Part shown: positions 1 through 64,000 of the stretch, one piece after another
How positions within the stretch are numbered: the first letter of the stretch is position 1
How the letters are laid out: every line of letters starts with the position of its first letter
NCBI GenBank assembly: GCA_963702425.1
Contig: CAVPCQ010000006.1
Location: forward strand, 381,014-445,013
DNA length: 64,000 bases
Source of the DNA: an uncultured Acidobacteriota bacterium
GTDB lineage: Bacteria; Acidobacteriota; Polarisedimenticolia; J045
Direction: 5' to 3'
The notes under the pieces: model-generated
Told to the model about the DNA's origin: nothing
What the model saw: only the letters and a program-made list of their open reading frames with translations
The model's database searches: none
Program-made: the position numbers and the translations under genes

Positions 1-2
1 AG

Positions 3-374
3 CAGCGCGCGCTCGAGCACCCCAAGATCCGCTTCTTCTGGAACTCGGCGGTGGCGGAGGTGCTCGGCGACGACCACGTCACCGGGGTCCGGATCGAGAA
101 CCTCAAGACGGGCGCGATCGAGGACCACCTCGCGGGCGCGGTCTTCGTGGCGATCGGCCACCACCCCAACAGCGAGCTCTTCGCCGGCCGGCTGGCGATG
201 AACGAGAACGGCTACCTGGTCACGAAACCCGGCACGACCTCGACGGAGATCGAGGGGGTCTTCGCCTGCGGCGACGTCCAGGACTGGGTCTACCGCCAGG
301 CGGTGACCGCCGCGGGCACGGGGTGCATGGCGGCGATCGAAGCGGAGCGCTGGCTGGAGGCGAGCGGTCTGTAG
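3..374 (+). CDS. trxB: thioredoxin-disulfide reductase, C-terminal part (5' truncated by window)
   Basis: VFVAIGHHPNS, GVFACGDVQD, YRQAVTAAGTGCMAA motifs. Confidence 0.95.
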   Translation, partial: QRALEHPKIRFFWNSAVAEVLGDDHVTGVRIENLKTGAIEDHLAGAVFVAIGHHPNSELFAGRLAMNENGYLVTKPGTTSTEIEGVFACGDVQDWVYRQAVTAAGTGCMAAIEAERWLEASGL

Positions 375-405
375 GTGGTGCGGGGGGCGCGAGAGCGCGC
401 GGGGG

Positions 406-486
406 GCGCGGGAGCCGCGAGGGGCCCCCTGGCGAGTGGGTCGCAGGCTCCAACACTCGCCAGGGGGCCCCTCGCGGCTCCCGCGC
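406..486 (+). repeat. REP-like palindrome, copy 1: perfect 33-bp stem, loop GGTCGCAGGCTCCAA
   Basis: 406-438 is the exact reverse complement of 454-486; the same core recurs at 679, 27596 and 27916. Confidence 0.95.
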
Positions 487-508
487 GGCGCACCGCCACT
501 GAAAAAAT

Positions 509-640
509 GGGAGAGAAGTCTGTACAGCGACCGGGACGCGTTCGGTCGGTGTGGGAGAGAAGCCTGTACGGCGACCGGGACGCGTTCGGTCGGTGTGGGA
601 GAGAAGCCTGTACGGCGACCGGGACGCGTTCGGTCGGTGT
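509..640 (+). repeat. 3 x 44-bp tandem repeat, each unit with an internal hairpin
   Basis: GGGAGAGAAGCCTGTACGGCGACCGGGACGCGTTCGGTCGGTGT at 509, 553 and 597; the first copy has 2 substitutions; no spacers. Confidence 0.95.
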
Positions 641-678
641 AAAGATTCTTCTTTTTCTCTTTTTCCGGGAGCGGGATT

Positions 679-773
679 GGCGGCCGGCTGCGGGCGGGGA
701 ATGTCCCCCCGGCGAGTGTTGGAGCCTGCGACCCACTCGCCGGGGGGACATTCCCCGCCCGCGGCCGGCCGCC
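679..773 (-). repeat. REP-like palindrome, copy 2 (inverted orientation): 40-bp stem with 1 mismatch
   Basis: 679-718 pairs with 734-773; loop TTGGAGCCTGCGACC is the reverse complement of the copy 1 loop; abuts the stop codon at 774. Confidence 0.95.
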
Positions 774-1952
774 CTAGCGCGCCCCCCTCGCCGTTCCGAA
801 CCACGCCGACGGGTCCTCGGGCCTGCCGTCGACGCGCACCTCCAGGTACAAGTACGGCCCGCGCACGGAACCGGTGTCGCCGACGCGGCCGAGGCTCTCG
901 CCCTGCGCGATCGGGTCGCCGGCCTGCACGATCGCGGCCGAAAGGTGGCCGTAGACCGTGTGCACCGCGCTGCCGTGGTCGAGCACCACGACGAGGCCGT
1001 AGCCCTTCAGCCAGCCGCTCCACGCGACGCGCGCGTCGAACGGTGCGCGGACCACGGCCCCGAACGGCGCCGCGAGGTCCCAGCCCGGGTGCGGCAGGCG
1101 CGTGCCGAAGCGCGGATCGACCCGGTCGCCGAACGGCTCGTCGATCGTCCCTTCCTCGACCGGCAGGCGGAACACCCCTCTGAATCGCCGGGCGTCGAGG
1201 CGCACGGGGTCGGCGTCGGGAACGCCGGCGAGCACCGACTCCAGGCTGCCGCGCGCGCGCTCCAGCTCGACGACCGCCTGCTCGCGCACCGCCGTCTGCT
1301 GCCGCATGTCGGCCAGCAGGTCCTGGCGCGCGCGGATCGACTGGTCGAGCGCGGCCCGCGCGGCGAGCGCGTCGTCCTGCAGCCGCGCGACCTCCGCCTG
1401 GCGGGTCCGCTGTTCGGCCTCGAGCGCCGCGAGTCGGGCCTCGCTGTCCCGGATCGCGCCGACCTCGCCCTTGTAGCGCCAGGCCAGCTCGTGCGTGCTA
1501 CGCAGGCCGGCGCCCAGGGACTGGGTGTCGGCCGCCCCGAGCACCGGCTTGAGCCGGCCGAGCGGCCCCGCCTGCTGGAGCAGCCGCGCGATCGTCGACA
1601 GCCGGACCCGTCCCGCGTCCAGCCGCTCCTGCGCCGCGGCGCGTTCTGCCGCCGTCGCGGCCAGCGCCGACTCGGCCTGCGTCCGCTCCAGCGTCAGCTC
1701 CTCGATCCGCGCGTCCTGGAAGCGCGCCTCCGCGGCCAGCGCGTCGAGCCGCGCCAGCACGCCCGCCGAGTCCTTGTCGAGGCGCTCCCGCTCCGCCGAC
1801 AGCCGGGCGACTTCCTCGCGCACCCGCTGCAGCTGGCGCTCGGGGTTCTCGTCGACCGGCCCGGGCCCGGGGCCGGCGCCGAACGCGGCGGCGACTGCCG
1901 CCGCGAGCACGAGGGCCGCGGCGGGCAGGCGACGCGCAGGGCCCGCTACCAG
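774..1952 (-). CDS. EnvC-like murein hydrolase activator (coiled coil + M23/LytM domain); start uncertain (CTG 1952 or GTG 1910)
   Basis: signal-like N-terminus, long coiled coil, HPGWDL...GYGLVVVLDHG...TVYGHL...GPYLYLEVR (HxH replaced by YLY, as in EnvC-type activators). Confidence 0.85.
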   Translation of the reverse strand: MVAGPARRLPAAALVLAAAVAAAFGAGPGPGPVDENPERQLQRVREEVARLSAERERLDKDSAGVLARLDALAAEARFQDARIEELTLERTQAESALAATAAERAAAQERLDAGRVRLSTIARLLQQAGPLGRLKPVLGAADTQSLGAGLRSTHELAWRYKGEVGAIRDSEARLAALEAEQRTRQAEVARLQDDALAARAALDQSIRARQDLLADMRQQTAVREQAVVELERARGSLESVLAGVPDADPVRLDARRFRGVFRLPVEEGTIDEPFGDRVDPRFGTRLPHPGWDLAAPFGAVVRAPFDARVAWSGWLKGYGLVVVLDHGSAVHTVYGHLSAAIVQAGDPIAQGESLGRVGDTGSVRGPYLYLEVRVDGRPEDPSAWFGTARGAR

Positions 1953-4210
1953 ATCACCCTCCCGTCGAGCTCGGCGTCGGGCTTGAGGTCGAGCGTGCCG
2001 AGAATCGACGGTGCGACGTCGATGATCCGGGGGTCGTTGACCTTGAGCTTGCGGTTCACGATCAGGATCCCGGGCACGAAGCTGGGCTCGAGCGAGCAGT
2101 GGTCGCCGGACCAGACGCGGTCGTTGTTCTCGAACACATCGGTCGCCAACCCTCCCAGCGTATCCTGCCACGAGACGCGGTAGTTGAGCCGGTTGGAGGG
2201 CCTGAGGTCGGGGATCTTGTTCGGGTCGTAGCCCTTGTAGAGCTCGTCGCGCCGGTAGACCCTGTAGACTGGCTTCTCGCCGGTCACCGGGTCGATCTCG
2301 TTCTGCAGCCCTTCCTGCAGCGCCTTGACGACCTCCTCGTACTCCTGGCCGGGCATCACGATCCCCTGCGGCTCGCGGCCGACGAGGTTGATGTAGAGCG
2401 AGCCGAGGCCCATCGCCCAGGCCTTGGTGCGGCTCCAGTCGATGCCCGAGAAGACGTCGACGCCGGAGACGTCCTTGTCGAAGAGCTGTTCGAGGCTGCG
2501 GCTGCGAGGCTGCCCCTTCAGCGCCAGGTAGCCGTTCTTGTAGAGCCAGGTGTTGTAGTTGATCTGGCGCCGGAAGGACGAGAAGCCGTGGTCGGACAGG
2601 ACGATGAACAGTGCGTCCTCGCCGGCCAGCTCGTGCGCGCGGCCGATCAGCTCGTCCATCCGCCGGTAGGTGGCCTCCATCGCCGCGCGGTACTTGGCGG
2701 CCAGCTCCGGCTTGTACATCGGGTGCCCCTCGTCCAGCTCGTGCCACAGCATGTGCCCGGCGCGGTCGGGGAAGTCGAAGATCTGGACCAGGACGTCGGC
2801 GTCCTGCTGCGCGAACGAGGCCTCGAGGATCTTCGTCGAAGCGTCGACGGTGAACCACATGTCCTCGAGGAACAGGTCGATCCCGCCAACTCCCGAGGGA
2901 TAAGACCAGGTGTCGATCGTCCAGCCGATCGTCTTGAACAGGCCGATGTCGCCGGACAGCTTCTTCGCCCAGTCCGGCGGCCAGGAATAGGCCACCGGGT
3001 GACACGAGGGGTGGAAGTTGACCGGCGAGAGGTAGAGCTCGATCTCCGGCTCCAGCTTGATCAGCTTGAAGCGCCCCATCCCGCGCAGCGGCTGCAGCCA
3101 GTCGACGAGCCAGTTCAGCGGGAAGTCGAAGACCACCCAGTCCGACCACTCCCCCGGCTCGAGCGTTCCCTTCTGGCCGCTGACCTCCCAGGCCAGCGCG
3201 CTGTCGGTCACGTCGAGCTTCATCGGCAGGTCGATTCGCTTGAGCGTTCCCTTCGCCTCGAGCGCGGTCGTCAGCTCCTTCTCCTTCGCCTTGCGGTCGG
3301 CGGTGGAGAGGCCCTCCTTCGCCCAGCCCTCGCGCGCGCGGTCGAGCACGTACTGGTAGAAGGGATAGTTGAACGGCCCGACGACCGTGGTCTCGATCGC
3401 CCCGCGCTTGGCCGGGAGCCGGATCGGCTCGAGGCTGAACTGGTTGTCGCCGAGCTGAAACTGCGGATCGGAGGTGTAGTACGACGGCGTCCCGACGCGG
3501 CCGCGCATGTCGGGCACGCCGAGGCCCGAGATCATCGTCGAGCCGGAGGGAAGCGGCTCGGCCGGGAAGGTGACCGGCACGTGGGTGACCTTCACCTTCA
3601 TGCCCGCCTGCGCGGCAAGCGTCCAGAACGGCGTCCCCTGGCGGTTGTTCGTCGCCGACGGGACGTCCGCGGGCAACAGGTTCCCGAGCGGCCGGGCCAG
3701 CCCGCCCGCGATCCCGACCGTCGCGATCAGCGCGCCGGCCAGCGCGGCCAGCCAGCGGACGCGGAGCAGCCGGAGCACGAGCAGCAGCACCAGGCCGACG
3801 AGCAGGCCGGCCATCCCCGCCAGGAACAACCCGTTCTTCTCGCGGAACAGCAGCGGCGTCTTGCCCGGCGTCGCCAGCGCGAGGTCGGGCACGTACTGCC
3901 CCTCGCGGCGCTGCAGGAAGTCGAAGATCTCGGTCCGCCCGGGGTTCAGCCCGGTGGCGAAGGTCGACCAGGAGACCGGGGTCTGCGGCGGATTCGTCGG
4001 CATCAGCGAGGAGTAGGTCCCCTCCCGGGCGATCGCCGCGACGTGAGGGAGCTTCCCCTGCTGGAGGTAGTAGTTGACCAGGTTGGGATCGGCGCCGTCG
4101 AAGCCGATCACGACGACCTTGGGCTTGCCGGCCGCCGCCCCGACGGAACCGGCCGCGAGCGCGAGCGCACCCCCCAGGACGAGACACCACCCCCACGCCG
4201 AACGCCGCAT
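1946..4210 (-). CDS. alkaline phosphatase superfamily (type I phosphodiesterase/nucleotide pyrophosphatase) membrane-anchored protein
   Basis: VVIGFDGAD, PPQTPVSWSTFATG, DRAGHMLW, LSDHGF, SGDHC; signal peptide and internal TM hairpin. Confidence 0.85.
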   Translation of the reverse strand: MRRSAWGWCLVLGGALALAAGSVGAAAGKPKVVVIGFDGADPNLVNYYLQQGKLPHVAAIAREGTYSSLMPTNPPQTPVSWSTFATGLNPGRTEIFDFLQRREGQYVPDLALATPGKTPLLFREKNGLFLAGMAGLLVGLVLLLVLRLLRVRWLAALAGALIATVGIAGGLARPLGNLLPADVPSATNNRQGTPFWTLAAQAGMKVKVTHVPVTFPAEPLPSGSTMISGLGVPDMRGRVGTPSYYTSDPQFQLGDNQFSLEPIRLPAKRGAIETTVVGPFNYPFYQYVLDRAREGWAKEGLSTADRKAKEKELTTALEAKGTLKRIDLPMKLDVTDSALAWEVSGQKGTLEPGEWSDWVVFDFPLNWLVDWLQPLRGMGRFKLIKLEPEIELYLSPVNFHPSCHPVAYSWPPDWAKKLSGDIGLFKTIGWTIDTWSYPSGVGGIDLFLEDMWFTVDASTKILEASFAQQDADVLVQIFDFPDRAGHMLWHELDEGHPMYKPELAAKYRAAMEATYRRMDELIGRAHELAGEDALFIVLSDHGFSSFRRQINYNTWLYKNGYLALKGQPRSRSLEQLFDKDVSGVDVFSGIDWSRTKAWAMGLGSLYINLVGREPQGIVMPGQEYEEVVKALQEGLQNEIDPVTGEKPVYRVYRRDELYKGYDPNKIPDLRPSNRLNYRVSWQDTLGGLATDVFENNDRVWSGDHCSLEPSFVPGILIVNRKLKVNDPRIIDVAPSILGTLDLKPDAELDGRVIW

Positions 4211-4270
4211 GCCACCCTCTCCTACCCCGAGACGAACGCGGAAATGTACCATCGGGCGCGGAGACCGCCC

Positions 4271-5098
4271 ATGGAGAGGCCCTTACCGATCGTGAAGGCG
4301 ATGTCCCATCCGCGGGCGGCGCTGGCTCGCGAGCTCGCGCGCGGCGTTCGGGAGCGACGGGCGGCGGGGATGTTCCTGGTCGAGGGGCCGCGGGGGCTGT
4401 CGGAAGCGCTCGACGTCGGCGCCGCGCTGGCGTTCGTGCTGGTCGCCGCCGGCCGGGCGGAGCGCTCTCCGACGCGCGAGGTCGTCGTGCGCTGCCGGCA
4501 GGCCGATGTCCCGGTCGAACTGGTCCAGGACGCCTTGCTCGAGCGGTTGGCGCCGTCCGAGACGCCGAGCGGCCTCTTGGCGGCCTGCGCCTTGCCTGCG
4601 GCCTGCGACCGCCCGGAAGCGGTCCTCGCCGGTGCGAGCGGGATCGTGGTGCTGGCGGTGCGGGTCCAGAACCCTGGAAGCGTCGGGACCCTGGTCCGCA
4701 GCGCGGCCGCATTCGGGGCCGACGGGCTCGTCGCCGCGGGGGGAGCCGACCCGTGGGGACCCAAGGCGGTCCGCGCCAGCGCCGGCGCGATCCACCGCCT
4801 GCCGGTCGCGCGCGCGGAGGGGGGCGAAAGAGACCCCGCGCTGGCCGCGGGACTGCGCGACGGCGCCTTCCGGCTGGTCGCCGCGGTCCCGCGCGGCGGG
4901 ACCGACCCGGCCGCGGTCGACTGGTCCGGGCCGGTCGCGCTCCTGCTCGGGGCCGAGGTGGCGGGCCTGCCGCGGGAGCTCGTCGAGCGGGCCGAGACGG
5001 TCACGATCCCGATGGCGGCCGGAGTCGAGTCGCTCTCGGTGCCGATCGCCGGATCGATCCTGCTCGCGCTCGCCGCCTCGTCCGGCCGCGCGCGCTAG
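4271..5098 (+). CDS. TrmH/SpoU family RNA methyltransferase
   Basis: FLVEGPR, VQNPGSVGTLVRSA, LLLGAEVAGL, TIPMAAGVESLSV. Confidence 0.9.
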   Translation: MERPLPIVKAMSHPRAALARELARGVRERRAAGMFLVEGPRGLSEALDVGAALAFVLVAAGRAERSPTREVVVRCRQADVPVELVQDALLERLAPSETPSGLLAACALPAACDRPEAVLAGASGIVVLAVRVQNPGSVGTLVRSAAAFGADGLVAAGGADPWGPKAVRASAGAIHRLPVARAEGGERDPALAAGLRDGAFRLVAAVPRGGTDPAAVDWSGPVALLLGAEVAGLPRELVERAETVTIPMAAGVESLSVPIAGSILLALAASSGRAR

Positions 5099-7332
5099 GC
5101 CGAGGCCGCCGCGGAGATCGCGCGCGGCCAGGTGACCCGGAAGGTCGAGCCGTGACCGACGGAGCTCTCGACCTCCACCCGGCCGCCGTGGCGCAGCACG
5201 ACGCTGCGCACGAGCGCGAGCCCGATCCCGGTGCCCGGCATCGCCGCAGCCCCGCGGCCGCGGTAGAAGCGGTCGAAGATCCGATTCTGCTCGTCCGGCG
5301 CGATCCCGATCCCCGTGTCCGTGAACTCGAGCGTCACGGCGTCGCCCGGACCGGGGCGAACGGCAACGAGCACGCTGCCGCCAGAGCGGTTGAACTTCAC
5401 CGCGTTCCCCAGCAGGTTGTCGAGCACGCGGGCCAACCCCTCGCGCTCGGCGACGACTGCCAGGCCGGACGGAACCGGCCGGGCCTCGAGCCGGACGCCG
5501 CGCCGCACCGCCGCGGGGTGGACGCGGTCGAGCGCCTCCTGCAGCGCGCCCGCGAGATCGACCGGCTCGGCCTCGAGCGGGCTCGAGCGGTCGGTGCGGG
5601 CCAGCGCGAGCAGGTTGCCGATCATCTCCACCATCCGGTCGACGTTCCGCAGCGCCACCTCCAGCCCGCGGCGCTGCTCGTCGTTGACTCGCCCGAGACG
5701 GCCCTCGAGGACCATCTGCGTGTAACCGCGGATCGAGACCAGCGGGGTCTGCAGCTCGTGCGACACGTCGGTCAACAGTTGGGCGCGGGCGCGGTCCAGC
5801 TCCAGCAGCTCGTGATTCACGCGGTCCAGCTCGGCCGTCTTCTTCTCGAGATCGCGGTGAACGGATGAGATCTCCTCGTAGGCCCGCTGCAGCGCCTCGC
5901 GCGAGCGGGTCATCGCCGCGGCGTCGGCCTCCAGCCGGCGCTCCGTCGCGCGGTGGTGCGTCACGTCGCGGACGACGACCAGGCGCCCCAGCAGCTCGCC
6001 CTCCTCGCCCGCGACCGGGCGGGCGACGATCTCGACGCTCTGCGGCTCGGGCCCGCGGGTGTCGAACGTCGCGAGGTGGTCGCCGCCGGGTGCCGCGGCG
6101 GCCCGCTCGAGGAATCCCACGCATCCGGCGGCGTCGCGGAATCGTTGCGCGAGCAGGGCGACGAACTCGGCCTCGCTCGCCGCGAGGAGACCCACCGCGT
6201 CCATCCCGACCAGACTCGCCATCCGCCGGTTGACGAGCCCGACCCGCCACTCCGCGGCCTCCGTCCCGGAGGGGGCGAGCAGGGCGACTCCTTCCGCGAC
6301 GGCGTCGAGCACCGAGCGCAGGCGGGCCTCGTGGGTGCGCGCACGGCGGCGGGCCACCTGCCCGGCGGCGGCGTCGCGCAGCGTGACGACCGCCTCGCCG
6401 GGAAACTCGGGCCCCGCGGAGACGGCCTCGAGCTCCACTTCCCTCGCCCGCACCCGGCCGCCCAGCGGCTGCAGCCGCGCCCGGACTGTCCCGCCCGTGT
6501 CCCCGCTTCCGGCGCGGGCCACGCGATCGAGCGCGACCAGCAGCGATTCGGCGCCAAAGAGGTCGCGCAGCAGGTGACCGGCCGGATCGCCGCCGTACCA
6601 GGCGCGCGCCGCGGGGTTCGACTCGCGGACCGTGCCGCCGGCGACGACCAGGACCCCGTCCGCGACGCCGGCGAGGATGGCACGGGTCCGCGCGAGGGCC
6701 TTCGCCGGGGACTCGCCCTCCGGCTGCGCCTCGGCCTGCGGATCGATCCAGAGCGCGATCCCGTCGATCGGGTCGTCGACGAAACCGACGTGGACCTGGG
6801 CCGTGATCGGAGCGCCGCCCAGGCGGCGCATCTCGCCTCGGATCGCCAGCGGCTCGCGCCGCCGGCGCGCGTCGAGCAGCGCCACGGCGACCTCGCGCCA
6901 CGATTCCGGGGTGAAGAGCAGCTCCGCCTTGCGCCCTTCGAGGTCTGCCACCCGCTCCCCGGCCGCCCGTGCGTAAGACTCGCCGACCGCCGCCACCAGC
7001 AGATCGCGATCGAGCAGCACCAGCCCGGGTCCGCTCATCGCTTCCGTCGCCGCGCCGAAGCGCGCCAGCCGGCGCTCGCGCGGGCCCCGCCGGTCGGCCA
7101 GCTCGTGGGCGAGCGCCGCGACCTGGTGCAGGGCGCGCTCGGCCGGATCGCCCGGCGTGATCTCCGACTCCTGCGCGCGTCCTTCGACGACCTCGGCCAG
7201 GGCCTGCTCGACGCGCCGCAGTCCACGCGGCCGCGAGCGGCGACCGAGGTACCAGCCCAGCGCCAGCAGCAGCGCCGCCGCGAGCGCCCCGACGAGCGCC
7301 GGCCACCAGGCCGCGAGTGCGCCCGCCGTCAC
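5095..7332 (-). CDS. multi-PAS sensor histidine kinase
   Basis: N-terminal TM, PAS-like repeats, SHELQTPL H-box, NLLGNAVKF, DTGIGI, GTGIGL. Confidence 0.9.
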   Translation of the reverse strand: MTAGALAAWWPALVGALAAALLLALGWYLGRRSRPRGLRRVEQALAEVVEGRAQESEITPGDPAERALHQVAALAHELADRRGPRERRLARFGAATEAMSGPGLVLLDRDLLVAAVGESYARAAGERVADLEGRKAELLFTPESWREVAVALLDARRRREPLAIRGEMRRLGGAPITAQVHVGFVDDPIDGIALWIDPQAEAQPEGESPAKALARTRAILAGVADGVLVVAGGTVRESNPAARAWYGGDPAGHLLRDLFGAESLLVALDRVARAGSGDTGGTVRARLQPLGGRVRAREVELEAVSAGPEFPGEAVVTLRDAAAGQVARRRARTHEARLRSVLDAVAEGVALLAPSGTEAAEWRVGLVNRRMASLVGMDAVGLLAASEAEFVALLAQRFRDAAGCVGFLERAAAAPGGDHLATFDTRGPEPQSVEIVARPVAGEEGELLGRLVVVRDVTHHRATERRLEADAAAMTRSREALQRAYEEISSVHRDLEKKTAELDRVNHELLELDRARAQLLTDVSHELQTPLVSIRGYTQMVLEGRLGRVNDEQRRGLEVALRNVDRMVEMIGNLLALARTDRSSPLEAEPVDLAGALQEALDRVHPAAVRRGVRLEARPVPSGLAVVAEREGLARVLDNLLGNAVKFNRSGGSVLVAVRPGPGDAVTLEFTDTGIGIAPDEQNRIFDRFYRGRGAAAMPGTGIGLALVRSVVLRHGGRVEVESSVGHGSTFRVTWPRAISAAASA

Positions 7333-7381
7333 CGCGTCACCTCGCCCGCTCCCGCCCCGCACCGTGCGCGGTCGGTCGCGC

Positions 7382-8086
7382 TCATGTCGCGTCCGGGGCG
7401 GAGGTTTCGACGGCGTGCCCGCGCCGCTCGGCCGCGGCCCGCACGAAGCGCGCCAGCTGGGCGCTCGCCTCGACCCCGAGCGGGAGGAACTGCAATCCCC
7501 AACCGCGCTCGCCGCCGCGCCCGTCGCCTTCGCGAACGATCTCGATCGCGACCTCGATCGGGCGTGCACCGTTCTGGAAGTGCAGCACGCCCGGCTGTTC
7601 GCGCGGCGGATCGTCGAAGCGCACGAACGCGCCGTCGAGCGACAGCTCGACGCAGCGCCCGGCGAAGCCCTTGCCTTCCTGCTGCAGCTCGCAGGGCACG
7701 TCCACCACTCGGCGCGCGCCGCGGCGGGCGTTCCCGCTCAGCAGCCGACGGACCGCCTGGTCCAGTTCGTGGCGCGTGACCGGCTTGGAGAGGAACTCCG
7801 CCACGCCGCACTCGGTGCAGCGCTCGCGGTGGAGCGAGAGCCCGATGTAGAGGACGGGGATGCCGGCGGTGTCCGGGGCGTCGCCGAGGCTGCGGCAGGC
7901 CTCGAAGGCCTCGGGAAAGAACTCGCCTTCCTCGATCACCACGAGGTCGGGGCGCGAGGACCGCGCCCGCTCGACGACGTCGTCGCCCGGCCGCAGCAGC
8001 GCGACCTCGACCGCCGCCCGGCCGAGCGGCGTGGACCCGATCTCCGCCAGGAGCCGCACGTCGTCGACGATCAGGACGCGTGTCAT
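7382..8086 (-). CDS. receiver-like domain + PilZ domain protein
   Basis: RVLIVDD...FLSKPV receiver; RRGARR and ELSLDG PilZ-like motifs. Confidence 0.75.
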   Translation of the reverse strand: MTRVLIVDDVRLLAEIGSTPLGRAAVEVALLRPGDDVVERARSSRPDLVVIEEGEFFPEAFEACRSLGDAPDTAGIPVLYIGLSLHRERCTECGVAEFLSKPVTRHELDQAVRRLLSGNARRGARRVVDVPCELQQEGKGFAGRCVELSLDGAFVRFDDPPREQPGVLHFQNGARPIEVAIEIVREGDGRGGERGWGLQFLPLGVEASAQLARFVRAAAERRGHAVETSAPDAT

Positions 8087-8305
8087 CGATCCCTCGACGC
8101 CCTCCCGGCGTTCCCGGCGCCCCGCAGGCGCCGCCTCGTCCGAACCGGGCGAACGGGATAGAAAGCGCTTGAAAAGCCTTGCGCGGCAAGCGTTCTCGCC
8201 GATCGACCCCGCTGCCGGACCGGAATGTACCACCCTCGGGGGGGGCGAACAATCCGGTTTCGGGCGCGCCGCACGGACGTTCGCGAGACGGGCTGAGAGG
8301 AAGGG

Positions 8306-8350
8306 TTGGAGCGGGCGACGAGGCTTGAACTCGCGACCCTCAGCTTGGGA
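8306..8350 (-). repeat. 45-bp direct repeat of the 3' half of tRNA-Gly (att-like site)
   Basis: identical to 9454-9498. Confidence 0.95.
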
Positions 8351-8657
8351 GGGTGGACCGACGATGCAAGCTGTTGACGCTGCGTGATGCTTGACGCGCC
8401 TGGCGTCTCCTGACAACGCCTGGCTGCAGGTACCCATGCAAACGCGGCGAAGACGTGCCGACCGCATGTGGTCGCACTCGGAAAGTGCACGACCAACCCT
8501 CGGGGCCAGGGACTGAACGAATAGGGTGTCCCATTGTCCGGTTAGCCGTCTGCGCGCGTTATCGAAGGCAGGCGATCTACTCGCCGGACGCCTCCGTGGC
8601 AGACCGGCCCTGTCCGAGCCTGTCGGAGACTCGACGAGGACGCCAAAGGAGGTAGTC

Positions 8658-9296
8658 ATGCGACATCGCAATGCACTGATGGTAGCCGCCGTGACGTGCG
8701 CTCTCGCGCTCTTGACCCCCCTCCCGGCGGTCGCGGCTGACCCGGATCGGGTCTCATCGCGGGGACGCCACGAGCTGGCGGGGGTCTGGTACCGCGAGGT
8801 CGCGTATGGAACGAGCAGCGAGGGCGGCGTGATCATGGTTGTGACCGAGGTCGATCCGAGAACTTTCATCGTCGCTCCCGCCACATTCAGCATCCCGCTC
8901 GGCCCACCGCCGCAGACCCCACCCGTCCCCCCCACGGATACCCAGTCCCCCTGGGTCGTCCGCTTCGAAAGGACGGGCCTCAATACCTATGACGTCACGT
9001 CCCTCTCGCATCTGGCGAACACGCAGGCTCCTCCGGGCCAGCCCAAGACGGCTTGGGCCCTCCCCTGCAATGGAACCGCCGTCCAGACGGACGAAGACGT
9101 CCTGATCATCGACTGGTCCTGCTTCGCCTCGTGCAACCCCTGCTACCCGGGGTGCTGGAACTACGGCAGCTCTTTCATCGCCTGCGACCCGAACCGACTC
9201 TGGAACCCGTTCGAGGATCCGACCTCGTTCTGCGTCGGCGGAACCCAGACCGAGTTCAGGAAGATGCCGATGAATGACGAGTGCGTCCCGGACTAG
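8658..9296 (+). CDS. secreted Cys-rich hypothetical protein (212 aa)
   Basis: AGGAGG RBS, Sec signal (…AVAA-D), 8 Cys in the mature C-terminal half. Confidence 0.8.
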   Translation: MRHRNALMVAAVTCALALLTPLPAVAADPDRVSSRGRHELAGVWYREVAYGTSSEGGVIMVVTEVDPRTFIVAPATFSIPLGPPPQTPPVPPTDTQSPWVVRFERTGLNTYDVTSLSHLANTQAPPGQPKTAWALPCNGTAVQTDEDVLIIDWSCFASCNPCYPGCWNYGSSFIACDPNRLWNPFEDPTSFCVGGTQTEFRKMPMNDECVPD

Positions 9297-9454
9297 GGCG
9301 TGCTCGTTGGCGGGACGAGGGTGGATGGACCTTCGGGGGGCGCACCGCCGGTCGGCGGGGCGCTCCTGACGCCCGGCGCCTCCCCCGCCTGCGGCTAGGC
9401 AACCGGAGGCCCCGGCGACGGGCCTCGGCAACCTGCTCGTGGACTTGGGGTTAT

Positions 9455-9530
9455 TGGAGCGGGCGACGAGGCTTGAACTCGCGACCCTCAGCTTGGGAAG
9501 CTGATGCTCTACCAACTGAGCTACGCCCGC
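9455..9530 (-). tRNA. tRNA-Gly (CCC)
   Basis: GCGGGCGTAGCTCAGTTGGTAGAGCATCAGCTTCCCAAGCTGAGGGTCGCGAGTTCAAGCCTCGTCGCCCGCTCCA; 76 nt with encoded CCA. Confidence 0.97.
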
Positions 9531-9613
9531 TCGGACGATGGCGGACTGTAGCGCGGCCCCTGCCGGGTCGCAACGGGGCACCGTCTCGCGGGCCGGCGGC
9601 GCCCGCGGTGCAG

Positions 9614-10978
<1,365 letters not shown>

Positions 10979-11080
10979 CCTTCCCCTCCGCCCGAAGGCG
11001 CTCCGGTCGTCCCCGCAGGGTTCCGACAGACCTATCGGTCGCGGGGGGCCGGGCTTGAGACGGGGGTGGATCGATCCTGG

Positions 11081-11449
11081 TCAGGGAGTGTTCGAAGGGC
11101 GAACGCCGACGTCGATCCGACCGTCGAGAAGCGCGGCACCGGCTGCATCGAATCGGCGCGCCGCGACCGTGCCGGTGAGCGCGCCGCCCGGGGCCACCGC
11201 GACCGGACCGTCGACCCGGAAGCGCCCGCGGGCCCGCCCCTCGACGCGCAGCGAGGCGCAGCGCGCGGCCTCCGCGACGAGTTGCCCGCCGGGCCCGACG
11301 ATCACCTCCCCGCCCAGCGCCAGGTCGGCCGTCGCCTCGCCGAGGACGATCAGCATCCCCGATCCGGAGATCGTCCCCGTCCAGACGGCGCCACGGCCGA
11401 CCTGGCTGTAGGCGGGGGCCTCCGGGCGGGAGAGGAACCAGAACTTCAT
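11081..11449 (-). CDS. bactofilin (polymer-forming cytoskeletal protein)
   Basis: beta-helix-type repeats (GTISGSGMLIVLG, LRVEGRARG, LTGTVAA, LLDGRI); ATGA overlap with upstream stop. Confidence 0.7.
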   Translation of the reverse strand: MKFWFLSRPEAPAYSQVGRGAVWTGTISGSGMLIVLGEATADLALGGEVIVGPGGQLVAEAARCASLRVEGRARGRFRVDGPVAVAPGGALTGTVAARRFDAAGAALLDGRIDVGVRPSNTP

Positions 11450-12582
11450 GCCGCCTCCCGGACCGCGTCGGCGAGGATCGCCGCAGCCCGCGAGAGGTCC
11501 TCGTCTCCGCTCCCGGGGCCGAGGCTCACGCGCACGAGCCCGCGCTGCCAAGCGGGCTCGAAGCCCAGCGCGCGCATCACGGCCGACGGGCCCTCGCGCC
11601 CGGCGTGACAGGCCGAGCCGGCCGACACCGCCAGGCCCCGGGCATCGCAGGCGGCGGCCACGGCCCGCCCGTCGCGGCGCTCGAAGACCAGCGCCGTCGT
11701 GTTGGGAAGCCGGGGCGCACCGGCCCCGGCGACGCGGGTGCCGGGAATGCGCCGCAGCAACTCGGCCTCGAACCGGTCGCGCCGGGCCGCCACGGCCGCC
11801 CCCGCCACGAGACGCTCCGGCACGCGTTCCGCCGCCGCGCCGAAGGCGACGACCAGCGGCAGGGCCTCGGTGCCGGGACGGCGGTCCCCTTCCTGCCCAC
11901 CGCCCGCGCAGAACGGGAGCGGCTCCAGCCCTTCGCGGACGAGCAGTGCTCCGACCCCCGGAGGCCCGCCGAGCTTGTGCGAGGAGAGCGACACCAGGTC
12001 GGCGCCGAGCGCGTCGAAATCGAGCGCGATCTTTCCGAACGCCTGCACCGCGTCGACGTGGACCAGCGCCCCGGCCGCGTGGGCCCGCGCCGCGATCGCA
12101 CCGACGTCGTTCACGGTCCCGATCTCGTTCTGCGCCAGCATCACGGAGACGAGCGCGCGGCGCGTCCCGGCGAGCGCCTCGGCGACCGCGTCGGGCTCGA
12201 TCACCCCCAGCTTCGAAGCGCGCACCGTCACGAGCGGGAGGCGGTGGGTCGCCGCCAGCCGGGCCGCCGTCTCGCCGACTGCCGGGTGCTCCAGCTCGCC
12301 GATCACGAGCGCGTCGACCAGGCCGCGTTCGACCAGCCCGCGCAGGGCGAGCGCGTCGGACTCGCTGCCGCCGGAGCAGAACACGACCGCCTCGCGTGCC
12401 GCGCCCGACGCCGCGGCGACCTGCCCGCGCGCCGCCTCGAGCAGCGCCCGGGCGCGGCGGCCCTCGGCGTGGGCCGACGACGGGTTGCCCCACCCCTCGG
12501 CCCAGAGCCGCCCGAGCAGCTCGGCGATCCCGGGCGCGGGGGGCGCGGTGGCGTTGTGGTCGAGGTAGATCCGACCGCTCAC
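11446..12582 (-). CDS. cysteine desulfurase (IscS/NifS family)
   Basis: IYLDHNAT, HVDAVQ, SSHKLGGP, SAGSAC. Confidence 0.92.
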   Translation of the reverse strand: MSGRIYLDHNATAPPAPGIAELLGRLWAEGWGNPSSAHAEGRRARALLEAARGQVAAASGAAREAVVFCSGGSESDALALRGLVERGLVDALVIGELEHPAVGETAARLAATHRLPLVTVRASKLGVIEPDAVAEALAGTRRALVSVMLAQNEIGTVNDVGAIAARAHAAGALVHVDAVQAFGKIALDFDALGADLVSLSSHKLGGPPGVGALLVREGLEPLPFCAGGGQEGDRRPGTEALPLVVAFGAAAERVPERLVAGAAVAARRDRFEAELLRRIPGTRVAGAGAPRLPNTTALVFERRDGRAVAAACDARGLAVSAGSACHAGREGPSAVMRALGFEPAWQRGLVRVSLGPGSGDEDLSRAAAILADAVREAA

Positions 12583-15500
12583 GCCCGCCTCGCGACCCCG
12601 AAGCGAACCGGCTGCCCCTCGATGTCGGTTTCCTTGACCGTCGCCCCCGGCCGCGGCGCGCCGACCTCCAGCACCGCGGCGAGCGTCTCGCCGGCGATCA
12701 GCTCCCGGTGCCGCTCGATCGCCGCTGCGAGCGCTCCTGCGGCGTCGATCGTGACCTCGATCCGGTCGGCGTAGTCGAGATCGAGCTCCTTGCGCAGGCT
12801 CTGGATCCGGTTGACCACCTCGCGCGCCAACCCCTCGGCCAGGAGCGCCTCGTCGAGGTCGGTCTCGAGCACGACCACGGCCCGCGCCGACGACGAGGCC
12901 GCGTAGTGCTCCCGGGCGGTGAGCGAGATCGCGACCTCTTCCGGCCCCAGCGTCACGATCTGGCCGTCGACCGCGATCCGGATCTCCCCGTCCGCGTCGA
13001 GCTGCCTCCGCAGCGCGGCGACGTCGGCCGTGCCGAGCGCCTTCTTGACGCCCGGAACGAGCGCGCCGACCCGCGGCCCGATCAGGCGGAAGTTGGGCTG
13101 CATCTTCCAGACGACGAAAGCGTCGGCGTCGCCGCCGACGACCACCTCCCGGACGTTCAGTTCCTCGGCGATGATCGGCGCCAGCGCGGTGAGCGCGGCG
13201 TCCTCGGAGTTCTCCGCCAGGAAGATCCGCGCCGCCTTGAGCGGCTGCCGCACGCGCAGTTTCTGGTTCGCGCGCGCCGAGAGGCCGAGCGAGACGACCT
13301 CGCGCGCGAGCGACATCGACTGCGACAGCGGCTCGTCGATCCAGGCCGCCGGCAGCTCCGGCCACGGCGCGAGGTGCACGCTGTCGGGCTGCGCGCCCGG
13401 CCAGGCCCCGCCGACCAGCGTGCGCCAGGTGTGCTCGGCGAAGAACGGGACGAAGGGCGCGGCCATCAGCGAGAGGTCGACGAGCACCTCCCAGAGCGTC
13501 CAGAACGCGTCCGCCTTGTCGTCCGAGAAGCCGGGGGCCCAGAAGCGGTCGCGGCCACGCCGGACGTACCAGTTGGAGAGCGCGTCGACGAACTCCCCGA
13601 GCGCGCGGGCGGCGTCGTAGATGCGGTAGCCGTCCAGCGCCTCGGTCACGCGGCGGCAGGTCAGCGCCGTCTCCGAGAGGATCCAGCGATCCATCTGCGG
13701 CCGCGCCGCCGCAGGTCGGTACCCCTTCCCCCGGCGGACGTCGGGCACCCGCCCTCCGGTCGCCGCGAGATCGTCCGCCGGGTCGAAGCCGTCGATCGCG
13801 GCGTAGATCAGGAAGAACGACAGCACGTTCGACCAGCGGACGAGGAACTCGTTCTGCTGCTCGCGGATCCCGCGTAGCGAGTTGCGGGTGTTGCTCCAGG
13901 TCGGTCCGGAGGCGTAGAAGAACCAGCGGAACGCATCGGCCCCGGGGGGATCGTCGAGGACGTCGATCAGGACCGGGTCGTCGGGCGCGACGCCGAGCGT
14001 CGCGCGGACCGCCGAGCCGAGCACGATCGACTCCTTGCCGGCCGCCCCGGCGAGCAGGCGGGCCTCGAACGAGCGCTGCGGCTGCCGCGCGTTGTGCACG
14101 CGGACCCGCATCCCCTCCGGGAGCCCCAGGGATTTGACCTGCGCCGGCAGCAGGACGACGGCGTCGGGCGGTGGCGGCTCGCCGAGCCGCCCCTCGGGAG
14201 CGGTGCGCAGCGTGAAGCTCCCCTCCAGCACCAGGTCCGGCGGCGTGTAGTTGCCGACGCTCTTCGATTCCTTCTTGCCATCGGCGTCGCCGACGTGGCC
14301 GAGCACGATGCAGGTCCGGTACGGGTGCGGGTAGCCGCGCGGCGGAACGATCCCGAAACGCTGCTGCGTCTCTTCGTCGAAGACCAGCGTCGAGACCATC
14401 AGCATCGAGTAGAACCAGCCGCGCGTCTGGTCGATCGCCTCGGAGATGAAGTCGGCCGGGAAGGCCTCGCGGAAGGCCTCGAGCCCCTGGTGCGGGAAGC
14501 CCCACTGGGCGAACGGCATGCAGCCCGAGTCGAACCAGCAGTCGATCACCTCGGGCACGCGCCGCATCGTCCCGCCGCAGCCCGCGCAGGGGAAGGTCAC
14601 CTTGTCGACCCACGGCTTGTGGACGACGAGGTGCTCGGGCAGGCCGGGGTCCTTCGCGCAGGCCGCCGCCCAGTCGGCGAGGCAGCCCGGGTTCCGCTCG
14701 AGCGCGCGGTCCAGCTTGTCGAGCGCCTCCAGCGCGCCGCAGGCCTCGCACTCCCAGATCGGCAGCGGCGTGCCCCAGTAACGCTCGCGCGACAGCGCCC
14801 AGTCGACGTTGTTGGCCAGGAAGTCGCCGAAGCGGCCGTCCTTGATGTGTTCCGGCAGCCACACGATCTGCTGGTTGTTGGCGATCGCGTCGCCGATCCG
14901 CTCGGTCGTGCGGATGAACCAGGCCGGCCGCGCGTACTGGATCAGCGGCTCGTCTCCGGCCCGCCAGCAGAACGGGTAGTCGTGGCGGACCGTCCCCTCC
15001 TTGAAGACCAGGCCGCGGGCGCGCAGGTGGCGCACGATCTCGCGGTCCGCCTCCTTGCAGAAGCGGCCGGCGAAGTCGGTCACCGCCTCGGGAAACCGGC
15101 CGTCGGGCTGGAGCAGCTGGAGGAACCCCATTCCCTGCTCGCGGCAGACGCGGAAGTCGTCCTCCCCGAAGGCCGGGGCGGTGTGGACGATCCCGGTCCC
15201 CTGGGTGGCCCCGACGAAGTCGGCCGGAATGATCTGCCAGGCGCGTCCCCCCTCCGGCGTCGCGTAGCGGAACAGCGGTTCGTACGACTCGCCGACGAGC
15301 CGCTCGCCGAGGAAGCGCTCGAGGATCTCGACCCCTTCGCTGCCGAGCACATCCTCCGCAAGCGCCTCGGCGACGATGACGAGCTCCTCGGGCTGCCCCT
15401 CGCGGGCCACCCGCGCCAGCACGTACTGCATGTCGGGCCGGACCGCGAGCGCGACGTTCGACGGCAGGGTCCAGGGGGTCGTGGTCCAGGCCAGGTAGGA

Positions 15501-16157
15501 GACCCCGGGGCGGGTCCGGCTGGCGAAGCGCGCGACGACTTCCGGGTCGTCGACCGACTTGTAGCCGAGGCCGACCTCGGCCGACGAGAGCGCGGTGCCG
15601 CCCTGCGGCCACCACCAGACGACCTTGTGGCCGCGGTAGAGCAGCCCCTTGCGGAAGAGCTCCGCCAGCGCCCACCAGACCGACTCGACGTAGGAGCGGT
15701 GGAAGGTGACGTACGCGGTCGGCAGGTCGATCCAGAAGCCGATCCGTTCGGTCAGCTTCTCCCACTCCTCGGTGTAGCGGAAGACCGACTCGATGCAGCG
15801 CCGGGTAAAGGGCTCGATCCCGTAGCGCTCGATCTCCGCCTTGCCGTGGATCCCGAGTTCCTTCTCGACCTCCACCTCGACCGGCAGACCGTGCGTGTCC
15901 CAGCCCGCCTTGCGCGGCACGTGGTAGCCGCGCATCGCCTTGTAGCGCGGGAAGAGATCCTTGACGACGCGGGTCAGCACGTGGCCGTTGTGGGGCAGGC
16001 CGTTGGCGGTGGGCGGGCCCTCGTAGAAGACGAAGGTCGGGCCGCCCGCACGCTCGGCGAGCTGCCGCTCGAAGACCTTGCCGTCTTTCCAGAACTGGAG
16101 GATCTCCCGCTCGGCCTCGGCAAAGCGGAATTCCCCCCGCGGGCGCTGGTAGGGCAT
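12579..16157 (-). CDS. ileS: isoleucine--tRNA ligase (type 2-like)
   Basis: FYEGPPTANG, GWDTHGLP, WTTTPWTLPSN, DWALSRERYWG, DQTRGWFY, long type-2 C-terminus (EGLAREVVNRIQ). Confidence 0.96.
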   Translation of the reverse strand: MPYQRPRGEFRFAEAEREILQFWKDGKVFERQLAERAGGPTFVFYEGPPTANGLPHNGHVLTRVVKDLFPRYKAMRGYHVPRKAGWDTHGLPVEVEVEKELGIHGKAEIERYGIEPFTRRCIESVFRYTEEWEKLTERIGFWIDLPTAYVTFHRSYVESVWWALAELFRKGLLYRGHKVVWWWPQGGTALSSAEVGLGYKSVDDPEVVARFASRTRPGVSYLAWTTTPWTLPSNVALAVRPDMQYVLARVAREGQPEELVIVAEALAEDVLGSEGVEILERFLGERLVGESYEPLFRYATPEGGRAWQIIPADFVGATQGTGIVHTAPAFGEDDFRVCREQGMGFLQLLQPDGRFPEAVTDFAGRFCKEADREIVRHLRARGLVFKEGTVRHDYPFCWRAGDEPLIQYARPAWFIRTTERIGDAIANNQQIVWLPEHIKDGRFGDFLANNVDWALSRERYWGTPLPIWECEACGALEALDKLDRALERNPGCLADWAAACAKDPGLPEHLVVHKPWVDKVTFPCAGCGGTMRRVPEVIDCWFDSGCMPFAQWGFPHQGLEAFREAFPADFISEAIDQTRGWFYSMLMVSTLVFDEETQQRFGIVPPRGYPHPYRTCIVLGHVGDADGKKESKSVGNYTPPDLVLEGSFTLRTAPEGRLGEPPPPDAVVLLPAQVKSLGLPEGMRVRVHNARQPQRSFEARLLAGAAGKESIVLGSAVRATLGVAPDDPVLIDVLDDPPGADAFRWFFYASGPTWSNTRNSLRGIREQQNEFLVRWSNVLSFFLIYAAIDGFDPADDLAATGGRVPDVRRGKGYRPAAARPQMDRWILSETALTCRRVTEALDGYRIYDAARALGEFVDALSNWYVRRGRDRFWAPGFSDDKADAFWTLWEVLVDLSLMAAPFVPFFAEHTWRTLVGGAWPGAQPDSVHLAPWPELPAAWIDEPLSQSMSLAREVVSLGLSARANQKLRVRQPLKAARIFLAENSEDAALTALAPIIAEELNVREVVVGGDADAFVVWKMQPNFRLIGPRVGALVPGVKKALGTADVAALRRQLDADGEIRIAVDGQIVTLGPEEVAISLTAREHYAASSSARAVVVLETDLDEALLAEGLAREVVNRIQSLRKELDLDYADRIEVTIDAAGALAAAIERHRELIAGETLAAVLEVGAPRPGATVKETDIEGQPVRFGVARRA

Positions 16158-16293
16158 GAAGGGTCGGCTCCGTGTCGGAAGGGGTTTGGCGAAACGCGGT
16201 ATTCTGCCACGCCGCGACGGGCCGGGACACGGGAGACGGGCTATCCTTCCGCGGTTCGGGCGCCCGTCGCGCCCGGCTGGAAGGAGTTCCCCG

Positions 16294-16839
16294 GTGTCGC
16301 CGCGTACGCGCGATTTCGCCATCGCCGGCCTCGTGATCCTGCTCGACCAGGCGACCAAGGCCTGGGCCAGCACCCACTATCAGGCGCCGGTCCCGGTCAT
16401 CCCCGGTCTCTTCCGCCTGGCGCTCTCGCACAACACGGGGGCGCTGTTCGGGATGTTCGCGGGGCTCGGCGACCCGTGGCGCTCGATCCTGCTGACGCTG
16501 ATCCCGGTCCTCGCGGTGTGCGGCGTCGCCTGGCTGATCTGGCGCTCCGATCCGTCCGAGACCTCCAGCCGGCTCGCTCTTTCCCTAATTCTCGGCGGCG
16601 CGATCGGCAACCTGATCGACCGGGTGCTCTACGGCCACGTGATCGACTTCATCGACGTCTACTGGTCCTCCCCGCCGCTGTCGGACTGGCTGGTCTCGAC
16701 CTTCGGCACGAACCGCTGGCCGACCTTCAACGTCGCCGACTCGGGCCTGACGATCGGCGCGGCCGTGCTGCTGTTCGATGTGCTCTTCCACCGCCCGACC
16801 GAGCGGAAGAAGGACGACATTGCATCCGTTTCTGATTGA
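16294..16839 (+). CDS. lspA: lipoprotein signal peptidase II
   Basis: DQATK, NTGALFG, GNLIDR, VIDFI, FNVAD. Confidence 0.95.
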   Translation: MSPRTRDFAIAGLVILLDQATKAWASTHYQAPVPVIPGLFRLALSHNTGALFGMFAGLGDPWRSILLTLIPVLAVCGVAWLIWRSDPSETSSRLALSLILGGAIGNLIDRVLYGHVIDFIDVYWSSPPLSDWLVSTFGTNRWPTFNVADSGLTIGAAVLLFDVLFHRPTERKKDDIASVSD

Positions 16840-17661
16840 CTTCGGGACCGTCTCGCTGCCGCTGCTGGGCGAGTTGCGGCTTGCGCTCCCGTCGTACGGC
16901 CTCATGCTCGCGCTGGGGACGCTGGTCGGCTGGATCTGGTATCACCGCGAGGCGCGCCGGCGCGGGCTCGACCTCGACCTCGCCTCGGGCGTGCTGTTCT
17001 GGTCGATCGTCGGCGCGCTGGCTGGCGGCAAGCTCGGGCTGATCCTGGTCGAGCCCGGCGACTACCTGGGCGACCCGTCGCGGCTGTTCGGCGCCGATTT
17101 CCTGCGCGCCGGGGGGGTGGTCTGGACGGCGGTGCTGGCCGGCATCGCGACGCTGATCGCCCTGTGCCGGCGCTGGGGGCTCCCCGTGGCGTCGGTGCTG
17201 GATTGCGCCGCTCTGCCGATCCCGGTCGTGCAGGCGATCGGCCGCGTCGGCTGTCTGCTGGCCGGCTGCTGCCACGGCGCGGCCTGCGACCTGCCATGGG
17301 CCGTCGTGTACCGCTCGGCGGAGGCCCACGAACGGACGGGTGTCCCGCTCGGTGTCCCGCTCCACCCGGCCCCGCTCTACGAGTCGGCCTGGAACCTCGC
17401 CGTCGTGCTTCCCGTGCTGCTGCTCGTGCGGCGGCACCAGCGCTTCGCGGGCGAGGTGATGCTGGCCTACCTGACCACCTACAGCGTCGGCCGCGCGCTG
17501 CTCGAGTTCTTCCGCGGCGATGGAGCGCGCGGGCTCTGGTTCGGGGGCGCAATCTCGTCCGGGCAGATCGTCTCGCTCGCGGTCTTCCCGGTCGCGGCCG
17601 GCCTCTGGATCGCGCTCCGCCAGCGCGGCGGGGGGAGCCCCCGGCGGACCCGGCCCCGTGA
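16820..17661 (+). CDS. lgt: prolipoprotein diacylglyceryl transferase; native stop only reachable with one extra G in the G6 run 17630-17635
   Basis: TTG start, SYGLM, IGRVGCLLAGCCHG, HPAPLYE, EFFRGD; the frame as given has no stop until 19591. Confidence 0.85.
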
Positions 17662-18650
17662 GCCGCGCCGGCCGCGAGCGCGGCGACGCGAGCCCCGGCG
17701 CGCACACGCGGGACGATGCGGCGGTGGCCGACGATGGGCTGCGGCTCGATCGCTTCTGCGCGCTGCGCCACCCGGAGGTCTCGCGTTCGCGCCTGACCGC
17801 GCTGATCCGGGAGGGCCGCGTCACGCTCGACGGTCAGGCCGCGCGGCCGTCCGAGACGGTGCGCGCCGGCGCGCGGGTCGAGATCGCGTTTCCGCCCGCC
17901 GTCGACTCGTCGCTCGTTCCCGAGCCGATCGCACTCGCCGTGCTCCACGAGGACGAGGACCTGCTCGTGCTCGACAAACCCGCCGGCCTCGTCGTCCACC
18001 CCGGCTCGGGGGTGCGGGCGGGGACGCTGGCCGCCGCGCTTCTGCACCGCGATCCGGCCGTCGCCGGGGTCGGCGGAGCGGAGCGTTCGGGGCTCGTGCA
18101 CCGACTCGACCGCGGCACCTCCGGGCTGATGGTCGTGGCCCGCCACGACGCCGCGCACCGCGCGCTCGCCGCGCAGTTCCACGCGCGCACCGTGGAGAAG
18201 GTCTACGACGCGATCGTCTGGGGCCGGCCGCGCGAGCGCGAGGGCGAGATCGACCTCGGCGTGGGCCGCGACCCGAAGAACCGCGTCCGGATGCGCGCCG
18301 GCGTCGCCGGAGGGCGCGCGGCGCGCAGCGTCTACCGCGTCATCGAGGAGGTCCCGGGTTTCGCCTGGCTCGAAGTCCGGATCCTGACGGGACGGACCCA
18401 CCAGGTCCGAGTCCATCTCGCGGCGCTGGGCCATCCGATCGTCGGGGACGCGACCTACGGCGGCGAGCGCTCGGCCTCCGTCGGCGACGCGCGGCGGCGC
18501 GGCGCGGTGCGGGGGATCGGCCGCCCCGCGCTACACGCGCGGCGGCTCGCCTTCGATCATCCGCGAACCGGCGAGCGCATGGCGTTCGAGGCCCCCTGGC
18601 CGGACGACCTGAGGACGCTCTGGAGCGCGCTCGGCGGACGTCTCCCGTGA
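17658..18650 (+). CDS. RluA family pseudouridine synthase (RluD-like)
   Basis: S4 domain RLDRF, DKPAGLVVHP, VHRLDRGTSG, TGRTHQVRVH. Confidence 0.93.
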   Translation: MSRAGRERGDASPGAHTRDDAAVADDGLRLDRFCALRHPEVSRSRLTALIREGRVTLDGQAARPSETVRAGARVEIAFPPAVDSSLVPEPIALAVLHEDEDLLVLDKPAGLVVHPGSGVRAGTLAAALLHRDPAVAGVGGAERSGLVHRLDRGTSGLMVVARHDAAHRALAAQFHARTVEKVYDAIVWGRPREREGEIDLGVGRDPKNRVRMRAGVAGGRAARSVYRVIEEVPGFAWLEVRILTGRTHQVRVHLAALGHPIVGDATYGGERSASVGDARRRGAVRGIGRPALHARRLAFDHPRTGERMAFEAPWPDDLRTLWSALGGRLP

Positions 18651-19591
18651 CGCGCGCCGACTGGGGGATCGCCGGCGCCGGCCGGGCCGGGGGGGCGCTG
18701 GCCCGCGCCCTGGCGCGGCGCGGCGCGACGGTGCTGGTCTGGGACCGCGATCCAGCGGCCGCCGCGCGGGTGGCCCGCGCCGCGGGCGCACGCCGGGCGC
18801 GGGACCTCTCCGATCTCGCGCGGGGCGCGCGGCGGCTCGTGCTGGCGGTGAGCGACGACGCGCTGCCCGAGGTGGCGCGCGCGCTGGCGCGCGCCTGGCC
18901 GCGCGCGGTGCGCGGCAGCGCGGCGCCGAGCGCCGTGCTGCACCTCGCCGGAGCGTTGCCGTCGACGGTGCTGCAGCCGCTCGCCGCGCGCGGAGCGGCC
19001 GTGGGGGTCTGCCAGCCCGCGGTCGCGTTGCACGGCGTGTCGAGCTCCGAGGCGTTGTCCCGGGGCTACGCGACCGTGTCGGGAGCGACGCCGGCGGGAC
19101 GCCTCGCCGCCGGCCGGCTGGCGCGCGCCGCCGGCCTGCGCCCGGTCCCTGTGGACGACGCCCTGCGACCGCTGGCCCACCTGGGCATGGTGCTGGCGGC
19201 GGGCGATACGGTGGCGCTGCTGGCCGAGGCCGCCGCGCTGCTCGAACGCGCCGGCATCCCGCCGCGCGCCGCGCGGGCGATTGCGGCCGGGCTCGGCGAG
19301 GGCTCGGCCCGGGCCTTCGCCGCGCACGGAGCGGTGCGGGCGCTGACCGGACCGGCGGCGCGCGGTGACGCGCGGACGCTGCTCCGGCACCGCGCGGCAC
19401 TCCTGGCGGCCGGGCTCGCCGGCTCGCCCGCGGCAGATGCTCACCGCGCGCTCGCCCGAGCCGGAGCCGCCCGCGCCGCGCGGGCGGGCTCCCTCTCGAA
19501 GGCGGCCCACGCCCGGGTGCGCGCGGCGCTCGACGGCTGGACGGGACTCCCGCGGTCCCGTACCTTGCCGCGCGGAGGACGCCGCCCGTGA
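18647..19591 (+). CDS. Rossmann-like + DUF2520 domain protein
   Basis: GIAGAGRAG, LAVSDD, ALTGPAARGD. Confidence 0.8.
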   Translation: MTRADWGIAGAGRAGGALARALARRGATVLVWDRDPAAAARVARAAGARRARDLSDLARGARRLVLAVSDDALPEVARALARAWPRAVRGSAAPSAVLHLAGALPSTVLQPLAARGAAVGVCQPAVALHGVSSSEALSRGYATVSGATPAGRLAAGRLARAAGLRPVPVDDALRPLAHLGMVLAAGDTVALLAEAAALLERAGIPPRAARAIAAGLGEGSARAFAAHGAVRALTGPAARGDARTLLRHRAALLAAGLAGSPAADAHRALARAGAARAARAGSLSKAAHARVRAALDGWTGLPRSRTLPRGGRRP

Positions 19592-20208
19592 CCCGCTGCT
19601 CCCGCCACCCCGCGCTCGCCGCCTCGCTGGCCCTGCTCGCCGCCTGCGCTCTGCTCGCAACGCTCGGACCGGCCGCGATCGAGCCGGCCCACGCCGCCCT
19701 TCCCGAGATCCCGCCGCCGAGCGCCGCCGGGCGCTTCGAGGGGACCTGGTTCCGGCAGGAGCCGGGGTCGAAGCAGGTCGTCTGGATCCGCCAGGCCGAA
19801 AAGTCCGGGCCGCTGGAGATTCGCCTCTCGTGGTGGACCGACCAGGGGCTCGAGTTCGACAGCGATTGGAAGTCGCGCGCCGAGTTCTCGTACCGCGGTT
19901 TCCAGGGCCTGCTCGAACTGGCCGTCGACCGCAAGCGTTCGACACCGGACCAGCTCCTGGTGCGCTACCGCCGCGAGCAGGACGGCGTCCGGAGCTCGCA
20001 CCTCGTCGAGACCGGCGACGTCCGGCTCCAGCGGGTCGGCGACAAGGGCTGGGAGCTGCTCTGGATCCAGGACCCGATGAAGTCGGTGGTGACGGTCGCC
20101 GAGCCGCTCGAGCCCGGCCAGGAGCGGACCGAGAAGGACGGCCAGCGCCTCTGGCTCTTCCAGAAGGCGAGCGACCGCCTCCTGCCGCTCGACGAGATCC
20201 CCTGGTAA
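19588..20208 (+). CDS. secreted hypothetical protein
   Basis: signal peptide, GTGA coupling to upstream gene, coding-like composition. Confidence 0.75.
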   Translation: MTRCSRHPALAASLALLAACALLATLGPAAIEPAHAALPEIPPPSAAGRFEGTWFRQEPGSKQVVWIRQAEKSGPLEIRLSWWTDQGLEFDSDWKSRAEFSYRGFQGLLELAVDRKRSTPDQLLVRYRREQDGVRSSHLVETGDVRLQRVGDKGWELLWIQDPMKSVVTVAEPLEPGQERTEKDGQRLWLFQKASDRLLPLDEIPW

Positions 20209-20311
20209 CACGCTTCGTCTCCCGGGCTGGCGACGACGCGCGACGCGGCAGCGTGTTGCGCCCCGCGGAGCGGTGCTACGCTCGGGCCGCGACGGGGAGA
20301 TCCGGCGAACG

Positions 20312-20752
20312 ATGACGGCGGCGGACCGGCGAAACGAAGACGAGCTGCTGCGCCGGTTGCGGGCGGACGCGCAGCTTCTGGCCCAGTCGTACGGCCTGCC
20401 GCTCCGTTCGATCGCCAAGACCCGCCGCGACGCCCGCCTCTACGGGACGTGCGACGCCGGCGGGCAGATCCGGATCCGGCTGCGCTCGCGGACGTCGGGC
20501 GGGTTCCTCAAGTACTCCAGCCTCGTGGCGACGCTCTGCCACGAGCTGGCGCACCTGCGCCACTTCCACCACGGCCCGAGCTTCGTGCGCTTCTACCGCG
20601 AGCTGCTCGAAGCGGCGCGCGCCCGAGGACTTTACCGGCCCGCCTCGCCCGCCGCGCTGCGCGCGGCGCGCGCCCCCCGCCCCGGCCCGGTGCGCGAGGA
20701 CCTCGCCGCCTCCGCCCCGCAGCGCCCTCGCCAGTTGCCGCTGTTCTGGTAG
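20312..20752 (+). CDS. small zinc metalloprotease (WLM/SprT-like, HExxH)
   Basis: IRIRLR...F...LVATLCHELAHLRHFHHGPSF. Confidence 0.75.
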   Translation: MTAADRRNEDELLRRLRADAQLLAQSYGLPLRSIAKTRRDARLYGTCDAGGQIRIRLRSRTSGGFLKYSSLVATLCHELAHLRHFHHGPSFVRFYRELLEAARARGLYRPASPAALRAARAPRPGPVREDLAASAPQRPRQLPLFW

Positions 20753-20756
20753 CCGC

Positions 20757-22052
20757 TCAGGCCAGCCCGTCGAGGTTCTCCCCCTTCGGGATCGCCACCA
20801 GTCCGCCCTCCGTGACGGTGAACCGGCGGCGATCGGCGTCCGGATCGATACCGACCTGGAAACCAGCCGGGATCCGGACCCCCTTGTCGACGATCGCCCG
20901 CTTCACGACGGCGTGCCGCCCGACCTCGACCCCGTCCATCAGGATCGAGTCCTCGACCAGGCTCCACGAGTTGATCCGGCAGCCCGGCCCGAGGATCGAG
21001 CGCTCCACGTGGCCGCCGCTGACGATGCAGCCCGGCGACACGAGCGAATCGTGCGCCTCGCCGATCCGCCCCTTCTCACCGCCCGCGAACACGAACTTGG
21101 CGGGTGGAGCCTGGATCGCCGCCGAGCGGATCGGCCAGGAGCGGTCGTAGAGGTTGAACTGCGGGGTGACCGAGATCAGGTCCTGGCTGGCGTCGAAGTA
21201 GGCGTCGAGCGTCCCGATGTCCATCCAGAACGGGGTCGGCGCACTGCCCGCGCCGCGAAACACGTGGGCCTGGACCCGCGCCCCGGCGCGCACGAGGCCC
21301 GGCAGCACGTCGTGGCCGAAGTCGTGCTGCGTGTCATCGCGCCGCGCGTCGCGGCAGACCGACTGCACCAGCACGTCGGTGCGGAACAGGTAGACCCCCA
21401 TGTTGGCCACCACGCCGGGTCCCTCCGGGTCGAGGTCCTGCGGCTTCTCGCGGAACCCGGTCACCGCCTGCCCGGGACCCAGTTCCAGCACGCCGAAGCG
21501 CGAGGCGTCGCGTGCCGGAACCTCGAGCACCGCGATCGTGACGTCCGCTTCCCCGGCGAGGTGCTCGGCCAGCATGTCGCGGTAGTCCATCCGGTAGATG
21601 TGGTCGCCGGAGAGGATCAGCGTATGCGCCGGTCGCTCCTCCTCGAGCGTGTAGACGTTCTGGTAGATCGCGTCCGCCGTTCCGAGGTACCAGGTGCTTC
21701 CCACGCGCAGCTGCGGCGGGATGGTGTAGATGAACTCTCCCAGCTCGGGCGCGAACAGGTCCCAGCCCTCCTTGATGTGCCGCATCAGGGAGTGCGCCTT
21801 GTACTGCGGCAGCACGCAGATCCGCTTCAGCCCCGAGTTCACGCAGTTCGAGAGCGTGAAGTCGATGATCCGGTAGGTCCCTCCGAACGGGACCGCGGGC
21901 TTGCTGCGGTCCTTGGTCAGCGGGTAGAGCCGTTCCCCCTTGCCGCCGGCCAGCACGAAGGCCAGGACCGCCTTGAGCGTGTCGGGGTGGAGCGAGGCGT
22001 GGCCTCCGGCGGAGCGATCCATCTCAGAGCTCTCCCGGGCCGAGGTGCTCAC
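20757..22052 (-). CDS. glgC: glucose-1-phosphate adenylyltransferase
   Basis: LAGGKGERLYPLT, KPAVPFGG, WYLGTADA, LSGDHIY, DFGHDV. Confidence 0.96.
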   Translation of the reverse strand: MSTSARESSEMDRSAGGHASLHPDTLKAVLAFVLAGGKGERLYPLTKDRSKPAVPFGGTYRIIDFTLSNCVNSGLKRICVLPQYKAHSLMRHIKEGWDLFAPELGEFIYTIPPQLRVGSTWYLGTADAIYQNVYTLEEERPAHTLILSGDHIYRMDYRDMLAEHLAGEADVTIAVLEVPARDASRFGVLELGPGQAVTGFREKPQDLDPEGPGVVANMGVYLFRTDVLVQSVCRDARRDDTQHDFGHDVLPGLVRAGARVQAHVFRGAGSAPTPFWMDIGTLDAYFDASQDLISVTPQFNLYDRSWPIRSAAIQAPPAKFVFAGGEKGRIGEAHDSLVSPGCIVSGGHVERSILGPGCRINSWSLVEDSILMDGVEVGRHAVVKRAIVDKGVRIPAGFQVGIDPDADRRRFTVTEGGLVAIPKGENLDGLA

Positions 22053-22404
22053 GCTCCTCGAGCAGCTTCCGCACCGTGCGCTTGAGCTCCTCGGTGTCGG
22101 GGCCCTTCGTGACGTAGGCGTCGGCGGCCCACGAGGTGAAATCGTCGCGGTAGGAATCGAATGCCGTATTGAGCACGATCGGCACGCGGCGGTCCTTGTC
22201 CAGGATCCGCGCCATCGCCTCGAGCCCGTTCATACCCGGCATCCGGATGTCCATCACGATCAGGTCCGGGCGCTGCTGTTCGAAGGCCCGGATCCCCTCC
22301 TCCGCGGTCGCCGCCTCGACGACCTGGTAGCCGTCGTCCTCCAGCTCCCGGCGATAGAGGAGCCTCAGGTGCCGTTCGTCATCCACGATCAGGATTCGTC
22401 GCAT
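22024..22404 (-). CDS. single-domain response regulator
   Basis: ILIVDDE, MDIRMPGMNG. Confidence 0.92.
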   Translation of the reverse strand: MRRILIVDDERHLRLLYRRELEDDGYQVVEAATAEEGIRAFEQQRPDLIVMDIRMPGMNGLEAMARILDKDRRVPIVLNTAFDSYRDDFTSWAADAYVTKGPDTEELKRTVRKLLEEREHLGPGEL

Positions 22405-24544
22405 CGTCGCTCTCCTCCGGGGTGCTCTCCGGGGTCGTCTCCGCGGGCTCGTGCGGCCGCAGCAGGATCCGGAACCGCGCCCCCTCGCCGGGGCGACTGT
22501 CGGCGCCCAGTGTGCCCCCGCACTGCGCCACCAAGCGCTTGCTGAGCGGCAGTCCGAGCCCCGTCCCCCCCACCTTCGTGGTGAAGAACGGCTCGAAGAT
22601 CTTATCCAGCCGGTCGGGCTCGATGCCCGGCCCGTTGTCCTCGACCACGAGGTGAACCGCTTCCTTGAGCCGCTGGGCCCGCACCGTCACCTTGCCCCCC
22701 TCGCCCACCGCATCGAAGGCGTTCGAGAGCAGATTGTCGAGGACCTCCAGCATCGTGTCGCGGTCGCCCGTGACCGGCGGCAGGTCGGGCTCGACCCGGG
22801 CCGACAGCCGCACCCGCCGCTCGAGCGCCAGGTCGCGGTAGCGGGCGACGACGGCGCGCACGAGGTCGCCCGGGTCGAGCGATCGGCCGGCCGGGGCCCG
22901 CGCGACGCGGACCTCCTGCCGGATCCGCTCGAGAATCGCCTCCATCCGCCGCGTTTCGTCGAGCACGATCTGCACGTCCGCGGCCCGCGGGTCGTCCTCC
23001 GGGAACTGTCGCGCGAGCCGGCGTGCGAAGCCGCCGACCACCGAGAGCGGGTTCCGGATCTGGTGCACGATCTCGGCCGCCAGCTCGCCGATCGCCGACA
23101 GCCGCTCGGCCTTGAGCACCTGCACCTGCAGGTTGCGCACGCGCGCGCTGGCCTCGCGCAGCTCCTCGAGCCGGTTCGAGAGCTCGTCGTGCAGGCGCGC
23201 CCGCTCGACCGCCCCGGCGGCGGTGGAGGCGATCATCGCCGCCAGCGCCAGCTCGTCCTCGTCCGGGAACCCGGCGTCGGGTGCCACTGCGCCGAGCAGC
23301 ACGCCGAGGTGTTTTCCCTGGTCGATCAGCGGGGCCAGCACGACGGGGCACCGCTCGAGCAGCGGCCCGAGAGACGGCTCGGCCGCATCGAGCACCCCGG
23401 CCGGGTAGATCTGCACCGGCGACGCCCCCGCCAGGGCGAGCACGAGCGGGTGGCTCGCCTGGTCGAGCGGGACCGCGAGCCGGCGCGCCAGGGTCTCGAT
23501 CATCCGGTCGGCGGCGGTCGGCGGGTCGAACGCGAGGGCTTCGAGCTCGTGCCCGGCGGCGCCCCGCCGCGGCGGACCGGCCGACTCGGGCGCCCGTCGC
23601 GCGAGGCGCCCGCGCAGCATCCCCTTGTCCTCCTCGGCCAGGAAGAGTGCGGCCGCGTGCATCCCCAGACCGCCCGGGTGGACCGCGGCGGCCAGCACGA
23701 CGCGCAGCACCCGGTCCAGCCGCGCCGTCCGAGAGAGGACCAGTCCCATCTCGCGCAGTAGGGTGAGTTCGCCGACCTTGCGGGCCAGCGCCTCGTTCAG
23801 CGACCGTTGCCGGGTGACGTCGGTCAGGACCGCGACGGCCGCAGCGAGGCCGTGGTCGGGCCCCGGGACGGCAGCGAGGCAGGCGCGCACGACCCGCCGC
23901 TCGACGCCGCTCCCGAGCACCAGCTCGCGCTCCTCCACCGGGCGATGGGCGGCCAGTTCGGCGGCGGTCGGGAAATCGGCGGCCGGGTAGAGCCCTTCCG
24001 GGAAGACCGTGGGGTAGGGCGCGCCGCGCAGTTCCCACTCGCCTCGGCCGAGCAGCGCCGACGCCGCCGGGTTGGCGGCCACGACCCGCAGCTCGCGGTC
24101 GAGCAGCAGAACGCCAGCCGGGACGTGCCGGAGCCCTTCGGCGAGCACCCGCTCGCGGAAGACCTCGTAGGCCTGTTCACCGTCGGAGAGTGCGGTGTCG
24201 ATCACCGCCTCGAGGATCGCCTCCGGTCCGACCCGGACCTGGACGAGCAGGCGCCGCGGTCCGGTCGCGCCGGGCCGCCCCTCGGGGATCCAGGAACGGT
24301 GGGCGACACCGGTCGAGAGCACCTCCTCGCGCCGGCAGGTCCGGCAGTCCGCATCGCGCCGCCAGAGCGCGCCGTGACAGTCCGCGCCGATCAGCTTCGG
24401 GCCCCGCGACCGGATCAGCGACGGGCTGGCCCAGAGGACCTTGCGACCGGGACCGATCAGCGCCAGCTGCACGCCGTTCGCGTCGAGCACCTCGAGCAGC
24501 TGCTCGTGGGACGGTGCCTCGGTCGGAACGTCGCGCTCGCTCAC
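22379..24544 (-). CDS. PAS/GAF sensor histidine kinase
   Basis: Cys-containing PAS (C...CRTC), PAS, GAF, VHQIRNPL H-box, DNGPGI, GTGLGL; start approximate. Confidence 0.88.
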   Translation of the reverse strand: MSERDVPTEAPSHEQLLEVLDANGVQLALIGPGRKVLWASPSLIRSRGPKLIGADCHGALWRRDADCRTCRREEVLSTGVAHRSWIPEGRPGATGPRRLLVQVRVGPEAILEAVIDTALSDGEQAYEVFRERVLAEGLRHVPAGVLLLDRELRVVAANPAASALLGRGEWELRGAPYPTVFPEGLYPAADFPTAAELAAHRPVEERELVLGSGVERRVVRACLAAVPGPDHGLAAAVAVLTDVTRQRSLNEALARKVGELTLLREMGLVLSRTARLDRVLRVVLAAAVHPGGLGMHAAALFLAEEDKGMLRGRLARRAPESAGPPRRGAAGHELEALAFDPPTAADRMIETLARRLAVPLDQASHPLVLALAGASPVQIYPAGVLDAAEPSLGPLLERCPVVLAPLIDQGKHLGVLLGAVAPDAGFPDEDELALAAMIASTAAGAVERARLHDELSNRLEELREASARVRNLQVQVLKAERLSAIGELAAEIVHQIRNPLSVVGGFARRLARQFPEDDPRAADVQIVLDETRRMEAILERIRQEVRVARAPAGRSLDPGDLVRAVVARYRDLALERRVRLSARVEPDLPPVTGDRDTMLEVLDNLLSNAFDAVGEGGKVTVRAQRLKEAVHLVVEDNGPGIEPDRLDKIFEPFFTTKVGGTGLGLPLSKRLVAQCGGTLGADSRPGEGARFRILLRPHEPAETTPESTPEESDDATNPDRG

Positions 24545-24679
24545 GTCGATCCTCACGCGCCGCGGGGGTGCGCGTTGCCATTGTAGACCCGGCCCGGTGT
24601 AATCTGTCGCTCCCGTCCCACCCCCACGCGCCCGGCGCAGCGTCCCGGGCCCGATCGTCGTTCGCCCAGGAGGTACCGC

Positions 24680-26317
24680 ATGCCCAACGGGATCTATCGC
24701 GTTCCGTCCCCCGTCAACGAGCCGGTCAAGGGCTACGCGCCGGGCTCGCCCGAGCGGCGCGAACTCGGCGCCGCGATCGCGGCCCTCTCGCAGGAGGTGA
24801 TGGAGATCCCCTGCGTGATCGGCGGCCGCGAGGTGCGCACCGGGCGGATCCTGGAACAGCACGTTCCCCACGCGCACCGGCGCGTCGTCGCCCGCGCCCA
24901 CCAGGCCGGCCCGCGCGAGATGCAGGCCGCGATCAAGGCCGCACGCGAGGCCTGGCAGACCTGGTCGCGCACGCCGTGGGAGGCGCGCTTCGCGATCTTC
25001 CTCAAGGCTGCCGACCTGCTGGCCGGGCCGCGCCGGATGGCCGCCAACGCGGCGACGATGGTCGGCCAGTCCAAGACCTCGCACCAGGCGGAGATCGACG
25101 CGGCCGCGGAGCTGATCGACTTCTGGCGCTTCAACCCGCGGTTCGCGGAGACGATCTACGCCGACCAGCCGATCTCCTCGCCCGGCACCTGGAACCAGCT
25201 GGAGTACCGCGCGCTGGAAGGATTCGTGCTGGCCATCACGCCCTTCAACTTCACCTCGATCGGCGGCAACCTCCCGACCGCCCCGGCGATGATGGGCAAC
25301 ACCGTGCTCTGGAAGCCGGCCTCGACCGCGATCGCGTCGTCGTGGGTCGTTTTCAAGGTGCTCGAGGAGGCCGGCCTGCCGCCGGGCGTGATCAACTTCA
25401 TCCCCGGCCCCGGTTCACTGGTCGGGCCGATGGCGATCGCCAGCCCCGATCTCGCGGGGATCCACTTCACCGGCTCGACGGGGGTCTTCCACTCGATCTG
25501 GGAGGGCGTCGCCGCCAACATTCGCCGCTACCGGAACTACCCGCGCCTGGTCGGCGAAACGGGCGGCAAGGACTTCGTCTTCGTCCACTCGTCGGCCGAC
25601 CCGCTGGCCGTCGCCACGGCGCTGGTCCGGGGGGCATTCGAGTACCAGGGCCAGAAGTGCTCGGCAGCGAGCCGCACCTACGTTCCCCAGTCGCTCTGGC
25701 CGAAGGTCCGGCGCGCGCTGGTCGAGCAGCTGCGCGAGGTCCGCGTCGGCGACCCGACCGTCGCCACCAACTTCATGGGCGCGGTGATCGACAAGGCGTC
25801 CTACCAGAACCTGACCGGCGCGATCGCCTCGGCCAAGCGCTCGACCGCCTGCTCGATCGTCTTCGGCGGCGAGTACGACGCGCGCGAGGGCTGGTTCATC
25901 CAGCCGACGGTGGTGCAGGTCACCGACCCGAAGCACCGGCTGATGAAGGAGGAACTGTTCGGACCGGTGCTCGCGGCGTTCGTCTACCCCGACCGCGAGC
26001 TGGACGCCGCGCTCCAGCTCTGCGACAGCGCCAGCCCCTACGCGCTGACCGGCGCGGTCTTCGCGCGCGACCGGCAGGCGATCCAGGCGATCGCCAACTC
26101 GCTGCGCCACACGGCCGGCAACTTCTACATCAACGACAAACCGACCGGCGCGGTCGTCGGACAGCAGCCGTTCGGCGGCGCGCGCGCCTCGGGCACGAAC
26201 GACAAGGCCGGCTCGTTGCTCAACATGATCCGCTGGACGTCGCCGCGGGCGATCAAGGAGACCTTCGTCCCGGCGACTCACTTCGCCTACCCGTTCCTCG
26301 CCCCGGACCAGGACTGA
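24680..26317 (+). CDS. pruA: L-glutamate gamma-semialdehyde (P5C) dehydrogenase
   Basis: GGAGG RBS; TPFNFT, GETGGKDF, EYQGQKCSA, FYINDKPTG. Confidence 0.95.
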   Translation: MPNGIYRVPSPVNEPVKGYAPGSPERRELGAAIAALSQEVMEIPCVIGGREVRTGRILEQHVPHAHRRVVARAHQAGPREMQAAIKAAREAWQTWSRTPWEARFAIFLKAADLLAGPRRMAANAATMVGQSKTSHQAEIDAAAELIDFWRFNPRFAETIYADQPISSPGTWNQLEYRALEGFVLAITPFNFTSIGGNLPTAPAMMGNTVLWKPASTAIASSWVVFKVLEEAGLPPGVINFIPGPGSLVGPMAIASPDLAGIHFTGSTGVFHSIWEGVAANIRRYRNYPRLVGETGGKDFVFVHSSADPLAVATALVRGAFEYQGQKCSAASRTYVPQSLWPKVRRALVEQLREVRVGDPTVATNFMGAVIDKASYQNLTGAIASAKRSTACSIVFGGEYDAREGWFIQPTVVQVTDPKHRLMKEELFGPVLAAFVYPDRELDAALQLCDSASPYALTGAVFARDRQAIQAIANSLRHTAGNFYINDKPTGAVVGQQPFGGARASGTNDKAGSLLNMIRWTSPRAIKETFVPATHFAYPFLAPDQD

Positions 26318-26367
26318 GCCCTTGCGGCAGGGACGCGGCCCGCGCCGCGTCCCTTCGGAGGTCCCCG

Positions 26368-27573
26368 ATGACTCGCGCCACCCTCCCGCTCCGGACCAGC
26401 AAGCGCGTCGAGGAGGTCACCTACGCCGTCCGCGACGTCGTGCTCTGGGCGCGCCAGGCCGCGGCCGCCGGCAAGGACATGATCTATCTCAACATCGGCG
26501 ACCCCTGCCAGTTCGACTTCCAGACGCCACCGCACGTCGTCGAGGCGATCGTCCGCGCCCTACAGGAGAACCGCACCAGTTACACCGCCTCGGAGGGGAT
26601 CCGCGAGGCGGTCGACGCGATCCGCGCCGACGCCGAGGTCCGCAAGGGGATCCGGGGAGTGCGCAGCGTGCTGGTCGGCAACGGCGCCTCGGAGCCGATC
26701 GAGCTGCTGCTCACCGCGCTGCTCGACCCGGGCGATGCCGTGCTCGTGCCGAGCCCCGGGTACCCGCTCTATACCGCGGTGCTGGCCAAGCTCGGCGCCC
26801 GCGCGATTCCCTACTACCTCGACGAGGCGAACGCCTGGCAGCCCGATCCGGACGAGCTCGCGCGCACCGTCGACCTCGGCACGCGCGCCATCGTGCTGAT
26901 CAACCCGAACAACCCGACCGGTTCGGTGGCCGGCCGGGAGACGCTCCTGCGGGTCCTCGAGATCGCGGCCCGCCACGGGCTGCTCGTGCTGTCGGACGAG
27001 ATCTACGACCGGATGCTGCTCGATCCGGAGACCGCGTACGTCTCGACCGCGTCGCTCCGGGACGACGTCCCGGTGGCGACCTTCTACGGCCTGTCCAAGG
27101 TCTGGCTCGGACCGGGACTGCGGATCGGCTGGTGCGTGCTCTCGGGCCCGGAAACGGCCGTGGCGCCGCTCGACGACGCGATGATGCGGCTCGCCCGCGC
27201 CCGGCTCTGCGCCAGCCACCCGGTGCAGTGCGCGATCAAGCCGGCGCTCGAGGGGCCGCAGGACCACATCGTCGCGGCCAACGCCAAGCTGCGCCGGCGG
27301 CGCGACATCACGGTGGAGAAGCTCCGCGCGATCCGCGGCTTCTCGGTCGTGCCACCGACCGCCGCGTTCTACGCCTTCCCGCGCTTCACGCTGCCGATCG
27401 ATGACGTCGAGCTGGTGAGGAGATTGGCGCTGGAGGAGGGGGTCGTGCTGGTGCACGGGTCGGGTTTCGGTCAGAAGCCGGGGACCCAGCACGTGCGCAT
27501 CGTCTTCCTGCCGACCGAAGCTCAGCTCGACGAGGCGTTTCGGCGGATTGGTTCGTTTGTGGCTCGGTTGTAG
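26368..27573 (+). CDS. class I/II PLP aminotransferase (AlaA-like)
   Basis: LNIGDP, NPNNPTG, SDEIY, GLSKVWLGPGLRIG. Confidence 0.92.
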   Translation: MTRATLPLRTSKRVEEVTYAVRDVVLWARQAAAAGKDMIYLNIGDPCQFDFQTPPHVVEAIVRALQENRTSYTASEGIREAVDAIRADAEVRKGIRGVRSVLVGNGASEPIELLLTALLDPGDAVLVPSPGYPLYTAVLAKLGARAIPYYLDEANAWQPDPDELARTVDLGTRAIVLINPNNPTGSVAGRETLLRVLEIAARHGLLVLSDEIYDRMLLDPETAYVSTASLRDDVPVATFYGLSKVWLGPGLRIGWCVLSGPETAVAPLDDAMMRLARARLCASHPVQCAIKPALEGPQDHIVAANAKLRRRRDITVEKLRAIRGFSVVPPTAAFYAFPRFTLPIDDVELVRRLALEEGVVLVHGSGFGQKPGTQHVRIVFLPTEAQLDEAFRRIGSFVARL

Positions 27574-27595
27574 GCGGCGGGATGGGCGCTGGGGC

Positions 27596-27674
27596 GGTGC
27601 GGAGGCGGATGGACCCCCTGGCGAGTGGGTCGCAGGCTCCAACACTCGCCAGGGGGTCCATCCGCCTCCGCACC
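27596..27674 (+). repeat. REP-like palindrome, copy 3: perfect 32-bp stem, loop GGTCGCAGGCTCCAA
   Basis: 27596-27627 is the reverse complement of 27643-27674. Confidence 0.95.
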
Positions 27675-27915
27675 TCCGTCGCCGGCACCGCGCGCTGCGC
27701 CTCCGTAGAGAGTGATTGAGAGGGAATGTTCTCCGCGCGCGATGCGTGACGGACGGCGAATACGTCACGCTCGGAGGGGTGGTCGCACCAGCGCCACGGA
27801 GGAGATGGGAGAGAACGTATTCACCGCTCGGTTGGCGTCCCCGTGCGATGCATACACTTTTCTATTATTTTATTGGTGCGAGCCGGTGGGGGCGGGCGGT
27901 TCTTCCCTGCGAACA

Positions 27916-27996
27916 GGGCGCGTGACGGGAAGTGCCCCCTGGCGAGTGTTGGAGCCTGCGACCCACTCGCCAGGGGGCACTTCCCGTCACGCGCCC
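27916..27996 (-). repeat. REP-like palindrome, copy 4 (inverted): perfect 33-bp stem
   Basis: 27916-27948 is the reverse complement of 27964-27996; loop TTGGAGCCTGCGACC. Confidence 0.95.
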
Positions 27997-28013
27997 GCCG
28001 CAACAGGAACGGA

Positions 28014-28514
28014 CTACGCCGGATCCCCTGCGAGTTCCGCCAGGCCTGCCCAGGTCGCGGCGTCCTGGGCGGTCAGGGTGCGCAGGTACAGCTCGACGTC
28101 TTCCTCGGGGAACTCCGACTTCACGGCTTCGACGGCGGACTTCAGCTTCTCGGGGGTGAGCTTGTCGGGGTCGAGGCCCTCGCCTTCCTTGAACAGGCCG
28201 TCGTCGTGCGGGATCTCGAGCAGGTCGAGAAAGCGTGCCAGCAGCGGGCGGCGGTGAGCGAGGTGGAAGGCGCTCAGGACTTGCATCGCCGTCTCCTCCG
28301 GCAGCCCGCCCTCGGCCAGCAGCGCCGCCCGGCGCGGGCGCGGCAGCTGCTCCAGGTAGGAGGCGCGGAAGCCGCGCGCGGTCAGCCACGGCATGAGCGC
28401 CGCAAGCCGGTCCTCGCGCGAGACCTGCTCGCTCTCCCAGAGCGCCAGCGCGGCCTCGGTGCGGCGCTCTTTCGGCAGCGTCTTCCAGATCTGGCGCGCG
28501 GTCCAGAAAGCCAC
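28014..28514 (-). CDS. hypothetical protein
   Basis: GGAGG RBS before GTG; globular sequence (FHLAHRRPLLARFLDLLEIPHDDG...LYLRTL). Confidence 0.8.
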   Translation of the reverse strand: MAFWTARQIWKTLPKERRTEAALALWESEQVSREDRLAALMPWLTARGFRASYLEQLPRPRRAALLAEGGLPEETAMQVLSAFHLAHRRPLLARFLDLLEIPHDDGLFKEGEGLDPDKLTPEKLKSAVEAVKSEFPEEDVELYLRTLTAQDAATWAGLAELAGDPA

Positions 28515-28567
28515 GACGGTCACCTCCCTCACGGAAACCGAAAGCCAACCATCCGCGCCCGCGCTTG

Positions 28568-29632
28568 TCAACGCCGCCGGGCGGCCGCGAGCGCGCGATA
28601 GAGCGCGAGATACCGGTCCGCGGTGCTCTCGATGTCGTAGGCTGCAACGCGCCGCCGCCCCTCCGCGACCAGCGCGGCGCGGCGCGGCGGATCCGCGGCG
28701 AGCGCGTCGATCGCGGCCGCCAGCCCGGAGGCGTCGCCGGCAGCGAAGGTCAGGGCGCTGACACCGTCCTCGAGCAGCTCCGCGGTGCCGGGGATCCGCG
28801 AGCCGATCACCGGCACGCCGAAGTGGAAGGCGTCGAGCAGCACGGTGCCCAGCCCCTCGTGGACGGACGGCAGCACGAAGAGGTCGGCGGCGGCGAACCA
28901 GCGGTCCGGATCGGCGTCGAACCCAACGAGGTGCAGCCGCTCTCCCGCCCCGCCGCCCGCGGCGCGCACCGCCGCACGCGTCGCCTCGCGCAGCGACCCG
29001 TCGCCGATCCACGCGTGGTGGTAGCCGGCAGCCGTCGCCGCCATCGCCCGCGCGAGCGTCAGCGGGTCCTTCTGCGGTTCGAGCGCGCCGACGGTGAGGC
29101 CGAGCGGCGCCGTCTCGGGAACCCCGAGCCCGGCCCGCAGCGCCGCCCGCGCCGCCGGCTCGAAGCGCCGGGTGCGATCGATCGCGGAGGGGATGCGCTC
29201 GACGAGCGCCGGCGGCACCCCGCCTGCGACGAGCGACCGCTCGACGCTCTCCGAGATCGCAACGACGCGGTCGAGCCGCCGCAGCCAGAAGGGAGACGCG
29301 GGACGGTCGAGGCGGCGCGTGGCCAGCGCCGCGTCCCCGCGGTGCCGCGCCAGGACCGCGAGCGGGGTCGTGTGGGCGGTGTGGGCGTGAAGCAGCTTCG
29401 GGCCCGCCAGCCCGCGGGCGAGCCGGAGCGCCTGGACCCGCCCCGCCACCTCGAGGACCTCGGTCCCCGGGATCTCCCGGTAGCGCTCGGCTGCGGTCTC
29501 GCCCCCGCGGGCGATCACGGTCGACCCGACCCCCCGCCGCGCCAGGGCCGCGAGCAGCAGCTGCAGTTGGCGCTGTCCTCCCCGCCAACCGCGCTCGAGG
29601 TCGAGGTGCACGATCGCCGGCAATGCGTCCAC
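28568..29632 (-). CDS. glycosyltransferase family 4
   Basis: WRGGQRQ, DLFVLPSVHEGLGTVLLDA. Confidence 0.9.
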   Translation of the reverse strand: MDALPAIVHLDLERGWRGGQRQLQLLLAALARRGVGSTVIARGGETAAERYREIPGTEVLEVAGRVQALRLARGLAGPKLLHAHTAHTTPLAVLARHRGDAALATRRLDRPASPFWLRRLDRVVAISESVERSLVAGGVPPALVERIPSAIDRTRRFEPAARAALRAGLGVPETAPLGLTVGALEPQKDPLTLARAMAATAAGYHHAWIGDGSLREATRAAVRAAGGGAGERLHLVGFDADPDRWFAAADLFVLPSVHEGLGTVLLDAFHFGVPVIGSRIPGTAELLEDGVSALTFAAGDASGLAAAIDALAADPPRRAALVAEGRRRVAAYDIESTADRYLALYRALAAARRR

Positions 29633-29657
29633 GGACTCGATCCTCCCGGCGGCGGCG

Positions 29658-30722
29658 CTACGCCGGCGTGGCGCGCGCGAGACGCGACAGCTCGGCCCAG
29701 ACCGTCGCTTCGTCGAGGGCCGCGAGGCAGGCGTGGTGGCCGAGCGGGCAGCGCGGATCCCCGCTCGGGCTGCAGGGCTGGCAGGGCAGCCCCAGCGCGA
29801 GCGCGTGGTAGGGGCGCCCGTCGCGCAGGGCGTCGGGGTCGGTCGGGCCGTGCAACGCGATCGCCGGCACCCCGAGCGCCCGCGCGATGTGCGTCGGTCC
29901 CGAGTCGTTCCCGACGAAGGCGGCAGCATACGTCAGCTCGGCGACGAGGCCTCCGATCCCGGCGTCGCGCCGGTCGATGGCGTCGGGGCAGGCGGCACGC
30001 AGCGCGTCGAGCAGCGGCGCCTCCGCCGGACCGCCATAGAAGGCGGGCCGGAATCCGCCGTGCTTGCGGGCCAGCGCGAGTAACGCGGCGTAGCGCTCGA
30101 TCGGCCAGCGCTTGGTCGCGTAGTGCGCACCGGGCGCGACCGCCAGGAGCGGCTCGCCCCGCCAGCCGGCCCCGACCAGGCGCGCGCGCGCGGCGCGGCG
30201 GCGTCCGTCGTCGACGACGAGGCGCAGCGGTCGCGGGGGGACGGTCCCGACGAGCGGCTCGAGCAGCGCGAGGGGCCGGGCCGGGAAGGTCCGTCCCGCA
30301 TCGTCCCTCGAGACGAGGTGGGTGTAGGCCAACCCCTGACCCGGACCGGCGTACCCGACCCGCACGGTGGCGCCGGAGCGCCGCGCGAGCAGGCTCGTGC
30401 GGGCCGAACGCGAAACCCCGAAGAAGAGCTCGGGCCGGCGTCCCGTGACGGCGCCCGCGACCCGCAGGAGGCCCCGCGCACCGCGGTCGGCTCCGGACTT
30501 GTCATAGGCGAGCAGGACCGTCACCCGCGGATCTCCGGCCAGCACTTCGAGCGCCGCCGCCCGCCCGACGACGGCGATCTCGGCCGCCGGCCAGCGCTCG
30601 ACGATCTCCTCGAGCAGTGGCGTCGTGAAGACCATGTCGCCGATGAAGGCCAGCTGGGCGACGACGATCGAGCGCGGCGGGCGCGCCGCGAACGATCGCG
30701 ACAGGGAGGCATGGTGGTTCAT
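29658..30722 (-). CDS. glycosyltransferase family 9 (LPS heptosyltransferase-like)
   Basis: FIGDMVFTTP, APGAHYATKRWP, GNDSGPTHIA. Confidence 0.9.
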   Translation of the reverse strand: MNHHASLSRSFAARPPRSIVVAQLAFIGDMVFTTPLLEEIVERWPAAEIAVVGRAAALEVLAGDPRVTVLLAYDKSGADRGARGLLRVAGAVTGRRPELFFGVSRSARTSLLARRSGATVRVGYAGPGQGLAYTHLVSRDDAGRTFPARPLALLEPLVGTVPPRPLRLVVDDGRRRAARARLVGAGWRGEPLLAVAPGAHYATKRWPIERYAALLALARKHGGFRPAFYGGPAEAPLLDALRAACPDAIDRRDAGIGGLVAELTYAAAFVGNDSGPTHIARALGVPAIALHGPTDPDALRDGRPYHALALGLPCQPCSPSGDPRCPLGHHACLAALDEATVWAELSRLARATPA

Positions 30723-30777
30723 CGTTCCGGAATGGTAGCCTCATCGCCTCGGCGCCGGGCCGCCGATGGAGGTCGCC

Positions 30778-31452
30778 ATGACCGCTTCCCGTTCGCTTTC
30801 CGTCGCGCTGGCGACCCTCGCCCTGGGGCTGACCGCTGCGCTCCTCGCCCGTGCCGCGGACGCCCCGGCCTGGAAGGAACCGGGCACCGGGGAGGTCTTC
30901 CCCCTGACGGTCACGGCCCCCGGCGGAACACTGCCGCTCGTCCTGACCGGTGGCGGGGTGCGGACCAAGGTGGTCTTCAAGGTCTATGCCCTGGGCTTCT
31001 ACGTCGATCCGGCCGCGGCCGCGACCGGCCTCGCCTCATGGGCCGGCAAGCCGGCCGACGCACTGCGTACCGATCCGTCCTTCTACGCCGCGCTGATCGA
31101 CTTCCCGGGCGACAAACTCGTGGTCATGAAGTTCGTGCGCAACCTCGAGGGTGGCCAGATCGGGGACGCGCTCGACGCGGCGGTTTCCCGGACGCTCCCT
31201 TCCGGGGATCCTGCACGCGCCCAGTTCCGTGCCCTGTGGAAAGACCCGATCAAGGAGGGCGACGAAACCTCGATCGTCATCGGCGCCGGGGGCGCGGTCT
31301 CGGTCGTGCGCGCGGGCTCCGTCATCGGCACCGTCGACTCGAAGCCGCTCGGGCGGGCGCTGCTGCTGGCCTGGTTCGGCGAGGAGCCGGTGTCGGACAG
31401 CATCCGGAAGGGGGCGGTGGAGCGCATCCCGAGTATCCTGCAGGGGAAGTAG
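30778..31452 (+). CDS. chalcone isomerase-like secreted protein
   Basis: signal peptide; GGGVRTKVVFKVYALGFY, AWFGEEPV. Confidence 0.8.
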   Translation: MTASRSLSVALATLALGLTAALLARAADAPAWKEPGTGEVFPLTVTAPGGTLPLVLTGGGVRTKVVFKVYALGFYVDPAAAATGLASWAGKPADALRTDPSFYAALIDFPGDKLVVMKFVRNLEGGQIGDALDAAVSRTLPSGDPARAQFRALWKDPIKEGDETSIVIGAGGAVSVVRAGSVIGTVDSKPLGRALLLAWFGEEPVSDSIRKGAVERIPSILQGK

Positions 31453-31639
31453 GCTCGGCTTAGCGGCTGCAATTGCGCGTTAGCCGAGACCACCGGCAGT
31501 GCGAGGTGGTACCCTCGCCCGGGCCTCTGGAGGCTTCGGCCCCCCGGGCCTTGGCGGTTTCCCTTGATCGGCCCACGATCGGGTCGTTATATTGCCCCGG
31601 CACAGGGATTTGCCGGTTTCGTCCGGCCCGGAGTTCCGG

Positions 31640-32290
31640 ATGGCTTCGCCCTCCCAACAGCCGCGCATCGGGAACGTGGTCCAGCACCCGCGGAGCGTGG
31701 CCGCGGTGCCGCCGCCCGTCGAGAAGCGTCCCGCGATGAGCACGCGGCCGCCCCTGACCGAGTCGTCATCGACGGCGAAAGGCGGGCGGCAGACCTTCGG
31801 GGACATCATCCGGCGGGCCCGCGAGCTGCGCGGCATCGAGCTGCGCGAGGTGGCCGAGGCGACGAAGATCAACCTCCGCTACCTCGAGGCCCTCGAGCGC
31901 AACGACTTCACCTTCGTTCCCGGCGGAATTCACGTTCGCAACTTCGTGCGCGCCTACGCGAGGCAGATCGGCGTGGACGAAGCGGAGATGGTGAATGCCT
32001 TCCTCTACGAGTTGACCCTGCAGCACAAGAAGGGACCGGCCGAGGAGCCGCACGTCGTCGTGCCGCTCAGGACCGACGACCCGACGGTGCGTTCGCTGCG
32101 CTCGCACTACCGGGTCGAGTCGGGAAGCGACGATCGGCGGCGGCACCGCGCACGCAGCGTTCTCCTTCTCGCGGCGCTCGCGATCGCAGCGGCCGCAGCC
32201 GGTGCCGGCTACTGGCTCGTCGCCCACTCGGCGCGCGGTCAAGCCGCGGCGCCGGTGACAGCCCCCGTCCCGGGCCCTCCCGCTCGGTGA
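31640..32290 (+). CDS. RodZ-like helix-turn-helix membrane protein (start could be 31736)
   Basis: FGDIIRRARE...TKINLRYLEALERNDF...RAYARQIG plus a C-terminal TM. Confidence 0.8.
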   Translation: MASPSQQPRIGNVVQHPRSVAAVPPPVEKRPAMSTRPPLTESSSTAKGGRQTFGDIIRRARELRGIELREVAEATKINLRYLEALERNDFTFVPGGIHVRNFVRAYARQIGVDEAEMVNAFLYELTLQHKKGPAEEPHVVVPLRTDDPTVRSLRSHYRVESGSDDRRRHRARSVLLLAALAIAAAAAGAGYWLVAHSARGQAAAPVTAPVPGPPAR

Positions 32291-33426
32291 CCTCTCCCGC
32301 CGGAACCGGTGCGCGCATCGTCGCCGCGGTGCGGGCGGGGACCGCGCCGCGGCCAGCACGTCTTGCCGCGGCTCGCGGTGCGCTTCCGCTCGATCCGGGC
32401 GACCTGGCGCTGCTGCAGGTGCTGCTCGCGAGGGACGAGGACCCCGAGATCGCGGAGTCCGCGGAGCGGTCGCTGTCCGAGCTGGCACCCGAGACGGCCC
32501 TGGCCCTCGCCGACGAGCAGGACACCGCGTACGAGGTCCTGAGCTTCCTCTCTGCCGGTGCGGAGCGCTGGCCCGCCGCGGCGGCGACCCTCGCCGGGCG
32601 GCGGGGCCTCGATCCGGCTTGCTATCGCGCACTGGCCGCATCCAGCGCCGCCGCGCCGCTCGACATGCTGGCGCTCAACCAGGAGGCGCTGGCCGCCGAC
32701 CCCGGCCTTGGAACGCTGCTCGCCGCCAACCCCGCGCTGCCGGGGCAGGCGCGCGCGCGCCTGCTCGACTTCCTGGACGAGCTCGCAAAGGGGTCGGAAC
32801 CGGCCGCCGAGCCCGAACACGCGGGGGGCGAGACCGCCGAGGCCCCGCCCCCGGCGCGGGACCCCTTCCTGGCCTCGCTCGGAATCGACGCCGAGGTCGA
32901 GGCGCTCCTGCCGCAGCTCGACCTCGATCTCGGGATGCTGGCCGACCGCTCGGAGCTGCTCGGATCGATCGAGGAGGGGGACGACCTCTCGCTGATCGTG
33001 CGGCTCTCGAAGATGAACGTCGGGCAGAAGCTGCGGGCGGCGCTGTTCGGCTCGCGCGAAGAGCGCGGGATCCTGGTGCGGGACAGCAACCGCCTGGTCT
33101 CCTGCTCCGTCGTCAAGAACCCGAAGTTCACGGTGACCGAGGCCGACCAGGTCGCCAAGAGCCGGAACATCTCGACCGAAGTGCTGCGCTTGATCGCCCG
33201 CCACCGCGACTTCGGCAAGGCCTACTCGATCCAGAAGAACCTCGTCGTCAACCCGCGCTGCCCGGCCGACCTCGCGCTGAACCTGGTGGCGGTGCTGAAC
33301 GACCACGACCTGAAGCTGATGCTGCGGAACCGGAACATCGGCGAGGCGGTGCGGCGGCAGGCCAAGAAGGTATTCGACGTCCGGGAGGAGCGGAAGCGCG
33401 TCCGCGTCGCGCCCGGAAAGCACTGA
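32287..33426 (+). CDS. hypothetical helical-repeat protein
   Basis: GTGA coupling; KLRAALFGSREERGILVRDSN...VVKNPK...LVVNPRCP. Confidence 0.8.
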   Translation: MTSPAGTGARIVAAVRAGTAPRPARLAAARGALPLDPGDLALLQVLLARDEDPEIAESAERSLSELAPETALALADEQDTAYEVLSFLSAGAERWPAAAATLAGRRGLDPACYRALAASSAAAPLDMLALNQEALAADPGLGTLLAANPALPGQARARLLDFLDELAKGSEPAAEPEHAGGETAEAPPPARDPFLASLGIDAEVEALLPQLDLDLGMLADRSELLGSIEEGDDLSLIVRLSKMNVGQKLRAALFGSREERGILVRDSNRLVSCSVVKNPKFTVTEADQVAKSRNISTEVLRLIARHRDFGKAYSIQKNLVVNPRCPADLALNLVAVLNDHDLKLMLRNRNIGEAVRRQAKKVFDVREERKRVRVAPGKH

Positions 33427-33531
33427 ACCCGGTTGCGCCGCGCCGGGCCTGTTTGCGCTAGATTAGAGACCGCGTCCGCCGAGAACCCCCGGGTCCCGGT
33501 CGTGGCGCGACCGAGGAGCAGCGTACCGTCG

Positions 33532-34350
33532 ATGATCGTCGCCGGGGCAGGCCTGACCGACCGCGGACGGTTGCGTCCGCACAACGAGGACTCGCTCCTC
33601 GTGGAGGCGGAACACGGTCTTTTCGCGGTGGCCGACGGGATGGGGGGGCACGCCGCCGGAGAGGTCGCGTCGCATCTCGCGATCGAGGCCGTCCGCGCAT
33701 CGCTCGCCGAGGGTCCGCATCCGGACGGGGACATACCGACGCGGCTGAGAAGCGCGATCGAAGACGCCAACCGCCGGATCGCCGACCAGATCGAACAGCA
33801 GCCCGAGTGCCGGGGCATGGGAACGACCCTCGTCGTGGCGGTTTCCGACGGGCCGCGTTGCTGGATCGCCCATATCGGTGATTCCCGCGCCTACCTGATC
33901 CGCGGGGAACAGATCACGCAGCTGACGGCCGACCACTCGTTCGTCAACGAGCTGGTCCGGCTCGGGATGCTGTCGCGCGAGCAGGCGGCGCGCGATCCGC
34001 GCCGGAACGTCGTGACCCGGGCGCTCGGCAGCGGCGCGATGGTAGTGCCCGAGATTCACGAGTACCGGGTCGAGCCGGGCGACACCTTGCTGCTCTGTTC
34101 GGACGGGCTGAACACGATGCTCGCCGACGAGCGGATCCTGGCCGTCATGCGGGAGTCGGGCGCCTCGCTCGAAGAGGCCTGCTCCGGCCTGGTCGCGGCC
34201 GCCAACGCCGCGGGCGGGGAAGACAACATCTCGGTCGTGGCCGTCCGCTGGGAGGGTGACGGGGCGGCATCGGACGGCGGCGCCCCGCCGCCTCCCCCCT
34301 CCGAGGGGACGGAACCGTCCTCGGAGACCGAGCCGACGGCCGAGGCCTGA
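33532..34350 (+). CDS. PP2C-family Ser/Thr phosphatase (Stp1-like)
   Basis: RPHNED, VADGMGG, MGTT, HIGDSR, CSDGL, EDNIS. Confidence 0.95.
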   Translation: MIVAGAGLTDRGRLRPHNEDSLLVEAEHGLFAVADGMGGHAAGEVASHLAIEAVRASLAEGPHPDGDIPTRLRSAIEDANRRIADQIEQQPECRGMGTTLVVAVSDGPRCWIAHIGDSRAYLIRGEQITQLTADHSFVNELVRLGMLSREQAARDPRRNVVTRALGSGAMVVPEIHEYRVEPGDTLLLCSDGLNTMLADERILAVMRESGASLEEACSGLVAAANAAGGEDNISVVAVRWEGDGAASDGGAPPPPPSEGTEPSSETEPTAEA

Positions 34351-34406
34351 GCCGACCGCCCCGCGGGTCCCGATTCGCGGAATCCCCGCGCCGGGAGGCC
34401 GTTTTC

Positions 34407-34435
34407 TTGACCGGACGGGAACCGCTCCTTATAGT
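34407..34435 (+). promoter_or_regulatory. sigma70-type promoter, implying a near-leaderless transcript
   Basis: TTGACC-17bp-TATAGT, ending 13 nt before ATG 34449. Confidence 0.6.
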
Positions 34436-34448
34436 CGCTCCAACCTTC

Positions 34449-36068
34449 ATGATGCCGCGCCCGGCCCTGCTGCTCACGACCCTCGCGGTCGTGTCGATTG
34501 CGATCGCGCCCACCCGGGCCGCGGCCGACGGCGACTCCGCGTCCTTCGGCGTGGCGGTTCGGGCGGCGGCGGCGCAGACCGGACTCAGCGGCGACGACCT
34601 CTCCCCCGCCCTGCGCCCTGACGGAGCCCTGGCCCCGGACCACCCGCTGCGGCGCCGGCCGGCCGCCGCCTCGCCGGGTGCGCTGTCCTCGATCGCCTCG
34701 CGGGAGCCCGCGGTTCGCGTGCACTGGCCGGCGACACTGGCGGGCCTGCGCGACGGCGACCTGGACGGCATCCCCGACCGGGCCTCCGCCGCGCTGCGGA
34801 CCGCTCTCCGGACGCTGAGCTTCTGCCGGACCGTCGGGCTCGGCGCCCCGGCCGACGATGCGGACCGCGAACTCGACCTCTACCTGGTCGACCTCGGGGG
34901 CGATGCGCGCGGCTTCGCGGTGATCGAGCCCGCCACGCCCGGCGAGCGTGCCGCGCCCGGTTTCGCGGTGCTCGACTCTTCGTCGCGCCAGGACGAGCAG
35001 GCGTTCCGCGGGATGGTCGGCCGCGCCGTCGCGCGCCTCGTCCTGGCCGGACGCGATGCGGCTGCCCCGTCGTGGTGGAGCGAACCGAGCGCCCTCTGGG
35101 TCCAGGCCCAGGTCACCGGGCCGGACCTCGAGTTCCAGCGCGACCTGCAGGCCCGCTGGAACCACCCCGAGCGCGGGCTGTTCGTCGACGATCCCATGCT
35201 GGCGCGCGGCAATGCCGGCCTGCTCTGGAGCCTGGAGGACGAGGCGCTCGAGACGCGGGCGCTGGCGGCCACCTGGAATGCGCTCGCCTCGCGCGCCGAC
35301 GGCGAAATCGCAAGTGCCGCCGTCGACCGCGCCCTTGCCGCCGCGACCGGGCTGGACCTGGTCTCGGCGTTCCGGCGGGCGGGGGCCTGGCAGCTGGTCG
35401 AGGGACCGGCGCCGACACGGTGGGCGCTGACCATTCAGTCCCTGCCGATGCTGGAGACCGAAGCGGCGCTGCCGGTCGCCCCCTACGGCGCGGCGGCGGT
35501 GCTGCTGCTCCCGGACAGCCGTGACCCGGAGGGGACGCGACTGACTTTCTCGTGGCCCGAGGAAGGCTGGAGCGCCTCGCTGCTGGCGCGCCGGCGAGGA
35601 GGCGGTTGGGATGTCGTCCCACTCTCCCCCGCGGCCGGCCGCCTGACCTTCCTCGTGCCCTGGGCCGACTACGACCGGGCGGTGCTCTTCGTGGTGCGCG
35701 CGGTGGCCGGCGGACCGGCGGCGACACTGCGCGCCCAGGCCGCCGGGATCGGGCCGTCCAGCCTGGTCGGGCTCTCATCGTTCGGCGTGCGGGCCAATTC
35801 GGACGACCTCGCGGAGATCGCCTGGTCGAGCGCGTGGGAAGGCTCGCTCTTCGGCTGGATCGTGGAGCGCGCGGCGCGGCCGGAGGGTCCCTGGAGCGCC
35901 GTGCACGCCGTGCCGGTGCCGGCGCTTGGCCTGGAGCGCGAAGGAACCGGATACACGATCCAGGACGCGCTCCCCGGCGACGGCGGAACGCTCTACTACC
36001 GCGTCGTCGCGCTGACCGACCTGGGGCTGCGGATCAGCGGTCCGGCGGTCGCGCTCCGCGATCACTGA
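34449..36068 (+). CDS. secreted MXAN_6640-like metalloprotease-fold protein (HExxH absent) with C-terminal FN3-like domain
   Basis: signal peptide, DGDLDGIPD, LDLYLVDL, WWSEPSALW; C-terminal LSSF...W...YYRV. Confidence 0.55.
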   Translation: MMPRPALLLTTLAVVSIAIAPTRAAADGDSASFGVAVRAAAAQTGLSGDDLSPALRPDGALAPDHPLRRRPAAASPGALSSIASREPAVRVHWPATLAGLRDGDLDGIPDRASAALRTALRTLSFCRTVGLGAPADDADRELDLYLVDLGGDARGFAVIEPATPGERAAPGFAVLDSSSRQDEQAFRGMVGRAVARLVLAGRDAAAPSWWSEPSALWVQAQVTGPDLEFQRDLQARWNHPERGLFVDDPMLARGNAGLLWSLEDEALETRALAATWNALASRADGEIASAAVDRALAAATGLDLVSAFRRAGAWQLVEGPAPTRWALTIQSLPMLETEAALPVAPYGAAAVLLLPDSRDPEGTRLTFSWPEEGWSASLLARRRGGGWDVVPLSPAAGRLTFLVPWADYDRAVLFVVRAVAGGPAATLRAQAAGIGPSSLVGLSSFGVRANSDDLAEIAWSSAWEGSLFGWIVERAARPEGPWSAVHAVPVPALGLEREGTGYTIQDALPGDGGTLYYRVVALTDLGLRISGPAVALRDH

Positions 36069-36148
36069 CGCCCCCACCCGGGCTGGCTGGGCTAAGATCC
36101 GCGTCTTCGCCGCGGTGACCCACCGCGACCGGGAGCGCGCCGCCAGCC

Positions 36149-38158
36149 ATGATCGACCTCTTCTCCTCGCTCCGGAATGCGCTCGCGGACGCCGTGCGTG
36201 CTGCGGTGCCCGGCGCGGACGCCCCGTCGGACGCCGGCATTCCAGTCGAGTTCCCGCCCGATCCGGCGCTCGGCGACCTCGCAACGCCCGCTGCCCTGGG
36301 CCTGGCGCGAACACTGAAGCGACCGCCGCGTCAGATCGCGGAGTCGCTCGCGCCGGCGATCGCGGCGATCCCCGGCGTCGCCTCGGTCGAGATCGCCGGG
36401 CCGGGCTACGTCAACGTGCGGATCGACCGCACGGTCGCGGTCCGGACGCTGCTCGGCCCGGAGCCGGCGACGGCGCCTGCCGTCGGCAAGGTCGTGGTCG
36501 AGCACACGAACATCAATCCCAACAAGGCGGCGCACATCGGGCACCTCCGGAATGCCGTGCTCGGCGACACCCTCGTGCGCTCGCTCGCCGCGCTCGGCGA
36601 GCGGGTCGAGGTGCAGAACTACATCGACGACACCGGGGTGCAGGTCGCCGACGCCGTCGTCGGGCTGACGGTGATCGAAGGGTTCGACGAGACCGGCGTG
36701 CGGGAACTGATCGAGCGCGCCCGGACCCGCGCCGCGGCCGGGGGGCACGGCTTCGACTACGAGCTGTGGGAGCTCTACGCGCGGGTCACGCAGTGGTACG
36801 AGGCGGACCGGTCGCGCGAGTCGCACCGCCAGCGCACCCTGCACGCGCTCGAAACGCGCGAGGGCGAGACGGCGCGCATCGGCGCGCTGGTGGCGACCGA
36901 GATCGTGACGCGCCACCTGCTCACGATGCAGCGGCTCGGGGTCCGCTACGAGCTCCTGCCGCGTGAGAGCGACATCCTCGGGCACCGTTTCTGGGAGACG
37001 GCCTTCGGGCGGTTGAAGCAGACCGGGACGATTGCGCTCCAGGCGGAGGGGAAGGCGGCCGGCTGCTGGGTGATGAACCTGCCGCACGCCGACGACCAGG
37101 AGGACTCCGCCGAGTACGAGAAGATCATCGTCCGCTCCGACGGCACGGTGACCTACGTCGGCAAGGACATCGCGTATCAGCTCTGGAAGTTCGGGCTGCT
37201 CGGGGCCGACTTCGACTACCGCCCGTTCGCCCCGTTCCAGTACGGCGACGGGAGCGTGCTGTGGGAGACCGCGCCGGTCGGCGCGGGCGTTCCGGGCGCG
37301 CCGTCGCATGGCGGCGCCACCCGGGTGATCAACGTCATCGACGTCGGGCAGGCCTACCTGCAGCGCGTGGTCAAGGCGGCGCTGCAGCGGCTCGGCTACC
37401 CCGACCAGGCCGAGCGTTCGGTCCATTTCTCGTACGAGAAGGTCGCTCTCTCGCCGGAGACCGCGCTCGCGCTGCAGCCCGGCCTCGTGCTGTCGGCCGA
37501 GGACCGCCGGCGTCCCTGGCTCGACATGAGCGGGCGCAAGGGGCTGGGCGTCAAGGCCGACGATCTGCTCGACCGACTCGAGGCCAAGGCGACGGAGGAA
37601 GTGCACCAGCGCAACCCCGAGCTGCCGGCTGAGGAGGCGCGCGAGCTGGCGCGAATCGTGGCGGTCGGTGCGGTCCGTTACTACATGCTCCGGTTCGCGC
37701 GCAACACGATCGTCGCCTTCGACATCGACGCTGCGCTGGCCTTCGAGGGCGAGACCGGGCCCTACTGTCAGTATGCCGCGGTGCGGGTCGCGCGGATCCT
37801 CGACAAGCTGGCCGAGAAGCTCGGGGGGGACGCCGCGAGTTGGCGCGCGCGCGCCGCTGCGGCGCACTTCGAGAGCCTCCCGGCCGACGTCGCCGCCGAC
37901 CACTGGGCGCTCGTCCACCGCGCGGCGCGGTTGCCGGGCATCGTCCGCCAGGCGACCGAGAACCTCGAATTCGCAACACTCGCCAAGTACGCCTTCGAGC
38001 TGGCCCAGGCGATCAATGGCTTCTACCACCGCCACCCGGTGCTGCAGGAGCCGGACGAGGCGGTGCGCGACGCGCGCCTGGCGGTGCTGCTGGTCGCCGA
38101 CCGCGCGCTGCGGCGAGCGCTCGACCTGATGGGGGTCCCGGTCCCGGCGCGGATGTGA
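36149..38158 (+). CDS. argS: arginine--tRNA ligase
   Basis: AGPGYVN, NPNKAAHIGHLRN, RSDGTVTY, MSGRKG, GPYCQYA. Confidence 0.96.
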   Translation: MIDLFSSLRNALADAVRAAVPGADAPSDAGIPVEFPPDPALGDLATPAALGLARTLKRPPRQIAESLAPAIAAIPGVASVEIAGPGYVNVRIDRTVAVRTLLGPEPATAPAVGKVVVEHTNINPNKAAHIGHLRNAVLGDTLVRSLAALGERVEVQNYIDDTGVQVADAVVGLTVIEGFDETGVRELIERARTRAAAGGHGFDYELWELYARVTQWYEADRSRESHRQRTLHALETREGETARIGALVATEIVTRHLLTMQRLGVRYELLPRESDILGHRFWETAFGRLKQTGTIALQAEGKAAGCWVMNLPHADDQEDSAEYEKIIVRSDGTVTYVGKDIAYQLWKFGLLGADFDYRPFAPFQYGDGSVLWETAPVGAGVPGAPSHGGATRVINVIDVGQAYLQRVVKAALQRLGYPDQAERSVHFSYEKVALSPETALALQPGLVLSAEDRRRPWLDMSGRKGLGVKADDLLDRLEAKATEEVHQRNPELPAEEARELARIVAVGAVRYYMLRFARNTIVAFDIDAALAFEGETGPYCQYAAVRVARILDKLAEKLGGDAASWRARAAAAHFESLPADVAADHWALVHRAARLPGIVRQATENLEFATLAKYAFELAQAINGFYHRHPVLQEPDEAVRDARLAVLLVADRALRRALDLMGVPVPARM

Positions 38159-38246
38159 GGTCCCGCGGGGGCGACGCCGCGGTCGGTCCCTTCCCCCCCT
38201 TCCCTGCCGGCGGGGCCCGTCGTACGCTTTCGGACCGAGGTCGATC

Positions 38247-39074
38247 GTGCTGCGCACCCTGATCCTCGCATCGGTCTTCGTGATTCCGGTCGCGCCCGCC
38301 GCCGCGGAGCTCGAAGCGATTCCGACTCGCGACGTCGACCTCGAGGTCGTGGCGAAGGACGGCGTCCTGCTGCGCGGCATCGTCTCGCTCCCGGACCCCG
38401 AGAACGACCCGGGCGGCCCGCGGCGCTGGCCCGTCGCGATCCTCCTGACGGCCCAGTTCCGCCCCCGGAGCGCGCTCGTTCCGCTGGCCGATGCGCTGGC
38501 CAGGGCCGGGATCGCCTCGGTGATGCTCGACCTGCGCGGGCAGGGGGACTCGATGGCGACCCGCGAACACAAGATCTACGCGGGGAAGTTCATGTCCCCC
38601 AAGTACCTGCAGCTCGCCGCCGGCGATCAGGAGCAGGTCCTCGAAACGCTGAGGAAACTGCCCGAACTCGATCTGTCGCGGGTCGCGCTGATCGGTGTCG
38701 GCGAGGGCGCGCTCGTCGCGGCCTCGGCGGCGGTCTCCGCCCCGGCCGTCCGGGCGCTCGTGATGGTCGATGCGGCGGAGTCGTTCGGCGGGATCTCCGC
38801 CGAGCGCGACCTCGGCCTGTTCGGCGCACGGCCCGTGCTGCTGCTCTGCTCGGGCTTCCCGGTCTCGAAGGAACGCGCCGCAGCGCTCGCCGAGTACGGG
38901 CTGGGCGAGCGGACGGTGCGTTGCGTCGGCGAGTTCTTCAACGGCGCCGCGCTGCTCGCCGAAGACCGCGCCGGAACGGCGGCCATTTCGTCGTGGTTGA
39001 CGGCGCTTCTCGTTCCCTCGCCGCCGGGAGCACCGGCCGGCGGGACGGGGGCCCCGCCCGCGGCACGCCGTTGA
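38247..39074 (+). CDS. secreted alpha/beta-hydrolase-fold protein (nucleophile absent)
   Basis: DGVLLRG, LDLRGQGDS, RVALIGVGEGA. Confidence 0.75.
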   Translation: MLRTLILASVFVIPVAPAAAELEAIPTRDVDLEVVAKDGVLLRGIVSLPDPENDPGGPRRWPVAILLTAQFRPRSALVPLADALARAGIASVMLDLRGQGDSMATREHKIYAGKFMSPKYLQLAAGDQEQVLETLRKLPELDLSRVALIGVGEGALVAASAAVSAPAVRALVMVDAAESFGGISAERDLGLFGARPVLLLCSGFPVSKERAAALAEYGLGERTVRCVGEFFNGAALLAEDRAGTAAISSWLTALLVPSPPGAPAGGTGAPPAARR

Positions 39075-40720
39075 CCGGCCGGGGTCGGGTCCCGCGCCGG
39101 TCTGCCGCTCTCGCACCGGCCGCCGGGTGGCTGGCGGCCGCGGCGATGACGATCGCGGTGAGCCTGCTCGGGGTCCCGCTCGCCGGCTGCGGCCATCGCC
39201 CGCCCGAAGATCCGGCCGCCGGGCTGCCGGTCCGCTTCCCGTTGCCCGCCGACCCGGTCACGCTCGACGCGGCGCGTGCGGTCGACACGACCTCGTTCGC
39301 GATCGCTCGGCTGATCGGCGACTCGCTGGTCGCGTTCGACGCGCGGCTCGAGCCGGTGCCGCGCGTCGCCCGCTCGTGGAACTGGTCCGAGGACCACCGC
39401 GTGCTGACCTTCTCGCTCCGGCCGGGGGTGCGCTGGCACGATGGACGGACGGTCACCGCGGCGGACGTCGTCCACACCTGGAGGATCCTCACCGCGCCCG
39501 ACGCGCCGCCCGACAAGGCGGTCGCCTTCAATCTCGTCGAGGCGGTCGAGGCGCCGGCCCCGGACACGGTGGTCGTCCGCTACCGCCGCCCGTTCGCACC
39601 GGCGCTCGGAGCCTGGACCCATCCGCTGCTCCCGGCGCACCGCGCCGAACGGGACCCCCCCGTCGGCTGCGGACCGTGGATCTTCGAGCGTTGGGACCCG
39701 GGCGAGCGCGTCGTGCTGCGCGCCAACCCCGACTACTACGACGGTGCGCCGCGCGCGCCGCGGCTGCTGCTGGAGGTCCTGCGCGACTACCAGACGCGCT
39801 TCGCGGCGCTCGAAGCGGGCCGGCTCGACGCCGCGCCGCTGCTTCCCGACACCTGGCGCGCTGTGAAGGACCAGCCCGCGTTCCGCGCCCGCTTCGACGT
39901 GCGCGAGTACCGTCAGCTCTACTTCTTCTACATCGCGTGGCGAATGGACGGGAGCAACCCCTGGTTCGCCGATCCGCGCGTGCGCCGCGCCATGACGCTG
40001 GCGATCGACCGGGCCGGCTATCTCGAGAAGGTCGCGCCCGGTTTCGGACGGCCCGCGGTGACGTCGATCCACCCGGACCAATGGTGCTTCGACGGGTCGC
40101 TGCCACCCCTCCCGTACGATCCCGCGGCGGCCGCGGCACTACTCGCCGAGGCCGGCTTCCGCGATACCGACGGCGACGGCGTGCTCGAGCGCGGCGGGGT
40201 CCCGTTCTCCTTCCGGCTGACGATCTCGCAGTCCTCGAAGGAGAACGAGCGGATCGCCGCCTTCGTGCAGGATCACCTGCGTCGCGTCGGCGTGGCGGTC
40301 GAGCTCGAGCCGCTGGAGTGGGCGGTCTTCCAGGAGCGTCTGCGCAGCGATCGATTCGAGGCGGTGATGCTCGGTCGCAGCCTCGACCCCGACCCCGACC
40401 CCTACGACCTTTGGCATTCCTCCCAGGCCACCGGCGGCGTCAACTATTCCGGGCTGAAGGACGTCGAGGTCGATCGCTGGGTCGAAGCGGCGCGCCAGAC
40501 CTTCGACCGCGACGAGCGGGGGCGGCTCTATCGCCTGCTGCAGTCCCGGCTCCACGCGCTGCAGCCCGACACCTTCTTCTTCTACCCCGACTCGCGCCTG
40601 GCGGTGAGCCGCGAGTTGGCGGGGCTCGAGACCTCGCCGCTCGGCGTCCTGGCCTTCTGGCCCGGCCCGTTCGCCTGGCACCGCCCGGCGAAGGCCGCGG
40701 CGCCCGCGGGCGAGCGGTGA
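39071..40720 (+). CDS. peptide ABC transporter substrate-binding lipoprotein (family 5)
   Basis: LAGC lipobox, LRPGVRWHDG, DPRVRRAM. Confidence 0.9.
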   Translation: MTGRGRVPRRSAALAPAAGWLAAAAMTIAVSLLGVPLAGCGHRPPEDPAAGLPVRFPLPADPVTLDAARAVDTTSFAIARLIGDSLVAFDARLEPVPRVARSWNWSEDHRVLTFSLRPGVRWHDGRTVTAADVVHTWRILTAPDAPPDKAVAFNLVEAVEAPAPDTVVVRYRRPFAPALGAWTHPLLPAHRAERDPPVGCGPWIFERWDPGERVVLRANPDYYDGAPRAPRLLLEVLRDYQTRFAALEAGRLDAAPLLPDTWRAVKDQPAFRARFDVREYRQLYFFYIAWRMDGSNPWFADPRVRRAMTLAIDRAGYLEKVAPGFGRPAVTSIHPDQWCFDGSLPPLPYDPAAAAALLAEAGFRDTDGDGVLERGGVPFSFRLTISQSSKENERIAAFVQDHLRRVGVAVELEPLEWAVFQERLRSDRFEAVMLGRSLDPDPDPYDLWHSSQATGGVNYSGLKDVEVDRWVEAARQTFDRDERGRLYRLLQSRLHALQPDTFFFYPDSRLAVSRELAGLETSPLGVLAFWPGPFAWHRPAKAAAPAGER

Positions 40721-41697
40721 GCGGCCCGCGCGCTGCACCCCAGTTCGCTGCGGCGGCCGCCACCCTCCTCGTCGCCGCGTTCCTGACCTACGCGGCGCTC
40801 GCCGCGCTCCCGGGCGACCCGCTCACTGCCTTCGTCGCCGAGGAACAGCGCGCGGCGCTCGACCCGGCGCAGCGCGCCCTGCTCGAGCGCGAGCTGGGGC
40901 TCGATGGCTCGCATCCGGTGCGCTTCGCGCACTGGCTCGGCCGCGCCGCCCGAGGTGACCTGGGAACCTCTTTCCGCTCCCGGCGCCCGGTCGCGCGCGA
41001 GATCGTCGAACGCCTCGGACCGACGCTCGAGCTGAACCTGACCGCGATCGCGCTCATCGCCGGGATCGGACTGCCGCTCGGCTGGTGGGCCGCACGCCGC
41101 TCGGCCGCGCGCGGCGCGCGCTGGGGCTCGGCCGCGCTGCTGGCGCTCTACGCGCTGCCGACGCTCTGGATCGCCCTGCTGCTGCAGTACGTGCTGTCGG
41201 TGCGCCTCGGCCTGCTCCCGCTCTACGGCCGAAGCGATCCGGGCACCGACGGCGGCCTCGCGGCGCGGCTCGCGCACCTCGTGCTGCCGGCTGCGACGCT
41301 GGCGCTGCACCAGGTCGCGTTCGTGGCGCTCTTCGCGCGCGACACCGCGCGCGCCGGGTTCCTCTCCCGCTCCGCTCGGCTGGCGCGCAGCGCCGGCCTG
41401 GCCGAGCACCGGATCTTCGTGCGACACGGCGTGCGGCCATCGCTGGTGCCGCTCGCTGCGCTCTTCGGGCTGATGGTCCCCGGCCTCGCCTCGGGCTCGG
41501 TGCTGATCGAGAATGCCTTCGCCTGGCCGGGTCTGGGCACTTACTTCGTTCAGGCGGTGCTGGCCCGCGATCTTCCGGTCGTGATGGGACTCGCGCTGCT
41601 GGCCAGCGGCCTGACGGTCGCGGGCAGCCTGCTGGCGGACGCGCTCGCCGGCGCCGCCGATCCCCGCGCCGCCGGGGCCGTCGAGGGGCGGCGGTGA
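40717..41697 (+). CDS. peptide ABC transporter permease (OppB-like)
   Basis: LPGDP, GDLGTSF, IENAFAWPGLG. Confidence 0.9.
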   Translation: MSGPRAAPQFAAAAATLLVAAFLTYAALAALPGDPLTAFVAEEQRAALDPAQRALLERELGLDGSHPVRFAHWLGRAARGDLGTSFRSRRPVAREIVERLGPTLELNLTAIALIAGIGLPLGWWAARRSAARGARWGSAALLALYALPTLWIALLLQYVLSVRLGLLPLYGRSDPGTDGGLAARLAHLVLPAATLALHQVAFVALFARDTARAGFLSRSARLARSAGLAEHRIFVRHGVRPSLVPLAALFGLMVPGLASGSVLIENAFAWPGLGTYFVQAVLARDLPVVMGLALLASGLTVAGSLLADALAGAADPRAAGAVEGRR

Positions 41698-42539
41698 CCC
41701 GCGCGCGGGGCGGTGGCTCGCTGGCCGCGGGCCTGGCTCTGCTGGCGGTGCTGGCCGGGCTGGCCCTGGGGGCTGCGGCCGTCGCACCGCTGGGTTGGCT
41801 CGACCCGCTGCGGGTCGACATCGATCGGGTCCTCGCCCCGCCGTCGCCGCGTCACTGGTTCGGAACCGACGGGCTGGGGCGGGACGTCCTGGCGCGCACC
41901 CTGCACGGCGGGGGGACGAGCCTCGGAGCGGCGGCGATCGCGACCGCGCTCGCGCTGGCCCTCGGAGCGACGCTCGGAGCGCTGGCCGGCGTCGCGGGGC
42001 GGCTGGGTGACACGCTCCTCTCGCGCACGGCGGACGCCTTCCACGCCTTTCCGCCGCTCGTGGCGGCGCTGGTCCTGCTCGGCGCCGGGGCCGGCCCGCT
42101 CGCGGCTCTCCCGGCCGGGCCCCGGGTGGGGCTGGTGGTCGGCCTCTTCTACTGGCCGGGGCTGTTCCGGTTCGTCCGCGCCGAAACCCGCCGGCTGGCA
42201 GTGAGCCCGCTGACCGACGCGGCCCGGGCCGCGGGAGCCCGGCGAGGCCGAGTGGCCTTTCGGCACCTGCTGCCGCAGGCCCTGGTCCCGCTGCTCGCCC
42301 CGGCACCCTTCGTGGCGGGGGGCGCGGTGCTGGCCGAGGCCGGGCTGGGTTTCCTCGGCGTCGGCGTCCGGCCGCCCGCGCCGTCCTGGGGGAACCTGCT
42401 TGCCGACGGTCTCTACTTCATCGACAGCGCCTGGTGGCTGAGTTTCTTCCCGGGAGGGTTCCTGTTTCTCGCCGTCCTCGGGTGTTTCCTGGCAGGCGAC
42501 GGTTTGCGGGGCCGGATCTCCCCGCCATCCGTGGACTGA
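41694..42539 (+). CDS. peptide ABC transporter permease (OppC-like)
   Basis: HWFGTDGLGRD, EAGLGFLG, PSWGNLL. Confidence 0.9.
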   Translation: MTRARGGGSLAAGLALLAVLAGLALGAAAVAPLGWLDPLRVDIDRVLAPPSPRHWFGTDGLGRDVLARTLHGGGTSLGAAAIATALALALGATLGALAGVAGRLGDTLLSRTADAFHAFPPLVAALVLLGAGAGPLAALPAGPRVGLVVGLFYWPGLFRFVRAETRRLAVSPLTDAARAAGARRGRVAFRHLLPQALVPLLAPAPFVAGGAVLAEAGLGFLGVGVRPPAPSWGNLLADGLYFIDSAWWLSFFPGGFLFLAVLGCFLAGDGLRGRISPPSVD

Positions 42540-42545
42540 CGTCGT

Positions 42546-43382
42546 TCAACGAGCTGACGGGAGGCGCAGCCGGAGCCCGGCCGGCCGGTATCCCTCGAGG
42601 TCCACGGCGACTTTTCGGAAGCCGACGGCCTGGACGGCCACCAGGACCTTCTCGCGCAGTTCGACCTCCAGCAGCCGCGCGATCTCGCCGGCGCCGACCT
42701 CGAGCCGGGCCACCCCGCCGTGGTCCCGCACGCGCACGACGCGAAATCCCAGGGCGACGACCGCTTCCTCGGCTCGGTCGATCCGGGCCAGCGCCTCGGG
42801 GTCGATCGGGGTGCCGGTCGGGACGCGCGAGGAGAGGCAGGCCGAGGCCGGCTTGTCCCAGATCGGCAGCCCGAGGCGCTGGGCGAGCGCACGGGCGTCG
42901 GCCTTGGTGATCCCGGCCTCGAGCAGCGGAGCGCGGAATCCGCCCGCTGCCGCGGCCTGCATCCCGGGCCGGTCCTCGTCGAGATCGTCGACGACGGGGC
43001 CATAGAGCATGACCGCCGCCTCGCGCTCGGCGATCGGGCGGACGACGTCGACCAGCGCCGCGCGGCACCAGAAGCAGCGATCGCCCTCGTTCCGGAGATA
43101 CCGCGGGTCGTCGAACTCGCGCGCCTCGACCAGCTCCAGCCGGGCCCCGATCCGCTCGGCGAGGGCCACCGCATCGCGCCGGTCGCGGCCGGGAAGGGAG
43201 GGGCCGACGGCGAGCACGCCGAGGGCCCGATCGCCCAGCTCCTCGGTCGCGATGCGGAGCAGGAGCGCGCTGTCGATCCCCCCCGAGAACGCGACGACGG
43301 CGCGCGGGAGGGCCCGGATCGAGGCGCGCAGGGTCGCCTCGCGCTCGGCGAGCCCGGTGTTCGAAACGATCCGTTGCTCCAT
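42546..43382 (-). CDS. larE: LarE-like ATP-dependent sulfur transferase
   Basis: AFSGGIDS PP-loop, RCFWC, RPGM, KPASACLSSR, RVRDHG. Confidence 0.88.
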   Translation of the reverse strand: MEQRIVSNTGLAEREATLRASIRALPRAVVAFSGGIDSALLLRIATEELGDRALGVLAVGPSLPGRDRRDAVALAERIGARLELVEAREFDDPRYLRNEGDRCFWCRAALVDVVRPIAEREAAVMLYGPVVDDLDEDRPGMQAAAAGGFRAPLLEAGITKADARALAQRLGLPIWDKPASACLSSRVPTGTPIDPEALARIDRAEEAVVALGFRVVRVRDHGGVARLEVGAGEIARLLEVELREKVLVAVQAVGFRKVAVDLEGYRPAGLRLRLPSAR

Positions 43383-43528
43383 CGCGCCGCGCCTCTCCCC
43401 AGTGCTGTCGGCCCAAGATACCCTACGCCGTGCAGCGCGACAGGGCGCCGCCCAGTACGATTCCGTCCTTGTTTGCGATGGTTCGCACCGTGCGGTGAAC
43501 GGCCCGCGCGAACTCCCCCCCTTCCATC

Positions 43529-43557
43529 TTGACTCGCCTTGGGCGTCACCGTAGCTT
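43529..43557 (+). promoter_or_regulatory. sigma70-type promoter for the giant protease gene
   Basis: TTGACT-17bp-TAGCTT, ~160 nt upstream of the ATG. Confidence 0.55.
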
Positions 43558-43715
43558 TCTCGGGCCCTGTCACCCGACTGGAGTCCGCCCTGCCCGTGGG
43601 CGCTCCTCGGGAGCCGTTCCGATCGACGCCATGAGGTACGCCCACCGAGGGCCGCGCCCGAGCGAGACGCGGCCGACGTGGGGAGCGCAACGCAATTCTC
43701 CTGGAGGAGGAGATC

Positions 43716-46700
43716 ATGCAGAACCGTTTTACAGCCGCGCGGTGGATGCTCGTCGTTCTCTGCGCCGGGGCCCTCTGGGCCTCGCTGGTCGTCGCCGACA
43801 CCGCTCCGAAGACGCCGTACTCGGCTATCCCGGGAAAGGCGGGTCCCGCCCCGACCGACTTGGATGTACGGGTCGCGGAGCCCACCATCAAGCCCCGCCT
43901 CTTCCAGCGGAACGTCGCGTGGTGGCCGTTCACGACGGGTCCCCACTACGGCGATCTCGACCTGCGTGGCGAGAGCGACTTTCCGGACGACGTCCTGCTG
44001 ACTCACGTCGGCAGCTTCCGGGTCGGTCAGGGGCTCGCGATTCCCGCCGAGCTGACGGGCTCGCTGTCCGGCCTTGCGGCCGGCCGGCCTCAGTACTTCC
44101 TGATCCAGATGCGCGCCGACTCGGTCAACTCCGAGTGGCCGCAGACGCTGGCGTCGATGGGGGCGACCGTCATGGGACGGACGCCGACCAACGGCGTCGC
44201 GGTGCGCCTGGACAAGGCCGCGTTCGACCGGCTCTCCGGATCGGCGCTGATCCAGTTCATCGAGCCCTACCACCCGGCCTACAAGATCCACCCCACCGTC
44301 GGGCACGTCGCTCAGGCGACCGCCGAAGCGGCCGCCTCGCCGATCTTCCGGCTCGAGGTCACGCTGTGGCCCGGTGAGCCCGCGGCCGCCACCGCCGACC
44401 TGCTGCGCCAGCTCGGCGCGACGGTCCTGAGCGTCACCGGCGTGCCGGAGCACGGCGAGACGATCGAAATCTCCGTCCACGCCGCGGCGATCCCCGAGAT
44501 CGCCAAGCTCGAGTCGGTCGTGCTGATCACCGAGTCCTCCCCGAAGATGATGTTCGGGCAATACGGCGCGGCCCTGCTGCAGAGCCCGAACTACGAGACC
44601 GGCGACTTCCCATACTGGAAGGCCGGGATCGATGGCGACGGCCAGGTCGTCGCCGTGCTGGACTCCGGGCTGTCCGTCGACGCCGCGGATCACGCCGACA
44701 CCGCGGCCGCGTCGGGCTGGTCCGCCAACGGTGCGGGGGGCGCCTGCGCCACCCTGACGGCCTTCGCCGGCTGCAACAACCCCAACAACGGCGCCGATCC
44801 GAGCGCCGGGAACTGCCACCGGAAACTGGTCTGCTACCGCTGGCCGGTCGGTGGGGTCGCAGCCAATTCGAACTACAGAGGGTGCGACGACACGGCGAAC
44901 GGGCGCTTCACGCACGGCCAGTTGGTCACGAGCACCGTCTTGGGCAACCCGGTGCGCGGCCGCGTCCCGGCGCCGGGCAACCCCTCCCCGACCGATACCG
45001 TCCCAGCCGACGATCCGAACAGCTTCCGCACCCGCGCCTACGGGCTCGGCGGGTTCGTCGACCAGGACAAGAACGGGCGATTCAGCGAGACCCAGGACCT
45101 GGCTTTCGACGGGATCGCCAAGGGCGCCCGCGTCGTGTTCTTCGACGCGGCCACGGCCTGTCCCGAAGCCGACAATCCCGGCGTCTTCCCGGGAAACTTC
45201 GTGTCGACCGTGACGGAGGCCAGAACCCTGCACGGCGCCACCGTGTTCAACAACTCGTGGGGTAGTGGCGGCGGCGGCTCAGCACCGGTCTACGCCCCGA
45301 GCGGGCGCAACAACGATCTCATCGTGAGGGACTACCCGATCATGGTGATCTCCCAGGCCGCCGGCAACGACGGCGCGGCCTCGGCCAACTCGGGCGTGGC
45401 CACGATCAGCGACGAGGCGAGCTGCAAGAACTGCCTCTCGGTGGGCGCCTCCGAGAGCTTCTTCTCCAGGAACTCCGTGGCCAACTACACGTCGGAAGGC
45501 CCGGCCTTCCTCGGCAGCCCGGCCAACAGGTCGCGCGTCGTGCCGACGATCCTGTCGGAAGGCCAGGAGAGCGCCTGCCGCTCGGAGGACTCCGGAGCGG
45601 AGGACCAGACCGGTGCCGCGACCTGCCAGCAGCAGGGCGCCGCGGGCACGTCCTTCGCTGCGCCGAACATCGCCGGCGCCACTGCGCTGATCCGCGAGTA
45701 CTTCGAGCAGGGCTTCTACAACAACCGGCCGACGAAGGCGATTTCGAGCCGCCTCGTCCGGGCGCTCATGTTCGCCGGAGCGGCCCCGATCACGAACGGC
45801 AAGACCTTCATCCCGCCCGCCCGATTCAACAACGTCTGGGGCTATGGCCACCTCCAGTTGACCCGCATCCTGCCGCTCGCCGAGTACCCGCAGACGGTGC
45901 CCGGGCTGATCGTCCACGACCTGCCGCCGGGCGACCTGAACGGCGACGGCACGGTGCCGGACGGCGTGAGCGATCTCAACCTCCCGGGGACCATCAACGG
46001 CGGCCAGACGCTGACCTCGGAGTTCACCGTCAACGGCGTGACCGACGACCTGGTGGTCACCCTGGTCTGGGACGACACAGTCGGCGCCGCGCTCGAAACG
46101 GGCGTGCTGAACGACAACCTGAACCTCGACGTCCGCTACTGCGGCATCGACGGCGTCTGCGGCAACGCCGACGACGAGGTCTACCAGGGCAACGCCTTCA
46201 GCGAGGATCCTGAGCGGGACAGCACCCGCAACGCCGACCTGCTCGTCGGCGGCCGCGCCGGCGCGGACCCGGACGGCTGGTGGTACAGCCTTCCCAACAG
46301 GTTCATCACGACCGGGGGCGGCACCCTGACCCAGTGGCGCGACGTCGGAAACAACTCCGAAGCCGTCTTCGTCGCCACCTTCCTGAATCGTCCGGACGAG
46401 AACCTCGACGGCACGGCCGATTTCCGGCGTGCAGACGCGAACGGAGACGGCACCCTCGACTCCGCGATCCTCTGCGACAACGCGGACCCGAACTGTGCCG
46501 GCGGCTTGGCGATGACCGGCAAGTGGCGCGTCGATGTCAGCGCGGCCGCAGCCGTCCCCGCCGGCAAGCCGTTCTCGGTCGCGATCGCCGGCCCCGTCGT
46601 CGCCGGCTCGACCGTCCGATTCAGCGACAACCCGATCGTTTGCAACGGGGCGAGCCGAATCGTCGTCGAAGAGAGGGCAGCCGCCGGCGCCGACGCCGAT

Positions 46701-49700
46701 CCGAACTGCATCGGGCCGAGCAACTGCTCTCCGAGACGTGATCTCCGCGCGCACGATCGTCGAGGTCTTCGACGCGAGCAACGTGCTCAGGGACACGGAG
46801 ACCGGCCTGGGGTTCGATGCGCCGCCTGCCGGCTCGCTCCGGTTCCAGACCACGAAACCGGTCCCGGTCAGCATCGACAGCTCGGCCGGCGGTACCAACG
46901 GCGTCCTCTACGTCGCGAACGGCTGGCGCATCCGCGTGCGCTACAGCGACAACAACGGCAGCACGACCGTCGTCCGCGAGTCCGAGGCGGCGATCGATTG
47001 CCAGTCCGGGCTCGAGGTCCAGCTACTGTCGCAGCTCGGCCGCGACACGTTCTTCCGGCTCGACGGCGGCTGCGACGACGACCCGTACCTCGACTTTGGC
47101 GAGACCTTCGGTCTGACCTTCCAGTTCTACAACCAGGACGGGCGCGAGCTGCCGGACGCCGAGGTCGAGCTGAAGGTGGTGGACGCCGACACCTGCACCG
47201 TGAACGAGAACGACCCCTGCCGCAACGCCTGCGCGCAGGCCAGCTTCATCCGGATCGACAACCCGATCCAGAAGATCGGGCTCCTGCCGGCGTTGTCGTT
47301 CCAGCAGTCGACCTTCAGCCTGGCGGTCGTCGGAACGCCTCCGGCCCGCAAGAAGGTCGAGTTCGTGCTCGGCATGCGCAGCCAGAAGGCCGGCCAGGGC
47401 GAGAAGAGCTGCCAGACCTTCCGCACCCTGGACGCCTTCCAGCTGCTGGCGCAGGCGGACGACGAGGTCCGGAACTTCACGACCGACTGCCAGACCGGGT
47501 GCACCCTCAACTTCGACCGCAACGGTGACGAGAAACTCGAGAACCGGATCGCGCCCAATCCCTTCGACCCGTTCGACTTCGCGCTGCGCGGCCAGGATGA
47601 GACCGCGATCGTCTACGAATCCCTGACGTCGCCGCAACGTAGCAAGCCGTGCACCTCGCCGGGCGTCCCGCCGGGATGCTGCCAGAACTGCGCCGCCAAC
47701 GGTGCCCTCGGCGGCCCGTGGGACTTCGACACGAACCGCGAAGGGTTCCGCACCGGCATCAGCCAGACCTCCAAGCTGTCCTCCACCGACGCGGACGGCT
47801 GCTCCAACTGGGGTGAGGACCGGAACTGGAACGACTCCTACGATACCGGCGAGGACCAGAGCCCGGGCACCCCGAATGTCCTCGACCAGAACTGGGGGAC
47901 GGGCGGCGGCTGCGGCTTCATGACCGGTACCGGCCCCACCACCGGCGGCGTCTGGCACACCGGTACGATCGGCCCCTACAACAACAACGGCGGCCTGGCC
48001 TGCCGCCCGAACGACAGCATCTGCGAGGAGTACGACACCAACGACGGCACGCAGGGGACGGCCTTCTGGGTCGAGTTCCTGCGCACCCCGGCGATCCACC
48101 CGATCAGCCAGGGGCCCGACGCCGTCGACGGCTACCAGTGGAACACCCAGATCACCGACTGGGCCTGGAACATGCAACTCGACCTGGCCGACGACCTGTA
48201 CTCCGGCTGGACCTGGAATTTCGACGTCGACCGCAACAACACCAACGAAATCAACACGCTCGGTTCCGAGTTCATCGCCTTCATCGACGCCGGCCAGTAC
48301 GGCCTGATCTCGGGCGGCCAGCTCAACATCTTCGGCGGCGGCCACGCCTTCGCCCCGACCGAGATGCGCGACGGCAACCCCAACGAGGGCGACGGCGTCA
48401 ACGGGACCCGGGGGAACAACCGCAGCGGTCTCCGAGGCTGCTACTTCAACGACCTCAACACGATCGACCTCGACGGCACCTCCCCCGGCACTCAGACGGC
48501 CGTGTTCCGTGAGAGCGGGGACGCCCGGCCGCTGGACGACGACTGCGACAACGACTACTCGCTCGGCGATAAGGGTTGCCCGGGCGACTGCGGGGTGGAC
48601 GACGACGTCAACGGGGCGATCGACGACCCACTCGAGATCTGCCCCTGCTTCCGGTGCGTCGCCGGCAGCCCCCGTGCCGGCAAGCCGTGCGTCGACTTCA
48701 AGCAGTGCAACGCGGGCAACACGACCGTCTACGCCTGCGCTCTCGATGTCGATACCAACGGCAGGCCGTTCCCGCTCGGCACCGGCGCTCAGACCGACGT
48801 CTGCGGCGACGGCACGACCGACAATACGCTGGCCGCGACGTTCGGCAGCAACACGACGCTGCGTCAGTCGCGGAACTGGAACATCCGCCGCATCGCCAGC
48901 AGCGGTCGAGTCACGGGGAACATCGCCTACAACACCCTGGAGGACATCTACGGCCCGGCCGGCGACACCTGGGCAGGCGAGGTCGGCTTCATCGTGTACG
49001 AGGCGCAGGGTAACCCGCAGCCCATCAACGGCTACGGGATGGCCATCGACGACATGGTCGTCGAGTGGAAGGAGAGCCACCCGGTGGCGCAGGTCGGCGA
49101 CAAGTGCTCGACCGGCACCAACCCGGACTTCCTCGGCCAGTGCGCGACGGTGAGCGTCGGCACGTTGTATGTCACCGACGGCGACGGATCGATTCCGGTC
49201 ACCGTGATCGACCCAGTACCCACGGACAACCTCGTCAACTGCGACGCCGATCCGGCCCTCGAGCTGCAGGTCCAGGCCTTCTCGTTCGCCGAGCCGGTTC
49301 CGGAGACCTTCTGTCTCGACCCGGTCGGCTCGGCCGGGGTCGAGTTCAGGGGTTTCGTCACGACCTCCTCGCGCTCGGCGCGTCCGGCCGACAAGAAGGT
49401 CTATGTCGCCTATGCCGCCAACATCGCGCCGTCGGTGACGGTGCGCTACTTCGACAAGAACGACGGCAAGAACGTCGTCAGCGCCGGTGCCGACGGCCAG
49501 CCCGGCGTCGCCGGCTTCGACGACGACGGGGACGGCTCGGTCGACGACGCGGACGAACTCTGTCCGCAGACGACCCGGCTCGCGAACGGGCGCACGCCCC
49601 ACCTCCCGGGTACGGCCGCCCGCTACTCCGACGACACCTGCGGCTGCATCGACAACCCGGTCGCGGCCGTCGTCTCCGCCTTCTTCGACTTCGCCGACGT

Positions 49701-52329
49701 GCGCATCCTGAATGTGTTCCTCAAGGACGGCGTCGCCGGCCAGGGAACGGGCGACGGCGATGGCTTTGCCGATCCGAATGAGCAGTTCGTCGTCGACGTG
49801 GTGGTCCGCAACGCGGCGAACTTCCCGATCGAGAACGTCAAGCTGACGCTCCAGAGCAGCAGCCCGTACATCCGAGACATCCGGGACAACACGATCCTCG
49901 TCGGCCGGCTGGAAAAGAACGGCGGCGGCGTGCCGGGCCAGTACGACACCTGCGACACCCGCTTGGGACGGAACCAGAACAACCAGGCGAGTCCCGTCTC
50001 CGGGGCGTGTCCTTCGACCGACCGTTTCGTCTTCACCGTGGTCGCCCCCGCGGGCCTGAGCCGCGCCAGCCTGGAGCAGGAGCTCTACTCGTCGTTCCTG
50101 ATCAACATCCAGGGGCTCGGCAAGGCCGAGGCCGGCTCGGATCTGACAGCCGACGTGCCGATCCTCGGCAGCTCCCTGCCGCAGACGTTCCGCGTGGCGC
50201 ACAACCTCGACAAGCCGACGGTGACTGCGGCGGCGAACGTGGTCGAGACCTTCGAGACCTTCGCTCGCGACAAGCAGTACACCGCCACCCAGAGCGCTTG
50301 CGGCACGACCTCCTCGAACAAGTGCCTGCTCAACTACTTCCGCCCGTTCAGCACGGGCGATCAAGCGACCGAGCTGGACGGTACCCACTGCCAGGTCCAG
50401 GATCCGGACAATCCGAACGGCACCACCACCGATCCGCTCGACTTCTGTCAGCTCGGCGCGGGCTACAACATCTCCGAGAAGCACTGGCACCTGCACGCTC
50501 CGGGCGCAGCCGGGGTCGGCGTGTGCGAGAACCGCGCCTGTGCCGACGGCGGCCGCTCGGTCAACGTCCTCAGCGCGAGCACCGGAAGGAAGAGCCTTTC
50601 GTCGTCCAACATCCTCGACGCCGGAACGGGCGTCGGCGCCGACGGCCTGACCACGGACTACAACCGGATGAACTGGGTCGAGTGGCACCGCGCCGGGACC
50701 CCGAGCGGAACCGCGAACACCTTCCAGTTGGGCTTCCCCGATCCGGCCAAGACGGTCACGAGCCCGCGGTTGCAGGGGCAGTTCACGGGCCCGGAACTCA
50801 CCTTCTGGACCCAGGTCTCGATCATGGACTCCCGCAACTTCCAGGGCGGCGGCGGGATCCAGGACGCGATCGACTGGACCTACGACGCGGCACGCGTCTA
50901 CGTCTGCGTCGACCTGGACCTGGACGGCACCGGGAGCGTCCACCCCAACGGCGAGTGCGACACCAAGGAGACCGGCGACCTGACCGGCAGGGAAAAGTGG
51001 GAGCCGCTCAAGGCCTGGTACACCCCGGAGACCAGCTACCGGCGAGTCGACAGCCGCGCCTGCATGTACGACCCGACGGACGATGGCAGCACCGAGTCCG
51101 ATTTCTTCGAGAACTCGGTCATCCGGGGGCCGTCTTCGACCTGCTCTCCGAACCTCAGCGACTCCTGCGTCGGCCGGACACGGGGCGACGACCCCTTGCA
51201 GGTCGTTCCGGTCGAACTGGGCGACGGCTGCTTCCCCGAAACCGGAGTCGAGCTCCAGGACGGCGTCAAGGGGCTCGCCGGAGGAACGGCGGTCGACTCC
51301 CTCTGGCTGCTCAAGCGCTACCGCCTCGACGAGTACGCCGGCCGGTCCGTCCTCTTCCGCTGGCACATCGCGCCCGGCGAGCTGCTCGGCCTAGAGAACG
51401 GCTTCGACTCCCTCGGAATATTCTCCGGCAACCGCGACGACGGCTGGTTCGTCGACGACATCCAGGTCAACGGACTCGCTGATCCGCTCACGCTGCTGGT
51501 CGACAACCTCGGCGAGACCGTCGCCCCGCCGGCCGCGACGGTCTGTACCGTCGGGGAGATCAACCCGGCCCTGGCCGCGATCCCCTACCCGACCTTCGAC
51601 CCCGACACCAACAAGACCCGTCCGGCCGCGGCCTGCTCGGATCCCGCGGCTGCGACCTGCGACTTCGACAGCAACGACACCGCGGATACCGCCTCCGATA
51701 CAACCGTGAGCGATGCCCCGCTGCGTCCATTCCAACTCACGGGGATCACGACCCCCGCTGCGACCTGCGTCGGCGGCGAGATCGAGTACAGGTTCCGCGA
51801 CCAGTTCGGCGCCATCCTCAGCGACTGGAGCGTGAGCCCGCAGACCAACGCCGGGAACCTGATCGTCACGCCGGCGGTCTCCACCGACTATTTCCTCGAC
51901 GTGCGCTGCTCCGCGAGCCCTACGGTGTGCCTCCAGACCGACTCGATCAGCATTGCTTTCGATCTCAAGGTCACGTTCCAGAGCAACACGAGGCTCGTGT
52001 GGTCGGGCCCCGGCCCGTTCGACACGACGAAGGGCAATGTCTCCGATATTCGGCCGCCATGCCCTGGGCTTTGCGACGGGACACCGGGCAACGTGCCCCC
52101 GGGAGGCATCTTCTCCGCCGCGACCTGCATCGACAACAATGGAACTGACTCTCAGACCGACGACACGATCAGCCCCAGCCCGGGCACAGCGTTCTACTAC
52201 CTCGTCCGGCTGTCGAACCCGGCCGCCACTCTCGGCACCTGGAATGACAAGCCCGATGCTCAGAGCTTCCCCTCGCCTGGGCGCCAGTGGAAGGATCGCG
52301 ACCTGACGCTCAACGCCTGCACTCCCTGA
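43716..52329 (+). CDS. giant (~2870 aa) secreted S8 subtilase, Cys/Asp-rich; one +1 frameshift near 46731-46737
   Basis: GGAGGAGG RBS, signal peptide, VLDSG / THG / AAGNDG / GTSFAAP; coding-like sequence switches from the 43716 frame to the 46534 frame at NCSP|DVISART. Confidence 0.85.
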
Positions 52330-52352
52330 CCAGACGCTGATCGTGACCAACG

Positions 52353-52391
52353 CCGGGGGCGCCCCATCCAAGGGGCGCCCCCGGGCAATTT
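52353..52391 (+). terminator. terminator-like hairpin after the protease gene
   Basis: 13-bp stem CCGGGGGCGCCCC / GGGGCGCCCCCGG; weak T tail. Confidence 0.6.
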
Positions 52392-52569
52392 CGGGGACCG
52401 CCGAGGGCAAACGGGGTGCTCCGGCCAAGGCTCGGTTCGTGCGGCCCCGCCATGGCCGAGACACATCTATCGGACGCGGACCTTGCAGGTGCAACTTGCT
52501 ATCCGATTCCGCGCCGCTTCGCGGAGCAGTTGGCGCGGGTCGAGCGGGAATTGATCCGCAGTCCGCTCG

Positions 52570-52825
52570 GAGGGCTGTCGCACCGAGCTCTGGACGTTCC
52601 CACGCCAATGCGTCAACTCAGCACGAACGCGCGAAATACCTGCCGCCCGAAGTCCGACCAGAGCGACCATGACCGCTTCACCGTGATCACCACGCCGCAG
52701 CCCAAGTAGCAGCACGCACTCCGACTGTTCGAGCAGATCCGCGCGTAGACGACAAGTGGACCCGCCGCCTGACGGAACGCCCCACCCTGGCCGGGTTTCC
52801 GCTCTTCAGCCTCTGGAACTTCGGG
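52570..52825 (+). pseudogene. degraded IS1634-family transposase C-terminus and probable right end
   Basis: LSTNARNTCR...FTVITTPQPK*QHALRLFEQIRA* resembles IS1634 C-termini; ends GGAACTTCGG. Confidence 0.6.
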
Positions 52826-52931
52826 CTTGACCCCGCGCAGGAGGCCGAGCCCGGCCCCGCCGTCATCCTCGAGGGCGTGTCCGAACTTCCCCCGGTGCGC
52901 TACCTGCGACGAGACGCAGGTCCGCGCTGTT

Positions 52932-53354
52932 TCACGCGCACGTCTCCAGAGCCGCGAAGAAGTAGCCCGTCTCGAAGGCCGCCGTCTCCACCGCGTCCGA
53001 CCCGTGAAACCCGTTCGCCTGAATGCTCGTCCCGAACCGCCTCCGCAGCGTCCCCTCCTCCGCCTTGCCCGGGTCGGTCGCCCCGAGCAGACGCCGCCAG
53101 GTCGCGATCGCGTCCGGGCCCTCGAGGACCATGGCCACGATCGGCCCCTCGCTCATGAAGGCCGTCAGGTCGGCGAAGAAGGGGCGGGCCCGGTGGACGG
53201 CGTAGAACCCTTCGGCCTGGGCTTTGGTCAGGTGCAGGCGCTTGATCGCGATCGGGCGCAGCCCGGCTTCCTCGGCGCTACGGATCGCCTCGCCGACGGC
53301 ACCCTTGCGGGTCGCGTCCGGTTTTGCGATCGCCAGCGTTCTTTCGATGGCCAT
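52932..53354 (-). CDS. ndk: nucleoside diphosphate kinase
   Basis: ERTLAIAKPDA, FYAVH, NGFHGSD. Confidence 0.96.
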   Translation of the reverse strand: MAIERTLAIAKPDATRKGAVGEAIRSAEEAGLRPIAIKRLHLTKAQAEGFYAVHRARPFFADLTAFMSEGPIVAMVLEGPDAIATWRRLLGATDPGKAEEGTLRRRFGTSIQANGFHGSDAVETAAFETGYFFAALETCA

Positions 53355-53489
53355 CTGTGTCGTCCCTTCCAGCGCGCCGAGGCGCCTCTCGGCGCGGCAC
53401 GGATCTCGGTCTAAGTTCTTTCCCATCAGCCTCTTGCAGCGGAACGACGATCCCCTTCGGGGCTCGTCTCGAGCGTCGCGCCGGCCTTG

Positions 53490-54364
53490 TCAGGCCCGCC
53501 CGAGCAGGCGTGCAACGGTCACCCCGATTTCGGCCGGCGAATCCACGACGGCGATCCCCGCCGCCCGGAGCGCTGCCTTCTTTTCGGCCGCGGTTCCCTT
53601 CCCGCCGCTGATGATCGCCCCCGCGTGGCCCATCCTCCGGCCCGGGGGAGCCGTCGCACCAGCGATGAAGGCCACGACCGGCTTGGACATGTGGGCCTGA
53701 ATCCAGGACGCCGCGTCCTCCTCCGCCGTCCCACCGATCTCGCCGATCAGAACCAGCGCCTCGGTCTGCACGTCGGCCTCGTAGAGCGGGAGCAGCGAGG
53801 TGAACGGCGAGCCGATGATCGGGTCGCCGCCGATGCCGATCGCGGTGCTCTGACCGAGGCCGATCTTCGTCAGCTGGTCCACCGCTTCGTACGTCAGCGT
53901 GCCGGAGCGCGAGAGCACCCCGACCGTGCCGGGGGTGAAGATCGACGCCGGCATGATCCCGATCTTGCACCGGCCGGGAGTGATGATCCCCGGGCAGTTC
54001 GGCCCGATCAGCCGGGTCCGGCCCGACTCCCCGATCGCGTTCTTGACGCGCAGCATGTCGAGGACCGGGATCCCCTCGGTGATCGCGACGATCAGCGGGA
54101 CGCCGGCGTCGACCGACTCCAGGATGGCGTCGGCCGCGAACGCCTGCGGGACGAAGATCGCCGACGCATTGGCGCCGGTGGCCTTCACCGCCTCCGCGAC
54201 GGTGTCGAAGACCGGGATCCCCTCGTGCTTCGTCGCCCCCTTGCCGGGGGTCACGCCGGCGACGACACGGGTCCCCGCCTCGACCATCTGCCGCGTGTGG
54301 AACGAGCCCTCTCCGCCCGTCATCCCCTGCACGACGACCCGGGTGGCCGCATCGACGAGGATGC

Positions 54365-54368
<4 letters not shown>
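53490..54368 (-). CDS. sucD: succinyl-CoA synthetase alpha subunit
   Basis: [23 protein letters not shown]. Confidence 0.97.
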
Positions 54369-55534
<1,166 letters not shown>

Positions 55535-55620
55535 GGGAACTCCTCCCTGACCGGGCCGGCGAGCGGCCGGACGACATTGAGATGGCGGGGAACTGCGAGC
55601 GGACTTACCAAAGGGTCATG

Positions 55621-56436
55621 CTAGTCGGACGGCCGCGCCCGAGCAAGCGGCCGCGCCGGAGGAAGGCCGGGCCGCGCGGTCTCGCGGCGGGTCCGGACCG
55701 CGGCGTCGGCCGCGGTGCGCGCGAGCCCGGGGAGTCCGGCCCGCTGGGCGCGCTCCGCCAACCCCGCGAAGCGCCGCATGCGCGCCGCGCGCCCCTGGCC
55801 ACCGATCTCGACGCGAAGCAGCTCCAACCGCAGCGCGAGGGCCTCGTCCACCGGCTCGGGCCAATCCGCCGTCCGGAGCTCAGCCAGCCAGGCGCGAGCC
55901 AGTTCGCGGTGGCCCTCGGCGAGCACCGTTTCCGCCAGCACCACGCGGGCCTCGCGCGCGAAGCGGGGATGGCGCGGACGGTCGAGCACCCGCTGCGCCA
56001 CCGCAGCCGCCAGCCCCCCCCATCCGATCGCGGCGAGCGACGAGGCCAGCACCAGCAGGTAGTCCTGGGCGGCCGCGCCCGCGGCACCGCGGGCCGCCCG
56101 CTCGGCGTGCGCGATCGCGGACTCGTGGCGCCCCGCCGCCGCCCAGGCCCGGATCTCGTGCGCCCCGGGAGGCTGACCGCCCGCCTCCCCTTCCGCCCCG
56201 GCCAGCACGTCCTCGAGGCGCGGCGCCAGCAGGATCCAGTCGGCGATCTCGCGCGGGGACACGTCGAGCGCGCGCGCGAGCGCCGGCAGACGCGCGAGCG
56301 TCGGCAGGCGGTCGCCGCACTCGAAGTCGGCGAGCAGCGTCGGCGTGAGGGGCGCCGGAGGGACCGCACCCGCCCGAACCGCCGCCCGGCGCGAGAGTCC
56401 GAGCCGGGCGCGGCGCGCACGGATCCAGTCACCCAT
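55621..56436 (-). CDS. XRE-family HTH protein with helical (TPR-like) C-terminus
   Basis: IRARRARLGLS...LADFECGDRLPTL...LARALDV. Confidence 0.6.
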   Translation of the reverse strand: MGDWIRARRARLGLSRRAAVRAGAVPPAPLTPTLLADFECGDRLPTLARLPALARALDVSPREIADWILLAPRLEDVLAGAEGEAGGQPPGAHEIRAWAAAGRHESAIAHAERAARGAAGAAAQDYLLVLASSLAAIGWGGLAAAVAQRVLDRPRHPRFAREARVVLAETVLAEGHRELARAWLAELRTADWPEPVDEALALRLELLRVEIGGQGRAARMRRFAGLAERAQRAGLPGLARTAADAAVRTRRETARPGLPPARPLARARPSD

Positions 56437-56533
56437 CCAGAGGGCCCCCCGGGGCCTCGGGGGCATCTTCCCTCCTGCCGACTTTTTACGCCGGTCTCGC
56501 CCAAATGAAAAGGGCCCCGTAACATCCCCCGCG

Positions 56534-58024
56534 ATGCGTCATCCACCCGCGCACGCCTGCCTCGCAGCTTTCCTCCTCGCGTCGTCGATCGCGGGCCTCG
56601 CCGCACACGCCGCCGGAACGAAGGTCCCGCACGTCAGCGGCCCGCCGGGATTCGCGGCTGCGCCCGTCCTACCGACGGTGGTAGCCGCCACGATCGACTC
56701 GGTCGGCCGCGCAGAGGTCGGCGTCCACGCCGTCTGGTCCGAATCGGGCGCTCCGCTGGCGTCGCACGCCGCGAACCGGCCGATGGTGCCGGCCTCGACG
56801 ATGAAGATCCTCTCCAGCGCCTGCGCGCTCGAGATGCTCGGTCCCGCCTTCCGGTTCCGGACCGCGTTTCTCGCCGACGCCGCGCCCGACGCCGCAGGGA
56901 CGCTGCGCGGCGCGCTCTACGTGCGCGGCGCCGGCGACCCGGCGCTCGACGCCGAGCGGCTCTGGGCGGCGGTCCGCGAGCTGGCCGCGCTCGGGGTCAG
57001 GCGCATCGCCGGAGATGTCGTCGTCGACGAGTCGCTCTTCGAGGCTCCCGGGTGGCCCGCGAGCTGGCCCGACGACATGCGGCCGAGCCCGTACAACGCC
57101 CCGCAGGGCGCGCTCTCGCTGGCCTGGGACGCGACCGAGATCGTGGTCCTCCCCGGCGCAGGCCACGGCTTGCCCGCCCGCGTCTCCTCCTCGCCCCTGC
57201 GGGCCGCCGCACCGGTCGTGAACCGCGCGACCACCGGCCTGGCGACCGATCTCGCGGTGTTTCTCCAGGACGGTTCCGACGGCCGCGCGCAGGTGGTCGT
57301 CCACGGGACGATCGCGGCCGGCAGTTCGCCGTACCGGACCTGGATCCACCTCGGCCCGCCGGGTCTCGCGGTGAGCAATGCGCTCGCCGAGCTGCTGCGC
57401 GAGGCGGGGATCGCGGTCGGCGGCCGCGCGCGCACCGGCCGTGCGCCGGCCGGCGCCGTGCTGCTGCTGGAGCACGAGAGCCCGGCGCTCGGCGAGATCG
57501 TCGCCGGCGTCAACAAGCCCTCCTCCAATTTCGGCGCAGAGATGCTGACGCGCGCGCTCGACGCCTACACCGGCGGCCCGCCCGGGTCCACCGCGGGGGG
57601 CACTCGACGGATCGCCGCCTGCCTCGAGGAGTGGGCGGTAACGGCCGACGGCGTGGTCCTCGCCGACGGCTCCGGCTACGGCAAGGCGAATCGCCTGACC
57701 GCCGAAACGCTCGTCGGCGTCCTGCTCGCCGCCCGGCGCGCGCCCGCCTGGCGGGCGGAGTTCGAGGCCTCGCTCGCGCGCGCCGGCGAGGATGGATCGC
57801 TGAGGAACCGCCTCTCGGACCTGCGCGGCCGGGTGCGCGCCAAGACCGGCACCCTGAACGGCGTCTCGGCTCTCGCGGGCTACGCCGTCGACCGGCAGGG
57901 ACGCGAGCTCGCGTTCGCGATCCTCGTCAACGGCCCGGGGGCGGGCCCGGACGACGTCGATCGCGTTCTACGCTCGCTGCTCGCAGCGTCCGACAGGCTG
58001 CCGCGCACCGGGAAGACCTCGTGA
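56534..58024 (+). CDS. dacB: D-Ala-D-Ala carboxypeptidase/endopeptidase (PBP4, S13)
   Basis: PASTMK, SSN, DGSG, AKTGTL. Confidence 0.93.
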   Translation: MRHPPAHACLAAFLLASSIAGLAAHAAGTKVPHVSGPPGFAAAPVLPTVVAATIDSVGRAEVGVHAVWSESGAPLASHAANRPMVPASTMKILSSACALEMLGPAFRFRTAFLADAAPDAAGTLRGALYVRGAGDPALDAERLWAAVRELAALGVRRIAGDVVVDESLFEAPGWPASWPDDMRPSPYNAPQGALSLAWDATEIVVLPGAGHGLPARVSSSPLRAAAPVVNRATTGLATDLAVFLQDGSDGRAQVVVHGTIAAGSSPYRTWIHLGPPGLAVSNALAELLREAGIAVGGRARTGRAPAGAVLLLEHESPALGEIVAGVNKPSSNFGAEMLTRALDAYTGGPPGSTAGGTRRIAACLEEWAVTADGVVLADGSGYGKANRLTAETLVGVLLAARRAPAWRAEFEASLARAGEDGSLRNRLSDLRGRVRAKTGTLNGVSALAGYAVDRQGRELAFAILVNGPGAGPDDVDRVLRSLLAASDRLPRTGKTS

Positions 58025-58188
58025 CGCGCTGCGCCGCGTGCGGCGCGCCCGCGCGCGTCCGGCCCGAGGAACCCTACTGCAGCGAGCGCTGCCGTCACCT
58101 CGCACGCTGGCGGATCCTCGTCGCGGCGGCGGGAGCGCTGCTCATGATCCTCCTCGGGACCCTCGGAGCGCTCGGGATCTTCGGCTAG
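58021..58188 (+). CDS. 55-aa Zn-ribbon + TM protein (DUF2116-like)
   Basis: CAAC...YCSERC followed by a hydrophobic helix; GTGA coupling to dacB. Confidence 0.65.
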   Translation: MTRCAACGAPARVRPEEPYCSERCRHLARWRILVAAAGALLMILLGTLGALGIFG

Positions 58189-58197
58189 GCCGGGACG

Positions 58198-60825
58198 CTA
58201 GAACGGCAGCCCGATCGAGAACTGGAACTGGCTGGTCTGGTCGAACGGCGCCTCCTTCACCGGCCAGCCGTAGATCAGCCGGATCGGGGCCTGGAAGACC
58301 GGCAGGAAGATCCGGAACTCGAATCCCGTCGAGGCCCGGGCGTCGTCCCAGTTGATGTCGACGCCGTTGTCGTAGGAGCCGCCGGTGTCGAAGAACGCGA
58401 CGAGCGTCGCGGTCTTGCCGATCAGCAGGCCCGCCTCGAGCTGCACCAGCGCCATCTTGCTGCCGCCGACCTGGACCAGCGCGACCTGCGGGTTGCCCCC
58501 GGGGCCGATGATCGGGTTGCCGTTCTGGTCGAGCTGCACGATGAAACGCACCGGCGAGATCGTCCGGGTCTCGAAGATCCGCGGCCCGATGGTGTCGCCG
58601 CCGATGAAGTAGCGCTGGAACCGCGGCACGCCGTCGACGTACCCCGGCGCGCGCTCGACGTCGCGGAACGGCCAGATCCAGGCCACCTCGGCGTGAGCGG
58701 CGGCAAAGAAGCGCAGCCCGAACGGCCGGTAGATCGTGCCCGTCAGGCGCGGCTTGAAGTAGTCGAGATCGCTGCCCAGCGCCTGCAGCGAGATCGTCGG
58801 CAGGACACTCAGCTCGTAGCCGTAGGTCGGCCGCAGGTAGTTGTTGACGCGCTTGTAGCTGAAGACGGGAGTGAGGTTCGACAGGATGGTCTGGGTCGTG
58901 GCGAACTGGGCCGAGATGTCGATCGTGCTGGCCTCGACCTGCTCGTAGGACCAGATCAGCGAGACCTGCGTGAAGTCGCCCAGCCGCCGGCCGACCGTGA
59001 CCGATCCCCCGGTCCCGGCCTGGTTGAGGTTCTGGGTGTTCCCCTGGATATCGCGCGCGACGCCGAAGTCGTAACTGCGCCGGAAGATCGACACGCCGAG
59101 CGTGATCGGCTTGCCGAACAGCCAGGGCTCGACGAAGTTGAGCGCCGCCTGGTTCGAGCGGCCGCCGATCGACAGGTTGAGGCCGAGCGTCTCGCCGCGG
59201 CCGAGGAAGTTGCGGGTCTGGTAGCTCGCGAGAAAGAACGCGCCCTCGAGCTCGCTGTAGCCGCCGCCGACCTGGATCTCGTTCCGCGACTGTTCCTCGC
59301 CGCGCACGATCAGGTCGACCTGGTCGGTGCCCTCCACCGGGGCCAGCGTCGGCTCCTCGGCCGGCACCCAGAAGCCCAGCTGCTGGATCTTCTGCGTCGA
59401 GCGGTCGAGCAGCGAGCGGTCCAGGATGTCGCCCTCGGCGAGGTTGAACTCGCGGCGCAGGACCTCGTCGTTGGTCGTCGTGTTCCCCGAGAACTCGAGC
59501 CGGTGCACCGTGTAGGCCCGGTCCTCGTCGATCGTGATCACGACGTCGGCGACCTGCTCGCCCTCCTTGCGCTCGATGCGGCGCGTCACCGCGACGTAGA
59601 CGTAGCCGCGCCGGCCGTAGATGTTCCGGATGACCCGCATCCCGCCCTCGATCGCGCTGTCCGAGAGGACCGCGCCGTCGGGGAGAGGGATCGTGGTCCG
59701 CAGCGTGTCGGAGGTGAAGACGGTGTTCCCCTCGAAGCTGATCTTGCCGAGCGTGTAGACCGGCCCTTCGACGATCGGGACCGTGACGAAGGCCCACTTC
59801 TTGACCTTCGCGGCCTTTTCGGCCGCGGCCGCGGCCTGTTCCTCCTCGCGGCGCTTCTCCTCGTCGGAGGCGACGAGCTGCGATCCGGCGTCGGGCGCGG
59901 GGGCAGGCTGGGACTCGGGCGCGGGTCCCGCCGTCGCGGGGATCCCCTGGCCCGCGAGCATCGCGACCGCGTCCTGCGTCGCCTGTTCGTCCGCCTGCCC
60001 CTTAGTGGACCGGACCTCGACGATCGGCGGGCGCACGTCGACGTCGAGGTACCCGCGGTCGCGGTAGTACTGGAGGATGTTGTTGACGTCCTGCTGGAAC
60101 TTCAGCGGGTGATAGAGCGACTTCTTGCCCCATGGGTAATAGAACTGGTACTCACCGGTGAGCTTCAGCTGCTTCTTGAGGGCGGCGTCGGAGTAGTGGT
60201 CGTTCCCGGTGAACTCGAGGTCCTTGATCTGCGTCTTTCCGCCGGGCACGATCTTGAAGGTGATGCTCCGCGAGCTGGCCGAGACCTCCTTGACCTGCGG
60301 GTCGACCTTGGCGTCGAGGTAGCCTTTCGTCCCGAGCAGTTCCTTGATCAGCTGCTGCGCCTTCCAGACCCGTTTCCGGTCCAGCGGAGTCCCGACCGTG
60401 AACGTGAAGCTGCGCTCCTTGAAGTAGTCCTCGATCTGCTGCTGGGTGACGACCTTGTTCTTCGAGTACGAGACGGACAGCACGGTCGGGCGGTCCTTGA
60501 TCTCCACGACGAGGATCGCGCCGTCCGGCTCGCAGCGCCGGAAGAAACGCAGGTCCGAGAAGTAGCCGCGAGCCCAGAAGCGCCGGAACTCCTGATCGAT
60601 CCGCGCCTGGTCCCAGGGATCGCCGGGCTTGATCCCGAGATCGAAGCGGACCGCGTCCGCGCTCATCTTCTGGCTGCCGCGGACCTCGACCGCGTGAATG
60701 GTGGCGCACGACGCGGGGACGTCGTCGAGGACGGGCGGCTCCTGGGCGAGCACCGAGCCCGCCGCGAGCACACCGACCATCGTCAGCGCCGCAGCGGCGC
60801 CCCCGATCACCCGTCCGATCCTCAT
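58198..60825 (-). CDS. bamA: outer membrane protein assembly factor BamA
   Basis: five POTRA-like domains, NFLGRGE, beta-barrel ending FQFSIGLPF. Confidence 0.93.
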   Translation of the reverse strand: MRIGRVIGGAAAALTMVGVLAAGSVLAQEPPVLDDVPASCATIHAVEVRGSQKMSADAVRFDLGIKPGDPWDQARIDQEFRRFWARGYFSDLRFFRRCEPDGAILVVEIKDRPTVLSVSYSKNKVVTQQQIEDYFKERSFTFTVGTPLDRKRVWKAQQLIKELLGTKGYLDAKVDPQVKEVSASSRSITFKIVPGGKTQIKDLEFTGNDHYSDAALKKQLKLTGEYQFYYPWGKKSLYHPLKFQQDVNNILQYYRDRGYLDVDVRPPIVEVRSTKGQADEQATQDAVAMLAGQGIPATAGPAPESQPAPAPDAGSQLVASDEEKRREEEQAAAAAEKAAKVKKWAFVTVPIVEGPVYTLGKISFEGNTVFTSDTLRTTIPLPDGAVLSDSAIEGGMRVIRNIYGRRGYVYVAVTRRIERKEGEQVADVVITIDEDRAYTVHRLEFSGNTTTNDEVLRREFNLAEGDILDRSLLDRSTQKIQQLGFWVPAEEPTLAPVEGTDQVDLIVRGEEQSRNEIQVGGGYSELEGAFFLASYQTRNFLGRGETLGLNLSIGGRSNQAALNFVEPWLFGKPITLGVSIFRRSYDFGVARDIQGNTQNLNQAGTGGSVTVGRRLGDFTQVSLIWSYEQVEASTIDISAQFATTQTILSNLTPVFSYKRVNNYLRPTYGYELSVLPTISLQALGSDLDYFKPRLTGTIYRPFGLRFFAAAHAEVAWIWPFRDVERAPGYVDGVPRFQRYFIGGDTIGPRIFETRTISPVRFIVQLDQNGNPIIGPGGNPQVALVQVGGSKMALVQLEAGLLIGKTATLVAFFDTGGSYDNGVDINWDDARASTGFEFRIFLPVFQAPIRLIYGWPVKEAPFDQTSQFQFSIGLPF

Positions 60826-60921
60826 CGCGGCGCCAAGCCTAGCGTCGATCGGCACCGAATTCACCTCGGCCGCGGGCGCTGCACCGGACCGCGGGTCGCT
60901 CCCCCCGGCGGCGACCCATCC

Positions 60922-63021
60922 TCAGCGCGGATCCGCGGGAAAGTCCCGTTCGCTCCGGATCCGTTCCGCGATCTCGCTCGAGAGCTGCTCCTGGACTCGC
61001 AGGGAGCGGTCCCGGGGGGCGACGACCTCCTGCTCCTCTCCTCCGCTCGACTGGAAGAGCCGTTCCGCTCCTCCCGCCTCGCGCACGAGCTTCCACCCGC
61101 CGATCCGAACGGCCCGCGTCCGGTTGCCGCCGGGCTCGCTCGCCGCCTCCGCGAAAACCGGCCCGGACCCGGGATCGCGCTCGTCGGGGGACGAGGCGCC
61201 GAGGAAGCGGGACAGGTCCTCCCCTTCCACGTCCCGGGCTCCGCCCAGCCTCAGCAAGCCGAGCAGCGTCGGCGCCACGTCGACCAGCGAAGTCGGCCCA
61301 CCGACGCGGGCCGCGGCGGCAACCCCGGGGCCAGCCACGAGCCACGGGACCCGCACCACGCCGTCCGCAAGCCCGGATCCTCCTTCGATCCACACCCCCT
61401 CCTCGCCGAGCGGGATGCCGACCTCGGCCGTGATCACGACGAGGGTGCGATGGAGTTCGCCGCGCTCGAGCAGTAGTTGCTGGAGCGCCCCGACCGCCGC
61501 GTCCGCGGTGGCGACCGCCACGCGGTAGCCTTCCATCCAGGCGGCGAGCGAGCGGCTCCGTTCGCGATCGTCGACCCAGTCGGGCGGGTCCCGGAGCGGA
61601 GCCGCCAGATCACGTCGATCGCCCGCCACGGCGATCGCGTCGCTGCCGCCGCGGGGCGGGGCGGGGCGGGGCCACGCCGGCTCCCCGATCTCGACCCAGG
61701 CGCACCAGGGGACCCCGGGGGGCAGCTTCCGGACCCACTCGCGGAAGTGCTCGAGCGCCTGTCGCGGGCTGCGCACCGGACGGGCGTCGCCCGGCATCGC
61801 TCCGCGCGCCAGCCGGCCGAAGGTGAAGCGCGCCAGCCAGTCGGAGATCGCGGCCACGTCCTCGTAGGTCTCGAACAGGGTGTCCAGGCCGGTGTTCCGG
61901 CCCTCGAGCGGCCGGGCCGAGACGAACGCCGCACAGCGATAGCCGTTGGCCGTGAGCCGTTCCGGCAGCCCCTCGATCCCCGGGCGAAGCGCGTCCCCCT
62001 CGTCACGCAGCCCGTGGCTCGTCGGATAGAGCCCCGTCAGCAGGGAGGCCGCAGCCGCCGGCGCGACGCGCGAGGGGGTCACCGTGTCGCGGAAGCACGC
62101 CCCCTGCTCGGCGAGCGCATCGAGCACGGGCGTGGCGATGGTGGTCCCCCCGTAGGCCCCGACGGCGTCGGCTCGGAGCCCGGTGATGGTCACGATCAGG
62201 ACATTGGGATAGGCGCCGACGGCGCTCCCCTCTCCTCGCAGCGCCGCACCGCTCAAGGCCCAGGCCCCGATCGTCAGCGCCAGCCCGCCGGCCAGCGCGA
62301 GCGCGAGCGTGAATCGCCCGGCGACGACCTGCAGCCAGGCAGCGGGCAGCAGGAAGCAGAAGATCGCGAGCCCCGCGAGGAAGGCGGAGGCGGTCCCGAG
62401 CAGGACGAGTGGCGTGCGCTCCGCCGCCGCCAGGGGCGGCCCGAGCAGGAGCGCGAACGGGCCGGCCGCGAGCAGCGCCGCGGCCGTCCATCGTCCCGCC
62501 TCGTAGCGCCCGGCGCGACGCCCTTCCCAGCGCGGGAAGAGCGTCGCAACGAGAGCCCCGATCAACGCGGCGAATCCCGCAGAAAGGGCCACCGCCGCGA
62601 GACCGGAGGCCGCGAAGGCCCCGAAGGCGGGTGCCGACGACGACGCGAGGCGCGAGGAAAGGAGCACCCGCACCCCGTCCGCCAGAGCGATCGCGGCGCC
62701 GAAACCGGCGCCGAGCACCGCCCCGCCCCGTGCCGCGCGGCCCGGAGTCGCGGGCAGATCCCGCGGCGGCAGCCCGAGGCGGGCGAAGGCATGCAGCACG
62801 CGAGCCTCGAGCCCCCCCGTGCGTGAACCCAGCAGGACCCGCACCCCGGCCAGCAGGCCCAGCAGCGCTAGCGGAACGAGAGCGTGGCGCAGCGGGAGTC
62901 GGGTGTTCCCCAGCTCGACGGTCGCCCCGCCGCTGCCGAGCACCACCAGCACCGCCGCGGCGGCCAGCACCAATCCGACGTTGACGGCGCGCGCGGCGCG
63001 CTGCCGGGACAGCGGTTCCAC
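60922..63021 (-). CDS. membrane-anchored sulfatase-fold protein (catalytic residues degenerate)
   Basis: multi-TM N-terminus; PNVLIVTITGLRAD, TPVLDALA, ASLLTGLYP, DVAPTLL. Confidence 0.8.
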   Translation of the reverse strand: MEPLSRQRAARAVNVGLVLAAAAVLVVLGSGGATVELGNTRLPLRHALVPLALLGLLAGVRVLLGSRTGGLEARVLHAFARLGLPPRDLPATPGRAARGGAVLGAGFGAAIALADGVRVLLSSRLASSSAPAFGAFAASGLAAVALSAGFAALIGALVATLFPRWEGRRAGRYEAGRWTAAALLAAGPFALLLGPPLAAAERTPLVLLGTASAFLAGLAIFCFLLPAAWLQVVAGRFTLALALAGGLALTIGAWALSGAALRGEGSAVGAYPNVLIVTITGLRADAVGAYGGTTIATPVLDALAEQGACFRDTVTPSRVAPAAAASLLTGLYPTSHGLRDEGDALRPGIEGLPERLTANGYRCAAFVSARPLEGRNTGLDTLFETYEDVAAISDWLARFTFGRLARGAMPGDARPVRSPRQALEHFREWVRKLPPGVPWCAWVEIGEPAWPRPAPPRGGSDAIAVAGDRRDLAAPLRDPPDWVDDRERSRSLAAWMEGYRVAVATADAAVGALQQLLLERGELHRTLVVITAEVGIPLGEEGVWIEGGSGLADGVVRVPWLVAGPGVAAAARVGGPTSLVDVAPTLLGLLRLGGARDVEGEDLSRFLGASSPDERDPGSGPVFAEAASEPGGNRTRAVRIGGWKLVREAGGAERLFQSSGGEEQEVVAPRDRSLRVQEQLSSEIAERIRSERDFPADPR

Positions 63022-63166
63022 GGCTCAGCGCCGCCGAGGCCGCGCTACGGCCCGGCACCATGCGGGAATGGACGGCATCGAATCGCTATTCTAGGCGTCG
63101 CCCGAACGGGCGCCATGACGGAGCCGGCGGCTGCCGCCGCCGGCCATTCCACCCGAGGACGAGGCC

Positions 63167-63523
63167 GTGACCGACACCCTGGACGGGACCGCGCTTCCCC
63201 CAGACCACACTTTCGCGCGACGTATCGAGGTCCTGCTCGGCGAGCTGGTGGAACACCAGGAGCGGCGCCTGGTCGCGCTCGGCCGACGCCTCTATCCCGA
63301 GCTGTCGCGCGACGACCTGCACAACTTCGACGACGTCCCGCTGCTCGCCGGGGATCCGCATTTCGCTTACGAGGACGGGCACTACGCCGGGCTGCTGGCG
63401 GCCCAGATGGCGGTCCGGGCGCTGCTCCGCCAGCAGGGATCCGCGGGCGGCCTGAGTCCAGCCCCCGGGCCGGAGCGGCCGGAGGGTGCTATCGTTCCGG
63501 GTCCGGACGACTGCGCCCGATGA
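63167..63523 (+). CDS. hypothetical protein
   Basis: GAGG RBS; DDLHNFDDVPLL...FAYEDG; ATGA overlap with next gene. Confidence 0.7.
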   Translation: MTDTLDGTALPPDHTFARRIEVLLGELVEHQERRLVALGRRLYPELSRDDLHNFDDVPLLAGDPHFAYEDGHYAGLLAAQMAVRALLRQQGSAGGLSPAPGPERPEGAIVPGPDDCAR

Positions 63524-63999
63524 TCATCTGCCTGCATCCCGACGCCGACCCCGCCGCCGTGGGCGAGCGCCTTGCCGCGCTCGGACTCTGGGTCGACCGC
63601 TACGAAGGGGAGGGCGGGCGGACCCTGTTCGCCGTCCACCCTGGATCGACCGAAGCGGCTCAGGAGGCGATCGCGGTGATCGACGGTGTTGCCGAGGTAC
63701 TCTCCCGGCCCGGCGGCACGCCGCGCCTGGCCTCACTTCCCGCCGCGATCGATGTCGCGGGGGTTTCGTTCGGCGCGGGTCAGCGGCCGGTCGTCATGGC
63801 CGGCCCGTGCAGCGTGGAGTCCGAAGAGCAGATCGACGCGATCGCCCGGCAGCTGGCCCGGATCGGCGCCCGCTTTCTCCGCGGCGGGGCGTTCAAGCCG
63901 CGGACCAGTCCCTATTCGTTCCGCGGACACGGCGAGCCGGCGCTCGGCTGGCTGTCGGCGGCAGCGCGCGCCCACGGGCTGCGCGTCGTCTCCGAGGCG
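63520..63999 (+). CDS. aroF: DAHP synthase class I-beta, N-terminal part (3' truncated)
   Basis: translated from ATG 63520: MAGPCSVES, LRGGAFKPRTSPYSF. Confidence 0.93.
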   Translation, partial: MIICLHPDADPAAVGERLAALGLWVDRYEGEGGRTLFAVHPGSTEAAQEAIAVIDGVAEVLSRPGGTPRLASLPAAIDVAGVSFGAGQRPVVMAGPCSVESEEQIDAIARQLARIGARFLRGGAFKPRTSPYSFRGHGEPALGWLSAAARAHGLRVVSEA

Positions 64000-64000
64000 C

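What the first reader, a model, noticed from the sequence alone, without database searches (positions are those of the whole stretch)
406..773. Composite intergenic element: inverted pair of long hairpins with an invariant 15-nt loop and covarying arms (copy A)
Seen: two hairpins (33 and 40 bp) share the exact 31-nt core GGCGAGTG-GGTCGCAGGCTCCAA-CACTCGCC in opposite orientations, with loops 280 bp apart. The same layout recurs at 27596-27996. Across all four hairpins the outer 19-27 bp differ in sequence yet pair almost perfectly (1 mismatch in total). Copy 2 also has a compensatory T-A to C-G change next to the core. Both elements lie between convergent genes, so each mRNA meets the loop in the same sense within 0-31 nt of its stop codon. 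Known: REP doublets (REPINs, BIMEs) are mobilised by HUH/RAYT transposases and have a similar inverted-pair layout. Inference: this is a non-autonomous mobile or RNA-processing family in which a protein reads the loop while stem pairing is maintained; I do not recognise the motif.
Basis: partly seen in the sequence, partly recalled or inferred. Interest (0 to 1): 0.8.

Follow-up and report, generated by a model that had tools for sequence, protein, structure and literature searches.

The report
Paired conserved-tip hairpins between convergent genes
Two copies of a roughly 400-base element, each built from two long mirror-image hairpins with an identical tip, sit between housekeeping genes of an uncultured soil Acidobacterium; it resembles known bacterial palindromic repeats but fits none of them, and selection keeps its tip unchanged.

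Summary
The 31-nt core occurs exactly four times in the window (0 expected), as two inverted pairs of 33-40-bp near-perfect hairpins. A covariance model finds no fifth copy. An exact 21-mer scan of species-representative genomes found four further places, all in three uncultured Acidobacteriota MAGs. One is the ortholog of copy A; three are orthologs of a third locus beside panD. All three loci lie between convergent genes, with the loop in the same sense as the adjoining gene.

Between orthologs the apical 43 nt (14-bp stem plus 15-nt loop) changes 4-5 times more slowly than third codon positions. The lower stems change at about that neutral rate yet stay paired. The interior changes faster still. 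There are few wobble intermediates and no strand bias, so DNA template switching could produce this covariation without RNA-level selection.

No Rfam family, transposase, canonical terminator, plasmid or phage match was found. Copy number is low: 2 loci in a 3.86-Mb MAG.

My reading, at 0.4 confidence, is a REPIN/BOX-like palindromic element whose tip is a protein recognition module. An RNA 3'-end role is the main rival.

The parts
406..486 (+). Hairpin A1: arms 406-438/454-486 (33 bp, perfect), loop 439-453 reads GGTCGCAGGCTCCAA on the + strand. The apical 43-nt module is 425-467.
380..415 (+). 19-nt tandem duplication at the base of A1 (380-396 and 399-415). It is absent from the ortholog L005.
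487..507 (+). GC-rich spacer and the start of the purine-rich tract (CTGAAAAAATGGGAGAGAAG) that follows A1.
508..640 (+). Interior of copy A: three tandem 44-nt units (97% matches), each with a small 6-bp hairpin. The ortholog L005 has one unit plus a 590-bp insert.
641..678 (+). Pyrimidine/AT-rich tract and spacer before A2. It is purine-rich on the strand where the A2 loop is in sense.
679..773 (-). Hairpin A2: arms 679-718/734-773 (40 bp, one G-T), loop 719-733 in sense on the - strand. The apical module is 705-747 and carries C-G instead of T-A at 710/742. The hairpin abuts the M23 stop codon.
27593..27677 (+). Hairpin B1: arms 27593-27627/27643-27677 (35 bp, 97%), loop 27628-27642 in sense on the + strand.
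27678..27915 (.). Interior of copy B: spacers, purine-rich tracts on the loop-sense strand of each half, a GTATGCA box and an AT-rich stretch at 27850-27876. There is no long tandem array.
27916..27996 (-). Hairpin B2: arms 27916-27948/27964-27996 (33 bp, perfect), loop 27949-27963 in sense on the - strand.
3..374 (+). 3' part of a thioredoxin-reductase-like gene (Pyr_redox_2), TAG stop at 372-374, 31 nt before A1.
774..1940 (-). M23 peptidase gene (C-terminal part shown), TAG stop at 774-776, directly next to A2.
26371..27573 (+). Class I/II aminotransferase gene, TAG stop at 27571-27573, 19 nt before B1.
28014..28286 (-). 90-aa ORF with no Pfam family, TAG stop at 28014-28016, 17 nt from B2.

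Best explanation
This is a lineage-restricted, low-copy composite palindromic element of uncultured soil Acidobacteriota. It works like a REPIN/BIME or a pneumococcal BOX element, but it is not a member of either.

Each element has two 80-95-nt hairpin-forming palindromes in inverted orientation. They enclose a fast-evolving interior of 190-790 bp that carries tandem units, purine tracts and, in one genome, foreign DNA.

Shown:
- The elements are homologous over the whole hairpin and part of the interior.
- They occupy three convergent intergenic sites.
- They have stayed at those sites across species-level divergence.
- Their apical 43 nt is under purifying selection in place, while the lower stem only has to pair.

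Inferred:
- The apical module (15-nt loop plus 14-bp upper stem) is the recognition site of a sequence-specific protein that binds the extruded hairpin. This would most likely act on DNA. The likeliest candidate is a single-strand or hairpin-specific HUH/Y1-type enzyme, of the kind Acidobacteria are known to encode next to palindromic repeats. Such an enzyme would have spread the element to its few sites.
- The perfection of the lower stems is kept mainly by replication template switching (quasi-palindrome correction), not by RNA-level selection.
- Because the element sits 0-31 nt after stop codons, each hairpin also ends up in the 3' end of the neighbouring transcript. There it may block read-through or 3' exonucleases. 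That would be a secondary effect.
For: Family and homology:
- 12 hairpins at 3 loci in 4 genomes. 10 of the 12 carry the exact loop plus 3 nt on each side.
- The arms align over all about 33 nt between paralogs. A2 against L003h1 is 88.9% over 90 nt, and B1 against L002h2 is 84.8% over 99 nt.
- An HMM built from a slice of the aligned halves (purine tract, box and the sequence just after it) matches convincingly only inside the elements. Its other hits have E above 2.

Constraint on the tip:
- Window against L005: the 31-nt cores show 0 changes in 62 nt. About 4.7 are expected from the 7.6% third-codon divergence (P=0.009).
- L003 against L002: the 43-nt modules show 3 substitutions plus 1 gap in 86 nt, against 15.9 expected at 18.5% (P=4e-4).
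- In the same comparison the outer stems differ by 18% and the interior by 38%.

Pairing is kept while sequence drifts:
- 94.6% of cells are paired, and 18 of 32 pairs changed on both sides.
- By my reading, there are 5 compensated substitution pairs plus one paired 1-nt indel between orthologs. About 0.84 are expected (P=0.0017).

DNA-level signature:
- Only 2 one-sided wobble states are seen.
- G-U-compatible mismatches favour the antisense strand 5 to 1.
- The A2 palindrome runs right up to the stop codon.
- The L004 contig ends inside a hairpin, as assemblies do at repeats.
- Template switching is documented to create and repair perfect stems (PMC8794818 abstract; PMC8604942 abstract start).

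Precedent:
- Acidobacteria encode Y1 transposases flanked by long, partly self-complementary inverted repeats (PMC3733652 section 16).
- They also encode class 3 TnpA-Y1 genes with atypical secondary structures (PMC6006769 section 27).
- BOX elements likewise combine terminal modules with a tandem internal module whose copy number varies between strains (PMC3049150 passages). Here the window has 3 units where L005 has 1.

Not terminators:
- No hairpin-plus-T-run site lies in either element.
- The same lineage shows hairpins followed by T runs beside the panD-locus element.
Against: - No transposase, integrase or HUH gene is among the 32 window ORFs or the 8 locus ORFs scanned. The rest of the genome could not be searched.
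- Copy number is very low for a REP-like population. There are 2 elements in 64 kb here, and only 2 loci with the exact 21-mer in the 3.86 Mb of the two MFD02979.bin.1.81 contigs that the scan listed.
- I could not fetch an empty site or an excision product, and I saw no target duplication by eye.
- Purifying selection at fixed loci is not what a dead selfish repeat shows. It points to a benefit for the host, which the RNA rival explains at least as well.
- The two loops are inverted, so each DNA strand carries only one sense loop. That does not fit the same-strand left and right hairpins of IS200/IS605 elements (recalled knowledge).
- One hairpin (L004h1) is decaying at the neutral rate, with 7 changes in 43 nt. 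So the constraint is not universal.
Confidence: 0.4

Rival explanations
1. Host RNA element. Each hairpin is a 3'-UTR structure of the adjoining convergent gene. It would stop read-through into the opposing gene and/or protect the 3' end. Its invariant 15-nt loop and upper stem would be bound by a dedicated RNA-binding protein or nuclease. The pair is simply two such ends facing each other.
For: - 6 of 6 hairpins at 3 loci present the loop in the sense of the nearest transcription unit. The hairpin bases lie 0-31 nt after stop codons, or about 25 nt after a terminator at the panD-distal side.
- All three loci are convergent.
- The tip is under purifying selection in place.
- A 33-40-bp GC-rich stem would be a strong barrier to exonucleases.
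- All five abutting genes end in TAG, which hints at a link with translation termination.
Against: - No T/U run follows any hairpin.
- Wobble-compatible mismatches favour the antisense strand 5 to 1, and A-C mismatches occur on the sense strand.
- G-U intermediates are nearly absent (2 one-sided changes).
- The lower stems evolve at the neutral rate, with a paired indel. That fits a DNA mechanism better.
- The panD-distal hairpin follows a gene and a conserved region that already have their own hairpin-plus-T-run structures.
- Perfect duplexes of more than 30 bp are classical RNase III substrates rather than stabilisers (recalled knowledge).
Confidence: 0.27
2. Neutral relic with concerted evolution. 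These would be old duplicates of a palindromic repeat with no present function. The identical tips would result from gene conversion among copies, and the perfect stems from template switching alone.
For: - Copy number is low and no associated enzyme was found.
- The interior is free to expand, contract and take up foreign DNA.
- One hairpin is decaying (L004h1).
- Template switching can keep stems perfect without selection (PMC8794818 abstract).
Against: - Conversion tracts would have to stop at the edge of the 43-nt module in every copy, while the adjoining homologous arms stay 15-40% different.
- The tip is also conserved between orthologs in different genomes, where conversion among paralogs would need to act in parallel.
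- The panD-proximal hairpins keep their own compensated core variant (GGTGAGTG/CACTCACC) in three genomes, so they are not homogenised with the other copies.
Confidence: 0.1
3. Recombination sites. In duplex DNA each hairpin is a pair of inverted 14-bp binding arms around an asymmetric 15-bp spacer, like lox, FRT or dif sites. Two such sites in inverted orientation would make the interior an invertible switch or a landing pad for cassettes, such as the 590-bp insert in L005.
For: - The spacer is invariant and asymmetric, with conserved inverted arms, and the sites form an inverted pair.
- The interior differs between close relatives by a 590-bp lower-GC insert bracketed by a 24-nt imperfect direct repeat.
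Against: - Inversion through the cores would join the outer arm of one hairpin to the inner arm of the other. Yet 10 of 11 hairpins are near-perfect self-palindromes with arms that differ between partners.
- The interiors are colinear in the 2 orthologs of copy A and the 3 orthologs of the panD locus.
- No recombinase gene is in the window or the flanks.
- 15 bp is long for a crossover region (recalled knowledge).
- The insert in L005 lies in the tandem-unit region, not at a core.
- Palindromy beyond a binding site is unexplained.
Confidence: 0.06
4. The interior is the functional part. It would be a small RNA gene or a bidirectional termination module (purine tract, small hairpins, pyrimidine tract), and the large hairpins would merely insulate it from the convergent genes.
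For: - Purine-rich tracts and a GTATGCA-like box recur in most halves.
- The purine and pyrimidine tracts pair in the predicted folds of copies A and B and partly in L003.
Against: - The interior evolves faster than third codon positions, 38% against 18.5%.
- It varies by tandem-unit number and by a 590-bp insertion between genomes that are about 95% identical.
- The predicted folds are not conserved.
- No sigma-70-like promoter or canonical terminator was found.
- No Rfam family matches.
- A start codon in the box is present in only 5 of 12 halves by eye.
Confidence: 0.07

Closest known systems
REP doublets / REPINs (BIMEs) with RAYT transposases
   Same: Both have two palindromic units in inverted orientation with a less conserved spacer. 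Both lie in extragenic space, persist vertically at the same loci, and have highly conserved short cores (PMC3116915 passages; abstracts).
   Different: - REPs are 20-40 bp with a GTAG or CGTC tag at the foot and loops of a few nt. A GI doublet spans about 71 bp, and REPs come in tens to hundreds of copies (PMC3733652 abstract start and passages; PMC6006769 passages; PMC3116915 passages).
- Here each unit is an 80-95-nt perfect hairpin with a 15-nt invariant loop, and the units are 193-264 bp apart in the window.
- The conserved part here is apical, not basal.
- Only 2-3 loci per genome are seen.
- No RAYT could be looked for outside 64 kb.
TIRYT 'TIRtrons' and class 3 TnpA-Y1 repeats of Acidobacteria
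   Same: Same phylum. These are Y1/HUH genes flanked by long inverted repeats, some wholly self-complementary ('double palindromic TIRs'), with moderately abundant solo, dimer or cluster families (PMC3733652 section 16; PMC6006769 section 27).
   Different: - By eye, the published motifs (GGGGWSAS in some TIRs; a CnGA foot) are not matched exactly in these hairpins.
- The published sequences are in figures or supplements that I could not see.
- No Y1 gene lies between or beside any of the copies found.
- About 600 copies are reported in Solibacter, against 2-3 loci here.
Pneumococcal BOX elements (boxA-boxB(n)-boxC)
   Same: Both are composites with conserved terminal modules that can pair, and an internal tandem module of about 45 nt whose copy number varies between strains. 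Both are intergenic and predicted to be highly base-paired (PMC3049150 passages). Here the unit is 44 nt, with 3 copies in the window and 1 in L005.
   Different: - BOX termini are about 50-60 nt modules that pair with each other and are not each a long perfect hairpin.
- BOX elements are AT-rich Firmicute repeats present in many copies.
- I expect no sequence relation, and I did not test for one.
Intrinsic (rho-independent) terminators between convergent genes
   Same: A GC-rich hairpin right after a stop codon, in a bidirectional position.
   Different: There is no T/U run. The stems are 33-40 bp with a 15-nt loop, against the usual short stem and 3-8-nt loop. The tip sequence is shared between loci.
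Recombinase core sites in inverted pairs (lox/FRT/dif modules, invertons)
   Same: Conserved inverted arms around an invariant asymmetric spacer, with two sites in inverted orientation around a short segment.
   Different: The palindromy extends 19-27 bp beyond any plausible binding arm and covaries. No inversion was seen among orthologs, and no recombinase gene is nearby. The features of lox, FRT and dif sites are recalled, not read here.

Membership tests
REP / REPIN (RAYT-associated) | Unit is a short palindrome of 20-40 bp with a loop of a few nt | tested here: not met
   Units are 81-95 nt (33-40-bp arms) with a 15-nt loop. REP size is taken from the PMC3733652 abstract start. The REP prediction rules are from PMC6006769 passages.
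REP / REPIN (RAYT-associated) | GTAG (or GTGG/CGTC) tetranucleotide 0-2 nt from the foot of the hairpin | tested here: not met
   By eye, there is no such tag at any hairpin foot. GTAG occurs 17-31 nt away at 4 of 6 distinct ends, and each time it overlaps the neighbour's TAG stop codon.
REP / REPIN (RAYT-associated) | Two units in inverted orientation that can form one larger hairpin | tested here: met
   Arms 409-489 and 683-763 are 77% complementary. Arms 27607-27663 and 27928-27984 are 89% complementary.
REP / REPIN (RAYT-associated) | Tens to hundreds of copies per genome | tested here: not met
   There are 4 hairpins in 64 kb and no diverged fifth. Only 2 loci with the exact 21-mer occur in the two MFD02979.bin.1.81 contigs that the scan listed, 3.27 + 0.59 Mb. 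Copies with changed loops would be missed.
REP / REPIN (RAYT-associated) | A single-copy RAYT (Y1 HUH) gene flanked by the repeats | not testable with these tools
   None of the 32 window ORFs or 8 locus ORFs is a RAYT.
MITE (DDE-transposase derived) | Terminal inverted repeats at the very ends, with conserved tips | tested here: not met
   The conserved part is subterminal. The outermost 19-27 bp differ between copies.
MITE (DDE-transposase derived) | Target-site duplication | tested here: inconclusive
   By eye, no clear direct repeat flanks the elements. There is only a low-complexity AGCGCGC near both ends of copy A. No empty site was available.
BOX-type composite repeats | Terminal modules plus a tandem internal module that varies in number between strains | tested here: met
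   Three 44-nt units in the window against one in the roughly 95%-identical L005. This is a likeness of architecture only. Sequence relation to boxA/B/C was not tested.
Any Rfam 15 family | Score at or above the family's gathering threshold | tested here: not met
   In the window, only the tRNA at 9458-9530 passes. In the loci, the 18 matches with E up to 1 are all below gathering. Most are microRNA-precursor models that fit any long hairpin; the best is 47.3 bits against 90.
Intrinsic terminator | Hairpin followed within 0-2 nt by a T-rich run | tested here: not met
   0 sites in 300-900 and 0 sites in 27500-28100.
Invertible segment (inverton) | Both orientations of the interior exist, and a recombinase gene is nearby | tested here: not met
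   The interiors are colinear in 2 orthologs of copy A and 3 orthologs of the panD locus. No recombinase is among the ORFs scanned. Consensus assemblies cannot exclude a minor orientation.

The most novel reading that the evidence does not exclude
The invariant 15-nt loop on a 14-bp upper stem is the docking site of a dedicated, still unknown hairpin-binding protein of this Acidobacteriota lineage. It would mark the 3' ends of a small set of convergent housekeeping genes (trxB-like, M23 peptidase, aminotransferase, panD operon), all ending in UAG. That would make it a bacterial counterpart of a stem-loop-binding-protein 3'-end system, coupling translation termination at UAG to transcript end formation or turnover. 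The long self-repairing lower stem would serve only as a pedestal.
Probability: 0.1. Interest if true: 0.8.

Novelty: new variant of a known kind. Interest (0 to 1): 0.5.

Why it matters
Palindromic intergenic repeats are usually studied where they are abundant, in enterobacteria, pseudomonads, pneumococci and neisseriae. This one is a very low-copy, very long-stemmed form in a barely studied soil phylum, and it shows a clean split between three parts:
- a tip held constant by selection;
- a pedestal that drifts at the neutral rate while staying perfectly paired;
- an interior that drifts freely.

It matters in two ways. First, it is a compact natural test case for whether compensatory change in long stems reflects RNA-level selection or DNA template switching. 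That question bears on how covariation is used as proof of RNA structure. Second, if the tip is read by a protein, the system offers a defined 43-nt ligand with which to fish out a new hairpin-specific DNA or RNA binder from Acidobacteria.

If it proves to be only a decaying repeat, it is still a useful marker that breaks short-read assemblies of this lineage.

Tried and rejected
- Rfam at gathering threshold on the window and at E up to 1 on four loci. Only sub-threshold matches came back, most of them to microRNA-precursor models.
- BLASTN of copy A against plasmids only and of copy B against phages only. No match. The reciprocal searches were not run.
- Full-text search for the loop as DNA or RNA, either strand: 0 papers. 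A six-term search for a described Acidobacterial element: 0 papers.
- A fuzzy regular expression for diverged loops returned noise and missed the true sites. I replaced it with the covariance model.
- A column-wise count of ortholog changes was distorted by gap placement around the paired indel. For those hairpins I relied on the separate folds and the region-by-region comparison.
- Interior as coding. The 44-nt period is not a multiple of 3. An ATG/TTG in the box occurs in 5 of 12 halves by eye. The only long frames are read-through artefacts of a 72% GC genome.
- Type III toxin-antitoxin (repeat array plus ORF). The L005 ORF has no Pfam family and only one near-identical relative. The window has the array without any ORF.
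- Retron or group II intron. No reverse transcriptase gene and no Rfam match.
- Recoding of the TAG stops. By my count from the coordinates, the TAG-to-loop distances (40-64 nt) share no frame.
- Likeness of the loop to the tRNA-Gly gene in the window. It shares GGGTCGC and GCTCCA, which I judge to be chance.
- Sigma-70 promoters and canonical terminators inside the elements: none.
- A conserved three-domain fold of the whole element. It is predicted for copies A and B but is not reproduced in L002.
- Motifs GGGGWSAS and CnGA from the literature. I checked them by eye and found near misses only.
Full report
THE OBSERVATION. The 31-nt core occurs exactly four times in the window, at 431-461 (+), 711-741 (-), 27620-27650 (+) and 27941-27971 (-). 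None is expected from shuffles, even with 3 mismatches allowed.

Each core is the tip of a long inverted repeat:
- A1: 33 bp, 100% complementary.
- A2: 40 bp, 98%.
- B1: 35 bp, 97%.
- B2: 33 bp, 100%.
All four have a 15-nt loop. They are the four longest close inverted repeats among the 107 in the window. They fold far better than shuffled sequence as DNA (z -9.8 to -13.3) and, as whole elements, as RNA (z -15.8 and -11.8).

The identical part is in fact 43 nt: a 14-bp stem plus the loop. It carries one T-A to C-G exchange, in hairpin A2. A covariance model built from 11 hairpins finds only these four in the window, with filters on and off. The next hit scores 18 bits at E=0.12.

SURROUNDINGS. 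The window has 72% G+C. The 32 ORFs I scanned are housekeeping genes. They include a trxB-like gene, an M23 peptidase, tRNA synthetases, glycosyltransferases, BamA and NDK. None is a transposase, integrase or reverse transcriptase.

Copy A lies between the trxB-like gene (stop 372-374) and the M23 peptidase gene (stop 774-776). Copy B lies between an aminotransferase gene (stop 27571-27573) and a 90-aa ORF (stop 28014-28016). Both pairs of genes are convergent. The hairpin bases start 31, 0, 19 and 17 nt after the stops.

Neither element contains a sigma-70-like promoter or a hairpin followed by a T run.

RELATIVES ELSEWHERE. I had one scan of the species-representative genome collection. I used the loop plus 3 nt on each side as the pattern. 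It returned five stretches, which are four distinct places, all in uncultured Acidobacteriota MAGs.
- L001/L005 (MFD02979.bin.1.81) is the ortholog of copy A. It has the same trxB-like and M23 genes, and its flanks are 95.2-95.8% identical to the window.
- L003 (same MAG, another contig), L002 (Prado002) and L004 (binchicken_co245_196) are orthologs of a third locus. This one lies between the end of the panB-panC-panD operon and a small gene, so it is again convergent.

Reading those loci added two hairpins that the exact pattern had missed. One has a changed loop centre (L003h2, AG replaced by TTC). The other is degenerate (L004h1). In all there are 12 hairpins, and 10 carry the exact 21-mer. 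I aligned 11, because L004h2 is cut by the end of its contig, 7 nt after the 21-mer match.

At 3 of 3 loci the loop is in the sense of the nearest transcription unit. That has a chance probability of 0.125.

The two contigs of MFD02979.bin.1.81 that the scan listed are 3.27 and 0.59 Mb long, and they hold only these two loci with the exact pattern. So copy number is truly low, and the copy-B site in that MAG either lacks the element or carries changed loops. I could not fetch that site.

ANATOMY. The hairpin arms of different loci align over their whole length, with consensus GGYGCGGAG.CGGGAA.G..CCCCCTGGCGAGTG. Some paralog pairs are close: A2 against L003h1 is 88.9% over 90 nt, and B1 against L002h2 is 84.8% over 99 nt. 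The long hairpin is therefore ancestral and was not rebuilt at each site.

After each hairpin, on the strand where its loop is in sense, come four features:
- a GC-rich spacer;
- a purine-rich tract of about 20 nt;
- in most halves, a box like GTATGCAGCG;
- a small variable hairpin.

An HMM built from a slice of the aligned halves (purine tract, box and the sequence just after it) matches convincingly only inside the elements; its other hits have E above 2.

The interior is plastic. The window has three tandem 44-nt units. L005 has one unit followed by a 590-bp insert that looks lower in G+C by eye. The insert carries a 162-aa ORF with no Pfam family and only one near-identical relative in the protein collection. 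It is bracketed by a 24-nt imperfect direct repeat.

RATES. I used third codon positions of the flanking genes as a neutral yardstick. They differ by 7.6% between the window and L005 (39 of 510) and by 18.5% between L003 and L002 (24 of 130, panD).

Against that yardstick:
- The 31-nt cores show 0 changes in 62 nt in the first pair (P=0.009).
- The 43-nt modules show 3 substitutions and 1 gap in 86 nt in the second pair (P=4e-4).
- The outer stems differ by 4.5% and 18% in the two pairs, which is about neutral.
- The interior differs by 38%.

So the tip is under purifying selection at fixed loci. The lower stem is free in sequence, and the interior is unconstrained. One hairpin, L004h1, has lost the constraint, with 7 changes in 43 nt against L002.

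PAIRING. On the 11 hairpins, 94.6% of cells form standard pairs, against 77.2% after shuffling and 43-51% with slid partners. 18 of 32 pairs changed on both sides, and 0 of 500 shuffles reach these values.

Between orthologs, by my reading, there are 5 compensated substitution pairs plus one paired 1-nt deletion. About 0.84 are expected if the sites mutated independently (P=0.0017).

The manner of change matters:
- Only 2 one-sided wobble states are seen.
- Many exchanges are transversions, such as G-C to C-G or T-A.
- The mismatches that do exist are G-U-compatible on the antisense strand in 5 cases and on the sense strand in 1. Three of those five are in a single hairpin, so the count is weak evidence.

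Neutral-rate drift, complete double changes and no strand preference are what replication template switching in quasi-palindromes produces. That mechanism is documented to create and repair perfect stems and to give multibase compensatory changes (PMC8794818, abstract and opening read; PMC8604942, start of abstract only). Covariation here shows that the strands pair within themselves. It does not show that the pairing partner is RNA.

WHAT IT IS NOT.
- No Rfam family reaches threshold. Only the tRNA does in the window. In the loci there are only sub-threshold matches, most of them to microRNA-precursor models, which fit any long hairpin.
- Copy A has no match in the plasmid collection, and copy B has none in the phage collection.
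- The loop string is in no paper of the searchable library.
- The hairpins are not canonical terminators. The same lineage shows hairpins followed by T runs next to the panD-locus element.
- The hairpins are not an inversion switch in any simple sense. Recombination through the cores would mix the differing arms of the two partners, yet 10 of 11 hairpins are near-perfect self-palindromes. The interiors are colinear among orthologs.
- The interior is not a conserved small RNA.

COMPARISON WITH KNOWN KINDS. The layout works like a REP doublet (REPIN/BIME). It has two palindromic units in inverted orientation, a less conserved spacer, an extragenic position and vertical persistence (PMC3116915 passages; abstracts listed).

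Membership fails on the features I could test:
- REPs are 20-40 bp, carry a GTAG or CGTC tag at the foot and have small loops.
- A GI doublet spans about 71 bp.
- REPs come in large numbers (PMC3733652 abstract start and passages; PMC6006769 passages; PMC3116915).
- Here the units are 81-95 nt, the conserved part is apical, no tag sits at the foot, and there are 2-3 loci per genome.

The nearest biological precedent is in the same phylum. Acidobacteria carry Y1 transposase genes flanked by long, sometimes wholly self-complementary inverted repeats that also occur as solo or paired repeats (PMC3733652 section 16). They also carry class 3 TnpA-Y1 genes with atypical secondary structures (PMC6006769 section 27). 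I could not compare sequences.

In architecture, the three-part build with a tandem internal module of about 45 nt that varies between close strains is that of pneumococcal BOX elements (PMC3049150 passages).

MOST LIKELY MECHANISM. I commit, at about 0.4, to a REPIN/BOX-like palindromic element acting at the DNA level. Its tip would be read by a hairpin-specific protein, most plausibly an HUH/Y1-type enzyme encoded elsewhere in the genome. That enzyme would have placed the element at a few harmless convergent sites. Template switching keeps its pedestal perfect.

The main rival, at about 0.27, is a host RNA 3'-end element bound by a loop-specific RNA-binding protein. It explains the orientation, the closeness to stop codons and the selection in place at least as well. 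It is weakened by the lack of strand-specific wobble support and of U runs.

The lesser rivals are a neutral relic with gene conversion, recombination sites, and a functional interior.

IN PASSING. All five genes that abut a hairpin end in TAG, while 6 of the 28 other ORFs in the window do. Post hoc, P is about 5e-4 to 3e-3. I have no explanation. A published link between REPs close to stop codons and ribosome stalling (Liang, Rudd and Deutscher 2015) is recalled only. I saw it as a reference entry, and the paper is not held.

VERDICT. This is a real, conserved and undescribed element. It is a new variant of a known kind and moderately interesting. Its value lies in the clean separation of a selected tip from a self-repairing stem.

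Noticed in passing
window 372-374, 774-776, 27571-27573, 28014-28016; L003 2360-2362: All five gene ends that abut a hairpin use the stop codon TAG, against 6 TAG among the 28 other ORFs of the window. Post hoc, P is about 5e-4 to 3e-3. No shared reading frame links the stop to the loop.
   Followed up: partly
L003 1680-1950 (also L004 1380-1660 and L002 2340-2620 on the other strand): About 270 nt conserved among three MAGs, lying between two hairpins that are each followed by a T run, directly beside the panD-locus element. It may be a small RNA or a small ORF. Only sub-threshold Rfam matches were found (rnk leader and Spot 42 models, E 0.25-0.46).
   Followed up: partly
L005 2130-2700: A 590-bp insert inside the ortholog of copy A, lower in G+C by eye. 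It carries a 162-aa ORF with a hydrophobic C-terminal part, no Pfam family and one near-identical relative. It is bracketed by a 24-nt imperfect direct repeat derived from the 3' end of the 44-nt unit.
   Followed up: partly
window 380-415: A 19-nt tandem duplication (GCGGGGGGCGCGAGAGC / GCGGGGGGCGCGGGAGC) at the base of hairpin A1, absent from the ortholog L005. Together with the 44-nt array it shows frequent slippage in and around the element.
   Followed up: partly
L004 2001-2028 (end of contig CAYZDB010000035.1): The contig ends 7 nt after the 21-mer match, inside the hairpin. Short-read assemblies often break at repeated sequence in this way, so copy numbers in fragmented MAGs may be underestimated.
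   Followed up: no
window 9455-9530: The tRNA-Gly(CCC) gene shares GGGTCGC and GCTCCA with the hairpin loop. The two pieces are 22 nt apart in the tRNA gene and 2 nt apart in the loop. I judge this to be chance.
   Followed up: partly
window 46516-52326: A 1937-aa ORF with high third-position G+C and no Pfam match at E up to 0.001. It overlaps the end of a subtilase-like ORF in another frame. It was not examined further.
   Followed up: no
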